Assembly: GCA_010405405.1 (NCBI GenBank)
Contig: MU004231.1
Span: forward strand, 1,805,784-1,869,783
Reading direction: 5' to 3'
DNA: 64,000 nucleotides
Source of the DNA: Microthyrium microscopicum
Lineage: Eukaryota
Under the pieces are notes generated by a model, which saw nothing but the letters and a program-made list of their open reading frames with translations, had not been told where the DNA came from and searched no databases. The position numbers and the translations under genes are program-made. Below, one piece after another: positions 1-64,000 of this stretch (positions are counted from its first letter, which is position 1; every line of letters begins with the position of its first letter).

Positions 1-188
1 CTGAGTGCGCCCTCAAGTCCTTAAAACCTCGCGTCCCTCCGTCCATCTTCCACCAGTTCTCTCAACACTTTCTCCAACTCCATCCCCCAAGAAGTTGGCC
101 ACGACCACCGTCCAAAAGTAGCTTTGTCTACTTTCAACGCTGCTCACCCCTTTCAAATCCACCAAACCAACCTTCTTCAAGCAAAGAC

Positions 189-890
189 ATGTCTCTTCAA
201 CCTTCCGTCACGGAATATCTCGAGTCGCCATCCGACTCCAATGCCAAATGGGTGACGTTCCAGCTAAACGCGCCTCTGCCAGCAACCAGCAACGGCTCGC
301 GCTTGGCCATCGGCGCTCCTCCAGCAGAGCTCACCCAAGTGGGCAACTTCGGCGCCGTCTCTCCAGGCGCCATCTACCGCGCGCAGTTCCCACAGCCAGA
401 CAACTACGCCTGGCTATCCACCCTTGGCCTGAAGGCCATTCTGACGCTCGTCGAAGGCCCCTTCGACGACCACTACCGAGAATGGATGTTCCAGGAAGGC
501 ATCCAGCATCACAACATCATTCTTCCAACCAATAAGGATGCTGTCAACATGCGTGAGGCGGATATCAAAGCTGCCCTTTCTGTACTCCTCGACCAGCGCA
601 ACTACCCGTTGCTGATTCATTGCAACAAAGGAAAGCACCGCACTGGCTGCTTGGTGGGAACTTTACGACTGGCGATGGGAGAAGAGATGGGACCTGTCGT
701 GGAAGAGTACCGTGCTTACGCGGGAAAGAAGGCGCGACCGGGCGACGAAAAGTTCTTGGGTGAGATGGACGTCGCACCAGTGACAGAGATGGTGAAGGCT
801 CTTGGTGCTGTAGGCCTGGAGATGAACGAGAAGGGTGAGCGAAAGCCTGCGGCGGGATCGTCGCTTCCTAAGGAGAAGCGTGGTAGTTGA
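189..890 (+). CDS. SIW14: Siw14/Oca-family dual-specificity (inositol pyrophosphate/tyrosine) phosphatase
   Basis: Intronless ORF with NFGAVSPGAIYR, LGLKAILTL and the catalytic CX5R loop LLIHCNKGKHRTGC typical of Siw14-type phosphatases. Orthology versus paralogy is not resolved. Confidence 0.8.
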   Translation: MSLQPSVTEYLESPSDSNAKWVTFQLNAPLPATSNGSRLAIGAPPAELTQVGNFGAVSPGAIYRAQFPQPDNYAWLSTLGLKAILTLVEGPFDDHYREWMFQEGIQHHNIILPTNKDAVNMREADIKAALSVLLDQRNYPLLIHCNKGKHRTGCLVGTLRLAMGEEMGPVVEEYRAYAGKKARPGDEKFLGEMDVAPVTEMVKALGAVGLEMNEKGERKPAAGSSLPKEKRGS

Positions 891-1209
891 TCTGGGCCGG
901 CGTTAGGAGTTTGGAGTTGCTTATATCGGGTTTCGCTATGGTCCGGCTTGGAAGGTGTCTTTCCTGGTTTATCTGTTTTGCTGTATTTGTTATTGCCAAC
1001 ATTAGTATCGCTTGAACAGATATGAATGTAACGAAGGAACCATCCAATGAATTGAACTTTCATCAATGACACTATTGACCGCTCAAGTCCGCATAAGTAC
1101 ATGTAACCTTCCCATCACTACCGCAAGACACAGTATATAAAACATTCATGCAAGACAAAAACTGGAGAACGAAACTCAAGTCTAGTTATTTACCTGCGAA
1201 AAGGATTCA

Positions 1210-2840
1210 TTAGATCCCAAGGTTGAACTCAACACCAACGTCAATATCACGAGCTTGAGAGGTTAGCTATTTCTGTTAAGAAGTATAAGAGAGCATGATG
1301 ATTTACCTATCTTAACAAGTTTGGAGAATTGCACGGACTTCTCGGCGGCATTTTGGAGATCATCGATGGAGAAGATCTTCATGCCGGACTCATTGATCTG
1401 TGACATGGTGAGTACGGTACATCTTCATTACTTTGTACTTCACTTACGAGCTTATGAGCAGCCTCCATGTTTGTGCCTTGAAGACGAGCAATGATTGGTA
1501 TCCGGAGGTTCATGTTTTGTACAACCTGGATAAGACCAGTAGCGATGGCATCGCAGCGTACGATACCACCAAAGATGTTGACAAAGATGGCAGAGACCTT
1601 GGGGTCGCTGGTAATGAGCTCGAATGCCTTTTGAATGGCGGCAGGGGTAGCTCCACCTCCAACGTCAAGGAAGTTGGCTGGGCTACCACCATTGAGCTTG
1701 ATGATATCCATGGTGGCCATGGCAAGACCTGCACCGTTGACTAAGCATCCGATATCACCATCAAGCTTGATGAAGTTGAGGTTGGATTCAGCAGCCTTGA
1801 CCTCATCGGCATCTTCCTGGGTAGTGTCGCGCATGTCGAAGAGCTCTTTTTGTCTGAAATCTGCGTTATCGTCGAATCCGAGCTTGCAATCCATGCAAAG
1901 AACTTCATGATCTGTTGTTTCGCTCCATGGGTTGATTTCGATCTGAGTAGCATCCTTATCCATGAAAAGCTTGTATAGCTTCTTGATTTCGTCCGCAGCG
2001 GTTTCAATAGTATGGTCAGAGAATCCAATCTCAGTTGCAATCTTGGTGGCAAGCTCATTCGTGACACCTGCATGAATATCCACTGGGTAGGTCTTGATAG
2101 CAGCTGGGTTTGTCTTTGCGACTTCCTCAATATCCATTCCACCTTGCGAGGAAGCAACTATAACAGGCTTTTGTTGGGCTCGGTCCATGAGAATAGCGAG
2201 GTAGAATTCGCGACGGGCAAACTTGCGTTCGACGATATAAACCGAGTTGCAGGGACGACCACCAGCACCGGTTTGCTTGGTGATGAGTTTGTGTCCGATC
2301 ATTTCAGAGGCGAGGGCGCGAGCTTCCGCAGGCCTACCAAATGTTAGGTTGTGTTCTCTATCAATCGTTGGAAAACTTTACGAGTAGATGACTCTGACAC
2401 CTCCTTTGAACCCATGATCAAAGTGTCCCTTTCCTCGTCCACCAGCAAGGACTTGTGCTTTCATAACCAAATCATCATCCTCTGTTTAAAGTCAAAATGT
2501 GTTCGATAATAGGAGACAGTTGTTCGTACTGAGCTTTTTCGCGACAGTCTCTGCTTCTTCTGGAGAGAAGGCAACGTATCCGGGAGGCACTCCAATATCA
2601 TACTAAAAGGATGTAAGCAGTGATCGAAAATAATTTGTGGTCTGATCATACAGATCGTAGAAGGTCGGCAGCACGGTATTCGTGTATGGATAGATTTCTT
2701 CTCTGTTGATTAAGCGCGTATCTGGATGGCTTTGGCTGCGTATCTGTTAGCCCATGAAACAGCTTCTATCGACCCAGGAGACGAACCACAGCAGCGCGCA
2801 AAGCCGCGATTGCGGGTCGACTACGTGCCAGCTTGAACAT
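1210..2840 (-). CDS. LSC2: Succinyl-CoA ligase beta subunit, mitochondrial (multi-exon)
   Basis: Basic presequence [69 protein letters not shown] and C-terminal VEFNLGI-stop (TAA at 1210-1212). Several GT-AG introns. Confidence 0.95.
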
Positions 2841-3095
2841 GCTGACTATCGACCTGTAAAGAGGAAATATATGTCAATGGAAAGACTTTGAAGGGGTGAT
2901 CAAATCAATGGTAACTATCGGAGAAGCGTTCCGCTGGATTGGTGATGAGAGACGAAAGCTTGAGCCAAGGAAGAACGCTATCCCACTTCAGGCCAAGCTT
3001 CTTTTTCCTAGCTACGATCTTTGACATCAAGATCCCAACATTATTGGCATCGCAAGTTTTACTCACATCGTGCTCTAATTATTCAATATTTCATC

Positions 3096-3822
3096 ATGCC
3101 TAAGCCAACCGAGCCTTCCGAAGCTGATATTGTGTTCAACCGAGCTAACGTCGCCCTGGCCAAACACCAACGCCTCGTCGCATCATGGCTCTCTCCACCC
3201 TCCGCCCAAGAACTAGCAAGCGCAAAATCGCAAGACGAATTACAAAAGGAAGAGGAAGACATGTTTGCTCCGGTTCCTGAATTGTCAGTTCTGGGCCCAC
3301 ATCTATATATTACTCAGCCATAAAGCTGATTGGAAAAATAGGCTGGGTGTAGGAGCTGTAGTTCCAAAAGACAGTGATGGCCTACCAAAGCGATCAGAAG
3401 CTTCGGCTATGGAGAAACTGCGCAAGCAACTTCTTGGAAAGAATGCTGCAGCAGTAAAACCTGTAAGGAATGGCTCAAAAGCTGCTGTACCAGAACCTGC
3501 CAAAGCGTCCAAGTCCTCCTCCGCTAGAACTGCTGCTCAAGACGATGAAAGTGATGAGGAAGGCGGTAGAGCTATCGCAATAACGTCTTCGAAATCTCAC
3601 CCCGTACGGCCAAAGAAGAACAAAAAGAAACGCAAGCTCGAGCAAGATGAAGATTCGCCAGAAACAGGCGCGGATCTTGCCCATCAGAAGGAGAGCGATT
3701 CGAGTGCACAGGCAGAAGTGGCTCTTGAAGAACCTCTTCCAAAGGCTACCAAAAAGAGAGCCAAGAACTTTCTCGACGAAATGCTCGAGAAGAAGAGCAA
3801 GAAGAATAAAGGAAGCACGTAG
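3096..3822 (+). CDS. Conserved fungal Lys-rich protein (DUF3245-like), 2 exons
   Basis: MPKPTEPSEADIVFNRANVALAKHQRLVASWL start; intron at ~3284-3341; exon 2 has LGVGA, LRKQLLG, DDESDEEGGR and NFLDEML..K, the motif series recalled for DUF3245. Confidence 0.7.
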
Positions 3823-3914
3823 TACGGATAATGTTTCTTTCTTTGGAAAGACTGATGAAATATAGGCACCATACCCAAGTTTTCATAATATACATGATGT
3901 ATCAGCGCCTACAC

Positions 3915-4886
3915 CTATTCGTGTGTCCATTCTGGCTTCTTCTTTGCCGCAAACGCTTCCATCCCTAAAAAGACTTGTTAGCGCAATTCCTTGCTTGAAC
4001 AGGGTAACCAACCTATTTTCTGATCCTTGCTACCGAATAGCGAGTGGAATACACGTCGCTCAAACTCAACACCTTCGCGAATACCAAGATCTTGACTCTT
4101 GTTGACGACCTCCTTTGCCGCCTTTACTGCTAGTTGACTGAAGCTAGCAATCTTTGCAGCTGTAGACAACGCACCATCAAGGCACTCGGCGGGCGTCTCG
4201 AATACTTTGGCAGCCAGTCCCCATTCTCCTGCTTGTTTTCCTGTGAACGTATCGCCTGTGAGAATTAACTCCATAGCTCGGCTCTTGCCAATGGCAGCTG
4301 TCAATCTTTGACTTCCACCAGCACCAGGAATAACGCCTAGCTTGATTTCAGGTTGTCCAAACGTGGCTGTGGTGGAGCAGTATAAAATATCTCCCATCAT
4401 GGCAAGCTCGCATCCACCGCCTAGAGCGTAGCCGTTGACAGCAGTAATCAATGGCTTCTTCAGAAAAGTAGTCAAATCTGACCACATTTCTATAAAGTCT
4501 TTACCATAAGCATCAGCCAATGACAAATCCTTCATCTCTTTGATGTCTGCTCCGGCGGCGAAAGCCTTCTCTGACCCAGTGATAACCAGGGCTCCAATGG
4601 ACTCGTCCGCACTAAAATCTTTCAGAGCTTGGTTTAACTCTTTGAACAAGGGTGAGCTTAGTGCATTGAGAGCTTTTGGTCTGTTTAAAGTCACTAGACA
4701 TATCTTAGCACATACTAAGGTGATTGTTTCATGAAGACGGGGAATACCTAAGCCAACGCCGTCCTTTGGAGTAGATGTCTTTATGAACTCATATGTGCCT
4801 GTGGAATATCTTGCTCTAGCAGCAATTGGAGCTTGTTTCTGAACAACGCGGAAGGCCATTGGCCTTGCAGCTCGAAGGGGCAACAT
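3915..4886 (-). CDS. Mitochondrial short-chain enoyl-CoA hydratase (crotonase family)
   Basis: LNRPKALNAL, AFAAGADIKEM, ALGGGCELAMMGD, FGQPEIKLGVIPGAGGSQRL; last exon GMEAFAAKKKPEWTHE-stop. Likely start MLPLRAARP at 4886. Confidence 0.93.
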
Positions 4887-6278
4887 GATGTGCAAAAGAG
4901 TTGATGCTGCCGATTGATTGACACAACAAAAGATAAAAGGAACGTTAGACCAAATATGTTGCAAAATTGACCAGCTCACAGAGCTTGAAGAACATCAGAC
5001 GTGAGGTCAAGCTCGAGCTGCATGTGGTGGCTAATATCGGCATCGTCGGGAATCAAGATCCTCGACGCGCTAACCCTTGAGCTTCCAACTACATTTGATC
5101 TCAACACCTCATCCATCAATTTTACATCGTCGCATTGCTTACATCTAATTCGGCCTTGGATAAATACTCCAATAGCCCGTTTATCAGCTTACAATGGTTT
5201 GGGAACCTGCACCTTGGCTGTCTATGCGCCGCCTGGTGTCAAACATTGGCCAAACCACCTTGGCCATTTCCGTTATGCCCTCTTGCTCAAAGCTGTCAAG
5301 CCACTTCACACTGAAAATCTAACTTCAACAACTTGAATGCACATGTCTCGTTGTTGCTTGTTATCACGAGCGTAAATGTCAACTCAATATCGCCGCTCAC
5401 GAGAAGGCGCATCTTTCTCCCATGCGTCATGCCAGACTTCGAAAACTATCAGCATGGCATCAATCGACTTGCTCTACGCAGTACCTATCGCTCGTACTAC
5501 ATGAGCCTGATAGGAGACTGATCAAGGCGGTCGAGAACAGTCCCGCCCCGGCCAGATAATGACCTCGACTGTCCTATTACCTGTTCTATGTTTCCACCCC
5601 ATCTTTGCTACTGTTGTAAACTGTTTCTAAGTTCTCGCCATAGGTTCCTACGCCATGCCATAGCTAGGACACTAAAATTATACAGATCTTGAAGAGTTTC
5701 ATCCTTGCAATTTCTCACGAAAAATCTAGAACGTCTGAAGAGACTAAAACATTGATTGATTGTCAGGAACAGCAAACAATGCCAAGAAAGTCACGAGCAA
5801 GCTGTTTTCGTCTGTACTCACTTTTGTCTGCTTGAGCGGTCTGTCAAACTATGGCACTGACCAAGACGTTATGAATGATTGGACGTGGATATGCGGACTT
5901 GTCAACGCATATTTGATCGACCCGGTTTGTGTTTACCTAGTGAATACCTCCAGACTTGGGGCAAAAAGTCGTTCAAAGGGAAATAAGACAACTTTTGATA
6001 TGCCGCCACCTCTCCCTGACCTCGGAAACAGTTATGCCGTTCTTCTGGTTCAAAGACAACGGCATGTGTCGCCTACCTGATGTAACTGAAGATATAAACC
6101 TGGTGTTGGTGCCCAAGTTGAAATGGAACACATCTTTGAGCTTCGGGTTCTTTTCATTCGTTATACTATCCACATTCGTTTCTCGGACATTCGTTTCTTA
6201 GACATTCATTCATTCGTTTACTATTTATAATCGTTACTTTTTAACTTGTTCTTGCTTTCTCTTGGGTCTATTGAAATA

Positions 6279-8228
6279 ATGAAGACAGATTCTATTCTAT
6301 TCCGCATAGCTCTCTTCACATTGCTAGGGAGCACATCTGCGTTCCCTGGCTGGGCTAAACAGCTGGAAGAGATCAAACGCCGCGACACTGGAGGTGCAGT
6401 TGATAGCGCCCAGGATTCTACTGAATTGCTAGGAGATCTGGTATCGCCCGGACCACAGACTGACGTTGGAAAGGTACTTCTGTCGATTTTACTTCCTCAT
6501 ATACATATTAATGGGGTACCTAGGCAGTTGCTGATATTCTCTCTGGCAAAGGCGAAGGTCAGGGCGAAGATGGTGGCTACCGAGCTCCAGGCCCACTTGG
6601 ATCCGATGCCTGCAAACAAGATTCTTGTTGCGTCTACAAGTATGCCGCAGACGAAATGAAAGCTGCTTTTCGAGGACCTAGTGGGCGCTGCAATGCTTTA
6701 GCACGCAGAGCTGTTCGACTGGGGTTTCATGACGCTGGAACTTGGAAGAAAGGGCTCACATCTGGCGGTGCGGATGGCAGCATGATTCTTACTGATGAGG
6801 TTTCGAGACCTATCAATGCTGGTCTTGAGGAGGTTATTGATACCATGAGACAATGGTGAGTCTGCTCTTGCACTTACGTTGATCGTCACTAAGCTTTCTT
6901 GAAGGTACAATAAGTACAGTCCATATGGAGCTGGTGCGGCGGATTTGATCCAGCTCGGGGCAACGACAGCAACAGTCGTTTGTCCACTGGGTCCCCGAAT
7001 TCGAACATTCATTGGCAGACAAGACAATGCTAAGCTGCCACCAGATGGTCTGCTTCCAGACGTTAACGCTCCCGCTGATCAACTGATTCAACTATTCATG
7101 GATAAGACAATCATGCCTAACGGATTGACTGCATTGGTTGGAGCACATACGACAAGCCAGCAGCGATTTTTTGATCCTAAGAGAGCCCTTGATCCTCAAG
7201 ACCTGAGTCCTGGTGTTTGGTAAGTTTTCCTCGTGGAAATATCTTTTCTGAGTACCTCCAACCATATCTAAAGTGGTTTTGACTGTAAGCTCATGCTAAC
7301 AAATCCTAGGGATGTGTTATTCTATCCTCAGACCCTAAATCCAAGAGCCCCTAAACGTGTTCTCAAATTTCCAGCAGATGTGAAGTTCTCTACCCATCCT
7401 CGAATGGCCGAAGAATGTACGAACTCATGAAGCCCCACGGAATATCATTGACTGAATACTGATACCCTCTAGGGAAAGAATTTGCTGATCCCAAGACTGG
7501 ACAAGAACACTGGAATTCCGATTTTGCTCGAGAATACGTCCGTCTCTCAATGCTTGGTGTCAACAACATAAACAATATGTCCGAATGCACAAAAGTACTC
7601 CCACCAAGATCTGGAGGTTTCAACCCGCCGGATTTAAATCAGGTCAACCAGTGGCTACAAGGCGGCTTTAACAACTACGGAAGTGCTTTTGGATCCTTAC
7701 TTGACCAAGGACAATCAGCCGAGAACGCGACTCTCTCCCAGAATGGCATCAATCCAGCAGATGCTACAAATAAAGCTCCTCCTCCACCAGGCTCTCCGTT
7801 CAGTAAGCCTCCACCTGCTCCAGCTCGCCCCAGTGTTCCTGTTCCAACGGCTAAACCCTCGCCAACTCGTATGCCCAAAAGAGGCGGTGGCCAAGATCCA
7901 GGATTCCTTCAACCAAGCCAGGCATCCTCAGTGCTACAGTCAGGACAGCCATCCCTCTTGAGTTCTTCTGCACTGGGAGCGCCATCGCAGTCTGGGCAAC
8001 CGCCTTTGCCTAGCTCTTCTATTCTAGCTTCTCAGTCAGGTAAGTTCTTGACGCGAATATACCTTTGCCCCGACAATCTCATACTAATGAGTCTCAGGCC
8101 AACCACTAACACAACCCATTGAACCGAACCCAACGCAGCCAGAGTCGATGGTAGAGGACGAGGGGGCCGAGGAGGGAGACAATAGAGTTGGAAGCAGTCG
8201 ATATTTATGGAAAACCGAGATTTTATGA
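6279..8228 (+). CDS. Secreted class II-type heme peroxidase with Pro/Ser-rich C-terminal tail (multi-exon)
   Basis: Signal peptide MKTDSILFRIALFTLLGSTSA; distal motif RRAVRLGFHDAG; GGADGS; ADLIQLGATTATVVCPLGPRIRTFIGRQD; proximal LVGAHT; RLSMLGVNNINNMSECT. Last exon reconstructed through the intron at 8040-8097. Confidence 0.85.
7930..8110 (+). repeat. Three imperfect QSGQP-containing peptide repeats in the peroxidase tail
   Basis: LQSGQPSLLSSS / SQSGQPPLPSSS / SQSG|QPLT, the third copy spanning the last intron. Confidence 0.6.
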
Positions 8229-8399
8229 GATGCAAGTATATCATTTATCCATTTCTCGTTATTTTTGTCAAGGTTACCCTTGATGCAGCTAAGAAGTACA
8301 TCTTTAATACAAGACAAGGGATCAGACATCTTCCCAGCCTTTAGGTTCACCAAACTCCCATAGTTGATACAATGCGATATCGTGTTTTCAAGGCCAGAC

Positions 8400-9278
8400 C
8401 TAATCCTTCCATCGATTCAAGTACTTCTGCATATCATCCATCGGATTAGCCGCAGGCGTTTCCTAGATCCATAAGCTTCTCGCCACAAACTCACCATACC
8501 AGGACTTACAGGATTCGCCCGTTGGCTAAAACTCCACGTCTTAGCCTGCGTAACAGTCTTCTGAATAAACGTATTCGGCTTCATCGGCGACTTTGCAATG
8601 ACCACTTTACTCGGTGGATTCAACGGCGTCATCTTCGTCTTCGTAATCTTCGTCCCTGGATACGTCTGCATCGGCGCATAGATGATAGGCCCCGTCTGCT
8701 CATGAAACGGTATACCGTAGAGGCCATTCGGACCGGCCGCAGCAGCAGGCAACACGGTAGCGACTTGGCGTGGTGGACCGGCTACGCCGCCGCCTACTGT
8801 AGCAAGGCCGCTGACGATGGCGGGTGGGAAGATGCCAGTCATGCCGGTGAGTGTGAAGCGCGGGGAGAAGTTTGTTACTGTGCCGCCTGTTGCGAGGACG
8901 GAGATCATCTTGAGAAAGCTGGAGAAGTGTTAGAGGTAGGCAGATTATGGAGCGGGGAGGAGATGGCTACTATGCGTTGTTGGGCTGGCTGGCTCCTAGA
9001 CCTGGGGAGATTGTGCCAATGGCTTGATTCCCATTCGCGAAGACGCCTTGAGTTGTGATGGGGAAGAGCTGGATTATAGTCCCGTCATCGTTGCCGCCGG
9101 CGCAGAGGAAGAGTTGGTAGGAGATGAATTTTGTGATGGCGGGTAGGTCGCCGGATTCGGTCCATTTGATCTGAAGCGAACCGGCGGGTATGACTGCGCC
9201 TGCTACGGGTGCTGTGAATTTGACATCTGCGAGGACGATGGTGAGGAATGTGGTGAGGAGTGTCAAGGGAGACAGCAT
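8400..9278 (-). CDS. KRE9: KRE9/KNH1-family beta-1,6-glucan biosynthesis protein, secreted (3 exons)
   Basis: Signal peptide then DVKFTAP, YQLFLCAGGN, NFSPRFTLTGMTG, PFHEQTGPIIYAPMQTYPGTKIT, TWSFSQRANP; terminal exon DDMQKYLNRWKD-stop, the typical Kre9 ending. Confidence 0.88.
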
Positions 9279-9757
9279 CGTGGAGGAGAATGGGCTGCTC
9301 AGCAGCGGGTTCTACTGCGCGTGCTTTGAGTTTGGTTGAGAGAAAGGAGAACAAATCAATTCTCAAATTGCACCGAAGTCGTAGTACTTTAGCGAGGGGA
9401 GTTTATAGCAAGGGAGAGGGTGAATCGAGGTTGTAGGAATTGATTGGATTTGATGGAAGCTACAAGGCTGAGAGGTGAGAGTGCAAGCTGCCACGATGAA
9501 GACAATGCAGCAGGTGCAAAAATTGATGGCACTCCTCCACCGATGTTGCCCATAGCATGAATTCTTCTAAAAATCGGATATCTTCCTGCGCACCGTGTTG
9601 AAAAAAGAATAGTTTTTGTGACACAATGTAACGATATGCTTACAAAGTAAATGCTTCAGCTGATTATATACATCGCACTCTATGGGAAGCGTATAACATC
9701 TTAGCCTGATATGCGAAAAGGTCAAGAGCAGCGCGCGATCTTGCCATTGCTTTGCCA

Positions 9758-10777
9758 TCACAATCCCGCTAAGAAATCGTGTCCATATACGTCTTTTACA
9801 AGGAAATCAAGCGCCTCATTGAAACCAGCTACATATAGGAACCCATTTTTGATCCAGCTCTTCATCAACTTTCTCCATGAACGATCAGGGTAGATTGGAC
9901 ATGGCTTTGCCTGTCTGGGGTGAAATTTCCAAGGATCTTTGCCAAAGTGCAAGGCTCGCGTTCGTGATTTACCGGGTGCATTGCCTTGAGGAACATCTTC
10001 GCGATCAAATTTGTTGCGCCAGTATCGAAGGCGCCTGGCTTGGATCAATGCGAGGTCGTGATATCTACGGGGTAACAATGATGGTGTCCAGAAGTGAACA
10101 GCTAAATCCTTGGGGTAATTCTTTCGCACCGAGTCCAGTACATTCACCAGATCCTGGCGGGATAACATCCGAGAAGGCGTTCCTTGATCGCCATCTCTAA
10201 TGAATAAAGATTCCAAATTTGGTGCGAATATCTTAGGGAGGGTTGCTGGACTATTAAATAAGTCATGACTGATCACCCAAGACATATGTTTCAGTTTCGG
10301 GAAATCGATTAGTGTGAGCGCGTCCTTGATAATATCGGCTCGTAGGATCCTAGGTCCTACGACAAACCAGGCATTTCGAACATTGTTTGCGTATAGTTGT
10401 CGACGGACAGGTTTTATTCTGAGTAGAAGTGTCAAAAGGCAATTACTTGACGCTGCAAGGTGGTGTTCAGGATCGCCACAGGGTCGAGATGGTTCAGACC
10501 AGAGATGTCGAGTAGCCTCGTTGAACCAAGCTCTGTTGACACGCTGGCATCTAAACAAGGTATGCTCGCGTTGGTATGGAGCGACTGGCCTTGTTATTCG
10601 TCTTTTTGTGATCGTTGTATTGTGAACAGTGTTGTCAAGATGAACCCACTCAAAGATTTGATCTAGGAGTTCTGGTAAATTCAGAACGCGCTGAGCGGCG
10701 GTTTCCTTGGAACTCTTTTTGATGTACTCTGAGATATATTCCGCGACCGGCAGTTCCATTTGAAGATCCAAAACCAT
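9758..10777 (-). CDS. Hypothetical protein with N-terminal F-box-like motif
   Basis: Intronless 339-aa ORF; RVLNLPELLDQIFEWV...LFRCQRVNRAWFNEATRHLW fits the fungal F-box-like consensus. The rest is unrecognised. Confidence 0.6.
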   Translation of the reverse strand: MVLDLQMELPVAEYISEYIKKSSKETAAQRVLNLPELLDQIFEWVHLDNTVHNTTITKRRITRPVAPYQREHTLFRCQRVNRAWFNEATRHLWSEPSRPCGDPEHHLAASSNCLLTLLLRIKPVRRQLYANNVRNAWFVVGPRILRADIIKDALTLIDFPKLKHMSWVISHDLFNSPATLPKIFAPNLESLFIRDGDQGTPSRMLSRQDLVNVLDSVRKNYPKDLAVHFWTPSLLPRRYHDLALIQARRLRYWRNKFDREDVPQGNAPGKSRTRALHFGKDPWKFHPRQAKPCPIYPDRSWRKLMKSWIKNGFLYVAGFNEALDFLVKDVYGHDFLAGL

Positions 10778-11357
10778 GTTTCTTAGTCAGTTGAAAAGGA
10801 GGGAATTGGCGTGGCATAGGCTGGAGTCTGGTTTCAAAAGATCTTGATGAGCGAGTCCCAAGCAGTGAAGCTCGAAGTAAAATATGTTGCAGCCGGAGGA
10901 GAATGAAAAGAAACTACTGAGCTGGCTCTGGCCGGGTTAGGTTGCTGGATTATATGCGAGATGATAGAGCTGGTTCGAATGAACTACGGTTAACTTGCGC
11001 TCGCAAGTCGTAGCCATGGTTGGGATTCCGGTACAACCCAAGATAAATCTTGATCAACAGCGATAACTCCAAGTCCGGTAAAGGTGATTTCAGTAGTAAA
11101 AAGCCTCATATGGGTGCCCTCGTTTAGCTAGCTGCTCAACGCTGTGGCTGTCCATTAGGATCTTGGAAGAGTATTTCATATTTCCCATAGTGGTGGCCAG
11201 TGATGAAGGGAGTCCCGTAGTTCTGTGTTTCTGATCTGAATACGACCCAAAGAATGGGTTTAGAATACCAAAGTTGTGCGATGAATTCTTAGCTCATTTG
11301 GAGTACCATAGAACAACAGCACTAGCGTAAAGTTGTTGCAGCAATTAAAACTGGTTG

Positions 11358-11938
11358 TTAATACTGCCCAAACTCCCAAATACCTTTATCGTACCCTTCA
11401 GTTACTCGTTCGTCCTCTCCATACCTAGGAGCATGTCAGTTTCAATTGCTTGTATTCCTCGGAATGATTCTTACTTCTCCTGCCATCGTTGAAATCCGCC
11501 CTCTAGCACAAAAACTTTCTGCGGCACCTCGCTCTCCTTATTCTCACCCTCCTCATTTCCCTCGTCTTTTGGCTCTGTCTTCTTGTCCAGTCCCAGCCGT
11601 TCCCGCTCACGCATATATCTCAGCGCCGCCGTTGGGCCCCGCTGTTGACTGAGCGCACAATGAAACACCACAATCTTCTTCTCGCGCAGCGTACGCAGTA
11701 GCTCGGGCATACGGTAGTCTAGTGATGGGGCCGGCACATTCTGGCATCCTCGGATATGGCCGCCAATGAAATCAGAGTCCCGTACGTCGATTATAGCTAG
11801 CGATTCATCGCCTGGCTTGCCAATGAGCTTGGCGAATAGTGAGTCGCGAGATATGCGGGGCAGGTTGCCTATGTTGATGACAGGTGCGGTGGGCTGGACG
11901 CGGGGATTTTGGTGCTTGTAGAGAAGATGGGCGTCCAT
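11358..11938 (-). CDS. Rhodanese/Cdc25-like phosphatase (Ibp1/Ych1/arsenate-reductase type), 2 exons
   Basis: AIIDVRDSDFIGGHIRG, VVFHCALSQQRGP (CX5R), VFVLEGGFQRWQ; second exon YGEDERVTEGYDKGIWEFGQY-stop. Confidence 0.88.
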
Positions 11939-12456
11939 GGTGGAAAAGCGGCTACGGGTTTTGATATGTGGGAATGGCGAGCGCATTGAAGATGAAGGGT
12001 GAGGTGTTGAGCTTCAGGATCGCACTTGGACAGGACGGAATGTTCCGTATCGATATTGGATTGTACCGTGACCCCCTGCGATAATGAAGTTGAGGGACGG
12101 CCCGCAATATCTTGTGGACTTTCTTGCGGAGTTATTTCCGCTTTTGCTGCCTTATCGTGACCACTTCGCCTCACCCAACACAGGTAACGTTATATTCATG
12201 GTCCATGATGTAGAGTAACTCATTAGCGAAATTGCCGCAGGCTGCGCTTGACTGTCTCGCTTGACCGCCTGGCTTTCTCCAAAATCTTTCGTCGTCTTTG
12301 GGTTGTTTCCGTTACTAATGTTACTCTATGAACCAGAAACGGGACACACCAGTGTATCAAAGAACTACTAACTAGTATCTATGAAATGAATTTTTCACAA
12401 AGCGATTGCTGGTCTCCAACAATCGACCCAAGGACTACAGTCTTCCAGCGTTGCTA

Positions 12457-13585
12457 TCAAGCACCCAGCCCCTTCAAGCTCGCCACCAGATCAACAACCG
12501 TCTTTTGAAACCCCACAAACTCACTCCCGAGCAAACCCCTCGCCCTTCCATTATCAAACTTGAAATAATTCTGCACACTTCCACCAGGGAAATCACCGCC
12601 CTCACTCGACTCCTCCGGCAGCCTTCCAGCATACTCAGGAAACTCCTTCCTAACGATATCAACAATCTCCTTATTGCTATAATATCCACCCACCGCCATG
12701 ACCCTCTTACCGGCCATCTCCTCACCTTCAGCCGCGAGCACATGAATCAGCGCCGCATCTCTCACATCAACGCAGAGAAACAGACCCGTATCCGGCACCG
12801 AGTCCTTCCACTTCCCCGCCAGCACATCACGAATCCTCGCGTTTGATGTATTCACGCTCTCCAGTGTAACATCATGTATCATAGGTCCAAAAACCATCGG
12901 CGGATTCACAGTCGTCAGACTAAAATTTGGCTTCTTTTCATCCATGAAGTTCCAAGCAGCTTGCTCGGCCAACTTCTTGGACCCGCTGTAGCCAACGGCC
13001 GGTGAAGTCAGTGCTTCCTCGTGTGTGACAGGGTTCCAGTCTGCCTCGGAATATGTGTGCTCAGGCCAGTTACCACGATCGCGCTGCCACATCGCGGCGA
13101 AGGAGGATGTGATGATCACGCGACGGACGGAAGGGGCGTTGGCAGCGATGGAGAGCAGGATGTTGGTTGTGCCGTTTATGGCGGGGTCCAGCAATTGGGA
13201 TTGAACGTCTGTGATGGCGAAGGTATAGGGGGAGGCTGTGTGGATCTAGGGGATGAATGTTAGGAGAGGTAAGCTGTAGGTAAAACTGAACTTACGACTG
13301 CGTCAAAGGGAGGATCTGAGATGACAGCCTCATCAAAGGCGCCATCCAGGGCAATGTCGGGGACAATGGCGAAGGCTAGTTTACCACTATCATATTGGGC
13401 ATATCTTTGGCGGATTTTGTCAGCTTTGGCGCTATTGCGGACTGTTGTTACGACCGAATGACTTAGAAATATTAGCTTGGTTTCGTTTGTTTGATACGGT
13501 ATTGGTCGGACCCTCTCTTGAGGAGTGTATCGAGTACATGAGCTCCTAAGAAGCCACTACCGCCAGTGAGCAGAACTCTAGACAT
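12457..13585 (-). CDS. NAD(P)-dependent ketoreductase/epimerase (Gre2/dihydroflavonol-reductase-like extended SDR)
   Basis: MSRVLLTGGSGFLGAH, IHTASP, RVIITSSFAA, catalytic YSGSKKLAE, NPPMVFGP, VDVRDAALIHV; two short 5' introns. Confidence 0.9.
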
Positions 13586-14279
13586 TTTGTAAATAGGGGT
13601 TTAATGTTGAATTGGAGTGTTTTTGGCCTGTAGTAGTATTTCGGGTACTATCAAGTCGCGTGGTCGAGGTAGTTCGAACAGTACTATCCTATTGACTGAG
13701 TATGGCGGACTTTATATCAGTCAGCGCTGGCTAAGAAGTTGATATAAGGCCGAGCACATGCAGCTTCTACTGGGGGTGGCCCCGCAGATCCCGCGCTGTG
13801 TGCACAATGCTGTATAATACTCTGTACACTCACTAAAGGCACGTCAGCCTGAGTAATACATAGAGAATGATTACTCAAGAAACAGTTCTCAAAGTTTGAC
13901 TTGGAGTTACGCTACTATTCCGTATTACAAAGGTCAATCAGACAGCTCTACTTGAAGAGACTGGTGTCATGCGATAGGCAACCTTCCTTTATTGATAAGC
14001 GTACCTTACGAGCTTCAAGTCTCGTTCGTAGGATGATCCGCGAGCACTTCTGGTGATATCGTTCTGTGTTTTTGATGAAGTATATTCTTTTCAGTACGAA
14101 AACAGGTATCTGACCGAAGGAAAACTTTCGCTGATGAATCTGATGCTCTTGTCCAAGCCAAAAATCTACGGGAGACATCGTAGGGGAATACAGGAGAAAC
14201 ACTACCAATCCAAGTCTTTCGTCGGATAGCAAAACACAACAAACCGAGACATGCGCGATGCAGATCACAGTTGTGGTAT

Positions 14280-15555
14280 TCATGCGCCCTCGCGGCTTTT
14301 GCGATAGTTGGCCTACAATGTACAATTAGATAAATGCTGTAGCTGATCTCGTGTAAGGCTGTTATACCTCCTGTTCCACCTGGAGCTGGTCAACTACTGG
14401 AGCCAATTCGGACATAATCTCGTAAGCCTTCTTGTGGTATTCTAATTGAGCGGCGATCAATTCTGCCAAGTTTCTCAATGGCTCGGGCGTGTCCAAGACC
14501 TGTAGCCGTTAGCTTTAATGGCATCGATTTAGACACATATGTTATTCTCACATTCTTCATCACACCAACAGCCTCTTCGGTTTGGGCAAGTAGTTCATCT
14601 TCCTTAGCCTCGATCTCAGCGCGGGCCTCTTCGGAGAGATGCTCATCTTCGCCAAGATTATCTCGACCTTGTCCAGGGAAAGAGAAGGCACCGCTGTTCT
14701 TGTACTTGGCCTTGGTAGCATCGAGGTTCAAGCGGGCACTTTCAACACCTCGTCGTGCACGGGTTGCGAACTGAATCTGAGTGTTGAGTGTTGTGCTCCA
14801 GCCAGCAAGGAATCGAGCTTGGACATCGGCGTCTTGGGCAAGACGAGCTTCTCCGACCTTCTCTTCTGCAATGGCATATTTCTCCAAAGCACCTGCAAGA
14901 GGGTCGTCCTTAGCGCCATCATGGTCAGCGGTTTTGAGGACCTGGGACGAGGCGAGGGAGGCTCTAGCAATAGCATGATTGAATGTCTTGGGTTGTGGCT
15001 TGGCTGAAGGGGGAGCGGTCATGGCAGCAGCTGCCTCAGAGGCACTGTTAGCGGTGGAAAGAAGGGAGACCTTTTCGGTAACGGTGCGGCCAAGGTCGTT
15101 GAAGGATTCGCGAAGATTGGTGGGATAGTCGTAAGCTTCGTGGGTGTATTGCGAACTACGGACACTATTAGACTCGAGGTTTTATGTATGATGAGCGCAT
15201 TACGTACGTTACTTGGAGCATCTTCTGGTGGACCTGCTTCAAAGCGTCTACGCGCTTCTCAAGCTCCAGATAATTGTCGGGAAGTTTGGTCTCAAAGTAT
15301 CGTCAGCAAGCACATCTTGCTTATCGTGATGGTAGAAAAGCAATACCTTGTCATCAACATTTCCAAACTGCTCTTTCATCATTTGCTGAGTGCGGTTCAC
15401 GGTCGGCACAATTGCCGCCCTATAATTCCACGTCAGTATCCGTAAACTGGAAGCTCAACTCGATATGTCCATAGCTTGGTAGCCTAGAGACCTGTCTTGT
15501 GTTCGCGGGGTGAGACTAACGTGAAGCTTTTACCAAAAGCTTGGATGCGATCCAT
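14280..15555 (-). CDS. GVP36: BAR-domain protein Gvp36 (multi-exon)
   Basis: MDRIQAFGKSF start; LPDNYLELEKRVDALK, SQYTHEAYDYPTNLRESF, PKTFNHAIARA, QTEEAVGVMKNVLDTPEPL; last exon ANYRKSREGA-stop. Confidence 0.88.
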
Positions 15556-15924
15556 GATTGCGGTAGATTATTTCTTGGTAGGCGATTGAGAGTAATAACG
15601 AGGAAAAGTTTGGCGATGTGGTGGAAGATATGTATGTAGGATGGTGTATGCACATGCGACCCTTTCGGATTTGTTGCTGACCCTTCGTCACTGCGGCGAT
15701 GATCCACTTAGCCTGGTCCACCCTGCCACGCTATTCCTCCTTTGAACCTAGCCGTAACAATCTTTTTTAGCGTCTTTCCAGATGCGATCAGACATTCAAG
15801 AAATTTCTACAACCCTCTGGAATTGACAATCTCGCGATCTCTACCTTTTCTCCTTCTCTGTCCTAATTCTCCATTTCTTGTCTGTATAATCATCTCCTCT
15901 CTTTTTACATCAGTCAATGTCATC

Positions 15925-17634
15925 ATGAGCACACCGGCCGCCGGCCTTCCTTTCAAGGCCATATCATCCCTCCCTTTCCGCATAGCATCCGCCCCAGCAT
16001 CCTGTTTGCGCCATTCATCAAGATCACAACCCCGGATAGAAAAGACAAATAAGAGACACTTCTCACGCGCCAGATGGCGAGACTCTACACTTAAACCGGA
16101 GCCAAAATGCTCCTTTTCTGTTCAACGCCGTGTATGAGCATCCATCTATGACATTATCACTTGAAATCTTGCTCACTGTTCATAGCATTTCCACGCCTCC
16201 AATTCTCTATCCGCAACTCCCGACCCTTATAAAGTCCTCGGCGTTCAGAAAAGCTCATCTGCCGCCGACATCAAAAAGGCTTATTACAGCTTGGCCAAAA
16301 AGTACCACCCCGATACGAGCAAGGAAAAGGGTGCGAAAGAAAAATTTGCTGAAGCCCAATCAGCCTACGAACTCCTATCCGATCCCAAACAAAAAGAAGC
16401 ATACGACACCTACGGCTCCGCTGCGTTTAACCAAGGCGGCTTCAATCCCGGTGCAGCAGGACAAGGACAAGGAAACCCATTCGCTGGAGGAGGAAATCCA
16501 TTCGGAGGCTTCGGGCGGGGTTTCGGAGGTGCTGGTGGTGGAGGAATAAATTTTGAAGATCTTTTCGGAGCATTTGGAGGAGCCGCTGGTGGCGCAGGCA
16601 GGAGGGGCGGCGGAAATCCATTTGCGACAGAATCGGTCTATGTTGGCGATGATGTCGACGTCAACATGCACATAAGCTTTATGGAAGCCGCCAAGGGTGT
16701 TTCTAAGAACGTGTCGGTCAGTCATATGAAAAAGTGTGGAACTTGCAATGGCAATGGCTTGAAAACTGGTGTACAAAAGTCCAAATGCGGAAAATGCAAT
16801 GGAACCGGAACGAGGGTCATGTTTATGCAAGGTGGTTTTCAGATGGCGAGCACTTGCGACCAATGTGGCGGAAGCGGTGTCAGTGTTCCAAAGGGAGGGG
16901 AATGCCGAACCTGCAGCGGAGATGGAGTAACAAGGACTCGAGAAACAGTCAACATTGACATACCGCCTGGCGTGGAAGACGGAATGCGATTACGAGTTGC
17001 TGGCGAAGGCGACACTCCCCCTATCGGTCAAGCCGATGAGAAGACTCCGAAGTTCCAAGCAGGCGATCTCTTTGTGCACATCCGGGTTGCGCCAGATGCC
17101 AACTTTGCTCGATCTGGCGCCGATATTCTATACACCGCATCGATACCTCTCACTACAGCGTTGCTTGGTGGTAATATCAAGGTGCCAACGCTTGACAATC
17201 AAGTCGAGGTCAAGGTACCTACCGGAACTGGAACTGGCGACAAGGTCACTCTTAGCGGCATGGGAATGAGCAAAATCAACTCTAGACGCTCCGCAAAGGG
17301 TGATCTCAAAGTCGAATTTAAAATCAACATGCCGAAATATCTCAGCGCCAACCAACGGACGCTTGCTGAAATGCTAGCAAATGAGCTGGGCGACAAGACC
17401 GCTAAGCGGGTGATGACGAATGTCTGGAAGGATGAAGGTGCAGATGTCTCAAATCCAGACTCGCACAAAAACGAGGGTATCTTGAAATCAGCGTGGCATG
17501 CCATAACAGGACAACACGCACATCTAAACAAGACTGAGGGAACGACATCAGAGAAGAAGACGGAAGATACCACTAAGAAGCCTGAGACCAAAGACGAGAC
17601 TGAAGAGAAGAAGAAAGCATCCGGGTCTGGATGA
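15925..17634 (+). CDS. MDJ1: Mitochondrial type I DnaJ chaperone, 2 exons
   Basis: Basic presequence; J-domain with DPYKVLG and HPD; G/F-rich linker; four CxxCxGxG zinc repeats; DnaJ C-terminal domain. Confidence 0.93.
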
Positions 17635-18015
17635 TAGAAGGAATACGGAACAACTCCCTACTCTTATGAGCCATTTGGCATGATAAAATACTGTAGACCA
17701 TTTGCTAATCGCAATGTAATAGAACTTGTACTTTTATGCTGCCAACTCGACATCTCAACTTGGCTAATCACTAAGCGAAGTCATACCCATCGAGATTTTC
17801 AACTACTACACCAGTTCTTAACCACAATACTAGCTTTCAGCCATTAGTATCGGTCTTCATCTCTGTCACCATGAACTAGCGAAAATGTTACTTTTCAATA
17901 TAACCTGATCTATTCGATTCTGGATTTCATTAGTTATCAGCTACACGAGCTGACAAAACTAGTACTCTATTCTATATCGGTTTCGTCCTCATCATCAGCC
18001 CCATATTAAAGGCGT

Positions 18016-19905
18016 TCAAGCTCTGTGCAGTCGTATAGTTGTTCCGTCACCTGGAGCCAGCACAGTCTGCCATCCAAGCTTCAAATTATTCACTCCCTCC
18101 GGCCTCTCGATCTTGTCATACCGCATCAACATCCGCACAATGACAAACGCCGCCTGTGTGATCGAGTATTGTTGGCCAATACAGATCTGCGGGCCAGCAA
18201 TGAAAGGAATGAAATCATATCCCTTCTTCCTGCCCTCCCAGCGCTCCGGTCGAAATTCATGGGCATCATCTCCCCAAACGTCCTTTCGGCGATGTGCCAC
18301 GTAAATGCTGATATTGACTGTAGCACCTTTCGGCACTGCAATAGGCTGATCTCCATCTGGTCCACCACCACGTGGCAACACAGTGTTCTGCGCAGCGACA
18401 CGCTGGATATTGGCACCGCCAGGAAACAAGCGAAGAGTCTCGTTGATGAAATACTGCAAGTACTTGCAGTTCTTCAAGCTCTCGAACGTGATCTCCTCCT
18501 TCGGCGCAGTCTCAGTGCCAAAAGTCTCAACAACTACCGCCCTCAGCTTCTCGAATATTGCCGGATGCTCAGCCATAAGGCCAATCGAGAAGCCCAGGAG
18601 CGAAGTGGTCGTTTCAAAGCCGGCGATAATCAAATGTCGCGCCTGATTAGCAATCCACTCGAAATCCCTCTCCTCCGCCACAAAGCCTTCAAGAACATTG
18701 CCAGGCTCACCCTCATTCAAGACCAAATTTTCCTTCGCCACTTCGATCGCGCCGCGCAGATACGTGTTCATGATAGCGACCAGCTTATTCACCGCAAACC
18801 GGTAACTGGGTCCATCATGCCACCAGTACGATGTGCCCAACCGCATGCGTACTGCAATGTGGCCTTGAGTTGCTTTGAACGCTTGCTCAAACCCGTCCAT
18901 GGAGATGGTGGCTGGCGTGGCATGGAGTTTTCCTTCGCGGACTAGATGGCAGGCTTGGGTGCCGGCGGAGACGCCGTAGAGGAAGTCAGTGGAGGTGTCC
19001 ATGGCGAAACGGCTCAGGGTGCTGTAGATGTCTTCGGCGTTTGTCCAGCCTGAGGAGTCGGTGGGTGGGAGGGCCAGAAAGAGGTTTTGAAGATGGGTTT
19101 CGTTGTTGGCGATGTTGGCTTCTATTCTTTGGCGGGTGAATTTTGATTTGATGAGTTTTCGGGAGTGGGACCATTTTGGACCGTCCTGTGGATATGATCA
19201 GTGTCTAACTTCTCATTTATATGACATGAAAGTACTTACCAGCGTCAAAATACCAGGCCCAAGGAGGGGAGATATAGCTTTAGCACGGAACAGTGGTCGT
19301 TCCCATTCGTTGAATTTGGTCGCTAGTACTGCTTGAAAGTTCTCGGGCTCCAGTGTTGCGATGCCCCTGATTCTACCAGTCCAGAAGGAAGCGAGGCCAT
19401 GAGTGAGTCCATTCTTGTTGTATTTGCTCATGAGATAGTCATCTAGGATGTTCCCATCTACGCGCGAGAGCTCGAGATATCGCCGAAATTTGCCTCCAAA
19501 CGGATTTGGTGCAATTTTCATTGGGACGCATCCATTTCTTTGGGCGAAACGACGGAATGAGATGGCTCGAGAGATTTTGGAGAGCGCCTTGATGAGCAAG
19601 ACAACAGTAACGACTGTGATCAAGACGTCCACAGACTTAACGCCTTCAGTGGCTTCCGCAATCGTTTCGAGAGTGGTTGAGAGAGCGAGCGTGAATGATT
19701 CGAGCTTGGATTCTGCGACTACTGTATATGTCTGAAGGGACACTGATCCGCCAACGGCAAGAACGTTTTGTTTGGTATGTTTGTCATGATGAGCAAGTGA
19801 GGCATTGGCAGACCACGAGCTGCTAATGGGTGATAGACCTGCATGAGTAACAAGATCGGCAGGAGAAGGGCCCAATAACGGGTTGAAGTATTTTGATTGC
19901 TCCAT
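18016..19905 (-). CDS. Cytochrome P450, CYP52-clan-like (2 exons)
   Basis: EPENFQAVLATKF, LLGPGILTL|DGPKWSHSR across the intron at ~19187-19239, AGFETT, ETLR, LPRGGGPDG, FRPERW and heme motif FIAGPQICIG. Start codon uncertain. Confidence 0.9.
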
Positions 19906-21888
19906 TACTTCTACAGCTTGATGGGGGGTTCTGCATATAGGAACTGTCTGGAATTCCCTTCAATTTATACCCCTGGGAACTAGGCTACTAGATAGTGAAG
20001 CCCAGCTCATCATATGATAGTGGCCATCAGGTCGTATGCTCCATGGTTCACCAAAGCTTTCCTAATGGAGAAAGCAGCATATTGCTACTGCATAGTATCA
20101 GACTCATCTATCTTACCAGTAACGGAACCAACATTCAAACGGACAGCCGAGAATCTGCAGGATGTCTTTGTACAGAAGCAAGGCCCAGACCGAAGGATTA
20201 TTGCTGAATAAAACATGGTGTGAGCCAACTAATCGAAGTAGTACCAATTGTGAAAAGTTTGTACATGCAGCCGGATTGATAACTCATCAGAAACCTCCAC
20301 GTCGAGCCGTGTCACAAGGTCTCTCGTGGGATGTAAAGCTTGAACTCGATACGAGCCGTCTCTTGTGTCCTGATATACACGTCTATTGGTTGTTTTAGGG
20401 GCTAGGCTTTTATTTGTAGTACGGGGTTGTATGCCAATGCAAAGAGGTGCCAATGGGAGCAGTAAAAATATGTACCGGCCAATCTAAACTATAGAAAGGG
20501 GACCATATGGCTCAATGAGAATTCGATATATCGAGATCGTAGTAGATTCATCACCGATCTGGTCGGCCTCTTCAGCGACCTCATGGCCTCCAAAGTGACC
20601 AAATAAGGGACAAGCTCTCACCGACTTGAACACCGAAGCTCGTTCCAAACGAATTGCAGAGCGGATGGTCCTCCAATATGGGACGACTGATCATGCTGAA
20701 TAGTAGCATGTGCAAGTCTTGAGGAGATTTGAACGTACAGCCAATCACTTCATGGTATCAGCACTGAATGAAGACTTCGGACTGGGCTTTGAGTAAAGGA
20801 TGAACAAGATTCTCGGAAGCAATCGTGCTTCCAATTCAAGTTCCGATATCCATATCGTGTTAGTGAATACGCCAATGGGGTCCGCGGGAATACGTTAATG
20901 CAGTTGGGTGGCCGAACGATTGTACGAGTCTAGTTGCGCATCGTGTTGGATAACTTGAATTAGACTCGGTCTTATGAGAAGTTGTTATCTCAACATGCCA
21001 TTATCGAACGATAAAACATGTAGTTAGCTCGTGAACAATCCAAAAAACTAGTTTCGAATTGGGTGAAAGCTCGAAATAATATCCGTGGACACGTAAACTA
21101 AGGACTTGGTAGGTTAGAGGTAGCCTTGTAGGATTCAGCAACGGCCCAATCCGCATGCCATGTTTTATCCCAGAGATATGGCATCCAATCCCAAATCGAG
21201 TAGCCTCAGAGAACCAACATCACAAGGTAGTCAGGTCTTCAACGCAATTTGTTGATACGTTTGTAAAAGATAGACGAATATCAGGAAGACGAGAGAAAAA
21301 GAAAAGCCTCGCTGATGCAATATTCCAAATCCTTCTCTGCAGGAGTATTGATACTTACGGCACCGAAGGGGTCCAGTATGGCAACTTTGAAAATTTCTTA
21401 TATGTTGTACCTATGCGGCAACCAATACGAACGAAGCATATATGTTGGTCTTGATATCGGTCCTGCAGGACGGCTCTTCCACCTACACTATATGCCACAG
21501 TCGTTCTCGATAGAAAAAGATATGGTCTAGAGCGTCGACAATGAACTAGTAATCGAAATACGCCAACGGCAATAATCAGCCAGCGATTGGGAAAGAACCG
21601 ATAGCCACTCCGCCATTTGATAACGACATGCGTGGTGCTATCAGACTGCTTGAACGAATGGAGGTCACTATGCGGGCTCGGAGTGTCCGTTGGCGCTATA
21701 ACTTTTGCGAGTCAATGTCGCCGAAAGATGAGCATGTCAGTCGCTTCTCGTGTGAACTTTGACAAAGGTTGTGAGTGATGTATTAGCTTTGGATGCGCTA
21801 GTCCCGTTCACACAACACTCTTCGCACTTACCTTACTTACACTCTGACCCCACAATCTTTCCGGCTTGAATTTCGCAATTCCAAAGCA

Positions 21889-23802
21889 ATGGAAGAAACT
21901 CATGATGAAAAGCCGGCGCCATCGTCCCATTCACGAAATCAGATACTGCTATGCTTTCTGGGTATGCTGTTGATGAACCTGGTCGTTGCCATTGATGCAA
22001 CAGCGTTGTCCGTAGCCTTTCCTGTAAGAAAGCAGAAATCCCGAACTGATTGCACCGTTCACTCATGTCGAGATTAGGCCATTTCCAAGGATATCGATGC
22101 TTCATTCATCAGCATCTACTATACAGGAATTTCATTCCTGTTGGCATGGACGGTGTCTCAGCCAGTGTTTGCCTCTTTTGCAGCTCTGAGCCGTCGAGTC
22201 ACGATTTCGGTTATCCTTGTGTTCTTCATGGCAGGCATAATCGTCTCATCCTTAGCGAAAGAGACTTGGGTTCTAATCTTGGGACGCGCCATTCAAGGCA
22301 TTGGAGCTGGTGGCATTGTGGCGTTGACTTATGTTCTCATGGCGGACTTGTTCACGCTCCAAGAACGAGCCAAATTCATCAGCTACCTGACTCTGGTTTA
22401 TCTGGTGGGAACCATCACAGGTCCATTAATAGGAGGAGGATTTTCAGACCGCGTGAGCTGGGTGAGTGGATTTCAGGCCCATTTTTCGTAGTTTCGAACT
22501 GTGCGCAGCTTACTGACGGAATTCAGAGATGGATCTTCTGGTTTCAGATGCCATTGACTGCATTGGCAATGATTCTTGTTCCAATCTTTACGAAATCTGT
22601 TCAGGTACCTCTGACCAAAAAACAAATCTTGGCTGGCATCGACTGGGTTGGAATGACTGGCTTTGGTATTGGTTTATCGTTGTTCCTTATCATCTTTTCC
22701 GCTGTAAGTCTCCTCGTGAATATTATGGGATCCTAAGCTAATGAAAAGTAGAGTGGAGTATCGGTGCGTTTCATCCTCAATGCCTCGTATCAACTGGACT
22801 AATGGTTCTTTAGTGGCCATGGAAGCACTGGCGAACCATCGTCGGCTTGATATTGGGCGCGTTGATCCTAGTGGCCACTTTCAGTCTTTCCTACCTGAGT
22901 AAAATGAAAGTGCGGCCTATGATTCCTCTGGTTGTCATCAAGGACCGCACGGCTGCCATCAACTTCTTCGGTTCGTTTTCGCAAGGAATGATAGTAAGTT
23001 GTTCTTCACGCAACGGTAGATGCCGGCTAAAGAAGTTTAGCAATGTACTTTGGTGTACTATCTCCCGCTGTTCTACCAGACTGCTCGACCTTTCAGTCCT
23101 TTGATGGCTGGAGTTTTGCTAGTATGTTGTCCTATCGGTTCTGAGATGCTTACTGATAAAGAATAGCTTCCCATGTGTGCTATATCTAGCATTTTCTCTA
23201 TAGTCGCAGGCCAGTTAATCGCACGAACTCAACGTATCAAACGACTCTCAGTGATAGGCTGGACCTTGTTTGCACTTGGACTGATCCCATTGTCCGCTGG
23301 GGCTCTCAGCGTCAAGACTCCTGTTGTGGGATGGATTTTCGCGACGGTTCTCATGTCGATCGCCAATGGATTCGTTATCGTCTCTTGTCCACTTGCGACT
23401 CAAGCATCAGCAGAGCATCGATCTGATTGTGCCTTTGAGGAGCGTATCGGTATCAAGGCTATGGCCGCTGCATTGAACCCATTTTTCCGAGCTCTTGGAC
23501 AAGTGATCGGTGTGGTCCTTGGAGAGACGGTCATCTCAAATATTCTCAAGAAGAAGCTGAGCAGTGATGAGGCGGCCAATATCCTCAGTATTGTAAGTCA
23601 ACTGCATTCGTCAAATGCAAGAAGCGAGCAGAGTTACTTGATTCAAGCTGTGGTCGATAGTTTGAATGTGGTTTGGCTGGTACTCAATGTGGTTGCTGTG
23701 GTCAATATGTTGCTCTCTTTTCTTACCAAAGACTTCAAGTTTGAGCCTAGTGTCAAACCTGAACCTTCCAAAGTCAAGGTCGATGGTTTAGATAAACAGT
23801 AG
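21889..23802 (+). CDS. MFS drug/metabolite efflux transporter (DHA14-like), multi-exon
   Basis: VAIDATALSVAFP, LILGRAIQGIGAGG, GPLIGGGFSDRVSW|RWIFW, IDWVG, FFRALGQVIGVVLG; many hydrophobic segments. Some internal exon boundaries were not fully resolved. Confidence 0.85.
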
Positions 23803-24383
23803 AGTAGACCTCGTTTGTGTGGCATCAGTGATGCTTCAAAGTGCTCCAACGCGTTCACTTCTGGCCGCTGTGTACTCGTGGAGGATGAGGGGCTGACTTA
23901 GATTATAATTCAAAGAAACTCCTACCAGCATATTCCCTACAATGCATCAGTGAGGCGCGCTGAACCACAGGTTAAAAGCAGTTGTAGGGCGCTTAAGTCT
24001 GAAGCAGTAGCCAGTAGAGGTTGGATGTGGGGCGAAGGAAGCCTGTACGTCGTGACGCTTCTGCTCCTTCAACCAACCCATCGTGCCATCTACAACCAAC
24101 CTACGCCCACATTAACCTACAATCCTCTCTGAGTCTTCCTATTGCTCTGTCTCCGCCACCAATAGACGCTATATCAATCGAGGCCTTCTGTACGGCGTCA
24201 CATAGCCTCCCACGACGATCACGCTCTCGATTGCCCGCGCTAAACGCGCTGCCTGAGCCTCCAACCGAACTTCCAAGTCTGCCTGAATATACACTTTCAT
24301 GCTCTACAAATCCGATTATCACTCTTTTTTCTCGCTCTGGGCTTGAACTACTTCCTTGACCGCTTGGCGGTCCAACTGCAACC

Positions 24384-27300
24384 ATGGCTCAGTCGCCGAT
24401 GATATCGTGTCCGCTGAAACAAACCAACGAAATCGACTGGGTTACACCTTTGAAGAACCATATTCGCGACAGCTATGGCGATGATCCTGAGCGTTATGTC
24501 GAAGAATGTAGCATGCTGAACCGTTTACGGCAAGACATGCGTGGAGCAGGAAAAGACAGCGCTTCAGGACGAGATCTCCTCTACCGCTACTATGGCCAAC
24601 TTGAGCTGCTTGACCTACGATTTCCGGTTGACGAGAATCACATCAAAATCTCTTTCACATGGTAGGTTACTCATCAAAAATATATTGATATCCAGGCTGA
24701 CTTCCATTCCAGGTTCGATGCCTTTACCCATAAACCCACGTCCCAATACTCCCTTGCCTACGAAAAAGCCTCCATCATATTCAATATATCCGCCGTACTG
24801 TCATGTCATGCCGCCAACCAGAACCGCCATGAAGAAACTGGCCTCAAAACCGCCTATCATTCCTTCCAAGCCGCTGCCGGGATGTTCACCTATATCAACG
24901 AAAACTTTCTACATGCTCCGTCAGCTGATCTCAGCCGAGAGACTGTCAAAACCTTGATTCACATCATGCTTGCGCAGGGCCAAGAAGTATTTTTAGAAAA
25001 GCAAATCGCCGACGACAAAAAAGTAGGTCTTTTGGCTAAGCTTGCTAGCCAGGCAGCTTATCTATACGGCCAAGCTTTGGAAGGTGCGCAAGAAAATGTG
25101 CAGAAAGGTACATTTGAGCGAGTCTGGCTACAAGTCACTCAGGTACGTTTTAATTACACAACCCTTTTATGGTCTCTAATCATGCTAGATCAAACACAAT
25201 CATATGTGTGCGGTAGCACAGTATTATCAGGCACTGGCAGACAATGATGCAAATTCACATGGCATCTCCATATGTCGTCTCCAAGTTGCCGAGACTCTAG
25301 CTCGAGATGCGAACCGATCCGCAAACACCTTCCCTGCCACTGTTTCTGCGAACTCCAATCTCACATCCGAGACGGGCATAGTTCTCAGCGATATCACTCG
25401 AAGACATCTCGCGAATATTCAACAGAAGCTAACGGAATTCGCGAAAGATAATGACTTCATTTATCATCAACCGGTCCCTTCAGAAGCCTCCCTGACGTCC
25501 ATCCCGAAACTCCCCGCCGCAAAACCTATCCCTGTCAGCGAGCTGTACCAAGGGCAAGATATACAAAAGATCATCGGTCCCGATATATTCCAGCGCATTG
25601 TGCCAATGGCTGTTACTGAGTCTGCGAGCTTATACGATGAAGAAAAAGCGAAGCTGACTCGAGCCGAAACCGAACGGGTGGAAATTGCAAATGATGAAAT
25701 GGCAGCCAGCTTTGATTACTTGAAGCTTCCTGGTAGCTTGGATGTTCTCAAGGGCGTGAAAGACCATGAGCTCTCAGTTGACCCAGAGTTCAACAAGTGG
25801 TGCTCCGACTTAGCTGGTCATGCTCCATTCTCAGAAGCTTTCGAGGAACTAGGATCCCATAAGCAGTCTATCACTGTCTTGCTAGATCAGAGCCAAAAGA
25901 ATCTTGACATGGAGGAGAGCGTCTGCGAAAAGATGCGATCCAAATATGGCGATGACTGGTCACAACAACCGAGTTCGCGGCTTACTGCGACTCTACGTAG
26001 TGATATCAAGAATTATCGATCGGCGGTCGAGGAGGCTTCTACGAGCGATGCTAGACTCTACAGCACATTCCGACAATACGAAACCGACTTTGAAGAGATG
26101 CGCAGTGCAGGTGAAACCGAAGAAGCTGACATTCTCTACCAACGAGCAATGATTAAAGCTGGAGCTTCGAGAAGTAAAGGCGGCTCTGGAGAAGCTAGTT
26201 TGCTTGATGACGACTTTGAAGGTGGTCCTAGCGTTAGCGAGCAGATTTCCAACGTGGAAGAATTGATGAAGAAGCTCAAGATGGTACGAAAAGAGAGAGA
26301 GCAAGTGCTTAAAGACCTCAAAGACAAGGTGAGACACACAAGTTTCCATTCTAGATGATGAGGCTAACGTGAAACAGGTTCATAATGATGACATCTCGAG
26401 CGTTCTAATACTCAACAAAAAATCCATCTCAAATCAAGACGCGCAAATCTTCAAGGCAGAACTAGAAAAGTTCAGGCCACACCAAAATCGCATCTTACAG
26501 GCCAATCACAAACAGAAGGCTCTGTTGAATGAACTCACCCGATCCTACGATGCTCTGCTTCAAGACAAACGAGTAAGAACCGAACAATCCAAATATGAAG
26601 CCTTCAACCGACAGCGATCAACTGTACTGGTCAAGTATCGCAAGGTTTACCAAGCTTTCAACGACCTCGAGACTGGTCTTATGCGTGCGCAAGGATTTTA
26701 CAGCGAGATGAAAGAAACAGTGGAAAGTTTGAGCAAAAACGTTGAAACATTTGTTAGCAACAGAAGAAATGAAGGAGGTCAACTTCTATCCACGATAGAA
26801 AATTCCAAGCACACTAGCAACAGTGGGCTTGTAGACTGGGAGCGTGGAGGTCTCAATCAGTTGATGGAGAAAATGACTGTCGATAGCAGTCCAGCGCCTC
26901 CTCAGCAAACGAGCAAATCCCCACCACCAGCGCCTATTCGAACAGGCTATCCTCAAAACGCAGGCGTTGCTCCCTATACTCCGGGACAACCTCCTCAACA
27001 ATCAATACCTCCATACACCCCAGGTCTCCCAACTGCCACGCGGACCCAGGAATTTACCTACAATCCGCAACACATGGGCCCAGTCTCCCCACCACCCAAT
27101 ACCGCCGCGTTCTATCAATCCGGCAATGCTTCCAATCACTTCTTCTCGCCTCCTCCAACTGCTGGCATGCAACCACCTCGCACTGCTGGATTGGTCAGCC
27201 CGCCAATATCACGCTTCTCTCAACAGTACATGCCACAACCACCTCATACTGCAGGACTTGGCGGCCCAAGCCAGCAAATGCCGCCAGGCTGGCAGCCTCC

Positions 27301-27472
27301 ACCACCGCCTCCTGGTCGCCCTCCCCAGCAGCAGGATATGAACTTTGGCATTCCAGCTGATGGTCAGGCGCGATATCCTGCAGGACCAGGTGGATATGCT
27401 GCACCTGCTAACGGGAGAGCTTCGCAACCATCTGGTAAAGATCCTTGGGCTGGTCTAAGCGGATGGCAATGA
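24384..27472 (+). CDS. BRO1: Vacuolar protein-sorting protein Bro1 (BRO1 domain, V domain, Pro-rich tail), 4 exons
   Basis: MAQSPMISCPLKQTNEIDW, GRDLLYRYYGQLELLDLRFP, AYEKASIIFNI, KDNDFIYHQPVP, SLYDEEKAKL; Pro-rich C-terminus. Confidence 0.95.
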
Positions 27473-28019
27473 GCCAGAATTGTGGTATTCAATACCGCTG
27501 CTTGAATAGGTGGCAACCTATATGTGGGTTTACTTGTTTGTACTATGGTGGTGGAAGAGGAAGTGTGCTGCATCTCTTGTTTAAAGCATACCTATCATCG
27601 AGTATTTTATTCCAAGAAATGAACTTGACTACCCAATATCGATCCCTTGCTAATCTTTTGCGCTTGTACGTCGAGAACAAAGAATAGCCCCTTTGTGTTC
27701 AACTACGTTTTGCAAAGAACACGGTGCCCCACCCTTTGCTATTGTGGCTCGATTCTGATTATATGTTTACTAGCACGAATGACTGGATGAGGAGATCGGC
27801 AGCAGGTGTTATGCATGGGTGTGGTGCGCAGTGCCCCTGATACAAAGATGGGCGGCGAGGCATGCATTGAGAATTGGGCGGCGAGAATTAAACGTCTGCT
27901 CCCATGTCCGTTGGCTGAGATCTTTCAAGTCCTTTGAGTACCAAAATCACGGACGAAACTAGAACGATACTTGGATTTTATACTTTGGGCTTATGAATGC
28001 TTAGAGACAGTTACTCGAC

Positions 28020-29070
28020 ATGATTTACAGATTTCAGCTGTCTTTAGAAGAGCAACTTGCAACGATATATAATGGACTCGATTCAACTACTTGCCAAACC
28101 AATGCTGTAAATCCGACGCTGAGCTCAGTATATAGTGGCCAAGACCAATCCCTCTTTTTCTTCAAATTACCTCCAGAGCTACGGCGGAGAATATATCGAT
28201 ATCTGGCTACTGACTTACCCAAGCACATCCACATAGTGAAAGGGACAAGATCTGGCTACATAAACTGCAAAGCCTTTAGCGAGAATAAGGGCACTTGGCA
28301 AACCACGTTTTGTCTTGAAATTGAGTTGGAAGAGAACCTACACTCGGTACGCATACTTTGCGATATTTGGCTTGAAAGGGATGGGCTAGACTCCACGCGT
28401 CCTGAATATAAGGCTCTATGTGCCTCACTCTCAGCAGCATTGAAGAAGGCTCCGTCCGACAGCCACCTATACAGTTTTCTCGTTGATATTGATTCGTCTC
28501 TAGGCTAATGTGAGTTCTCGCGGCCCTGGAGGCCACAGGTCTAACGAATTGCTAATAGACACCAGGCAAGATGAAGTTCATCATGAGTTATACTGGAATA
28601 CCACTTTCCGAATTTTCAGCCCTCAGCTACTGCACACGTTTTTGAACAACCTTCGACCTCACAGCCTTGGGCTTATTCGTAAAATGTAATTCACCTGGGC
28701 ATTCAAGACAGAGAGTTGAAATTACAAGAGAAGACAACGAAGATACAGTATCAAGGGCATGAACAGAGCCGAGACCGATTGGATTGCTGCTGCAAAGTTG
28801 ATCTCTAAATGCGTCAACTTGGACACGCTGATGATTCAGATACTTGGATCAGGACCTTTACTGGCAGACTACAAATTGCAACGGCCACTTCAAGCTTTAC
28901 GAATACCAAATCTTACTGTACAGCTTCCATGGTATCGAGACTATCATAACCCGCATGCAATGTTCTCTGACGAGGAATGTGCGTTTCCGATCCATCGGGC
29001 ATCGCGGGAATTCACTGAGGCAAAGGGTCGGTATGCTATGCTCAAGCCTCCTTTCTCGCTTCAATCTTGA
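28020..29070 (+). pseudogene. Probable pseudogene of a fungal FFKLPxELR (F-box-like / DUF7730-type) protein
   Basis: QSLFFFKLPPELRRRIYRYL at the start. The downstream frame HELYWNTTFRIF...FLNNLRPHSLGLIRKM*FTWAFKTES*NY...MNRAETDW has in-frame stops TAA 28687-28689 and TGA 28717-28719, in frame with the ORF starting at 28759. Confidence 0.55.
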
Positions 29071-29473
29071 GAATCTACCTAGGCTTCAAGTTCTGTCAAC
29101 TGCTTTCGTTTTTCAACTATAGGCTATGAGCTACTTCGACATTGATCAGCGATTAGAACATGTCGCTTATCTCTGTTTTGTTAGCTCCCATACATGATAC
29201 AGCGTGACTAGTGACAAATATACAAACGGGTCATCTTGTTTACGATTCCTTGCCACAAAGAAGATTATGCCATGGAACTAATACTTTTTCGGTTCCTATA
29301 GCGGCTTCTGCGGGTAACATTTCCATATTCAAGATTGCCCATGGATATGAAGAACACATTTTGCAATGCTTCTTACCTCCCTTAAGAAAAATCATTATGT
29401 ATTACTGCCAGCGTGGTTCACGGCCATATACCTAATTGAAGAAACGAGAGTACCTGGTGGCTTTGTCCACCCT

Positions 29474-31873
29474 CTAAAGCTCTTCTTCCGAGTCATTTTC
29501 CACGGCCGGTTCCTTATGGACTTTGACTGTATCAATCTCTTCTTCCACAGTGGTCTCCACGATTGGCTTCTTAGCGACATTGCCTGTATCAACCTCTTCC
29601 TCCCAGGTGGTCTCCTCAGCCGGCTTCTTGTAAATAGTGTCTATATCAATGCCGGAGTCGGCAATATACCCATCCCAAAACTGTGTCGTGTCTTGACATG
29701 GTCCACTGTCTATAAATGCTGGTAGCTCCACAATCGGGTTCAGAAATGAAGGCCGCCACTCCGCCTGCTCTGCCTGAGCTTCTTTCCGAGGATCTCTTTC
29801 TGACCCTTCTTCATTATGATTAGGCGGGCTGGAGCCAGAAGGGATGATTGTAGGTGGGCTCAGTCTGGGTAGACTTGACCTAATCGGACTTCCTTCAGGT
29901 GGACTTGATCCTGGTGAAGCGGTACTAGGCGGGCTGGTACGAGGGTGGTTGGCACGGCTGGTCACAATTGACGGTCCAAGAGTGGAGTCCGGACTGATGC
30001 AGATAAAGGGCACACCCAGTAACTTTGTTGTGGCTTTAGGTTTCACTTGCCCGTCTTCGCTCCCTGGAGAACTCTCTCCGTGTGGCAAAGATTCAGAACT
30101 TTCCGTGTTTCGGTCATCATCAGGCTGTTCTCCAGGTTGTTGATTAAGCTGTTGCTCAGGCTGCTGTTTCGGCTGTTGATCGAATTGTTGATCAGACTGT
30201 TGAACCGGCAGTTTCCCACGTTGTTTTTCAGAAAGTTGCTTAGGCTGTTGATGTGGTGCTACAGATACCGGCGTTACTGTGCCTTCCAAAACTCTGGGAA
30301 CCAATCCTAGAGTTTTCGCCGATGCTGATGTACCATAGATTCGAGCGTTCAGTCTATTCATATTTGCAACTCCCGCGCCTGTCATATAAGCTTTAGTCGA
30401 AGTGGGCTCTACTGACCTTGTAACCACTTCTGTCAAGCGGGCCTTTCTTATTGTTTTGATAGCGGATTGAGTCCTCCTCGCGGGCAACGGGATCTTTGAT
30501 AAACTACCAGTTCTAACATGATTCGGCTTCTCAGACCTAGTGAATTGGTGTCTATAGCTTTCTTTATGCTGCTCTAGCTTAGCTTGAGTGGCGTCAAGCT
30601 CGATCCGTGGCGGCCAGTGTTCAAGACTAATCTGGTCAGTTTGACGAGGCTCTATATATCTAATATCTTCTAACTGCTCCTTAAATTGCACATTCCTAAC
30701 GCCCTTTGGAGCTTTGGAAGTCCTGGTGAATTCGGTCGGTCTAGTTTGTGCTTTGAATCCTGAACGATTTGTTGACCTTACCTGCTTTACATGTCCGGGC
30801 TGAAGCTTTGGTCCAGCCCGATCATACCACTCTGGATTGAGTGAAGGTTTGGTCTCGGAGTACCTATTCACGAGAGGTACATAGAAGGATGGATGACCAG
30901 CTGGCCAGATCCATGGCCGATTTACAGGATATCTTGGAGAGCCTACTGGGGCCTGAAGATCTTCTTCCGCCGTCCATTTGCTGCCAAAGGCTGAACCATA
31001 ATGATTAGTGATTGATGGGCCACGTACTTTATCTCGAGCTGTCGAGTCATTAGTATTGTTTGGTGTGGCCGAATCGCGATCCCCAATAATAGCTCGATGA
31101 AGTTTATTGTCGACTGAAGCACGATATGCTTTCATCTTGTCCTCAACTTCAGGGTCATTTTCGGGCCGCTCAAACTTGGGAAAGCAATCTGGGCATTTCT
31201 GGTGGTTTGGAGTCGATGCTTCTACTAATCTTCCTAAAGAAAAGCAGCACAAGAACCAATAAAAGTTAGAATCAGTGTATTTTGTCCGGCTCAGTAGCAC
31301 CAATATGAGTAGTGGTGTCGCGAACCAGATAACGCCAGGCTCTGACCTATAGTCTCGACCGTAGTAGCCGTGAGTACAGCGAGAAGCATAGATCCAGAGA
31401 CGGGAGCTGCATGTGTAAAATGCAACTATGGAGAAGAGGGATATCTGTTTTATCGGGTGTTCAGTCAACGTAGGCAGCATTCTTGAGGTACAGGTAAATA
31501 TCATAGCCCCAAATAATGCTTGTGCCAATCCTATGATTGCCTTTCTCAACACATTGCTCCAGTGAGAATAGAGGAAGCACAAGACGTGTAAAAGTAGATG
31601 TGGTAATACGGCTCCAAGTAACGATATAGTCAGCCATGTGAACCAGTTCAGAGGCTGATTACTGAGCTGAAGCAAGTATACAACCACGATTAGTGAGATT
31701 GCAGGGTGTGTGGCCGTCTTTACTTTCTGCAAGTAGCATCCTATGCAATGGTCTTCGAGGAATATGTTGTGGGGACAATTTGGGTAATCGTACTCATCTT
31801 CCACCTTGGATTGCTTCTGGGGAAACAAGATGGAAGTTAATAAGAGAACCAATGATGTGGAGGTGGATGACAT
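29474..31873 (-). CDS. Orphan 799-aa protein: multi-TM N-terminal third and disordered low-complexity C-terminus
   Basis: Uninterrupted 2.4-kb ORF. Several hydrophobic segments in the first ~220 aa, then QQP-type, SPP-rich and acidic ETTxEEExDT repeats. Confidence 0.7.
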   Translation of the reverse strand: MSSTSTSLVLLLTSILFPQKQSKVEDEYDYPNCPHNIFLEDHCIGCYLQKVKTATHPAISLIVVVYLLQLSNQPLNWFTWLTISLLGAVLPHLLLHVLCFLYSHWSNVLRKAIIGLAQALFGAMIFTCTSRMLPTLTEHPIKQISLFSIVAFYTCSSRLWIYASRCTHGYYGRDYRSEPGVIWFATPLLILVLLSRTKYTDSNFYWFLCCFSLGRLVEASTPNHQKCPDCFPKFERPENDPEVEDKMKAYRASVDNKLHRAIIGDRDSATPNNTNDSTARDKVRGPSITNHYGSAFGSKWTAEEDLQAPVGSPRYPVNRPWIWPAGHPSFYVPLVNRYSETKPSLNPEWYDRAGPKLQPGHVKQVRSTNRSGFKAQTRPTEFTRTSKAPKGVRNVQFKEQLEDIRYIEPRQTDQISLEHWPPRIELDATQAKLEQHKESYRHQFTRSEKPNHVRTGSLSKIPLPARRTQSAIKTIRKARLTEVVTRSVEPTSTKAYMTGAGVANMNRLNARIYGTSASAKTLGLVPRVLEGTVTPVSVAPHQQPKQLSEKQRGKLPVQQSDQQFDQQPKQQPEQQLNQQPGEQPDDDRNTESSESLPHGESSPGSEDGQVKPKATTKLLGVPFICISPDSTLGPSIVTSRANHPRTSPPSTASPGSSPPEGSPIRSSLPRLSPPTIIPSGSSPPNHNEEGSERDPRKEAQAEQAEWRPSFLNPIVELPAFIDSGPCQDTTQFWDGYIADSGIDIDTIYKKPAEETTWEEEVDTGNVAKKPIVETTVEEEIDTVKVHKEPAVENDSEEEL

Positions 31874-32352
31874 TATTTCCAGCAGTGATTTTGCTTACCA
31901 GAGCAAAAGCAGGTCAGAATTCGGTAATTGCTAGAAATCGTTCTTGAGTAGTCTCATTTGGCTAAAGTTATGATTATTTAGGTGGGAAGAATTGTAACCT
32001 CGAAGCATGATAGGCGATATAATCTATGCTTTGTCAAGGAAACAAAGGAACTATACTTCCTGGCTTTCTCTTCATGCGAAGATCTTTAAGCAACAAAGGG
32101 TTGCAGCCGAGAAAAAGAGAGCATAAGTCGTTGCATTGTATTTTGCAAGGACACTTGCTTTATCTTCTTCCACAATGGGATTGATCTTCTCATCAGCCTC
32201 GTAAATATTGGAATAGAGACTATTGCAATGCGAATCAACAAAGACGACTCATTCTGTGCAACTAAAAAGCACAGACATGTGCAATGGTTATTATAAGAGG
32301 TAGCAAAGCCTCGATTTCCGCAATTTATGGTGTCGATATACATTTGAAACCT

Positions 32353-33681
32353 TTACAAGCTCGACACTCTCCCTGGCTGCCGTTCCGATGGTACTGTAAA
32401 AAGCTCAATGTTTTCCTCAGCCTCATTTTGCTCTAACACTCCAGTTGGCGGTGCGTTGAATGTGTCGTTCCCGAGCTGAGTGCTGATATCAGACCATCGT
32501 CTCTCAATGAAAACAGTCCATTCCGCGATCTCCTCTGGAACGCTCTGTATTTTCCAAAGCGTCCCAAACCAGATAACTTGTGCAGTAGCAGGCAATACGA
32601 CCTCAAAAACAATCTCTTTCTTCTGGCTTAGAGGACCAGACGCCGGAAAATGGTAAAAGTCGCAGATCCGATAGATTTGATGAAGAAGCAATACCGTGGT
32701 GGCGTAAGGAAAGGCACTCAAGACTCATTAGTATCAGCTCAGGTAACCTTCTAGATTTTCAGAAATCAATATCCCACAATCCTGTATATCTTTTTACAGC
32801 GAACTGGGATTGAGGGCAATGAAATAGGACAGCTTGAGGACAAATTCTTTAGCCAGAGGTTAACTTACATCCAGGAGAGCATCTTGTAGGTGATGTTACC
32901 CGGTGTTTTCACCAGATAAATGCTATATGACCCGAGACATGACAAAATTGCTGCGAGCTCGAGAAAGTATGAGGCCTGGTATGTATTAGCCCATGGTGAC
33001 TATAGCTTGACTTCTTGAGATGTTGAAACAAATCGGCATCGAAAGGCAAATGGATCGTTGGTAAGGAGCGAATCGCTCCTACCTGTAGCCATGGACTACT
33101 ATCATACAAAACACAGGGTGTTTTGGTGCCATAAAGTTTCTTGGGAGAGTTGATCAAGTATATCAGCCGCTGAGAACACTTACCCAAACATATCGAAATG
33201 ATTCAACAACCTTAGGCTGGCCAACGGACTTCTTTAAATCGGCCCAGCCAATGATGACAAGTATCGCTTCGACCATACAGAATGCAACCGCAGGGTAGAA
33301 CCCTATCTTCCGAATCAGCCTGCGGGTTTTTCGATTGGTCATGAGGGAGTTTTGCGGATTTTGAGGATCAACTTCCATGCTGATATGTGAAAGTTGCATA
33401 ACAACACATATCATCGCAAATATTAGTGTCGTTGGTCCCCAAAGAACAGCGATGTTATATGCGTCCACAAGAGGAGTGTCTGTGCCGTTCAACAAGCACC
33501 ACAAAGCTCTTGCGTGACCGGCCAGCATAATCAAAGTGCTGATGCCAAAAGGAATTGCGAAATACTGGCCCAAAACCACTTGGCGAATGATGTGGGCGAT
33601 GGTGAGAAAAAGATAAATGACCACTTGGCTAATCTCAGCCCCAAGTGAAGGAAGCAGCGAGGACTGATCGCTATCGTCCAT
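32353..33681 (-). CDS. Divergent RTA1-like 7-transmembrane protein (lipid-translocating exporter family), ~4 exons
   Basis: Joining ORF fragments through GT-AG introns gives LPSLGAEI, LFLTIAHIIRQ, YFAIPFGISTLIMLAGHARA, VLWGPTTLIFA ... LLLHQIYRICDFYHFPASGPLSQKKEIVFEVVLP, which follow the RTA1 consensus; seven hydrophobic segments. Start and last acceptor are uncertain. Confidence 0.55.
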
Positions 33682-35047
33682 CGAGCGTTGGAATACAATT
33701 GAGTTGTCTGGTAGAACGAATGTATGAAGGCTTCCACGGGAAGCTCGTGGAGGCACTGGCTTTCATTGAGATGTGTAAGGATCGCAAAGTCTATGGCAAA
33801 CATCATGGACAATTCAGATAAAACTGGTTCCAAGTCTAAGCTGGGCGGCTAATCGTGCTTTTGAAAAGCTAAGTGATACGGAACCAGTGTTGTCCAAGAT
33901 AACACACCTTCCGCCGGATAGGCACCACTTTTCCCGTTTACCCCGTACATATGTAAATGAATTGTTCTCTCATTCATTCAACTGTTGCCTATTTCGTAGC
34001 GCCGATTAGGAGCCTCTGAGAATAGTATCAGAAAGGAGCTGTGAAGGAATTCCACCACATATCTTCCATCAGATCCCACAGAGCCTACCTCGGTACCCGT
34101 ACCTACGGCGCATATAGATGGCGAAGTTGAAGAAACAAAGAAACTGAAATTCTTTGTATTGCGAAGAATTTTGCTTGGGAACCGTTAATAAGTGACAAAG
34201 TAAATTCTACAATGCTGGGGTGAGCAGTCCAAAGAGGATAGATTGTACCTATCAGGCTGAGTGAAGCATCTATCTTTAGTACAAAGAAAGACCGGATTGT
34301 TGAGTATTTAGGTACTTTTGATCAACATCCTGTGCAACGAGCGTTTAGCCTGATCAAAGAGGTAATTGTTTCTAGCAGTCTAGGTGGTGTCCGTCCTTTC
34401 CTTACCATTGCAGATAATGATGATAAAAATCAGCACTTCCTTGGTGACGAGAAGTAGGCTTCCCAATAATGTTAGCCGTCTCTGCTGCTCGGCTAAGCCA
34501 GCATGTTTCCTGACCTGGCGCGTTCCGAGGGACCCCAGGTATTTGCCCTGCTACAGACAGGGCAGACATGAGAGAAGACGACATATCATTATTTCATTAA
34601 ATCACAGCAGGTGATATTCCAGATAGTGCCTGAAACATTGTCGACAGGAAAATTGCAGAGAAAGAAGAGCGCAAAAACGAGAATAAAAGGTTATATCTCC
34701 AATGATTGCATTATAGCCTCTCCTACTACTCTCGATGAACACGCGGGAAGTATATCAACAAGGTTGTACAAGGCTCCTGACGAGCAGAAAATAATATCGT
34801 AAAGTTTTTCAACAACTATGGCCATAAAATGCGCGAGGACTCTCTCTTGCCAACTGTCCAGCCTTCTCCTCCTACAACAGGATCGCTCAACCTCGGTCAG
34901 TTCTTCCTCCATGGACCGATGAATGACAATTGTTTTTCCCATGAAAGCCAGTTTCCGCTAATGCACGACACCTACGAATAGGGTCAAAAATAATAAGATG
35001 AACAAGAATAGGACGCCAAGATTATTAACACACCACAGCTAGTCCTT

Positions 35048-35931
35048 TCACGAGAAAGTCGTCGTCAGCTGAGCGCTCGTTCCCATGAAGCAACCTCCGT
35101 TCATTCCTGCCGCGTCGGTCTGGCCACCGTTCTGAGCACCGCAGTTGTTGAGTTGGTATGTGCCGGCCTCGAAGCATGTGTTGCCGCTCTTGCAGGTGAA
35201 GACGCAGGTGCTCATGTCAGTCGTGCACTTGGAGCCAACCACGCTGATGGAGTTACCGCTCATATTGACTTCACGAGACACATCGACAGTACCCCAGGCG
35301 CCGTAGGTGAACTCCACCCAGGTGTTGGAGATTTGGCCGTTGACGAGCTGGGTGTTGCCGTAGATGGCAGACATGCCTCCGGAAATATCGGCGCAGGAGA
35401 TGACCTGGCTTTGTCCTGGAGAAAGCGCAACAGTGATGAGTGGTGGCTTGCCTGCAGTGTTCATCCATGAGCCGGCAGGACCCCAGACAACAACGATGAT
35501 GGATTCGGAGGCAGCGTTCTTGACAGTGTTGACGTTGGGTCCACCGGATCCGAGCCAGCAGGCGCCGTTGCTGGCTTGTGAGTTTTGACCAAGGTTTGCG
35601 AATCCTACGCTCATGAGCTTGCTGGAGATGTCGACGCTGCTAGTTGATGCACTGGTTGTGGTCTGTACGTTGGTGTTGGTTTGAGGAGCAGCGACAGGAG
35701 CAGATGAAGCTTTAGAAGATGGAGTAGCAGCGGCCGCGCTTGTTGGGGATGCACTGCTATGTGCCTTTGCGCCTTGTATAGCGTCATTCCAATCCCTATG
35801 ATATGTTAGCCCGCGAGTATACAAAATAACAGGCTTTCAAACCTCTTCTCGACCTGGCTTGGGACAACTCCAGCGAAGGCACTGTTGGCGAACAAGGCAG
35901 CGATTGCCAATGAGACTGTTGAAACACGCAT
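35048..35931 (-). CDS. Secreted Asp f 4-like protein (candidate effector), 2 exons
   Basis: Signal peptide MRVSTVSLAIAALFANSAFA, Kex2-like EKR site, Ser/Thr/Ala linker, then a Cys-containing domain (WVEFTYG..GTVDVSREVNMSGNSIS...CTTDMSTCVFTCKSGNTC...GGC) resembling the allergen Asp f 4-like family. Confidence 0.75.
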
Positions 35932-37926
35932 TTCGATTGATATGAAGACTAGTTCGTAAGTTGTAAGTTGAGATCGAGTTGTTTTCAGTTATACGTCCAG
36001 CGTCTGTATGGTCGCGTAGTAGTATAACTTTCTCCTCTCCTTTATATTTTCTTCAAAGAATGAATGTGTCGAACACCAAACGAGAGAGTGTAGTTTGTTG
36101 CAAGTGAGCGTATTCCGTTTAAGTGAGTGAACAACGTGTATGTAAAAGAGTGAAATGGCCCGACTGGTGTAGACGACAACGACAACGCAGAACAGACGCC
36201 CAGCGCGCAAACCAAGACAAGCAAGAGAGTGAACGAGTGACCAGAGCCTGTGGAAATGAGCACGACCAAATTAGACGTTGGGCAAGCGAACGATTTAAAA
36301 AGAGGCTCACATTTGTTGATCAGCCTTGCCTCGTGGCTGGCGCTAATACCTATTACGGGAGCTAGCGACCAGTCCCATGTCAGAGAAAACGCCGCAAAGC
36401 GCCTTTTCTTTCTTCCAACAGTCGAGATGGGTCTAAGACGGGCCCAAGATGGTAAGGTCGGGCTACGACAAGGCCTGTTTGAATCCACACTGTTGCGTGG
36501 CGCCAATTTGCTGGGGACTTGGTTGCTTTGCTTGCACAACATGACGAATTTGTTGGATCCATCATCAGAAATGAACTCCAAAGACTCGAAAGATACTACA
36601 TACGAGGTTCATTACCAGAGATCCCCGCGATCAGAACGATTAAGCGGAAGGTTCTAACGCTATGATCATTTCCAAACATTGCTAATTGGAAGGTAAAGAC
36701 CCATTGATTCTAAATGACTCTCAGCAAGAGAAAGAAGACCAGCAAGAACCAGGACTCGACGACCGTAACGACCAGGCAGGGGGAAATGAGATGAAAAAGA
36801 CCAACGAATCAAAAGCATAGAAATTGGCGGCGGAAGAAGAGACGCTAGACTTGTTCCTGAAAGAAAGGCATGGTTGAAAACTGTTGGTTCAGGGGTTGAT
36901 CGATGTTTCATTGGCACCATCCGCCGTCAAGCTGCAACCTCCCACCAATCTCCACCCGTCTTCTGAGTTGCCAAACATCGGGCGGATGGCGCCGTGACAA
37001 ACAAGCCAAAGGATTGTCCCTGCACATCATTCAACCTTCTTAAAGAAACAGATTGCCTGACCAGTGAACAGGCGATTCTCCATGTTTCGCCCATCGCTGC
37101 GTTCTCGAAGGACGAACGTCCAACACCAACACCAACACAACAGTGCAACCGTGAGCAATTCGTGCTGGTGTCAGACTGTTCGCCTTGCGCTCGTGCGGTC
37201 TTACGTGGAGTTCTGTTTGACGAACAGATCCCTGCTTTAGCTTCCAACAAAATGGATTTCTAGTGGAACCGATGTCAACCTAACCACCAAATTTTCTCCC
37301 GATGCTTGTACTTTTCATCTGAACATGCAACATCAGGGAGATTCACCGGACCCGAAGAGGATTTTGAACCAACATTGCAAAATGACCTCCTGGTGAAACA
37401 CGTCCTTCTCGGAATGGAATCCCCAGCCGATGAGATCTGCGGTTCTAGCCCAACGTGTCGGTTCGGAGAATAGGAAATGCAATTACCTGGATGAATTGTA
37501 TTACGCATGATGAGTAGATACTAGACAAAGGAGCCTCATGGCAAATGTCGACCAATAGACAAAGTACCGGCTCGGTTCATCAATTCGAATGCTCTATATT
37601 CCTTCTACCACCCTTTATGATTGGATGCTCAAGAAAACTATAGACTGTTTTTGGATTTTGTATGGCTACCGCATGCTATAGGCAAATAACCGCATTCCCT
37701 CTATGAATGTCGAGGGTTGCCGTTGCTGTTGGCCAGGGCTTGTCATATATTACGTCTACCCGCCGAAATGTTGCATGATCTAGTGACTTATGTTTGTGTT
37801 TGGACGGTGTAACGGTGAAGTAAAGCAATATATCAAAATGAACTATCTCATATAGCCGCTAATTCCAATTTAAGCAGAGGGCTCCGTAACCAGTTTACAC
37901 ATAAGATTCTGCAACCACATACTGTA

Positions 37927-39195
37927 CTACACTTTGGCAAACTCGTTACGCAAATCTTCTTCAACGTTGTTCAAGTACAACCATCCCAGCTGCCCTTCCG
38001 GACTAGATCCATCGTCTTCATGCCAAATTTGCTCTGGAGGTAACAATTTCCGTTCCGCTTCGGATAGACGCATACTGTTCATTTTGTTGGTAAGTTCCAG
38101 AACTTTGTCGACCCGGCCTTGTCGATAGCTCTGCCAAATCTTCACTGCACTGCAAAGGTCCAATCCAGGTGAGAGTGAGCTGAGCACCACTGCCAAACAC
38201 AGTGCATCTTCAAATGCTTGGTTGGCTCCTTGACCGGCTGTTGGGGGAATAGCGTGCGCTGCATCACCTGTCATGATTACACGACCAGTATTGGATGACC
38301 ACTCCTCCATCTTTGGAACAGTGTGAAAGGGCCAGATGGACATGGAGTGTGTCTCTGGCTCACTCGCTTGTCGTTGACCCTGTTGTACGAGCTCTGACCA
38401 GTCGTTCATGTCTGCTTGATGTAGCTGAATGAGCTCAGTCTTTTCCTTGAGAAGCATATCCCAGCCTGACCGGTCTTGCAGCGGATACTTGAATTGACGT
38501 CCTACAAAGATCTCGTTGCCATCTGCGTTTTGTGGTGCGTAAACGAACGAACCAGCTTTGCCTTGAAGAGATACTGGTAGTGGGAAGCCTTCCGGAAAGT
38601 TGAATTTTGACTTGGGTACGGCGAATGTGACGCCAATGAAACCAGAGTATTTTGCAACAATTCCAGGATGGATATACTGTCGGACTTTGGAATGAATGCC
38701 GTCTGCGCCGATGAGAACTTCGGCGGTATCCTCAACGGCATCAACAAAAGCGAACTTGACTCCAGTCTCATCTTCAGATATGACTTTGTCAAACTTCTTT
38801 CCATATTCTATGGTTATGCCTTGCTCTTCAGTCATTTCGCGCAGAATACGAAGCAAGGTCTTGCGGTAGATGCGAAGCGCGTTGTAGCCATATTTCTGCT
38901 CGTGGCCAAAGTAATACGTTCCAAGCTTCTCAGAATGGTCGTCGTCGTTGATGAAAGTCAACGTACTGAAGTTGAACCCCTCTTTCACTATGCGTTGGTA
39001 TGCCCCAATGCCATCCAATACCCGAAGAGCATTAGGCGAAAGCATGATGGCTCCTCCAAAGTCGTACGTGGGAGGCCGTAGCTCATAGAACTTGGGCTTG
39101 ATGCCTCGTTGATTGAGAGCTAGTCCTAGAGTGAGACCACCAAGGCCTGCGCCAATAATGGTCACTGTCTTTGGTGGAGCTGTCATGGAAGCCAT
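37927..39195 (-). CDS. FAD-dependent monooxygenase (group A aromatic hydroxylase, salicylate-hydroxylase-like)
   Basis: IIGAGLGGL (GxGxxG), LIGADGIHSKVR (DG motif), GDAAHAIPPTAGQGANQAFED (GD motif); intronless. Confidence 0.92.
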   Translation of the reverse strand: MASMTAPPKTVTIIGAGLGGLTLGLALNQRGIKPKFYELRPPTYDFGGAIMLSPNALRVLDGIGAYQRIVKEGFNFSTLTFINDDDHSEKLGTYYFGHEQKYGYNALRIYRKTLLRILREMTEEQGITIEYGKKFDKVISEDETGVKFAFVDAVEDTAEVLIGADGIHSKVRQYIHPGIVAKYSGFIGVTFAVPKSKFNFPEGFPLPVSLQGKAGSFVYAPQNADGNEIFVGRQFKYPLQDRSGWDMLLKEKTELIQLHQADMNDWSELVQQGQRQASEPETHSMSIWPFHTVPKMEEWSSNTGRVIMTGDAAHAIPPTAGQGANQAFEDALCLAVVLSSLSPGLDLCSAVKIWQSYRQGRVDKVLELTNKMNSMRLSEAERKLLPPEQIWHEDDGSSPEGQLGWLYLNNVEEDLRNEFAKV

Positions 39196-39758
39196 AAGTA
39201 AAGCTGTGTGGGCTCTGAAAAGGGTGGTCTGGGTTGTTGGGTAGTGGGATAAGATCTTAACGATACTGTAACCGATTCGTTTGATTGATAAATCAAGATG
39301 GCTTTCTGAACAAGCAGAACTATCATCTTTATAGCTTGGTGTTGGTTCATGTTGATCCTCAACATCTCAGCCTTATTGGGTCTTATCGGCCGATGTAGCT
39401 CCTTCGGCCGAGTCCTCGCATCCGACAGATGAGAGCCGAAGCTCACCACTATCTCTTCCAACACGATTTCAGTAGTCTGCACCCCGTAGAGTGTCTGCAA
39501 ATGCAGCATGCCAGAGCTTTTCCATTTTTCAAATAGTGTGATTGCACTGAACAAGATCTGCATCGTTCCATCAGCTTTCCTGCCCACCATCGCGCTCGAA
39601 GTTAGCGTACGCTTCGAAATCCTGTGACCCTGTCGCATTCAACAAATGGTCTGGGCGTCTTGGGAAATAAAGCACTTGGTCACAGACGGGAGTATAAAGT
39701 AGACACTGCACTCGATGGAGCTTAGATTTGTGTCATCCAAGTTATAGACACCAAAATG

Positions 39759-42090
39759 CTAAATTGGTACGTTCGAATTGAACGGCAATGAAGGCAGGCC
39801 TGCCACATCCGCAAACAGTTCCAAGTTCCAGTCCCCCAAAGTCGGCTCAAAGTCAAGACTAAAGTCTTGATTCAAAGTTGGATCCATGAAGAAGTCTGAC
39901 TGAGGTGTATGAAAAGAGTCTGAAGAGCTATATTCCTGCCGTCGGTTCTGGGCATCGCTCTGATGTCGCTCTTTCGACCACGTCATTATCCTGATCACGG
40001 CGAAGTGCATGAGCTTTTTTCTGCCATCTTCAAGCCCTGTCTGCTTGGTGAGGTCCGCCGCGCCTGCTAAGACTAGTAATTGCTTCAGTACTGGCCTAAG
40101 ATCTGGCTTCCGTTTGATGATGGATCGCATAGTATCGTCTATCATTCTCCTGACAGCAGATTTGGGAACATCCAATGCCATTGCTGGGCGGGTTTGCTCA
40201 ATATCGAAGAGCTGCTTCGAGGCTTTGTCGACGAGATTCATGGCATAGCATGCGCAGTGGGCAGCACGAATCACATCATCGCCGTTTAACGCGTCGAAAA
40301 CTTTCCAAGCTTTATCGTCGGTTATTGCTTCGAGTTCCGAAAGATGTGGGTCCAAAGTGTCCGAATTTGACATAACGGCCATACAAAAGAACACACATTT
40401 TGTTGCTGTAACGGCAAACTCAGTGTTGCTTAGCAGATTAGCCATATCAAAGTACTGGAGGACATAAGTGAACAACAAGATCATCGGTCGACGATAGCAC
40501 ATGTCCATCATTACCGATTGGAAGATCATGGATTGTTCTGATATTGTGTGGAACTTTTGCATCGTTGCTGATCGATAGAGTTCTAATTCTCCCAATAGTT
40601 TGTTGACTTCCAAAAAGGATGCTTCGCACTTGGAAACAATATTCAATGCCTGAATGCGCAAAGGCAAAGACTGAGATAAGGCCACTTGAAAAGAGGTCCT
40701 TTTTCCGTCTTCTCCATGTGAGATGGGATCGACAGAACTATCATATATGTCTTCTTCCTTGGGAAAATGGCAGGTATAAGTGATGGATTGAAGTAAACTT
40801 GGCATACCACAAGACAGAGAAGCTTCAAGATCTAATTCTGCAATAGTGTACCATATGCGACGTCGAAGTTCTGCTTGAAATGGGGACATCTTTGGGTCTA
40901 GCTCTTCCGGATCTATTTGCAGGCGTAGAGTGAGAGCCAACCGCACAAGGTCTCCAGTTGCCCTCCATACATCAGTAGAAGGGTATGCCAAAAGCCGTTT
41001 TGCTAGAACAAGAAGGCAACTGGTCAAGATCGCATTCGGTTGAGAGCGCTGTTTGGAGCCCAAAGAGGACAACCAGTGGTCCACCATAGAGCAGACCTTA
41101 GAAGGATTAGCTGAAAAATCGTTAGGGACATCCGAGTGCTGGTGCTTGTTTATTTGAGCCCCGATAAGTGCCGCTAACGCAAACTGTGGGATGAATGCTG
41201 CCCATAGAGAATCATCCATCGCTTGCCGGTTGTCGAGGAATTGATGGTATTTTCGAATGAAAGTCGTCAAATGCAATATCCGATAAGGTCTTTCAAAATA
41301 TGTATAGTATTGATTCACATACTGATCCAAAGTGTGTCGAGGCACTGCTGCTAGTATAGACATCAGATCGACATCTCCCCGAACTTGAAGGCTCTGTTTC
41401 TTTTTTGGAAACATGATTTGCAATTGCGCAAAATCCGCCTTGAAGGTTGGATCATCAAGAGTATGACATGAGTATTGTGCAACCTCTGGAAACTGTTTAA
41501 GGAGGTCAGCTAGGTAGAAAACAACTTGGAGAATGCACTTTAAGCAAGATATTAGAAACAATAGTGAAATTGAAGGTGAAGAAAAGGATATAAATCGACG
41601 GCATTGTTGAAAGCCCTACCCGTAGGACGCTTACCAAAGCCATAAGGGAGCGAGTATTGTTCAACCCATGATACTGTAGGTAAGATGGCTTCTTGATTTC
41701 ACCCGAGGAATCCGGTACTGTAGACGCTGTAATTGGCAAAAGATTATCTGCTCGGCGTTGGAAAAGTTTCTCTAGCCTTTGGACTTGTGTGCGGAGTTCA
41801 GCTATTTCGCGTGCGCCAGAAGGTACAAGAGCAGATGTAGGAAGCACACCATCCGCTGGACTGGGCTCGCCCGAACGCGACTCCGAGACTCTGGAAGGCG
41901 AGACAGCTTCATTGAAAGAGTCCCGTACATTACGACTCGTTTCATCATAACCGCAGCTATCCGCGCGGTGATATTTAACACATTGTGAACACGGTTGTTC
42001 TCTGTCGCATTTGAGCTTCTTCGAGCGGCAGTTGAGACATGATTTTACTGGTCGTGGACGCTTTCGAGGAACAAGAGATGCAGAAGACAT
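39759..42090 (-). CDS. Zn(II)2Cys6 transcription factor with fungal-specific TF middle domain, 2 exons
   Basis: CLNCRSKKLKCDREQPCSQCVKYHRADSC binuclear cluster; RILHLTTF; LVRLALTLRLQIDP...ELRRRIWYTIAELD...SCGMP. Confidence 0.92.
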
Positions 42091-43023
42091 GGCATGATAA
42101 ACAGATACAATTATACCACGAGTGTTTCGTTGATTTTGTGACAGTGGAGGAGGTTGGACAAAGAGATGAAGTTGGAGAAGCAGTCGCGTAAAATCATTTT
42201 GGCAGGAGAGATGAACATCGACTACCGTTTTTGCTTTTTTTCAGCCTTGTCACGCTCATTGTGTCTATGTCTTCAAAACACATCGTTAGACATACATGCA
42301 TTGATCAACAAATAAGTAAAATGGAATGGTAGGTTCTCCAAATTGAGAATCCAAAATCCCAATAAAGCTAGATATCTTTTAAAACGAAGCAAAACCAACG
42401 ATGCTAACACAACTTTGTTCTTAAGCATCGATTATCAAAAATAGCTCCTAATTTCGCCTTTGACATTGAGCTGATACGGAGCAACATGCAGTTTGGTGTT
42501 GACATCAAGTGGCCAAACTCTCAGTGTTGACTGCAGGTGCCTAAGGGCGATGAGTAGAGACGAGCATCACGCAGTCACTCGCCACAAACCATAAGACTTT
42601 TATCAATTGCCACCACCTTAAGATATCACATGTATGAGCGTACAGAATATGCCCTGAAAACGTCTGAATGGCACAAATTACATTAAATCTCCACACTTGC
42701 CCCACAGATTCCCCACGATTTCAATCAATGAACAAGCCCCCTTTGAAGGGCCATGGATGGTTTCTAACTGCATACGAACGTTTCGTGGTATCATTATCCC
42801 CAGATCCTATACTAAACTATCACTGCAAGCTCAGATCGTAATATATCTACGTATGATGTCCAAAATAGCGCGATTGCATTGGGCATTAGTCCAACTTTTT
42901 TTCAGCAATACTTCTGTTCGTCCGTAACGACCTCATCACGTCAAATATGTATGTCTTGGTTAAGTACCAGAGCTCGACCTGTAAGCTTTTTCAGGAAGGA
43001 AATCCAAGTTACTTCAACTCAGA

Positions 43024-44074
43024 ATGTTGCTCTATAGTATATTTGCTACCTTGGTAGCCAACATTGCCATCACTTCAGCAGCTGATCCGCCACCACCACA
43101 GCCTCTTCTTCTCTCCGATGCCAAAAAGTTACTGGTTCCAGATTATCCCAAAGAGGAACGCGGCTGGGTCCAAAACAGCGATGGCATGTACTACATCTCA
43201 AGTAAGTTTTGGTCCACCACCACCGCGATCCAACCCATCAGCTAACCTCGTCTCCAAGCCAACACGCACAGTAAGCAAACCTCCACATCCCCAGCTAACC
43301 AGCTCTCTGACTGCTTCAAGTGCCCGGAATAACCGGCGCGATGATTGACTGGTGGTTTGGCTACGTAACCACCACAGAACAATACATCCCTTGGCACCCC
43401 CTCGACCACGTCTACAGCGAATGGTCTGGCCCACACGGTAACTCCACCTACATCAACGGCAATCATCTCGTGTACGAGAAGATTGGCGGCGAACTCCAGA
43501 AGCTGCGTATCAACTTCCTCACACCCGCCAAATACTTTGGTGAAGGCTACAAGGGCTTATGGAAGACGGCGAATGTGAGCACGGCGGCGGTTGGCACCGT
43601 GAGCTTCTGGGAGGGCAAAGGAAAGGGGGTGGCTGGGTTCCAGGTGGGCCACCTATGTCATTTGATTCATGAGGAGGCGGATGGGATACGGATGAGGAGT
43701 CGATTTTGGTTGGGGGATGTTGATGGGTTGCCGTTGGATAAGGAGACAAGAAGTTCGATTGTGCCGATGAATTTGGTTACAGGATTGGGTAAGTTGATTC
43801 AGTGGTTTGAATGATGAAGGATCTGCGCTGTATCATGACATGCTGGCGAGCTGGCTTGATGTGATATGGTTGCAGATGGTGAGAGATGGAGTGATGGTGA
43901 ATTCGAGAGCCTGGGCAGTAATTATATTGTGCTAACAAGATTTCAGTTAAACACGCGACTGAAGAGATGGGCTACTTGAAGGGATTCTTAGCGGACTTGT
44001 ATCGTAAGGAAAACAAGATTGGACCCAAGAAGAGAGGAGAGAAGGTCATCAAGCCATGGTCACACGATTTTTAG
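43024..44074 (+). CDS. PhlG/phloretin-hydrolase-family C-C hydrolase with predicted signal peptide (exons 43024-43201, 43259-43270, 43321-43788, 43947-44074)
   Basis: Spliced product has ERGW...YYISTNTHMPGITGAMIDWWF, YIPWHPLDH, HLVYEKIGG, GHLCH...GIRMRSRFWLG and LVKHATEEMGYLKGFL, matching the DAPG-hydrolase family with its H/E/H/E metal ligands. N-terminus MLLYSIFATLVANIAITSA. Confidence 0.85.
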
Positions 44075-44344
44075 TCATTGTCGAAACGCCGTTGGATACT
44101 TGTACGAGATATGATAATGCCCACACGGCGTGTTAGGAGCAGATAGATGAAAAAAACAACGATATCCACTTCAAAGACTTCACATGGTCCATGAAACCCA
44201 TCCGATGTCGTATCCGAAAGAACTCTCAGCTCACAGCGGCAGCGCTTGCATCATCCAAATCCCTCAGTTTATCACGTTCTGATAAGTCTCTTTGAGGATC
44301 TGAATTATTTCCTATCCCTTTATTTCCCAAGCAGCGTCACCGAT

Positions 44345-45207
44345 ATGCAATTTTCCGCACATACAATTTGGTTTGCTATAGGCAAGACAATTGTATATGC
44401 TCTAGTTGCTAGAAATACGACATCACCCACGTAAGCCTAACCTTGTATGAATATCTGCCAGCACTGACGCTATCTAGAGGTCATTATATACCTCCGCCAG
44501 GTTGCCCATTCGGGATGGGAGGCCCAGAAGGAATATACCGAGATCCTCCTAGACCGCTCGCAGGTCCATGTATAGCAAAATCTCGTGAGCACCACAATAC
44601 AATTTGCGATATGTCTGACCTTTGGCATCATAGTACTATGTAGCAACACCGGAGGCCTGCCATGTTGCGGCACTAATCCGTGCGATGTTGACAAGACTTA
44701 CCAACCCCGGAACAGATGCTGTGTTGGATCAGGCCGTAAGCAATGGACCACGATCTCACTGCCTCCTAAGTGAGTCAAACAAGGAGTCGGGAAAACGCTG
44801 ATAGATATTTGAACAGACGCAGTGCAACCAGCCCAAGATTGTTGCGATGACAGAGATAGACGTTCGGTGAACAGCGGAACGCGTACCATATGCTGCATTC
44901 GTGGTGGTGGTAGGTATAGTTCTTCATGAACAAATTGGCATACATTGCTGAGCTGGTTTATAGATCCAAATCCCAGCGGCCCAAATGATATCGGTTCTGC
45001 AGCTTGCTGCGGCAATGCTAGATCTGGTCCCAATAGCTCTCAGGTGTGCTGCTACCAAGGCGGTGGTGAGTTTGGTGTGTACATGGTATAAAGACAGCGA
45101 CTAATCTTGTAGAATACGTTAATCCTAGCCAGGCTGGCTACCCGCATATTTGCTGTGATGGTATGTCGCCGATCGGTTTTTTTCCTTTCATAGCATGTCG
45201 AGGATGA
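44345..45207 (+). CDS. Cys-rich di-cysteine-repeat protein, copy 1 (194 aa, 19 Cys; exons 44345-44430, 44478-44584, 44634-44735, 44817-44909, 44964-45065, 45113-45207)
   Basis: All five introns are GT-AG with CTRAY-like branch points and the frame stays open: MQFSAHTIWFAIGKTIVYALVARNTTSPT-GHYIPPPGCPFGMGGPEGIYRDPPRPLAGPCIAKS-LLCSNTGGLPCCGTNPCDVDKTYQPRNRCCVGSG-HAVQPAQDCCDDRDRRSVNSGTRTICCIRGG-DPNPSGPNDIGSAACCGNARSGPNSSQVCCYQGG-EYVNPSQAGYPHICCDGMSPIGFFPFIACRG. Confidence 0.85.
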
Positions 45208-45558
45208 ATAAGGCATTGTCAATAGCTGTTTGCAACGCTGATGGAAGCTCGACAGTTTTCTTATAGATGGGAGATTGCAGTAGCTCTAATGATCATTAGA
45301 AAAGAAAAAAGTTAACAAGGCACAGAATTCAGCGCTATGCTCATTTGCATATTCTTATCCACTTCAACATCTTCACATGGCCCGGAAATCTAGCCAATCT
45401 CGAATTGAAAAAAATCCCAACTGAGAGTCTCTCTACCTAAATATGACGCGTGAAGAAGCGTGCAGACACTCCCATCATCTGTGCTTTTTGAGAAGCTTGG
45501 ATTTAAAATCTTTTGGGAGTTGATGTCTTCCATCCTAGCCTTTGCAAGCACCGCCAAA

Positions 45559-46449
45559 ATGCCATTATTAGCCTACGGAATCTGCTTGGCTCTAGGCAAG
45601 ACATCTGGCTCTGCTCTAACATCTAAGAACTCAACACCACCTTTGTGAAGCCAGCACTGTTTAATCACCTGCATTGCTGACGGCAACGATATAGAAGTCA
45701 ATATATACCTTTACCTGGCTGTCTATTTGTAATAGGGAGGACCAGAAGGTATATATCGAGATCCTTCCATGCCACCTGCATGTATAGCAAAATCTCGTAA
45801 GTCTCAATCTATGCTGGACACTAACAAGCATCTCTAACATTATGGCATCAGAACATCGTCTCGTTGGTGAACAAGCAATCCATCCGTATTGCGGAACTCA
45901 TCCTTGCGAGAATGACAAATCGATCTATCCTACTCAGAGATGCTGTGTCGGATCAGGCCGTAAGAATATTTCAAACACTTCAAACGCTGATGTTCATAAC
46001 CACTAACAAGGTATATCATTGAGCAGAACCAGTACAGCCATCCCAAGATTGTTGCGATGACAAATTCAGACATAGCGCGTTGAATGATACAGAAACTATA
46101 TGTTGTATTCGCGGCGGTGGTGAGTATAGCCCCTGATAGAACAAAAGACATTGTACGGTGCTGACTCTGTTTACTCTGATCATACATCGCATCTATGATA
46201 TCAACATAGTAGAGAATGCACTTGACCTCTGCTGCGGACATGGTTTTTTCTCCACGGGTCCTGGCGTTAATAGGCAAGTGTGTTGCTACGAAAGCGGTAA
46301 TGAGTGTGGTTATTTAGGAACATGGTTGAAGAATCATTGGACTGACACTTGTAGACCCTGTTGATCCATTCCAGCCTGCCTTTATTGGTCAAGTTTGCTG
46401 CTCTGGCCAGCCGCCCGTGCCTGGTCCTGAAGGTCGAACATATTGTTAA
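45559..46449 (+). pseudogene. Cys-rich di-cysteine-repeat gene, copy 2 (frameshifted)
   Basis: Same six-exon layout (MPLLAYGICLALGK...; YIPLPGCLF; GIYRDP..CIAKS; QRCCVGSG; QDCCDD...ICCIRGG; LCCG...VCCYES; VCCSGQPP...TYC-stop). One extra base at ~45731-45737 (ATAGGGA versus ATGGGA in copy 1) shifts the frame to a stop near 45870. Confidence 0.7.
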
Positions 46450-46813
46450 TACGAAGGAAGCATTATCAATAGCTGTTTGCTAAAGTGATCAAAGCTCGAT
46501 ATTTTGCTCATACATTGGACATTTTACAGTCCTAGCGATTTGTAGAGGAGATATAAATAAAGCAAAGAATTCAATTCCATGTATGGAGAGCATATTCATA
46601 TCCACTTCAGAATCTTCACATGGTATAGAAATGTAATGCGGCGTCATACTTTCGGGAATATAATCGGATGAGCATTCCCTTGACATCTCAAGAAGAGTAG
46701 AAGAAGAGCAGAAGCTGCTGCCGTGTCCAAGTCCTTAAAAATGATACTCTAGCAATTCATGCGTGGCGCCGAACGAGCACTCTTTTGGTACATTCCCAAG
46801 CACTGTCGCCAAA

Positions 46814-47722
46814 ATGCACATATTTGCTCAAATATTCTGTTTCATGTTTAGTATCATTGCTTTTAGCAACCTATTCGTAGCTGCTACTTGTATATTGCCC
46901 AGAAACTCGTCATCATCTATGTAAGGTCAACCTCCTACGAACAAACGCCAGTACTGACCCAAGGCCCTCTAGACGCAATTTTATACCGCCGCCGGGTTGT
47001 CCATTCGGCGCAGGTGGCGGAGGTATATACCGGGATCCGCCTCCGATGAACTATGGTACATGCATAGCAAAATCTCGTAAGTATCAAAAGCTCAAAACGC
47101 AATTTGGCACAACAGACAATCATCACTGACCACTACGCCACAGAGACTTGTAAACTATTCAGCGGTGATAAGTGTTGCGGTGCCAATCCATGTGGACCCG
47201 TTCGACTTCTGCCTCTCTCACTTAAGTGCTGTATTGGCTCGGGAAGTAAGCAATGAAACCTGTCTCACTTCTCAAAGAGAGTAACCGCTGACAACATGTT
47301 CTTTGCACAGTAATGAAACAGCCAGGGCAGGACTGTTGCGACGATAAACCTACGCGAATAAACGCGAACTTGAAAACATTTTGCTGTGTCCGCGGTGGCG
47401 GTGAGTACTCTAATAGTCCATGAATGGTAGCTTTTCACCGGACAGTGCTGAGTCTGTTTGTAGATGCCGACAGCATTTTTAGTGCGGACCCTCTGCCTTC
47501 GTCGTGCTGTGGAGGTTATACCTTTCCTCTTAGCAAATACGTGCCAATACCCATATGTTGCTATGAGGCTGGCGGTAAGTGCTGTCGATACATGAGAAGA
47601 GTCAGAGATTAACATATATCTCAGAAACCGTTGACTTCTTGAATGCCAACAATAAAGCAGCCAGGCTGTGCTGTTCTGGTCAGCCGCCAGTGGTTTCTTC
47701 CGGTATATCGAAATGCGCATGA
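46814..47722 (+). CDS. Cys-rich di-cysteine-repeat secreted protein, copy 3 (203 aa; exons 46814-46920, 46973-47076, 47144-47245, 47311-47400, 47464-47574, 47625-47722)
   Basis: Canonical introns and open frame: MHIFAQIFCFMFSIIAFSNLFVAATCILPRNSSSSI-RNFIPPPGCPFGAGGGGIYRDPPPMNYGTCIAKS-QTCKLFSGDKCCGANPCGPVRLLPLSLKCCIGSG-IMKQPGQDCCDDKPTRINANLKTFCCVRGG-DADSIFSADPLPSSCCGGYTFPLSKYVPIPICCYEAG-ETVDFLNANNKAARLCCSGQPPVVSSGISKCA. Clear signal peptide. Confidence 0.88.
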
Positions 47723-48045
47723 TAGGAGGAATGAAACAGTGCAAATATGGATAGCCATGTCAGCAAAGGTCTATACTGACTGGTTGTTAGGACGTATTTT
47801 GGAAAAGAAAAGGTTGGAAATGAAAATTGCGTCCAGTGACGCTTAATATTAGTATATATCAGTCCTGAAGTCCGAGGACGTTCGCTAGAATGTGAGAATG
47901 CAAGATGTCTAGCCGACTCTGATAGCACAAACCTTTTCTCCAAGAGCCTATCGACATTATTATTTGATTCATCAACCTCGCATTATTTTCATTCCCATCC
48001 TGTCTAAAAGTGTCGTGCATCTATTTTGGTGAAAAGTCATTTCCA

Positions 48046-49603
48046 TTACTGCTTGATCTCGTAAGTACGACGGAACATGTCATCAATGTCGGTGAGATAA
48101 TAGGTGCCGGGGAAGAGATGTTCGGTGCTTCCTTCGGGCTTGTAGTTCTTCTTCAAGTGTGCCTTTTCACGCAGGTTGCACATCTGGAAATCTGTTAGCC
48201 TTTTCCGGTCCACCGATCTCGGACACCTAATGGAGAAACTTCTTACATCATCGTAAACTTGTGGCTCCACAACACGTCGCGCATCAAGTCTCGCAGTAAC
48301 GTCGAGCTTGCTGACGATATCGGACAAACTGCCTCGAACTTTTAGTGAAAAAAGTGTGCTCGCCAAGCCACTGCCATAGCTGAACATGCCAATTCGCTTG
48401 CCCTCGATATCTTCGGCAGCATTGGTGACTAAGCTGCACAAGCTAGAGTAGACGGAAGCACAGTACATGTTACCGCACATGGTTGGTAGCGTGATGCCTG
48501 GAACAACCCGTTGCTGATATCTCTTCTTGGCGAGTGCCATGAACGTCTTTTCGATAGACTTGTCCGTGTATGAAGCATCCTTGCTAATTCCTTTGATCGA
48601 CTCGGGAACATCTGCGAAGATAGGATTGCTGGGATTCGCCAGGTAGTCGTTATATAACAAGCGAGCATATGATTTTGAAACGAGCTTGCATGTTGGGGCG
48701 TGGAAGCACATGTAGTCGAATCTGTCAACTGGAGACTCAATCTCCTTGGTTCCATTCACGCCGTTAGTACCATTGGCACCATTGGCAGCCTGCAGTGTCT
48801 TTTCTCGTGCATTATAAGCTTCGTAGCATGCATCAACCGCCTCAGTGTAGCATTTCAGGGAGAAGTGCCCATCGACAATTGGGTATTCGGAAGTCAAGTC
48901 TGGCTTGTAGAAATCGTACGCGTGAACGATGTAGCTTCCACGTAGACCTGGCTCAAAGGCAATTGGAGCATCGGGACCAATCAGCATGGCAACACATCCA
49001 GCTCCTCCAGTGGGTCTGGCGGCGCCCTTCTTGTACAAAGCAATGTCACCAGCAACGACAATTGCGTTGCGGCCATCCCAACCAGAGGACTCAACCCAGG
49101 CAACAGAGTTCAAGAGTGCATTTGTTCCGCCATAGCAGGCATTGACAGTGTCGATTCCTTCAATGTTTGTATTTCCTGAGCCTTGAAAGAGCTGCATGAG
49201 CACACTCTTGACAGATTTTGACTTGTCAAGCATGGTCTCAGTGCCGACCTCGAGTCTTCCGATTGACTTGGGGTCAATATTGTACTTTCGAAGGAGAGAT
49301 GAAGTGGTAGTAAGGGCGAGGGAGTAGATATCTATGTAAATGGTCAATATCAAATGTGCTTCAAGTGTTCAGCTGTCAAATTGCCAACCAACCTTCACGA
49401 TCGTCACAGAAGCTCATTTTGGTCTGGCCAAGACCAATTGTGTATTTTCCGGTGGACACGCCATCAAACTTCTCGAGTTCAGATTGCTCAACGCACTGAA
49501 AAGATTAGCGATCTGGTTGTGGGTATGGAGCAGTGGCTCATACTTGGCTGGGAAAGTAGATTTCCATGGCCTTGATGCCAATGTTGGTGGGTCTAGCGGC
49601 CAT
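48046..49603 (-). CDS. ERG13: Hydroxymethylglutaryl-CoA synthase
   Basis: [20 protein letters not shown] start, [19 protein letters not shown], catalytic [38 protein letters not shown]; three introns. Confidence 0.97.
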
Positions 49604-52600
49604 GATTGCGAGTTTCGAGGGTGGCTTTTGATATGAAAGTACTTCAGAGAGTTTCTACACGTTTTATTGTCAGTGAAACATCCAACAATGGCTGAAAGTG
49701 GGACAAGTAGCAGATAGCAGCCAAGTTATACAGTGGGGTGGGTTGTCAACAACAGGGGCTGTATGATGCATGAAAGGAAAACAGGAACGAAATATAGAGC
49801 GTCACATACCGATTGGGCGAGGTTTATGACTTGGAAAAGGTAGAAAGAGAGAAAAGGGATAGATAATGGGTGGCAGGAGACTATATTTTATCTTTGATCG
49901 GGGAATATTGGAAGAGAAATATGGGCTAGACGCGATTGACAGCAACCAGAGGCGGCAAGAGCAACCCACCCACTGTGCAAAATGCTGCAGGGAAAGAGCG
50001 ATGCGGTGTAGAGCTAATTGAGCCAATCGCAGTCAATCTTGCTGCAGGTCAAGCATCGTTCTTGCCAAACTCCCTGTTCGTTCTTGCAGATTCGGACGGC
50101 AGGGTTCAAGCGGGAGCTAGCATAATTACTTGCTTACTGTGTCACTTTCCTCTGCTTGATTAGACCTGTTCTAGCCAAGTTTGGACATTTGCTCTGTCTT
50201 ACGTGCTTATGTCATGATCTTCTGCATTGACTCCTGGACTCTCCTGCATGCGTCTTGTCTCTTCCTCAATTGATGCCCGGCTTCGGGACTTGTCTACTTG
50301 TGGAGTTATCTACTAGGTAGGTATTTCTAGGCTGCATTACAACGCTTGCCTCTTGTATCGTTACCTCATACCGATAGAGTGTACAATCTTGAGATGATTC
50401 TGTACTGCGCCACCATCGACGACGACGACCATGTACAAAATCAGGCCATTCTTCCATCATCTAGAGTACTGGCTGCATTCATCGCGCTTTACGGGCCTTT
50501 CCGATCTTGATCTACTGTCAATATCATCCGTTACTCGCATTAGCTACCATTGCCAAGACATATCAAACCTGCCATACAATAGCCATCTGCGCCTGAACCT
50601 TGCCTTTCCCTCGACATGTCGCACTAAAATGCAGCAAGAGTTGGAATTTCATTGAGATACGATTGAACTTCGATACCCTGTGGTTGCTTTGGTTGATGAC
50701 AAGCATATCCCCAAGCGCCATCAACAACCTCGCGATGTAGGGACGCTTCGAGTATTCTTGCCTGATCATTCATCGAGAAGAACAGCCATCATGACACACT
50801 CGTCAAAGTCGCCGACTACTGCCTAGTCCTCATCTTGTCCTGCCTGGCATCTGCAGTAGGCTTTCGGAGCACAGCACCGACATCAAATATTGAAAGCTCA
50901 TTGTTGACTCGATTACAGGCTCGAGGCTAGCAACTTCATCAATCAATCAGGAGTACAGGTACCACCAATTCAAGCTTGCTCCAGTCAGGCTTTCTTAGGC
51001 TGACTTAGGCATCTTGGGGTAGAGTGTTGAGAGTGATTGACATATGTGCCATGCTCAGGCATTGAAATGAAGTCGGGCCTCAGGAATCTTGGCTCGTATG
51101 GCCACTGATAGCACCACATGCTGATTTGCACAGGCTTTGGATGATCCCTATCCAACAATAGCCTTTACATCATGGGCCATTATCTCTCCATATGAGCGGA
51201 ACCGCATTTCCAGCTGCAGAGGGAAGTTGGGACATACCTCGCTCTCAAATGCTCATTGATATCGATAACAACCATTATGCTGGACATCAAGACAATCAAA
51301 CAGAATCGAGCGTCACTCGTAGTCTCGACACTTGACCATATTCAATTTTCTACACAGGGTGAGCCAAAGTCATTGGTCAACATGAAAATTTACACTGGAC
51401 CTCGGAGCAAGATCAAACTTCATAGAGAAAATGGAAAGATACCTTGGATACTTAGGTATATATGGAAGCTGGACGCAGACGAACTCAAGGTGAAAGAAAA
51501 CCGAAACCACTAATCCAGAACGCTAGGATCTACATCCGGGATTTGTACGTTACCGATTACTCCTTGTCAAAATTACAAGTACAGTGGAGGTAGACATGCC
51601 CTATTGCTGTCTTTGGTAGGTTAGCGGGCTTGAACAAGTTCCAGATCATGTTGGCAACAAAGTTTCTCTCATACTCGTCTCCCACATAGACGAAAATCTT
51701 TATCAAGAACACCCACAGAAGAGTATTTTATGGAATCCATTTGGATCTGATTCATAGAGTCTTGACACATACGACAGAATCAGGAATAGCGGAACCAATG
51801 CGAAAATGCAATCTCAGGTTTGTTCATATCCAGTGACTGGATTCCTGGCGGATTCAGTGCTTTGAACTTGGAGCGACTTCAACAGCATCAATCACAACAA
51901 AATGCCGCACCGGAAGCTCAAGACGAATAGATGCTATTCATTTCTGTGTTATGGACTATTGCAAGCGTAAATAATTCAAACATTTATCAAATAGTGTTAC
52001 CTGTAAACGAAAGTCAGGGCCACAGCACAGGCCATGCTGTTTATCGTATCCATCTCCAGCCAACAGGATCCAAGGATTTAATACTGATTAGATTCATCTT
52101 GGCTTACCGGTAGCTATTTTGGACAGATTTTAATCACAGGGATGAAAACACATGGGAACCAATCTGTCGGTGGTCATGTCCAGACGTCAAATCCCCAATG
52201 AAGACTAGAAAGAGATCATGGGTGGCTTGCAACATCGTTCCCTGTCAATCAACAATCAAAAGCATCAGTTCCTCGGTGCATTATATTTCAACTGTCCACT
52301 AGAGGGATCTGCTCACAAGGTCCTCGCCATGGAAAGGAAGGGCAGGGCCAATTCATATACATATGCATGATTTCTCCCATACCTCTTGCTGCGATGCTAG
52401 CCATCTTAGGAAACTTTACAGGGGATATGAACTATCTATGAAACGTGCATTCAATATCCGTTCAGATGTAGCGAGACCATCCTTCCAGCAAAATCAAACT
52501 CCACTTGCCATCTATCTTCCCCACACTCTTATCCAAGACCTCACGATCAGACTGATCGATAACCACTGGAACAATCAAATCTGCAATCTCACCACTTGCT

Positions 52601-52780
52601 CGACATCATTCAAGGACTATTCGATTTTGCATGACGCTTTTATAGACTGGACCTGGAGCACTCCATGTGTGTCTAGCTCCATTAACTTGGTCGCTTGGTA
52701 GCGATCGCCACCTAGGGATACAGTTTTGCTGCGAGTCATATTAGAGATCTTAGCAGTGGGAAAGAATTCCAATCGCTAGT

Positions 52781-55322
52781 ATGGATCAACAAAAAGATTC
52801 AAGACATGAAATGTCAAATCTACAACCAACCGCGGCAGCGTCGAACGAAGAATCTTCAAGTCGACGAGAATCTACACGGTTCTCACAATCCGATATTCAC
52901 GTCGCTGATGGCTTCCGTCCTCCTGCTACAAGCAATCCACCGAGAGAGGCCACAAGACCAACTCCGAGTCGCTCATTCTCTACACCTTTTGTTAGCAGTG
53001 AACAAAGAAACAGCACGTCCAAGGATGTTGGCATGGCTGTCAGCGATGAATCGATAAGTCCAGTAAGTTTGGACGAACAGCCTTTTGATCCAAATACATC
53101 GCGTTTTATCACTCGATCCTCGAGTTCAGCCTCTATCGAAACTACCGGGAGTCCATATCACTCTCGAATATCTCGAATATCATTTTCATACCCCAGAAGG
53201 CCGTCAACAGCTACTCCAACCGGCTCAAGACCAGCCCATCCATATGCTCTCTATCAGCAAACAACTTTTGAGGAACCAGAGGATGAAGAGGAAGAAGAAG
53301 TAGCCACACCGCCTGTAGGATTTCCAGGAAGATCCGTCAATTTTAGGCGGCGGATAGGACCAGATGGAGAAGAGCTGGACGTGATAGGTCCAGATGGGCA
53401 TGCTGAACAATTACCTCCATACACAAGATACCCAGAAGCTGGTCCACTACCAGCGAAACAGGCAGCGCAGGCTACACAAGTTGCAAGAGCCGCTCCAGCT
53501 ATGGAAGAGGGTGAAGCTAGCAGTGTTGCACAAGTTTCTCCATTAATAGGTGCAACAGTGCTTCCACCAGAAGCATCTACCTCGAGTATAAGCTCATCTT
53601 CCTCGCATCGACCTTCACAGCCGAGTCCCTTACAAACGTCCTCCACCTTTCTAGCTATGGGACATTCACAACCACAGCCTTCTCCCGTATCTCAAACGCC
53701 AACATCCTTAAGACCACCTACTCATACGGACACTAATGAGTCACGAGCGGTTCGAAGTTCTGCATCCTCCTTAGCAGAGGAAAAGAGAAAGAACGCCCCT
53801 CCAGAAGGATGGGGTCGAAAGAAAAGTCGCAAAATTCTTTGCGGTACAGTCCCAGTATGGGCCGTAGTACTGTTTGCTGTTCTTTGCGTAATAATAGCAG
53901 TTATAGCAGGAGGCGTGATAGGTGGTATGATGAGCAATCAACAGAAAGAGAGAAATAGGCAGTGAGTCCTCCAAATTGTTTTCGAATATATAGATATGTG
54001 TATCAATAGCGCTAACACACCATAGTCGCAACTCCGACGAGAACACAGTAACAGTCACGAATCATGGCCCAATGTTTGACGCCGCCCCTATTCCCACGCC
54101 AACAGGATTACCACCATTACCCACAGGAACATTCTTCTTTCCCCTTGGCGCACCAGGAGAGCAGGAGCGGAGATGTATTGAGCCCTCGAGGGACTCGACA
54201 GCATGGAGTTGTGGTGTCACCAACCAACTTTTACTCATCGATTTTGGAAAGGAGACCAATTCGAGAAATCCAATCGCCAAAATATATCCTGCTCCTCCAG
54301 CTGCCGGGATGAACGATAGCATCCTATACGGAGCACAGCCTCCCAAAATCACAACCACCCAAAGACTCGTCTGGGTCAAGGATCTCCGAGACGAAGATCG
54401 AGGCCCAGCTCTTCATTTCCAAACGACATACGACAAAATCATAATCATCGAGGGCGACAAATTCCCCTCCCCCGAACTCCATCTTCGCAGCCTAGATCTC
54501 AAAGCCCGCAACAAACGAGCCGAATCACCAGTCAAGCGCGACTACAACGGCCCACCCCCATCCATGTCCTCCCATTCCAGTCCCGCCCTCCACCGCTTCG
54601 CAGACTCACCGGGCGAACAACCCTGGTACTGCTTCTGGAACCAAACCTTCATCGAAGGCTTCATCTACATCCAACAGCCCATTCCCGGCGCCGAAACCCA
54701 AGAATTCACCGCATCTCGCCCCAGCACCGAATCAACCTACCCAACACCCTACCTCTCCGCCTCACCGTCCTCCGCGCCTGACCAAACCAGCCTCTCCTCC
54801 TCCATCATGATCCCAGACGCCACACCCTCACCTATGGTGTCCGCCCGCGCCATCCTCGCCCGCACACCCGCTAAACCATCCTCCATAACTCTCCCGCCCA
54901 CCGTCGCGCCACAACCTGTGCCCGCACCCACCGATCCACCATCCCGCTTCCCCTTCCTCATCAAGATCGAAGAGCGCCGCCTCCCAAACCCCGCCTTCAC
55001 GCCTTTCTGCCAACGATTCCGGATCCTGCCCAACGGCGTCAGAGAACCACAGACAGATGAGCACGGGAACAAGGTCGTGGAAATCATCAAAGAAGCGCCA
55101 GGCGGAAAAACAGACGCCCAAGTGACCGCGGGTGTAGCACAAGGAACGTCAAACCACCAGAAGAAAGGGTATCAAAGCAATGGCGGTGCTGGAAGCGAAT
55201 ATGGGAAAGTGAGGAGGCGGCAGGTGGGAGAGTGGGAGATGGGATATGATGGGAATGTGGTGAGACGGAATGCGGAGCCGAGTAATAGCTGTCATTGTCA
55301 ATGGGTGAGTCCCTATGGCTAG
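52781..55322 (+). CDS. Single-pass membrane protein: disordered cytosolic N-terminus, TM helix, conserved fungal C-terminal domain (DUF7820-like), 2 exons
   Basis: HPYALYQQ, RRRIGPDGEELDVIGPDGHAEQLPPYTRYP, TM VPVWAVVLFAVLCVIIAVIAGGVIGG; after the intron PTGLPPLPTGTF, AWSC, PWYCFWNQTFIEGFIY, KIEERR, CHCQW. Confidence 0.75.
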
Positions 55323-55861
55323 ACAGCAAGTGAAAAGATTATGGCCCGGAGCGGGGCAGAGAGAAAGAGTTTCAGACCGTTGCGACGTTTTGTATGATGT
55401 TATGTTTTGCATAGTGGGCGAGAGCCCCTGGTTTGCGCGTTGGGGTGCATTTGTTAGCCATGTATATCCCACAGTGCGTTGGGTTTGGCGTGTTTATTCT
55501 AATTTTCGCTTGTATGAGTCTATGGTAGGGGGAAAGATGATAGAGACGAGTTCTGGTTTGGGGATATTTGAGCATTACCAGAGTTGTAGATTAAAGAAAG
55601 CTACTCATACACAGGTAGTTTGAAATGCCAAAAAACAGATATAAACATCAACATCAACATCAACTTCTCTTGAGAGGTTTAATGTGACTTCTTGAGACGA
55701 CTGTAAAGATACGATGGCTTCTAGAACGGTTGATTTCTCCAGGACTCCTGGCTAACGCTATGCTTAATCTCATCGATCAAAATGCTCTCTGAAACTGTCC
55801 AACCTCTTGCACTATAATGCTTAGCTCGCAGTCTGCATCAAGCAACCAACCTATGCCGACA

Positions 55862-57314
55862 CTACTCCACCCAAGTCGAATCCAACTTCAATTTAAAGCC
55901 ATCCATCAAAGCCTTAGCATCCTCATCCGGCGGCCCAATTCGCAACTCCAACTGATCCGCACTATCATCCACCACAGCCAACTTCTCATAAGCCTGGCTA
56001 TTCAGTCCGACCATACCAACGCCATCGCGCTTCGCCCGCTTGGGTCGCATCTGTATACGCTTTCCAACCGGGTATATATAAGCCGCCTTTTGGCGTTTCG
56101 GACCGCGGCCCTTTTCACGCAACGTATCATGCAGCGCCATAGCCACAGTATCATTCCACGCCGATCCATCTTCTGCATCAAACTCCAATTGATGGAACGT
56201 CTCGTAAGGCCGCAGCTTTTCGTACCGGAAGAATGGATCTGCGAGTTCCGGATCCTCCTCATCAATGCCTTCGGTGTAGAGATCGGGTGCGTCAGCGTCG
56301 GCATCGTATACGTCGAATTTGCGCTTGAGACGCGGGATGACTGCTGTAGTGTCACCCTGTGGGAGGTAGACGGTGAAGTGGACAAGAGGATCTCTTGGTT
56401 TGGGATAGCGTGTGGGATCGGCCTCGTTTTTTGCAACGGCGGCTTGATATGTGGCGACCTCTTCATCGGTGTGGGTGGGCATGAAGACGGCGTGGTCGAG
56501 GCGTGGATCGTAGTTGCCTATCGAGGGGTTGCCGTTGTATTTTACGACGATGTAGGAGCCCGTATCGCCTAGGGCCGCGAGATCGGGGAGGATGGGGTAC
56601 GAGTCGAGCACTGTGAGATTCTTCTTGGTGGGATGCTCGGGTTTGTCCCAGGCGCGTCGTTCGGCTGGGCTAATTTCGTTGCCGCGGATGTGTTGCATAT
56701 CATCTGGTCCAGTGTAGGCATCTTCTGGATATGCGAGATTGAAAGACTTTTCGATCTGGCGCAGCATGGCGGCCGGATCGTTCTTGTTCGCAGCTTTCTC
56801 CGGCGCAGGTGGTTTCCGCATCCCCGCTGATCTCGCTGCAGCATTGTTTGATCGCAGTGGATTTGAGACCGTGATATATTCCGTCCGCCGAAGAAAGGAG
56901 ACACTCTGTTGCGCCGCGGAGGATTTTCCCAACGAAGCAAGCGGCTTCAGCAGTATACGGTCGCGAGGATCTAAAGGCGGTGGACGGTCTGGGAACATAA
57001 TGGCTGGTTCCGTGTTAGTATTTACTTTAAGAGAGCCGTGTAGGAGAAGACCAACATTTGTCATCTCCATCGAATACGCCTGGCATGCCCACCAGGTCAA
57101 TGTTCATCCCCAATTCGGCATCGGCCTCAATGTTCAAAGTTTGATCGCGAACAAGACGCGACGCGAAGCTTGCAGAAGTGTATTGGCCACTAGCCAGTCC
57201 AGAATTTGCGATCTGTAGGAGTTTTGGCGCGAAGGGCGGAGGAGGAAGCGCATTGGAATATCTGATGCGCGCGATGTAATCCTGGTGGTAACCAGGATTT
57301 CTATTACTCGACAT
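55862..57314 (-). CDS. PAF1: RNA polymerase II-associated factor Paf1, 2 exons
   Basis: HQDYIARIRYSNALPPPPFAPKLL, EADAELGMNIDLVGMPGVFDGD, LDPRDRILL, VSFLRRTEYI, HPTKKNL..LDSYPILPD. Confidence 0.92.
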
Positions 57315-58032
57315 TTTGAGATGTGGTTGATGAGCAAGGGTTTGTGGTAGAGAGTTGAAGAAGTAGAGGATGGTATGGAAGAAGTCTTCAAGATGGGGAG
57401 GTTAATGAAGTTGTCGCGAGTTGAATGTTGAGAAGGGTCGATATTCTTCACTGCAGACCAGTGCAGAGGTGAATGCCAAGACTTGAAGTAAGCGCGAGCC
57501 ACCTGTTTCAAGCCACGTTTTCACGCTATAAGGCTGAAACACAAAACCTCAGCCTTGTCTTAGCCGCGATAACGTCAAGTTACACTGCGCGACAATTATA
57601 TGGCGCTGAAAGCCTTTTGGCATGTACAAAAAAGCTATGACGGTACATGCTCAGAGAAATTGCATATATACGCCATCTCGACCATGAATGTGCCTAGCGC
57701 GGAGAGGCAATGGTGGCGTGCATAAGTTCCGTTTTCGAAGCGAATCTGTACTCCAAACTCACGACAGCCAAGATAATAGACTCAGCATTAAACTCTTTGC
57801 TGGAACATATTTAAGATACATTTTGTTCCCTATAAGCGGCCGGAGATGTATAACATGTGAACGAATAGAGCCTTGGCATCGGCTGAGAGCTACCGGAGCC
57901 ATGCGGTTATTGTCTCCCGTCCTCAAAAGTATATAGACCATAACCACTCACATGGGAATTATGGCCAACCCAGCAACAACCTTATAAACCTTCCAATCAA
58001 TTAGCGGGACTCTAATCAAACAAATCACAAAC

Positions 58033-59487
58033 ATGGCCTCCAACGGAAACGGCAGCACAAGCTACCGCCCAACCAAGAAAACCCAACTCGCCCAACAGCA
58101 AGTATCCTCACACTCCAAGCCCCAATCCCACCTAACAAAGACATCCAGATATGACGCCCGCGACAACAAACTCCACCTCAACGAAATCCCCATCCCCACC
58201 CCCGGCCCAAACCAACTCCTCGTAAAAATCGGCTGTGCCTCCCTCTGCCACTCAGACGTAATGCTCTTCGAGCCCAACGACGCCGGCCTCGTCTTCGCCG
58301 ACGACCCGGAGCCCATCACCATCGGCCACGAAGGATCCGGGTGGGTCGCCGGCCTAGGCGCAAACGTCACCAACTTCAAAGAAGGGGATGCGGTAGGTTT
58401 TTTGCCAGTGTCGGCGTGCTGGGAGTGCGAGAAGTGTAGAAAGGCACATAATTTTTGGTGCGTCAATGGGCCGAAGATGAATGGGTTTGCGAGTCCGGGC
58501 TTTTTTCAGGAATATGCGGTTGTTGATGCGCATGCTGCGATGGTGTTGCCGAGTGGGATGGATCCGAGGACGGCGGCGCCGTTGTTTTGTGCGGGGGTTA
58601 CGAGTTTTCATGGGGTGGATGATTGTGAGTTGAAGCCGGGGCAGTGGATGGCGATTATTGGGACTGGTGGGTTGGGACATTTGGTATGTTTATCCTTAGA
58701 TGGGTGTGGTGATTGTGATGGGTGATGTGATGCTAACGGTGAAGAAATAGGGCGTACAGTATGCGAAAGCCATGGGATTGAAAGTTATTGGTCTTGACAT
58801 TTCGGATGCTCAGTTGGAGACTGCGAAACAGTCTGGCGCAGACTATGTCTTCAATTCGATGACGGATAAGGACTATGTTAAGAAGATATTGGAACTTACG
58901 GATGGTGGTGTTGATGCTGCGGTTAACTTTACAGCGTCTAAAAAGGTTCGTGCCATGCGTGGAAAACGTGGAGATGCAGCTAATGGTGTACCTAGGCATA
59001 TGAGGACTCCCCAGCAATTATCAAGTAAGTGGTACAGCAGGCCATCCATGTGTTTATGCTAACGTTTGTTTAGAACCGGAACTGGGCTTCTCATGTTTGT
59101 TGGAATTCCAACCCAGCCTGTGGGACTAAATGCTGTAAGTAGCGAACATGGAACTGTTGAGCGGTTGCTGACTATCCTAGCTTGACGTTGCCATGGGTCG
59201 ATATAGAATTAAAGGTTCTAACAACGGAAGTGAGTATCAAAAATCCTTCACAGATATGGAATATGTGTTGACAATTTTTAGCACCCAACAACCTCAAGCC
59301 AGCTATTGAGTTTAGTGCAAAGCACAACATTACACCTCATCTTACACTATTCAAATTGGAAGAATTGCCTAAGATGATCCAAATCATGGTAAGTCATCTT
59401 TGGATTATTCTTGTGATACATGAACTGACATGCTTGAAGCACGACAATAAGACTCAAGGGCGACTAGGAGTACAATTTGTATCATAG
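58033..59487 (+). CDS. Zinc-dependent medium-chain alcohol dehydrogenase (multi-exon)
   Basis: ASLCHSD, IGHEGSG, structural Zn CWECEKC...C, APLFCAGVT, GTGGLGHLG; several small 3' exons ending GRLGVQFVS-stop. Confidence 0.92.
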
Positions 59488-61224
59488 AATCGAAACAGAA
59501 CCAAATAGAAAGTATGAACTCTGAACTACCGGGCCATTGATGGTACAAATTGGTAATAACCGAGCCTACAATTGCCAAAAATCAGTAGGGCGATTGTAAG
59601 TCTGCAGTGATATGAGATGTATGAAGGACGAAAGACGGGAGTTGATTGTTTTCTTTTGCCTTGCAAACGTCATTGCCTCTCTTTATGCATGAAACGGCAT
59701 ATACGATCCAATGGATAGTGAAGTATTTAGAATGTTCCTAGTACTTGAATGGGAACAGGCCGGGCTAATGGTTAGCTGCGTAGAGTAACAAGGGTGGTCA
59801 AACAGCGGTGAGCTTGCTAGAAATTGTTGTGTATGCTGAGATCGCCCTCTAAATCCACCATATCCTTACATTTCTTTGATAAGATAGGATCCCAAGAGTT
59901 TCATATTGGCTATATGAATGTTCTGGAAATAGAATTGCTCTAAAGACGGGACCAAAGTTAAACTCCACACTTTAAATCTCCACACATGAAACGACACCGA
60001 GGACTTGTATTTCAACGGAGATTTGAGTTGCGCATCGATCATTCTTTGGGCAAAGAGTTTGAAATGGGCATAAGCCTTAAGGTTGATATGATCCTGGCGA
60101 TATGACGTTCATTAATGCGCAACATGCAGAGCCTGATGGGAAAGATGGCTAACTACTGAGTTGTCAATTGCCTGAAAAGCAGGGTGACGTCACGGGCATT
60201 TTGACAGCCGAGGATCCACTCTCGCGTTTCTACTTCGCGGTCTTACTTCTGACCAGTAGTTACCTGTAGCATGCGACCCAACTGGGTAGAGACACGCAAG
60301 ATCCGTGCCGGACCTACAGCCGTCATCGCGCCGTCAATGCTTCTATGCGGCAGCTTGGTCGATTTGGACACAAGCGCATTCTCCTGTTAGTCTCCTCTAG
60401 GGGTCCTGACTGGCGATCAACTTGAAGAGTGCATCGTGGGGTTGGATGCGCGACTTTCTCTAGACTTGAAGTGGTCAGGAAGGGAGAAGAGCGTGGCTAA
60501 ATAGGGCAGCAGCTTTGACAATTAACCGGTATCGATCCTGAATACTAGGGAAGGAAGGACCCAAGGATAAACCGACACTCAAATTACCGCGAATGCTAGG
60601 ACTACAGGAGGGTAGACGGTCGCAACTCCCTTTTTGAGAGACAGTATTAAATTGAACATCATCTCCACATCAAAGATCGCGTGGGAGCACATCGTGAATC
60701 CGACCTTACATACTTCTTCCTACCTACGATTACATACACCACTATCGACCATCTTACATCTTGCAACTTGCAACTTGCATCTATCTCTTTGAGCTCTCTC
60801 ATTACCTGAGCCAATTGTAACCATTAGTACTATTACTTTTTCCTCTTTAATGTCCAAGTGTCATACCGCCGCATTCTTGTTTCACCTGCCTCTTTCCTAA
60901 AACCAGGCTTCACTAGCTTCTCTTCTACGAGCTTCTTCTTCTTCCTACCCACCCCTCCTAGCGTCTGGCGCAAACCATCTTCGCCCGGTACAGCTCACCA
61001 TCTCCCTCCGAATCCCTGCTATTCATACTACAAAGAGCTCGCCCACTGTCTTCTGAGTTCTCACCCACTTCTCTCAGTACAGTATTGCGCCCAGCTAGAG
61101 ACATAAATTTCCCGGATTTCTTTACGAACCAGAAAGTTCGATACAGAGATCCTCCTCTCATAATTTACCAGCGTTAACGACCAGGCAACTAGTGGCGCCA
61201 CTGTCCCACCCACAACCCGCGAGC

Positions 61225-62558
61225 ATGAATTACTCAAACATGATAGAGGAGAAAAACCTCAAAGTAAGCGCTAATCCAATCGCAACCTAAACCGTTTTGC
61301 TGACCATAATACAGAAAACCTTCATTATAGCTACACTTGTATCTACACTGATAGGAACTTTTACAACTGGCATAGGCCTCTACGACCGTATTGGCGAAAA
61401 GCGCAAGCAGGGAAAAATCGACAAAGGTCAAAATGTACAACTCAAGGAACTTCAAGCCAAAGTCGACAAAATGGGAAAGGAAGGGCCTGAAAAACCAGCA
61501 ATAAAGGAACGACCTGAAAGAGGCGAACAAGAGCTTCAGAGATCCCTAGAATATGGTGGACCCATGATCCGCCAGGAATACAATCACGACCTTGCGCGGC
61601 TCGGCCCACGCTTCGCTAACGGCGATGGTATGTATAACACGAACAGATATACCCACCAAGCCTTACAACTTATTCTGACATCTTGGCAGCCATAACCCAA
61701 AATCAACTCCAAAGCCAAATCATAACCCTCCAAGGCACCGTCATAGGCCTTCTCGAAGACGCCGTTTACACTGGTCGTCTCGATAACATCAACAAACTCT
61801 ACAACGCCTCCGAATTCGCCCGCGAAGGCAGTCTCAACGCTCTCCGCGGCCAGTACCAGCGCATGCTCCAAGCCGCGCCCGTCCAACGACCCATAGGCCC
61901 AGTACGTAGAATATCATCCACGCCCACCATCCGCAGCGATGCCCACAAATCCATCAAAGGAGCACACTCTACCAAAACAACCCGCGCACCATCCAAAGCA
62001 CCCACCCGCTCCATCACAGAAGTACACGTTGAGAACGATCCTGCACCGCGCGAAGCAGACAAGCCAGACGCCAACAACAGTTTAGTTAAGGAGACAGCTG
62101 CTCTTAGTGTAGCAGACCATTCCGGTCCACTGTTCTGTAGGTACGCAGTAGACTTGCAGGAAACATCCATGCCCCTCGAAGCATGCTTCAGCTCCGGCGG
62201 ATCCGGCGCTTGTCCGCTGTGCGGCACAAAGATAGGAACAGAAGCCGGCCGCGCGTGGAAAATCGACAAGGAAGTTGTGCACGAGCGCGTGCGCACAAAA
62301 GACTATGACGATGAAGTCGTGGAAGAGCGAACATTCCTCATCAACAACCGCTTCGTTGTGAAGAGCCACAGGGAGAAGGCGGGCTTTGCGTGCGTGTTGT
62401 GCTACAATCATCGTGAGAGAGATACGATTTGCGAGAGCGTGGCGGGATTGGTGAGACATGTGTGGCAGAGGCATGATGTGAGTGAGTTTGAGGCGGAGCC
62501 AGATATTAGGGAAGTGTCGATGTTGGAGGAACGGGTGACTCAGAAACGGGACCGGTAG
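61225..62558 (+). CDS. Conserved hypothetical fungal protein with C-terminal Cys/His (zinc-finger-like) region, 3 exons
   Basis: MNYSNMIEEKNLK|KTFIIATLVSTLIGTFTTGIGLYDR, IRQEYNHDLARLGPRFANGD|AITQNQLQSQII; C-terminal FCRYA, CPLC, KSH, FACVLC, LVRHVWQRH. Confidence 0.75.
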
Positions 62559-63078
62559 AACTGGAGGAGCACTAGGAAGGTGGATTTTGTATGATTAGTA
62601 TGATTAATGACTCGACTCCTAAGAATGCACATAGTTCTTTATGCTTCGGCTGCTGTACCATAAGCTTGTACCCGGGATGAGAGAACACCTATTGGGAACG
62701 TATTGGGCTGGCTTGAAGAGTGCTGGACGATTTTTCGCCATCGCCGAAGTTATAGCATTGAAAAATCTTCACGATTGATTATAATGCCAAACACGAACAT
62801 CACGAATGATCCCCTAACCCAGAATCAATTCCTTTCCATGGGTATTTTAACTCGTAAGGCTGAACACAAGGCTGTGATACGCTATCATTGGCGGTGGCGT
62901 TTGGTACCCCGTCAAAGCTTAAGACCTTCTTCCCTTGTGATCACCAGCTTCTTTCTTTCTCCTCTTCTAGTTTTCTTCAATTGTCCCTTTTTGTATACTC
63001 TACTTCACTCGCTATTACTTCCAAGAGTATGATTATCGGATAACCAATTGGCATCCTTCAAAGCCCCACCGGCGTACA

Positions 63079-64000
63079 ATGACAACACGATACAGGGTTG
63101 AGTGTCAGTGACCGCAACTTCCACAATCTATAATGTATATAGTAAAGAGAAACTAACAACAATCAATAGATGCACTCAAAGTACGAGAGGTTTTTCATAT
63201 TTCATTGTGTGTGATATTTCAGCTAATGCTGTTGTTTGAACTAGTCGCATCGAAGAGACCAATTGGTTAGTACCGGGTTATTCTTTACAAGTGGAGAAAC
63301 AACATGTGCTAACGAAGTGTAGATAGAATGGATCAAAGTCAGTATATATCGATATAGAACAACTTCAAGGAGACTACGATTTGATACTAAGCTTCACTAC
63401 GTAGGGATTACTTGCAGTGCCCTTCGTGCTGCATTCGCAGCCAACGGCTGTCTTTGAGCCGCAAAAGGAAACGACTGACCAGATGGCAAATAATGCCCAA
63501 CGGCGATATCTTGAGATTATGCGTGACGTTGAGGAGCTAATCAACGATCATAGTGAGTCTTCTGTTTCGCGATCAGATCAGATATCTGACTTCTGTGTAG
63601 TTCGACATCAAAAGGCTGGAACCGAAGAATATTCCAAACTGAAGCTCCTAGTGCCATCCATAGGCATGTTTTTCACGCCGTTATACCTACATGATGCTTT
63701 CATATACCAAGACAGCCAACGATATATCAGCTGGCGTCGCTTCGTGGCGCCCTCATTCAACGACATCCGTCTAGTTCTCAACACTGCCCAAGTCATGAGT
63801 CTCATCAGATCAGGACCTCTTGAACTCGTAACCTTCGACGGAGACGTAACTCTTTACGACGATGGAAAGTCCCTAGAACCAGATTCTCCCATGATCCCAC
63901 GCCTCCTAAACCTACTACGAGATGGCACCAAAATAGGAATCGTCACCGCCGCCGGCTACACCTCAGCGCGCAAATACTACGAGCGTCTCCACGGTCTTCT
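63079..64000 (+). CDS. ISN1: IMP-specific 5'-nucleotidase (5' part, runs off the window)
   Basis: Spliced MTTRYRVEYALKSHRRDQLIEWIKGLLAVPFVLHSQP, SKLKLLVPSIG.FFTPL, RRFVAPSFNDIRLVLNTAQ and HAD motif LVTFDGDVTLYDDG. Confidence 0.93.

Follow-up and report, generated by a model that had tools for sequence, protein, structure and literature searches.

Two enzymes of the DAPG hydrolase family have been solved structurally, PhlG from Pseudomonas (PDB entry 3HWP) and the phloretin hydrolase Phy, known from Eubacterium ramulus and from the Mycobacterium abscessus structures 5XE5 and 5XEY. Phy splits phloretin into phloroglucinol and phloretic acid. The N-terminal domain of PhlG plays a role in dimerisation. 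Among fungi, Fusarium has been reported to deacetylate DAPG and Aspergillus to have phloretin hydrolase activity. The cleavage of phloretin by fungi is known from feeding studies, with no gene assigned to it, and our full-text literature searches brought up no publication about a fungal protein of the DAPG_hydrolase family. PhlG itself is a zinc-dependent hydrolase of the Bet v1 fold and is described as highly specific for DAPG (PMC8003664). Here we describe a protein encoded in a window of 64,000 nucleotides from contig MU004231.1 of Microthyrium microscopicum, the whole of the stretch that was analyzed. By its sequence, it is a new member of this family from a fungus and falls in a short subfamily, apart from both PhlG and Phy.

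The gene lies on the plus strand, from a start ATG at positions 43024–43026 to a TAG stop codon at 44072–44074, and is composed of four coding exons. Exon 1 (43024–43201) encodes residues 1–59 plus one nucleotide: residues 1–20 are hydrophobic, residues 21–27 form a Pro-rich linker, and from about residue 28 onward the sequence belongs to the core that is conserved in the family. It is followed by a micro-exon of only 12 nucleotides (43259–43270), flanked by intron 1 (43202–43258) on the 5′ side and by intron 2 (43271–43320) on the 3′ side. The micro-exon is testified by a spacing that is common to every aligned homologue and by 12 inserted letters in an RNA contig. Exon 3 (43321–43788) carries the motifs MIDWWFGY, WHPLDH (His93, codon 43407–43409) and YEKIG (Glu116, codon 43476–43478) and the invariant His177. 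Exon 4 (43947–44074) carries KHATEE (His222, codon 43952–43954, and Glu226, codon 43964–43966), the C-terminal helix and the stop codon. Intron 3 (43789–43946), which separates the two, has GT..AG borders and a branch-like CTAAC. The spliced four-exon product is identical to a database protein of 261 amino acids, hypothetical protein BT63DRAFT_475699 [Microthyrium microscopicum], hereafter P0004. A three-exon model with a product of 257 amino acids was dropped, because P0004 has four additional residues, TNTH, which are encoded by the micro-exon. Contamination was likewise rejected as the source of the gene on account of its spliceosomal introns and of the ordinary fungal neighbours on the same 4.5 Mb contig. 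The gene is real, and its frame is intact over 261 codons and four exons. A first-pass annotation made from the DNA letters had placed an intron-containing gene at 43024..44074 and had listed the motifs WHPLDH, YEKIG and KHATEE; the gene was indeed found there, with three introns, and all three motifs are present in the translated exons.

P0004 matches the Pfam family PF18089 (DAPG_hydrolase) with an E-value of 8.6e-39 and a score of 133.8 bits, for a cut-off of 22.7, and the match covers positions 4–223 of the 223 profile positions; exon 3 on its own scores 80.5 bits. At the level of sequence, the assignment to the DAPG_hydrolase family is secure. When the PDB sequences were searched with P0004, phloretin hydrolase (5xe5/5xey, E 1.4e-14) and PhlG (3hwp, E 2.8e-12) were retrieved, and no other entry matched. 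The AlphaFold2 model of P0004, computed from an alignment of 132 sequences, has a mean pLDDT of 89.9 and a pTM of 0.84. In a Foldseek comparison, this model retrieves 5xey/5xe5 at the top (E 7e-15) and then 3hwp (E 8e-14), with Bet v1/START-fold proteins ranking below these solved family enzymes. P0004 is confidently predicted to adopt a Bet v1-like fold, as do phloretin hydrolase and PhlG.

Over its full length, a profile built from 23 members of the family could be aligned with each of the two solved enzymes. In this alignment, His93, Glu116, His222 and Glu226 of P0004 correspond to the PhlG chain residues His137, Glu168, His278 and Glu282, and the pair His222/Glu226 corresponds to His259/Glu263 of Phy. 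The zinc ligands of PhlG, which He et al. are said to have given in 2010 as H129, E160, H270 and E274, differ from these chain indices by a constant offset of 8 at all four positions; a shift of this kind is what a tag would produce, and it speaks for the mapping of the ligands. Residues His177, His222, Glu225 and Glu226 are invariant in all 23 aligned sequences, and His89, His93, His112 and Glu116 are kept in at least 90% of the same alignment. The first-pass annotation had counted all four likely metal ligands as present, and the positions in question are the four that align with those of PhlG. With these positions conserved, P0004 would possess what an active metal-dependent C–C hydrolase needs, and we infer that it is equipped for such an activity.

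Several features set P0004 apart from the two solved enzymes, to which it is 25–26% identical. Its score against the NCBI equivalog model of PhlG (NF047887) is 48.8 bits, below the cut-off of 600. The alignment to 3hwp opens at chain residue 72–73 and that to Phy at chain residue 58–60, in both cases opposite residues 29–30 of P0004, so the N-terminal domain is absent from P0004, in which only 28 unrelated residues precede the part that can be aligned with PhlG. In the ORFs of the window that were scanned, no phl-type gene turned up. Model score, domain composition and position in the trees described below place P0004 in a separate short subfamily, and not among the orthologs of PhlG or Phy. 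The first-pass annotation had proposed a fungal homologue of PhlG and phloretin hydrolase; this stands as far as the family is concerned, the HMM comparison giving the PF18089 match reported above, but P0004 is not the PhlG or Phy version of it, as indicated by the low equivalog score and the separate clade. Given the high specificity for DAPG ascribed to PhlG (PMC8003664), activity of P0004 on DAPG cannot be assumed.

A library search with P0004 returned 584 representative clusters with E ≤ 1e-3, 211 with E ≤ 1e-10 and 13 with E ≤ 1e-30. The closest relatives are ascomycete proteins, 44–74% identical, from Venturia nashicola, Aulographum hederae, several Penicillium species, Phialocephala subalpina and Tothia fuscella, and bacterial relatives, 45–50% identical, were found in Bradyrhizobium, Pedobacter, Methylocella and Myxococcota/Binatia metagenome-assembled genomes (MAGs). 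Two maximum-likelihood trees, one made quickly from 76 rows and the other built with more care from 51 rows, gave the same picture. The PhlG/Phy side of both is made up of library representatives that strongly match the solved enzymes, rather than of the PDB chains themselves; among the Phy-like ones, P0064 matches 5xe5 with an E-value of 3e-34 and P0110 with 8e-46. P0068, with an E-value of 3e-13 only, was discarded as a Phy-like representative. All fungal sequences fall in one clade (22 rows with a support of 100 in the larger tree, 21 rows with 100/99 in the smaller one), where P0004 is the sister of P0008 (support of 100), with which it shares 64% identity. The terminal branch of P0004 is not long, 0.30 for a median of 0.39. 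The Phy/PhlG-like representatives form a separate clade, with a support of 96 in the 76-row tree and 100/97 in the 51-row tree. When this clade is used as the root, which is assumed and not inferred, the fungal clade nests in the bacterial short subfamily, and the 40-row set enclosing it has a support of 96/95; the support for P0066/P0068/P0094 as the immediate sister of the fungal clade is weak (81/91). A horizontal origin, for which the first-pass annotation had looked to a phylogeny, would fit this nesting among short bacterial relatives. With the root so placed, the trees fit one old transfer from bacteria to filamentous ascomycetes, followed by intron gain.

The neighborhood of the gene contains two further genes of interest, both on the minus strand. 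A Zn2Cys6 transcription factor, with Zn_clus and Fungal_trans domains recognized by Pfam in two ORF pieces (39759–42240), is divergent from the hydrolase gene, and a class-A flavoprotein aromatic hydroxylase of the FAD_binding_3 family (37927–39366) was identified from Pfam and from its PDB relatives. The nearest solved relatives of this hydroxylase are 6-hydroxynicotinate 3-monooxygenase (E 8e-27), 4-hydroxybenzoate decarboxylase and salicylate hydroxylase, and its distant PDB matches, from the same Pfam family, include TropB (E 6e-12), SorC and CtdE. The other nearby genes are housekeeping ones, such as those for HMG-CoA synthase, Paf1 and DnaJ. No MFS transporter was found in the window ORFs scanned, and no PKS, NRPS or terpene synthase among the scanned window ORFs of at least 130 amino acids. 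The FAD_binding_3 and Zn2Cys6 families are both abundant in ascomycete genomes, and their adjacency could be partly due to chance.

Related loci were sought in metagenomes, where the best 80 of 516 relatives of the hydrolase are mostly bacterial; 15 of them were examined. Among these 15, the loci L068–L072 look fungal, and L069, L071 and L072 are long enough to show their gene context. In L069, the order is FAD_binding_3 hydroxylase, Fungal_trans regulator, MFS transporter and hydrolase, the last having 74% identity to the Phialocephala protein. L072 carries an MFS transporter, a Zn_clus/Fungal_trans regulator, a FAD_binding_3 hydroxylase and the hydrolase, then a GST and a DyP peroxidase, while L071 repeats the layout of L069 as judged from the ORF layout only, without Pfam. 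The hydroxylases of L069 and L072 are orthologous (57% identity), so that the two loci represent one shared cluster type. Orthology to these loci was rejected for both window partners: the window hydroxylase is 34–36% identical to theirs over about 50 residues only, and the transcription factors show no similarity. The partners are thus of the same kinds without being orthologous, and would have been recruited at least twice, as counted on three fungal loci only. The presence of a hydroxylase and a regulator beside the gene, with an MFS transporter in addition elsewhere, suggests the breakdown of a phenolic ketone.

The bacterial context was analyzed in six loci, with 41 of their 55 computed ORFs compared with Pfam. 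An MFS transporter gene is directly upstream of the hydrolase gene in two of the six, from Bradyrhizobium (L034) and Pedobacter (L021), a periplasmic solute-binding protein adjoins the hydrolase in two (L042 and L048), and AraC regulators are present in two. The Bradyrhizobium loci also contain SDR, BKACE and 3-hydroxyacyl-CoA dehydrogenase genes. The ORFs compared from locus L013 gave no Pfam matches. Taken together, the bacterial and fungal contexts suggest the import and intracellular breakdown of a small aromatic ketone; indeed, MFS transporters beside the homologous fungal genes and in two of the six bacterial loci fit an intracellular enzyme.

The transcript data come from one run, labelled "RNA?" by guess, in which the contig depths are low (3–4.5), and its contigs leave positions 43461–43790 and 44030–44337 uncovered. 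Contig 1 (392 nucleotides, depth 4.5) joins 42905–42980, 43038–43201, the micro-exon and 43321–43460. Its three GT..AG joints, found in a single contig, show that spliced RNA is present in the run. The first segment is a 5′ exon (42905–42980, plus strand) seen in this RNA contig only. Read in the hydrolase frame, this exon is untranslated, with a TAA at 42961–42963 closing the frame, and it contains ATGs at 42947 and 42951. The following 57-nucleotide GT..AG intron (42981–43037, plus strand), removed in the contig, holds the first 14 nucleotides of the coding sequence, including the ATG at 43024–43026. The spliced isoform therefore lacks an in-frame ATG before Met55, and four out-of-frame ATGs come first (42947, 42951, 43118 and 43181). 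Met55 was rejected as a functional start since the protein would lose a helix (residues 30–37) and a strand (residues 47–50) that belong to confidently predicted parts of the fold (residues 30–65); for this reason, the isoform without 42981–43037 is probably non-productive. The ATG at 43024 is the only one in frame upstream of the conserved core, so a functional protein must come from transcripts in which the intron is kept or whose start lies inside it, and these would carry the hydrophobic N-terminus. In an intron-retaining transcript that starts at or before 42905, the ATGs at 42947 and 42951 would still precede 43024. No contig retaining 42981–43037 was seen in this run, the coverage of the region being thin, with one contig at depth 4.5. 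Contig 2 (43791–44029) runs unspliced through intron 3, the retention of which would end the frame at 43812–43814, before KHATEE and hence before His222 and Glu226; this contig may derive from pre-mRNA or from DNA that was present in the run. With a retained intron 3 and a contig devoid of the start codon, the run does not imply an efficient output of full-length protein.

The N-terminus of P0004 reads MLLYSIFATLVANIAITSAADPPPPQ. Its first 20 residues include no charged residue, and the mean Kyte-Doolittle hydrophobicity is 1.89 over residues 2–17, with a 12-residue maximum of 2.13. In the segment formed by MLLYSIFATLVANIAITSA and the subsequent ADPPPP, the small residues Thr and Ala occupy positions −3 and −1. 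The call of a signal-like N-terminus was made with a crude rule applied by hand, a 12-residue hydrophobicity threshold of 2.0, rather than with a trained predictor. By this rule, such an N-terminus is found in two of the 22 members of the fungal clade, P0004 and P0051, which are not sisters, so that the tree needs two changes. That of P0051 is more clearly signal-like than that of P0004 and also precedes a Pro-rich linker, whereas the sister protein P0008 has no hydrophobic N-terminus and begins with MAQASVDPPGP, roughly at residue 15 of P0004. In the AlphaFold2 model of P0004, residues 1–20 have pLDDT values of 47–58 and no helix is predicted. By eye, Sec-, lipoprotein- or twin-arginine-like N-termini are seen in the bacterial representatives P0075, P0081, P0092, P0110, P0126, P0136 and P0140; P0110 falls in the Phy/PhlG-like clade. 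Judging from these N-termini, exported bacterial members of the family appear to exist, and a secreted fungal form would then not be unique. The hydrophobic N-terminus and Pro-rich linker noted in the first-pass annotation are thus present as described, and its signal peptide holds as a resemblance in sequence, but one that is absent from P0008 and from 20 of the 22 fungal homologues and whose ATG is spliced out in one contig. The evidence on secretion cuts both ways, with the low conservation and the spliced-out ATG on one side and the only in-frame ATG on the other, and we regard the secretion of P0004 as doubtful.

The reading that we prefer, and consider probable, is that P0004 is a Bet v1-fold metalloenzyme of PF18089 from a paralogous short subfamily, which would act in an inducible pathway that breaks down or detoxifies a phenolic ketone. 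If P0004 works as PhlG and phloretin hydrolase do, a bound metal (Zn2+ in PhlG) would activate water, and the enzyme would cleave the C–C bond that joins a polyhydroxylated aromatic ring to the acyl carbonyl, in a retro-Friedel-Crafts or retro-Claisen hydrolysis. A monophyletic clade of filamentous ascomycetes that nests among short bacterial relatives and, like them, is devoid of the N-terminal domain would represent such a paralogous subfamily and not PhlG or Phy. The inducible pathway would comprise uptake and then degradation or detoxification of the phenolic ketone, for example a dihydrochalcone or an acylphloroglucinol. The N-terminal extension would be a lineage-specific, signal-peptide-like addition, translated only if the 57-nucleotide intron is kept or if the transcript starts within it.

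This reading has to be weighed against three others. In line with the first-pass annotation, P0004 could be secreted by means of a cleavable signal peptide and destroy DAPG or phloretin outside the hypha, which we consider unlikely. The uncharged hydrophobic opening of the genomic ORF with Thr and Ala at −3 and −1, the ATG at 43024 as the sole in-frame start before the core (a start at Met55 would truncate the predicted fold), the clearer signal-like N-terminus of P0051, the window devoid of an MFS importer beside the gene and the bacterial members with Sec-, Tat- or lipoprotein-like N-termini all point in that direction. They are met by the absence of the hydrophobic N-terminus in P0008 and most of the clade, with the two independent changes that this entails, by the splicing out of the ATG-bearing intron in the sole transcript contig, by the two upstream ATGs that precede 43024 even when the intron is kept, in any transcript beginning at 42905 or further upstream, and by the low pLDDT of residues 1–20, where a helix is not predicted. 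Moreover, as P0004 is not an ortholog of PhlG or Phy, DAPG and phloretin are guesses as substrates.

The same transcript data bear on the possibility that expression of the gene is poor or that the gene is in decay, with the ancestral start lost, most transcripts non-productive and the N-terminus an accidental read-in without function. Consistent with this are the start-less RNA contig with its four out-of-frame ATGs, the retention of intron 3 in contig 2, which would truncate the protein before His222 and Glu226, the low contig depths and the start of P0008 at about residue 15 of P0004. However, the 261-codon frame is unbroken over four exons, all invariant family residues are kept on a branch shorter than the median, and a single run of low depth is no proof that productive transcripts are lacking, which makes decay quite improbable. 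As to the neighborhood, P0004 might instead serve a secondary-metabolite pathway, in tailoring or off-loading through retro-Claisen polyketide trimming, and not in catabolism. TropB, SorC and CtdE among the distant matches of the adjacent hydroxylase and a pathway-type Zn2Cys6 regulator next to the hydrolase would suit this role, but the scanned window ORFs of at least 130 amino acids include no PKS, NRPS or terpene synthase and the neighbors are housekeeping genes. In addition, the hydroxylase is closer to catabolic decarboxylative hydroxylases than to TropB, and the bacterial relatives lie beside importers and AraC regulators; we thus hold this role to be very improbable. It is just as improbable, in our opinion, that the ascomycete clade is the fungal phloretin-type enzyme splitting dihydrochalcones or acylphloroglucinols, to which Microthyrium has added an export signal switched by retention of the 57-nucleotide intron, yielding either an exported enzyme or none. 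Most likely, P0004 helps to degrade or detoxify a phenolic ketone in an inducible manner.

Together with the hydroxylase, regulator and transporter genes that recur beside it, the fungal clade provides a concrete set of candidate genes for phloretin cleavage, and the same set could account for the tolerance of fungi to acylphloroglucinol antibiotics. The value of the Microthyrium gene itself is modest, the idea of its secretion being weak. Databases already label P0004 automatically as a DAPG-hydrolase-domain protein.

Compared with the known systems, P0004 is nearest to Phy among the solved enzymes. Both belong to the same Pfam family, and Phy is its best match in sequence (E 1.4e-14) as well as in fold (E 7e-15, TM 0.67), with the same positions of the His/Glu/His/Glu ligands and, presumably, the same metal-dependent C–C hydrolysis of an aryl ketone. 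They differ by the N-terminal region of about 55–60 residues of Phy, which is missing from P0004, by their location in different clades of the trees and by the eukaryotic gene of P0004 with its three introns. PhlG and P0004 belong to one family and agree in the Bet v1-like fold of the catalytic domain and in the positions of the four ligands. The small N-terminal domain of PhlG is lacking in P0004, and the scanned window ORFs show no phl gene cluster near the gene. The nearest non-fungal relatives are short bacterial proteins of about 208–221 amino acids, annotated as "DAPG hydrolase family proteins", which are 42–50% identical to P0004 and have the same short architecture, opening at a conserved L-x-DA-x-LL helix. 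Unlike P0004, which has both introns and an N-terminal extension, these bacterial relatives are intronless and start without such an extension.

The 5′ region of the hydrolase gene carries a 57-nt GT..AG intron (42981–43037) that encloses the annotated start codon and is spliced out in the sole RNA contig covering this region. With this intron removed, the hydrolase frame has no ATG ahead of M55, the next in-frame methionine after the annotated start, while its retention in the transcript provides the hydrolase with a signal-like N-terminus. Splicing of 42981–43037 could act as an on/off switch or as a localisation switch, or could merely give rise to a non-productive isoform. A second contig from the run that yielded the spliced one (43791–44029) begins 2 nt within intron 3 and reads colinear across it. 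Retention of intron 3 would introduce a stop in the hydrolase frame at 43812–43814, with the loss of two metal ligands. The unspliced contig may derive from pre-mRNA, or from DNA among the sequenced material.

Directly downstream of the hydrolase, the plus strand carries an apparent small intron-containing gene (44345–45100), the start of which is overlapped by another contig of the RNA run (44338–44400). Its N-terminus, MQFSAHTIWFAIGKTIVYALVA, is signal-peptide-like and is followed by ORF pieces rich in Cys and Pro; a Pfam search with the ORF pieces of this gene returned no match. The product may be a small secreted cysteine-rich protein.

In one fungal metagenome contig, L072, the hydrolase cluster is followed by genes for a glutathione S-transferase and a DyP-type peroxidase (L072:11070–14685), both typical of the metabolism of phenolic or lignin-derived compounds. 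In the Bradyrhizobium genome G001, the intact copy is followed, about 6.9 kb downstream, by a second, broken PF18089 match (locus L067). This nearby match is limited to profile positions 3–92, is interrupted by one TAG and one TAA, and looks like a decayed tandem duplicate.

Within the PF18089 family, five longer members, P0073, P0077, P0100, P0166, and P0196 (about 325–374 aa), start with MG or MAS followed by a Cys/Ser-rich stretch resembling N-myristoylation or palmitoylation sites, which hints at another eukaryotic branch, putatively membrane-tethered. Seven bacterial-looking members (P0075, P0081, P0092, P0110, P0126, P0136, and P0140) have N-termini resembling Sec, lipoprotein, or twin-arginine export signals, and one of them, P0110, falls in the clade of phloretin hydrolase and DAPG hydrolase relatives (Phy/PhlG-like). 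These N-termini argue that exported members of this supposedly “intracellular” enzyme family probably already exist.

Follow-up and report, generated by a model that had tools for sequence, protein, structure and literature searches.

Do the three repeated units at 44345-47722 of the window (the whole stretch of Microthyrium microscopicum DNA that was analysed, 64 kb in length) represent working genes, and to which kind of protein could their cysteine-rich products belong? The initial annotation had described the locus as three adjacent six-exon paralogues, each coding for about 200 aa, which expanded by local duplication. Repeat comparison within the window revealed three direct copies with a unit of about 1.2-1.3 kb, non-coding stretches included, and tblastn within the same 64 kb found no copies beyond these three.

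Tandem copies and their transcripts

In the cluster a six-exon gene is present three times in tandem, twice intact and once broken (Table 1). The triplication described earlier is thus real, but only two of the three proteins are supported, copy 2 being broken; growth of the family by local duplication is supported. The introns of copies 1 and 3 have GT..AG ends and branch-site-like motifs, and each of the two genes forms one open frame. It is highly probable that both are functional.

Table 1. Features of the cluster (positions in the window)
Feature	Position	Strand	Remarks
Copy 1, intact six-exon gene	44345..45207	+	194 aa, 19 Cys, 7 CC
Copy 1 exons	44345-44430, 44478-44584, 44634-44735, 44817-44909, 44964-45065, 45113-45207	+	GT..AG model
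Exon 2 of copy 1, Pro/Gly-rich motif with two Cys	44478..44584	+	best-conserved part
Exons 3-5 of copy 1	44634..45065	+	one CC-x(12-16)-CC-xxx-G repeat per exon, all three exons of phase 1-1 (alignment)
Copy 2, probable pseudogene	45559..46449	+	read exon by exon and compared at the DNA level
Copy 3, intact six-exon gene	46814..47722	+	203 aa, 21 Cys, 7 CC
Copy 3 exons	46814-46920, 46973-47076, 47144-47245, 47311-47400, 47464-47574, 47625-47722	+	GT..AG model
Upstream non-coding element, conserved	44154..44199, 45347-45392, 46590-46635	+	about 180-215 nt 5' of each ATG
3' non-coding stretch, conserved	45206..45276 (after copy 1), 46453-46523 (after copy 2)	+	76% identity, blastn

One public run, X1, the kind of which was guessed as RNA, was compared with the window over 42500-50500. 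Since all ten of its joints in the cluster and the neighbouring genes are bounded by GT..AG when read on one of the two strands, X1 contains spliced RNA, and it may come from the same isolate, as 18 of its 20 contigs are at least 99% alike. Three joints lie exactly at predicted sites: 44430/44478 and 44584/44634 (introns 1 and 2 of copy 1, one contig each) and 47245/47311 (intron 3 of copy 3, one contig, the shorter side of which has 30 letters). Hence the RNA bears out the predicted exons of copies 1 and 3 at three of the ten introns, while the other seven are without a joint; X1 has no cover in the bins 44903-45970 and 47573-47839, a gap that is not informative on expression, and the depth of its contigs cannot rank the genes. 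Some contigs run through introns: one of them (46880-47245) reads continuously across the first two introns of copy 3, and another (46177-46547) does so across intron 5 of copy 2, a region in which it does not differ from the assembly; these gapless contigs may represent DNA or pre-mRNA. The cluster is transcribed and spliced, and its gene structure is confirmed in part.

Both public protein records of the locus are mis-spliced. KAF2673149.1, corresponding to copy 3, is out of frame past exon 2 and lacks exon 4. In KAF2673148.1, intron 2 of copy 1 ends at an acceptor further downstream and copy 1 is joined to copy 2; the fused model (A0A6A6UPX9) carries the misleading UniRef label 'Hydrophobin'. 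The public model P0002 has intron 4 of copy 1 as in the exon model used here. The joints 44584/44634 and 47245/47311 contradict the public models and agree with the present exon model, which was drawn in the initial annotation and performs better than the public one at two of the three joints that RNA can address.

Copy 2 is a probable pseudogene, to judge by its reading exon by exon. Its first donor (45645) is weak, its frame is shifted near 45734, and the splice sites expected at homologous places are gone for the intron 4 acceptor (near 46177) and the intron 5 donor (near 46300). Alternative splice sites adjoin both lost ones, and none was noticed that mends the frameshift, which is read from the assembly and falls in the stretch without X1 cover (44903-45970). 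The copy retains 17 of the 19 cysteines. The N-terminal motif considered common to all copies is present in its sequence too, but is split there over two frames by the frameshift. A single assembly error is an unlikely source of this state, given several separate lesions and an intron 5 region matched by an X1 contig. RIP was also rejected as the cause of the decay, as the dinucleotide indices resemble the window average.

Cysteine scaffold and exon repeats

In copy 1 the cysteines follow the pattern C-21-C-6-C-7-CC-4-C-11-CC-12-CC-15-CC-18-CC-12-CC-17-CC-13-C. All 19 of them, the seven CC doublets included, align with cysteines of copy 3, so the common 19-Cys scaffold proposed for the two copies is confirmed. 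The precursor of copy 3 has 21 cysteines: one in the predicted signal peptide, C26 directly after it and the 19 of the scaffold. C26 is the additional cysteine that had been noticed at this place, and it brings the predicted mature chain to 20. The doublets are spaced by 16, 12, 15, 18, 12 and 17 residues in copy 1 and by 16, 12, 14, 18, 15 and 19 in copy 3 (6 of the 12 spacings are within 10-15, the range typical of galaxin repeats), and a Gly stands at most four residues after the doublet in 12 of the 14 cases. In both copies lone cysteines flank the run of doublets (C-7-CC ... CC-13-C), with more lone cysteines upstream.

The two proteins have diverged considerably around this scaffold: copies 1 and 3 agree at only 32 of the 110 non-Cys positions of the repeat region, pN is 0.39 versus a pS of 0.68 (190 codons), and dN is about 0.55 with a dS of about 1.8, i.e., the synonymous divergence is near saturation. 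Seven of the 19 shared cysteines show a synonymous codon change, and TGYTGY is found 22 times within the 3,378 nt of the cluster versus 84 times in the remaining 60,622 nt of the window. The enrichment of TGYTGY, the synonymous changes in the Cys codons and the excess of pS over pN place the cysteine pattern beyond chance; the cysteines of copies 1 and 3 are under purifying selection.

The repeats coincide with exons. Introns 2-5 of both genes are all in phase 1 and all lie four residues past a Cys, and exon 6 encodes the last doublet and the lone cysteine. Similarity between the exons amounts to 588.5 versus 351.8 ± 39.7, a value reached by none of 300 Cys-fixed shuffles, the pairs compared being non-independent. 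Because each repeat equals one phase-1 exon, local exon duplication is the explanation we favour, and the sequences point to an origin of the repeats via tandem duplication of a single symmetric phase-1 exon. Exon 2 (71% identity between copies 1 and 3; pN 0.20) may be a degenerate repeat of the same kind, since its intron is also in phase 1 and four residues past a Cys, like introns 3-5.

Exon 1 encodes a hydrophobic leader and, just after it, an N-x-S/T sequon in all three copies. By hydropathy, the best 11-residue value of the leader is 1.68 in copy 1 and 2.74 in copy 3; the copy 1 leader is the weaker one, with a Lys inside its hydrophobic stretch. On these features the copy 3 protein is very probably secreted, and secretion of the copy 1 protein is somewhat favoured. 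Cysteines make up about 11% of the residues, the pI values of copies 1 and 3 are 7.9 and 8.5 (copy 1 having 14 K+R and 12 D+E), the hydropathy is negative (-0.46 and -0.03, respectively), and the mature chain of copy 3 contains no His.

Relation to known families

The family had been suspected to be lineage-specific and to lack a match to any described one, and the searches agree with this. A nine-sequence repeat profile run with HMMER against 1,835,955,588 protein representatives retrieved only the locus itself and one chance match. The latter, P0003, was rejected as a relative, being a simple-repeat ORF with 11 profile positions matched. In word-based protein searches the exon 2 profile matched 2 of 536 candidates, both from M. 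microscopicum and both mapping to this locus, and exons 4 and 5 matched one of five candidates, again the locus. Pfam recognised no family on 13 exon pieces, short enough to limit the sensitivity, or on two public models, and this includes the models of CFEM, cerato-platanin and CBM52, the last of which is fungal; one of four longer pieces that include intron sequence matched DUF2527 at chance level (E 0.084). PDB sequences gave only antibody 'CCG' matches (E 0.17 or worse) for one query and none for the second, in ESM Atlas no entry reached 0.9 and no TM reached 0.5, and none of the 113 and 67 pattern matches from metagenomes, nor any of the 13 from viral contigs, was confirmed. In the collections searched, copies 1 and 3 are an orphan pair, restricted to the species or lineage; the protein searches were run with pieces of exons or with public models that are in part incorrect, and the annotation of relatives in other fungi may suffer from the same errors.

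Fungal lineage-specific small secreted cysteine-rich proteins share with this cluster the small size, the richness in Cys, the many short exons, the tandem birth and death, and the tendency of annotation to miss or mangle them. The cluster differs from them by its regular chain of seven doublets with one exon per repeat. Neither a fungal di-cysteine repeat family nor a chain of this build was found in the largely open-access literature covered, and the architecture, although of a known kind, has not been listed previously for fungi in these sources.

As to the 'Hydrophobin' label, hydrophobins of classes I and II resemble the pair in being small, Cys-rich and probably secreted and in having CC doublets. 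However, hydrophobins contain eight to ten Cys, among them two doublets separated by two single Cys (PMC3020181, partial text), whereas the fungal pair has 19-20 Cys, seven doublets, at most one Cys between doublets and a negative hydropathy. No Pfam hydrophobin match appeared on the exon pieces, the public models or the longer pieces. We therefore reject the label, which sits on a mis-spliced fusion and is at odds with the eight-Cys C-CC-C-C-CC-C pattern; the pair is not a hydrophobin, as had been stated from the start.

The coral protein galaxin had been named as the closest analogy, possibly a convergent one. It is built of a repeat of about 30 aa with two CC (PMC2726143, partial text), and in calcarins a lone Cys stands on either side of the CC run (PMC12419799, partial text). 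Galaxins and calcarins have in common with the fungal pair a leader of secreted type (putative in the fungal proteins), about 11% Cys, repeats of about 30 aa with two CC, lone cysteines before and after the CC run, and a Gly turn past the doublet. They differ in the number of doublets (seven in the fungal pair, 10-23 in calcarins, 3-5 in small bacterial members) and in their spacing (12-19 versus mostly 11-14, with a mode of 11, in galaxin-type repeats), and the fungal proteins lack Y[DN] at -7, contain extra Cys and possess a unique Pro/Gly-rich head. For the comparison, galaxin-type proteins were fetched by a DNA pattern (29 loci, at most 28 of them with a motif-bearing open frame). A Tyr or Phe occupies -7 at 105 of 206 galaxin doublets versus none of 14 fungal ones, a contrast inflated by the motif-seeded galaxin set.

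This likeness could mean that the two proteins truly belong to the galaxin-repeat superfamily (PF24748 / PTHR34490) in a very diverged form, whether by inheritance or by acquisition, and are its first fungal representatives. Membership would fit the shared layout of a lone Cys, a run of doublets and another lone Cys with about 30-aa repeats of two CC, one C-x11-CC step as in galaxins, and the occurrence of such repeats in bacteria, archaea and algae, which provides a pool of donors. The PF24748 model, while matching five of ten control proteins, namely the five galaxin-like ones, found nothing above its cut-off on 13 exon pieces, two public models (one of which holds two correctly joined repeats) and four longer pieces. 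A galaxin-profile search collected 31 PF24748 proteins of 49-263 aa; the four with a species name are from molluscs, and the rest could include fungal ones. None of the 623 PTHR34490 proteins in 14 groups listed in the supplement of PMC12419799 (partial text) is fungal, and the fungal repeat profile retrieved no galaxin from 1.84 billion proteins. With a first galaxin profile made of six proteins, 8 and 2 of 300 Cys-fixed shuffles scored as well as copy 1, and 19 and 16 of 300 as well as copy 3. Three wider profiles, applied at two settings to the full spliced repeat regions, were equalled by 26-364 of 500 such shuffles, and hhalign of the fungal repeats with galaxin gave probabilities of 4.7% and 2.3%; together with the residue at -7, these results argue against membership. 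The faint excess over shuffles with the small first profile is the reason why we keep remote homology in consideration, as an unlikely reading. CBM52/Carb_bind (PF10645) and IGFL (PF14653), which weakly match bacterial galaxin repeats and can be regarded as neighbours in layout, match no piece of the cluster. The cysteine layout being the same, with no robust similarity beyond the cysteines, galaxin stands as the closest analogy and convergence as the likelier relation: a galaxin-like layout of independent origin in the fungus is likely.

Proposed fold and function

In the AlphaFold models of calcarins and galaxin each CC begins a short beta-hairpin, its first Cys is bonded to the second Cys of the preceding hairpin, and a lone Cys stands at each end (PMC12419799, partial text). 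By analogy, the fungal chain would consist of a signal peptide, a Pro/Gly-rich head and a row of short beta-hairpins, in which each CC would open a hairpin with a Gly turn, the second Cys would bond the first Cys of the next doublet, and a lone Cys would close the chain at each end. Seven doublets and two lone cysteines would make eight bonds, a count that fits the layout of galaxin and calcarins. In copy 1 the chain would start at C60 or C67, pass C75/76, 93/94, 107/108, 124/125, 144/145, 158/159 and 177/178 and end at C192; the three cysteines beyond the eight bonds would give one extra bond and one free Cys, which could link the protein to others, and copy 3, with its additional C26, would have ten bonds. 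The structure prediction and fold search suggested earlier were of little help, with a pLDDT of 37.8 for the mis-spliced public fusion and 46.8, i.e., low confidence, for a 64-residue model of two repeats, in which strands lie on the xxCCxx stretches; the fold had no matches. We consider the chained-hairpin fold fairly likely.

The product would be rigid and rod-shaped, with loops that vary and no enzymatic activity, and would act in binding or cross-linking at the surface of hyphae or fruiting bodies; copies 1 and 3 would be small secreted glycoproteins whose layout was gained independently by duplication of a phase-1 exon. A binder of the surface or matrix is favoured because there is no catalytic motif and the predicted rod has variable loops; as a role of the predicted secreted proteins it is tentative, somewhat below even odds. 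To the reading as a whole, that of an orphan, secreted, disulfide-chained hairpin protein, convergent on the galaxin layout and serving as a surface or matrix binder, we assign a probability of about 0.5.

The same genes and the same fold might instead provide antimicrobial or microbiome-shaping factors directed against competitors on the leaf surface. The loops diverge fast between the paralogues, both proteins are mildly basic, and a DAPG-hydrolase-domain protein with a hydrophobic N-terminus is encoded just upstream; PhlG-type enzymes break down a Pseudomonas antibiotic. Moreover, repeat peptides of squid galaxins inhibit bacteria (PMC12773714, partial text). However, the net charge is small, above all in copy 1, gene neighbourhood is weak evidence in fungi, and no defensin-like family was matched; an antimicrobial role is a minor candidate, well behind that of a surface or matrix binder. 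Far less probable still is the use of the cysteines for metal binding, in the manner of metallothioneins or as a copper/zinc scavenger, in place of disulfides: although 11% Cys with CC doublets would suit it, the signal-peptide-like leaders and the kept sequon indicate an oxidising secretory route, the spacing of the cysteines is wide and regular, and His is missing from the mature chain of copy 3. An equally poor candidate is a decay of the whole cluster, with nothing but partial or mis-spliced transcripts and no protein of importance. The broken copy 2, the unspliced contigs over introns 1-2 of copy 3 and the confirmation of three introns in ten would agree with it, but the two long open frames, the retention of all 19 cysteines at near-saturated synonymous divergence and the spliced joints exactly at predicted sites would not.

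M. microscopicum is a Dothideomycete, the order of which is thyriothecial and epiphyllous (bioRxiv 10.1101/2020.03.13.989582, partial text). That fungi independently invented a galaxin-type hairpin rod by phase-1 exon duplication, and that it serves leaf-surface fungi as a surface scaffold or an antimicrobial, is a possibility which we put forward with clear reservation. If true, fungi would here have their first protein of galaxin-type architecture, one that directly exemplifies convergent origin, and the cluster would preserve the steps of the process, with one exon per repeat and a degenerate repeat as the head. The number of origins of galaxin-like proteins, single or multiple, is described as open (PMC12419799, partial text), and the fungal layout, devoid of a sequence link and with a visible history of exon duplication, may serve as a test case for the origins of galaxins. 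As small, presumably disulfide-rich scaffolds with variable loops, the proteins would also be amenable to production and structure solving.

Genes flanking the cysteine-repeat cluster

Upstream of the cluster, genes for an FAD-dependent monooxygenase, a Zn2Cys6 regulator and a divergently transcribed protein with a DAPG-hydrolase domain are grouped within positions 37927-43950, and possibly this trio constitutes a small phenolic-detoxification unit. The spliced RNA contigs of the public sequencing run X1 contain two joints in the DAPG-hydrolase-domain gene, one of which (42980/43038) spans its apparent start region. In the other (43201-43321), 12 nt are inserted between the two sides of the joint; because their letters are the same as those of the window near 43259-43270, this stretch looks like a micro-exon of the gene. 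As for the HMG-CoA synthase gene, four of its introns are spliced in the X1 contigs, which extend here to 47876. The 806-aa open frame had no Pfam match above chance level.

Positions of the genes and galaxin-repeat loci (coordinates of the window or of the fetched locus)
Feature	Sequence	Position	Strand	Remark
806-aa open frame	window	29474-31894	-	
FAD-dependent monooxygenase	window	37927-39366	-	
Zn2Cys6 transcription factor	window	39759-42240	-	
DAPG-hydrolase-domain gene	window	start near 43024	+	divergent; hydrophobic N-terminus
HMG-CoA synthase gene	window	48046-49810	-	tail to tail with copy 3 of the cluster
Bacterial galaxin-repeat loci	L010	1078-1407		
	L019	1033-1365		
	L012	1072-1422		
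	L018	853-2439		
Very long galaxin-repeat frame, Anaplasmataceae bin	L014	1-2445		
	L015	1-1260		

Galaxin-type repeats in bacteria

Among the loci fetched from other genomes by DNA pattern, five bacterial proteins (L003, L007, L009, L013, L020) carry 14-32 narrowly spaced CC doublets each, in L003 besides a Hint domain; a scan with the galaxin-repeat model PF24748 recognised none of them. Three Kiritimatiellia frames (L016, L022, L028), which presumably resemble RHS-type proteins, have a short galaxin-like CC motif at the end.

Galaxin repeats are present in bacterial genomes of Acidobacteriota, Fibrobacteria and one unclassified bin, the loci including small secreted-type proteins of 110 aa. 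The published list of 623 PTHR34490 proteins is without a bacterial row (PMC12419799).

The very long frame in the Anaplasmataceae genome bin shows 60 CC doublets over 815 aa in L014 and matches PF24748 in L015 (E 1e-112). It could be due to host contamination, or else could encode a symbiont surface protein.
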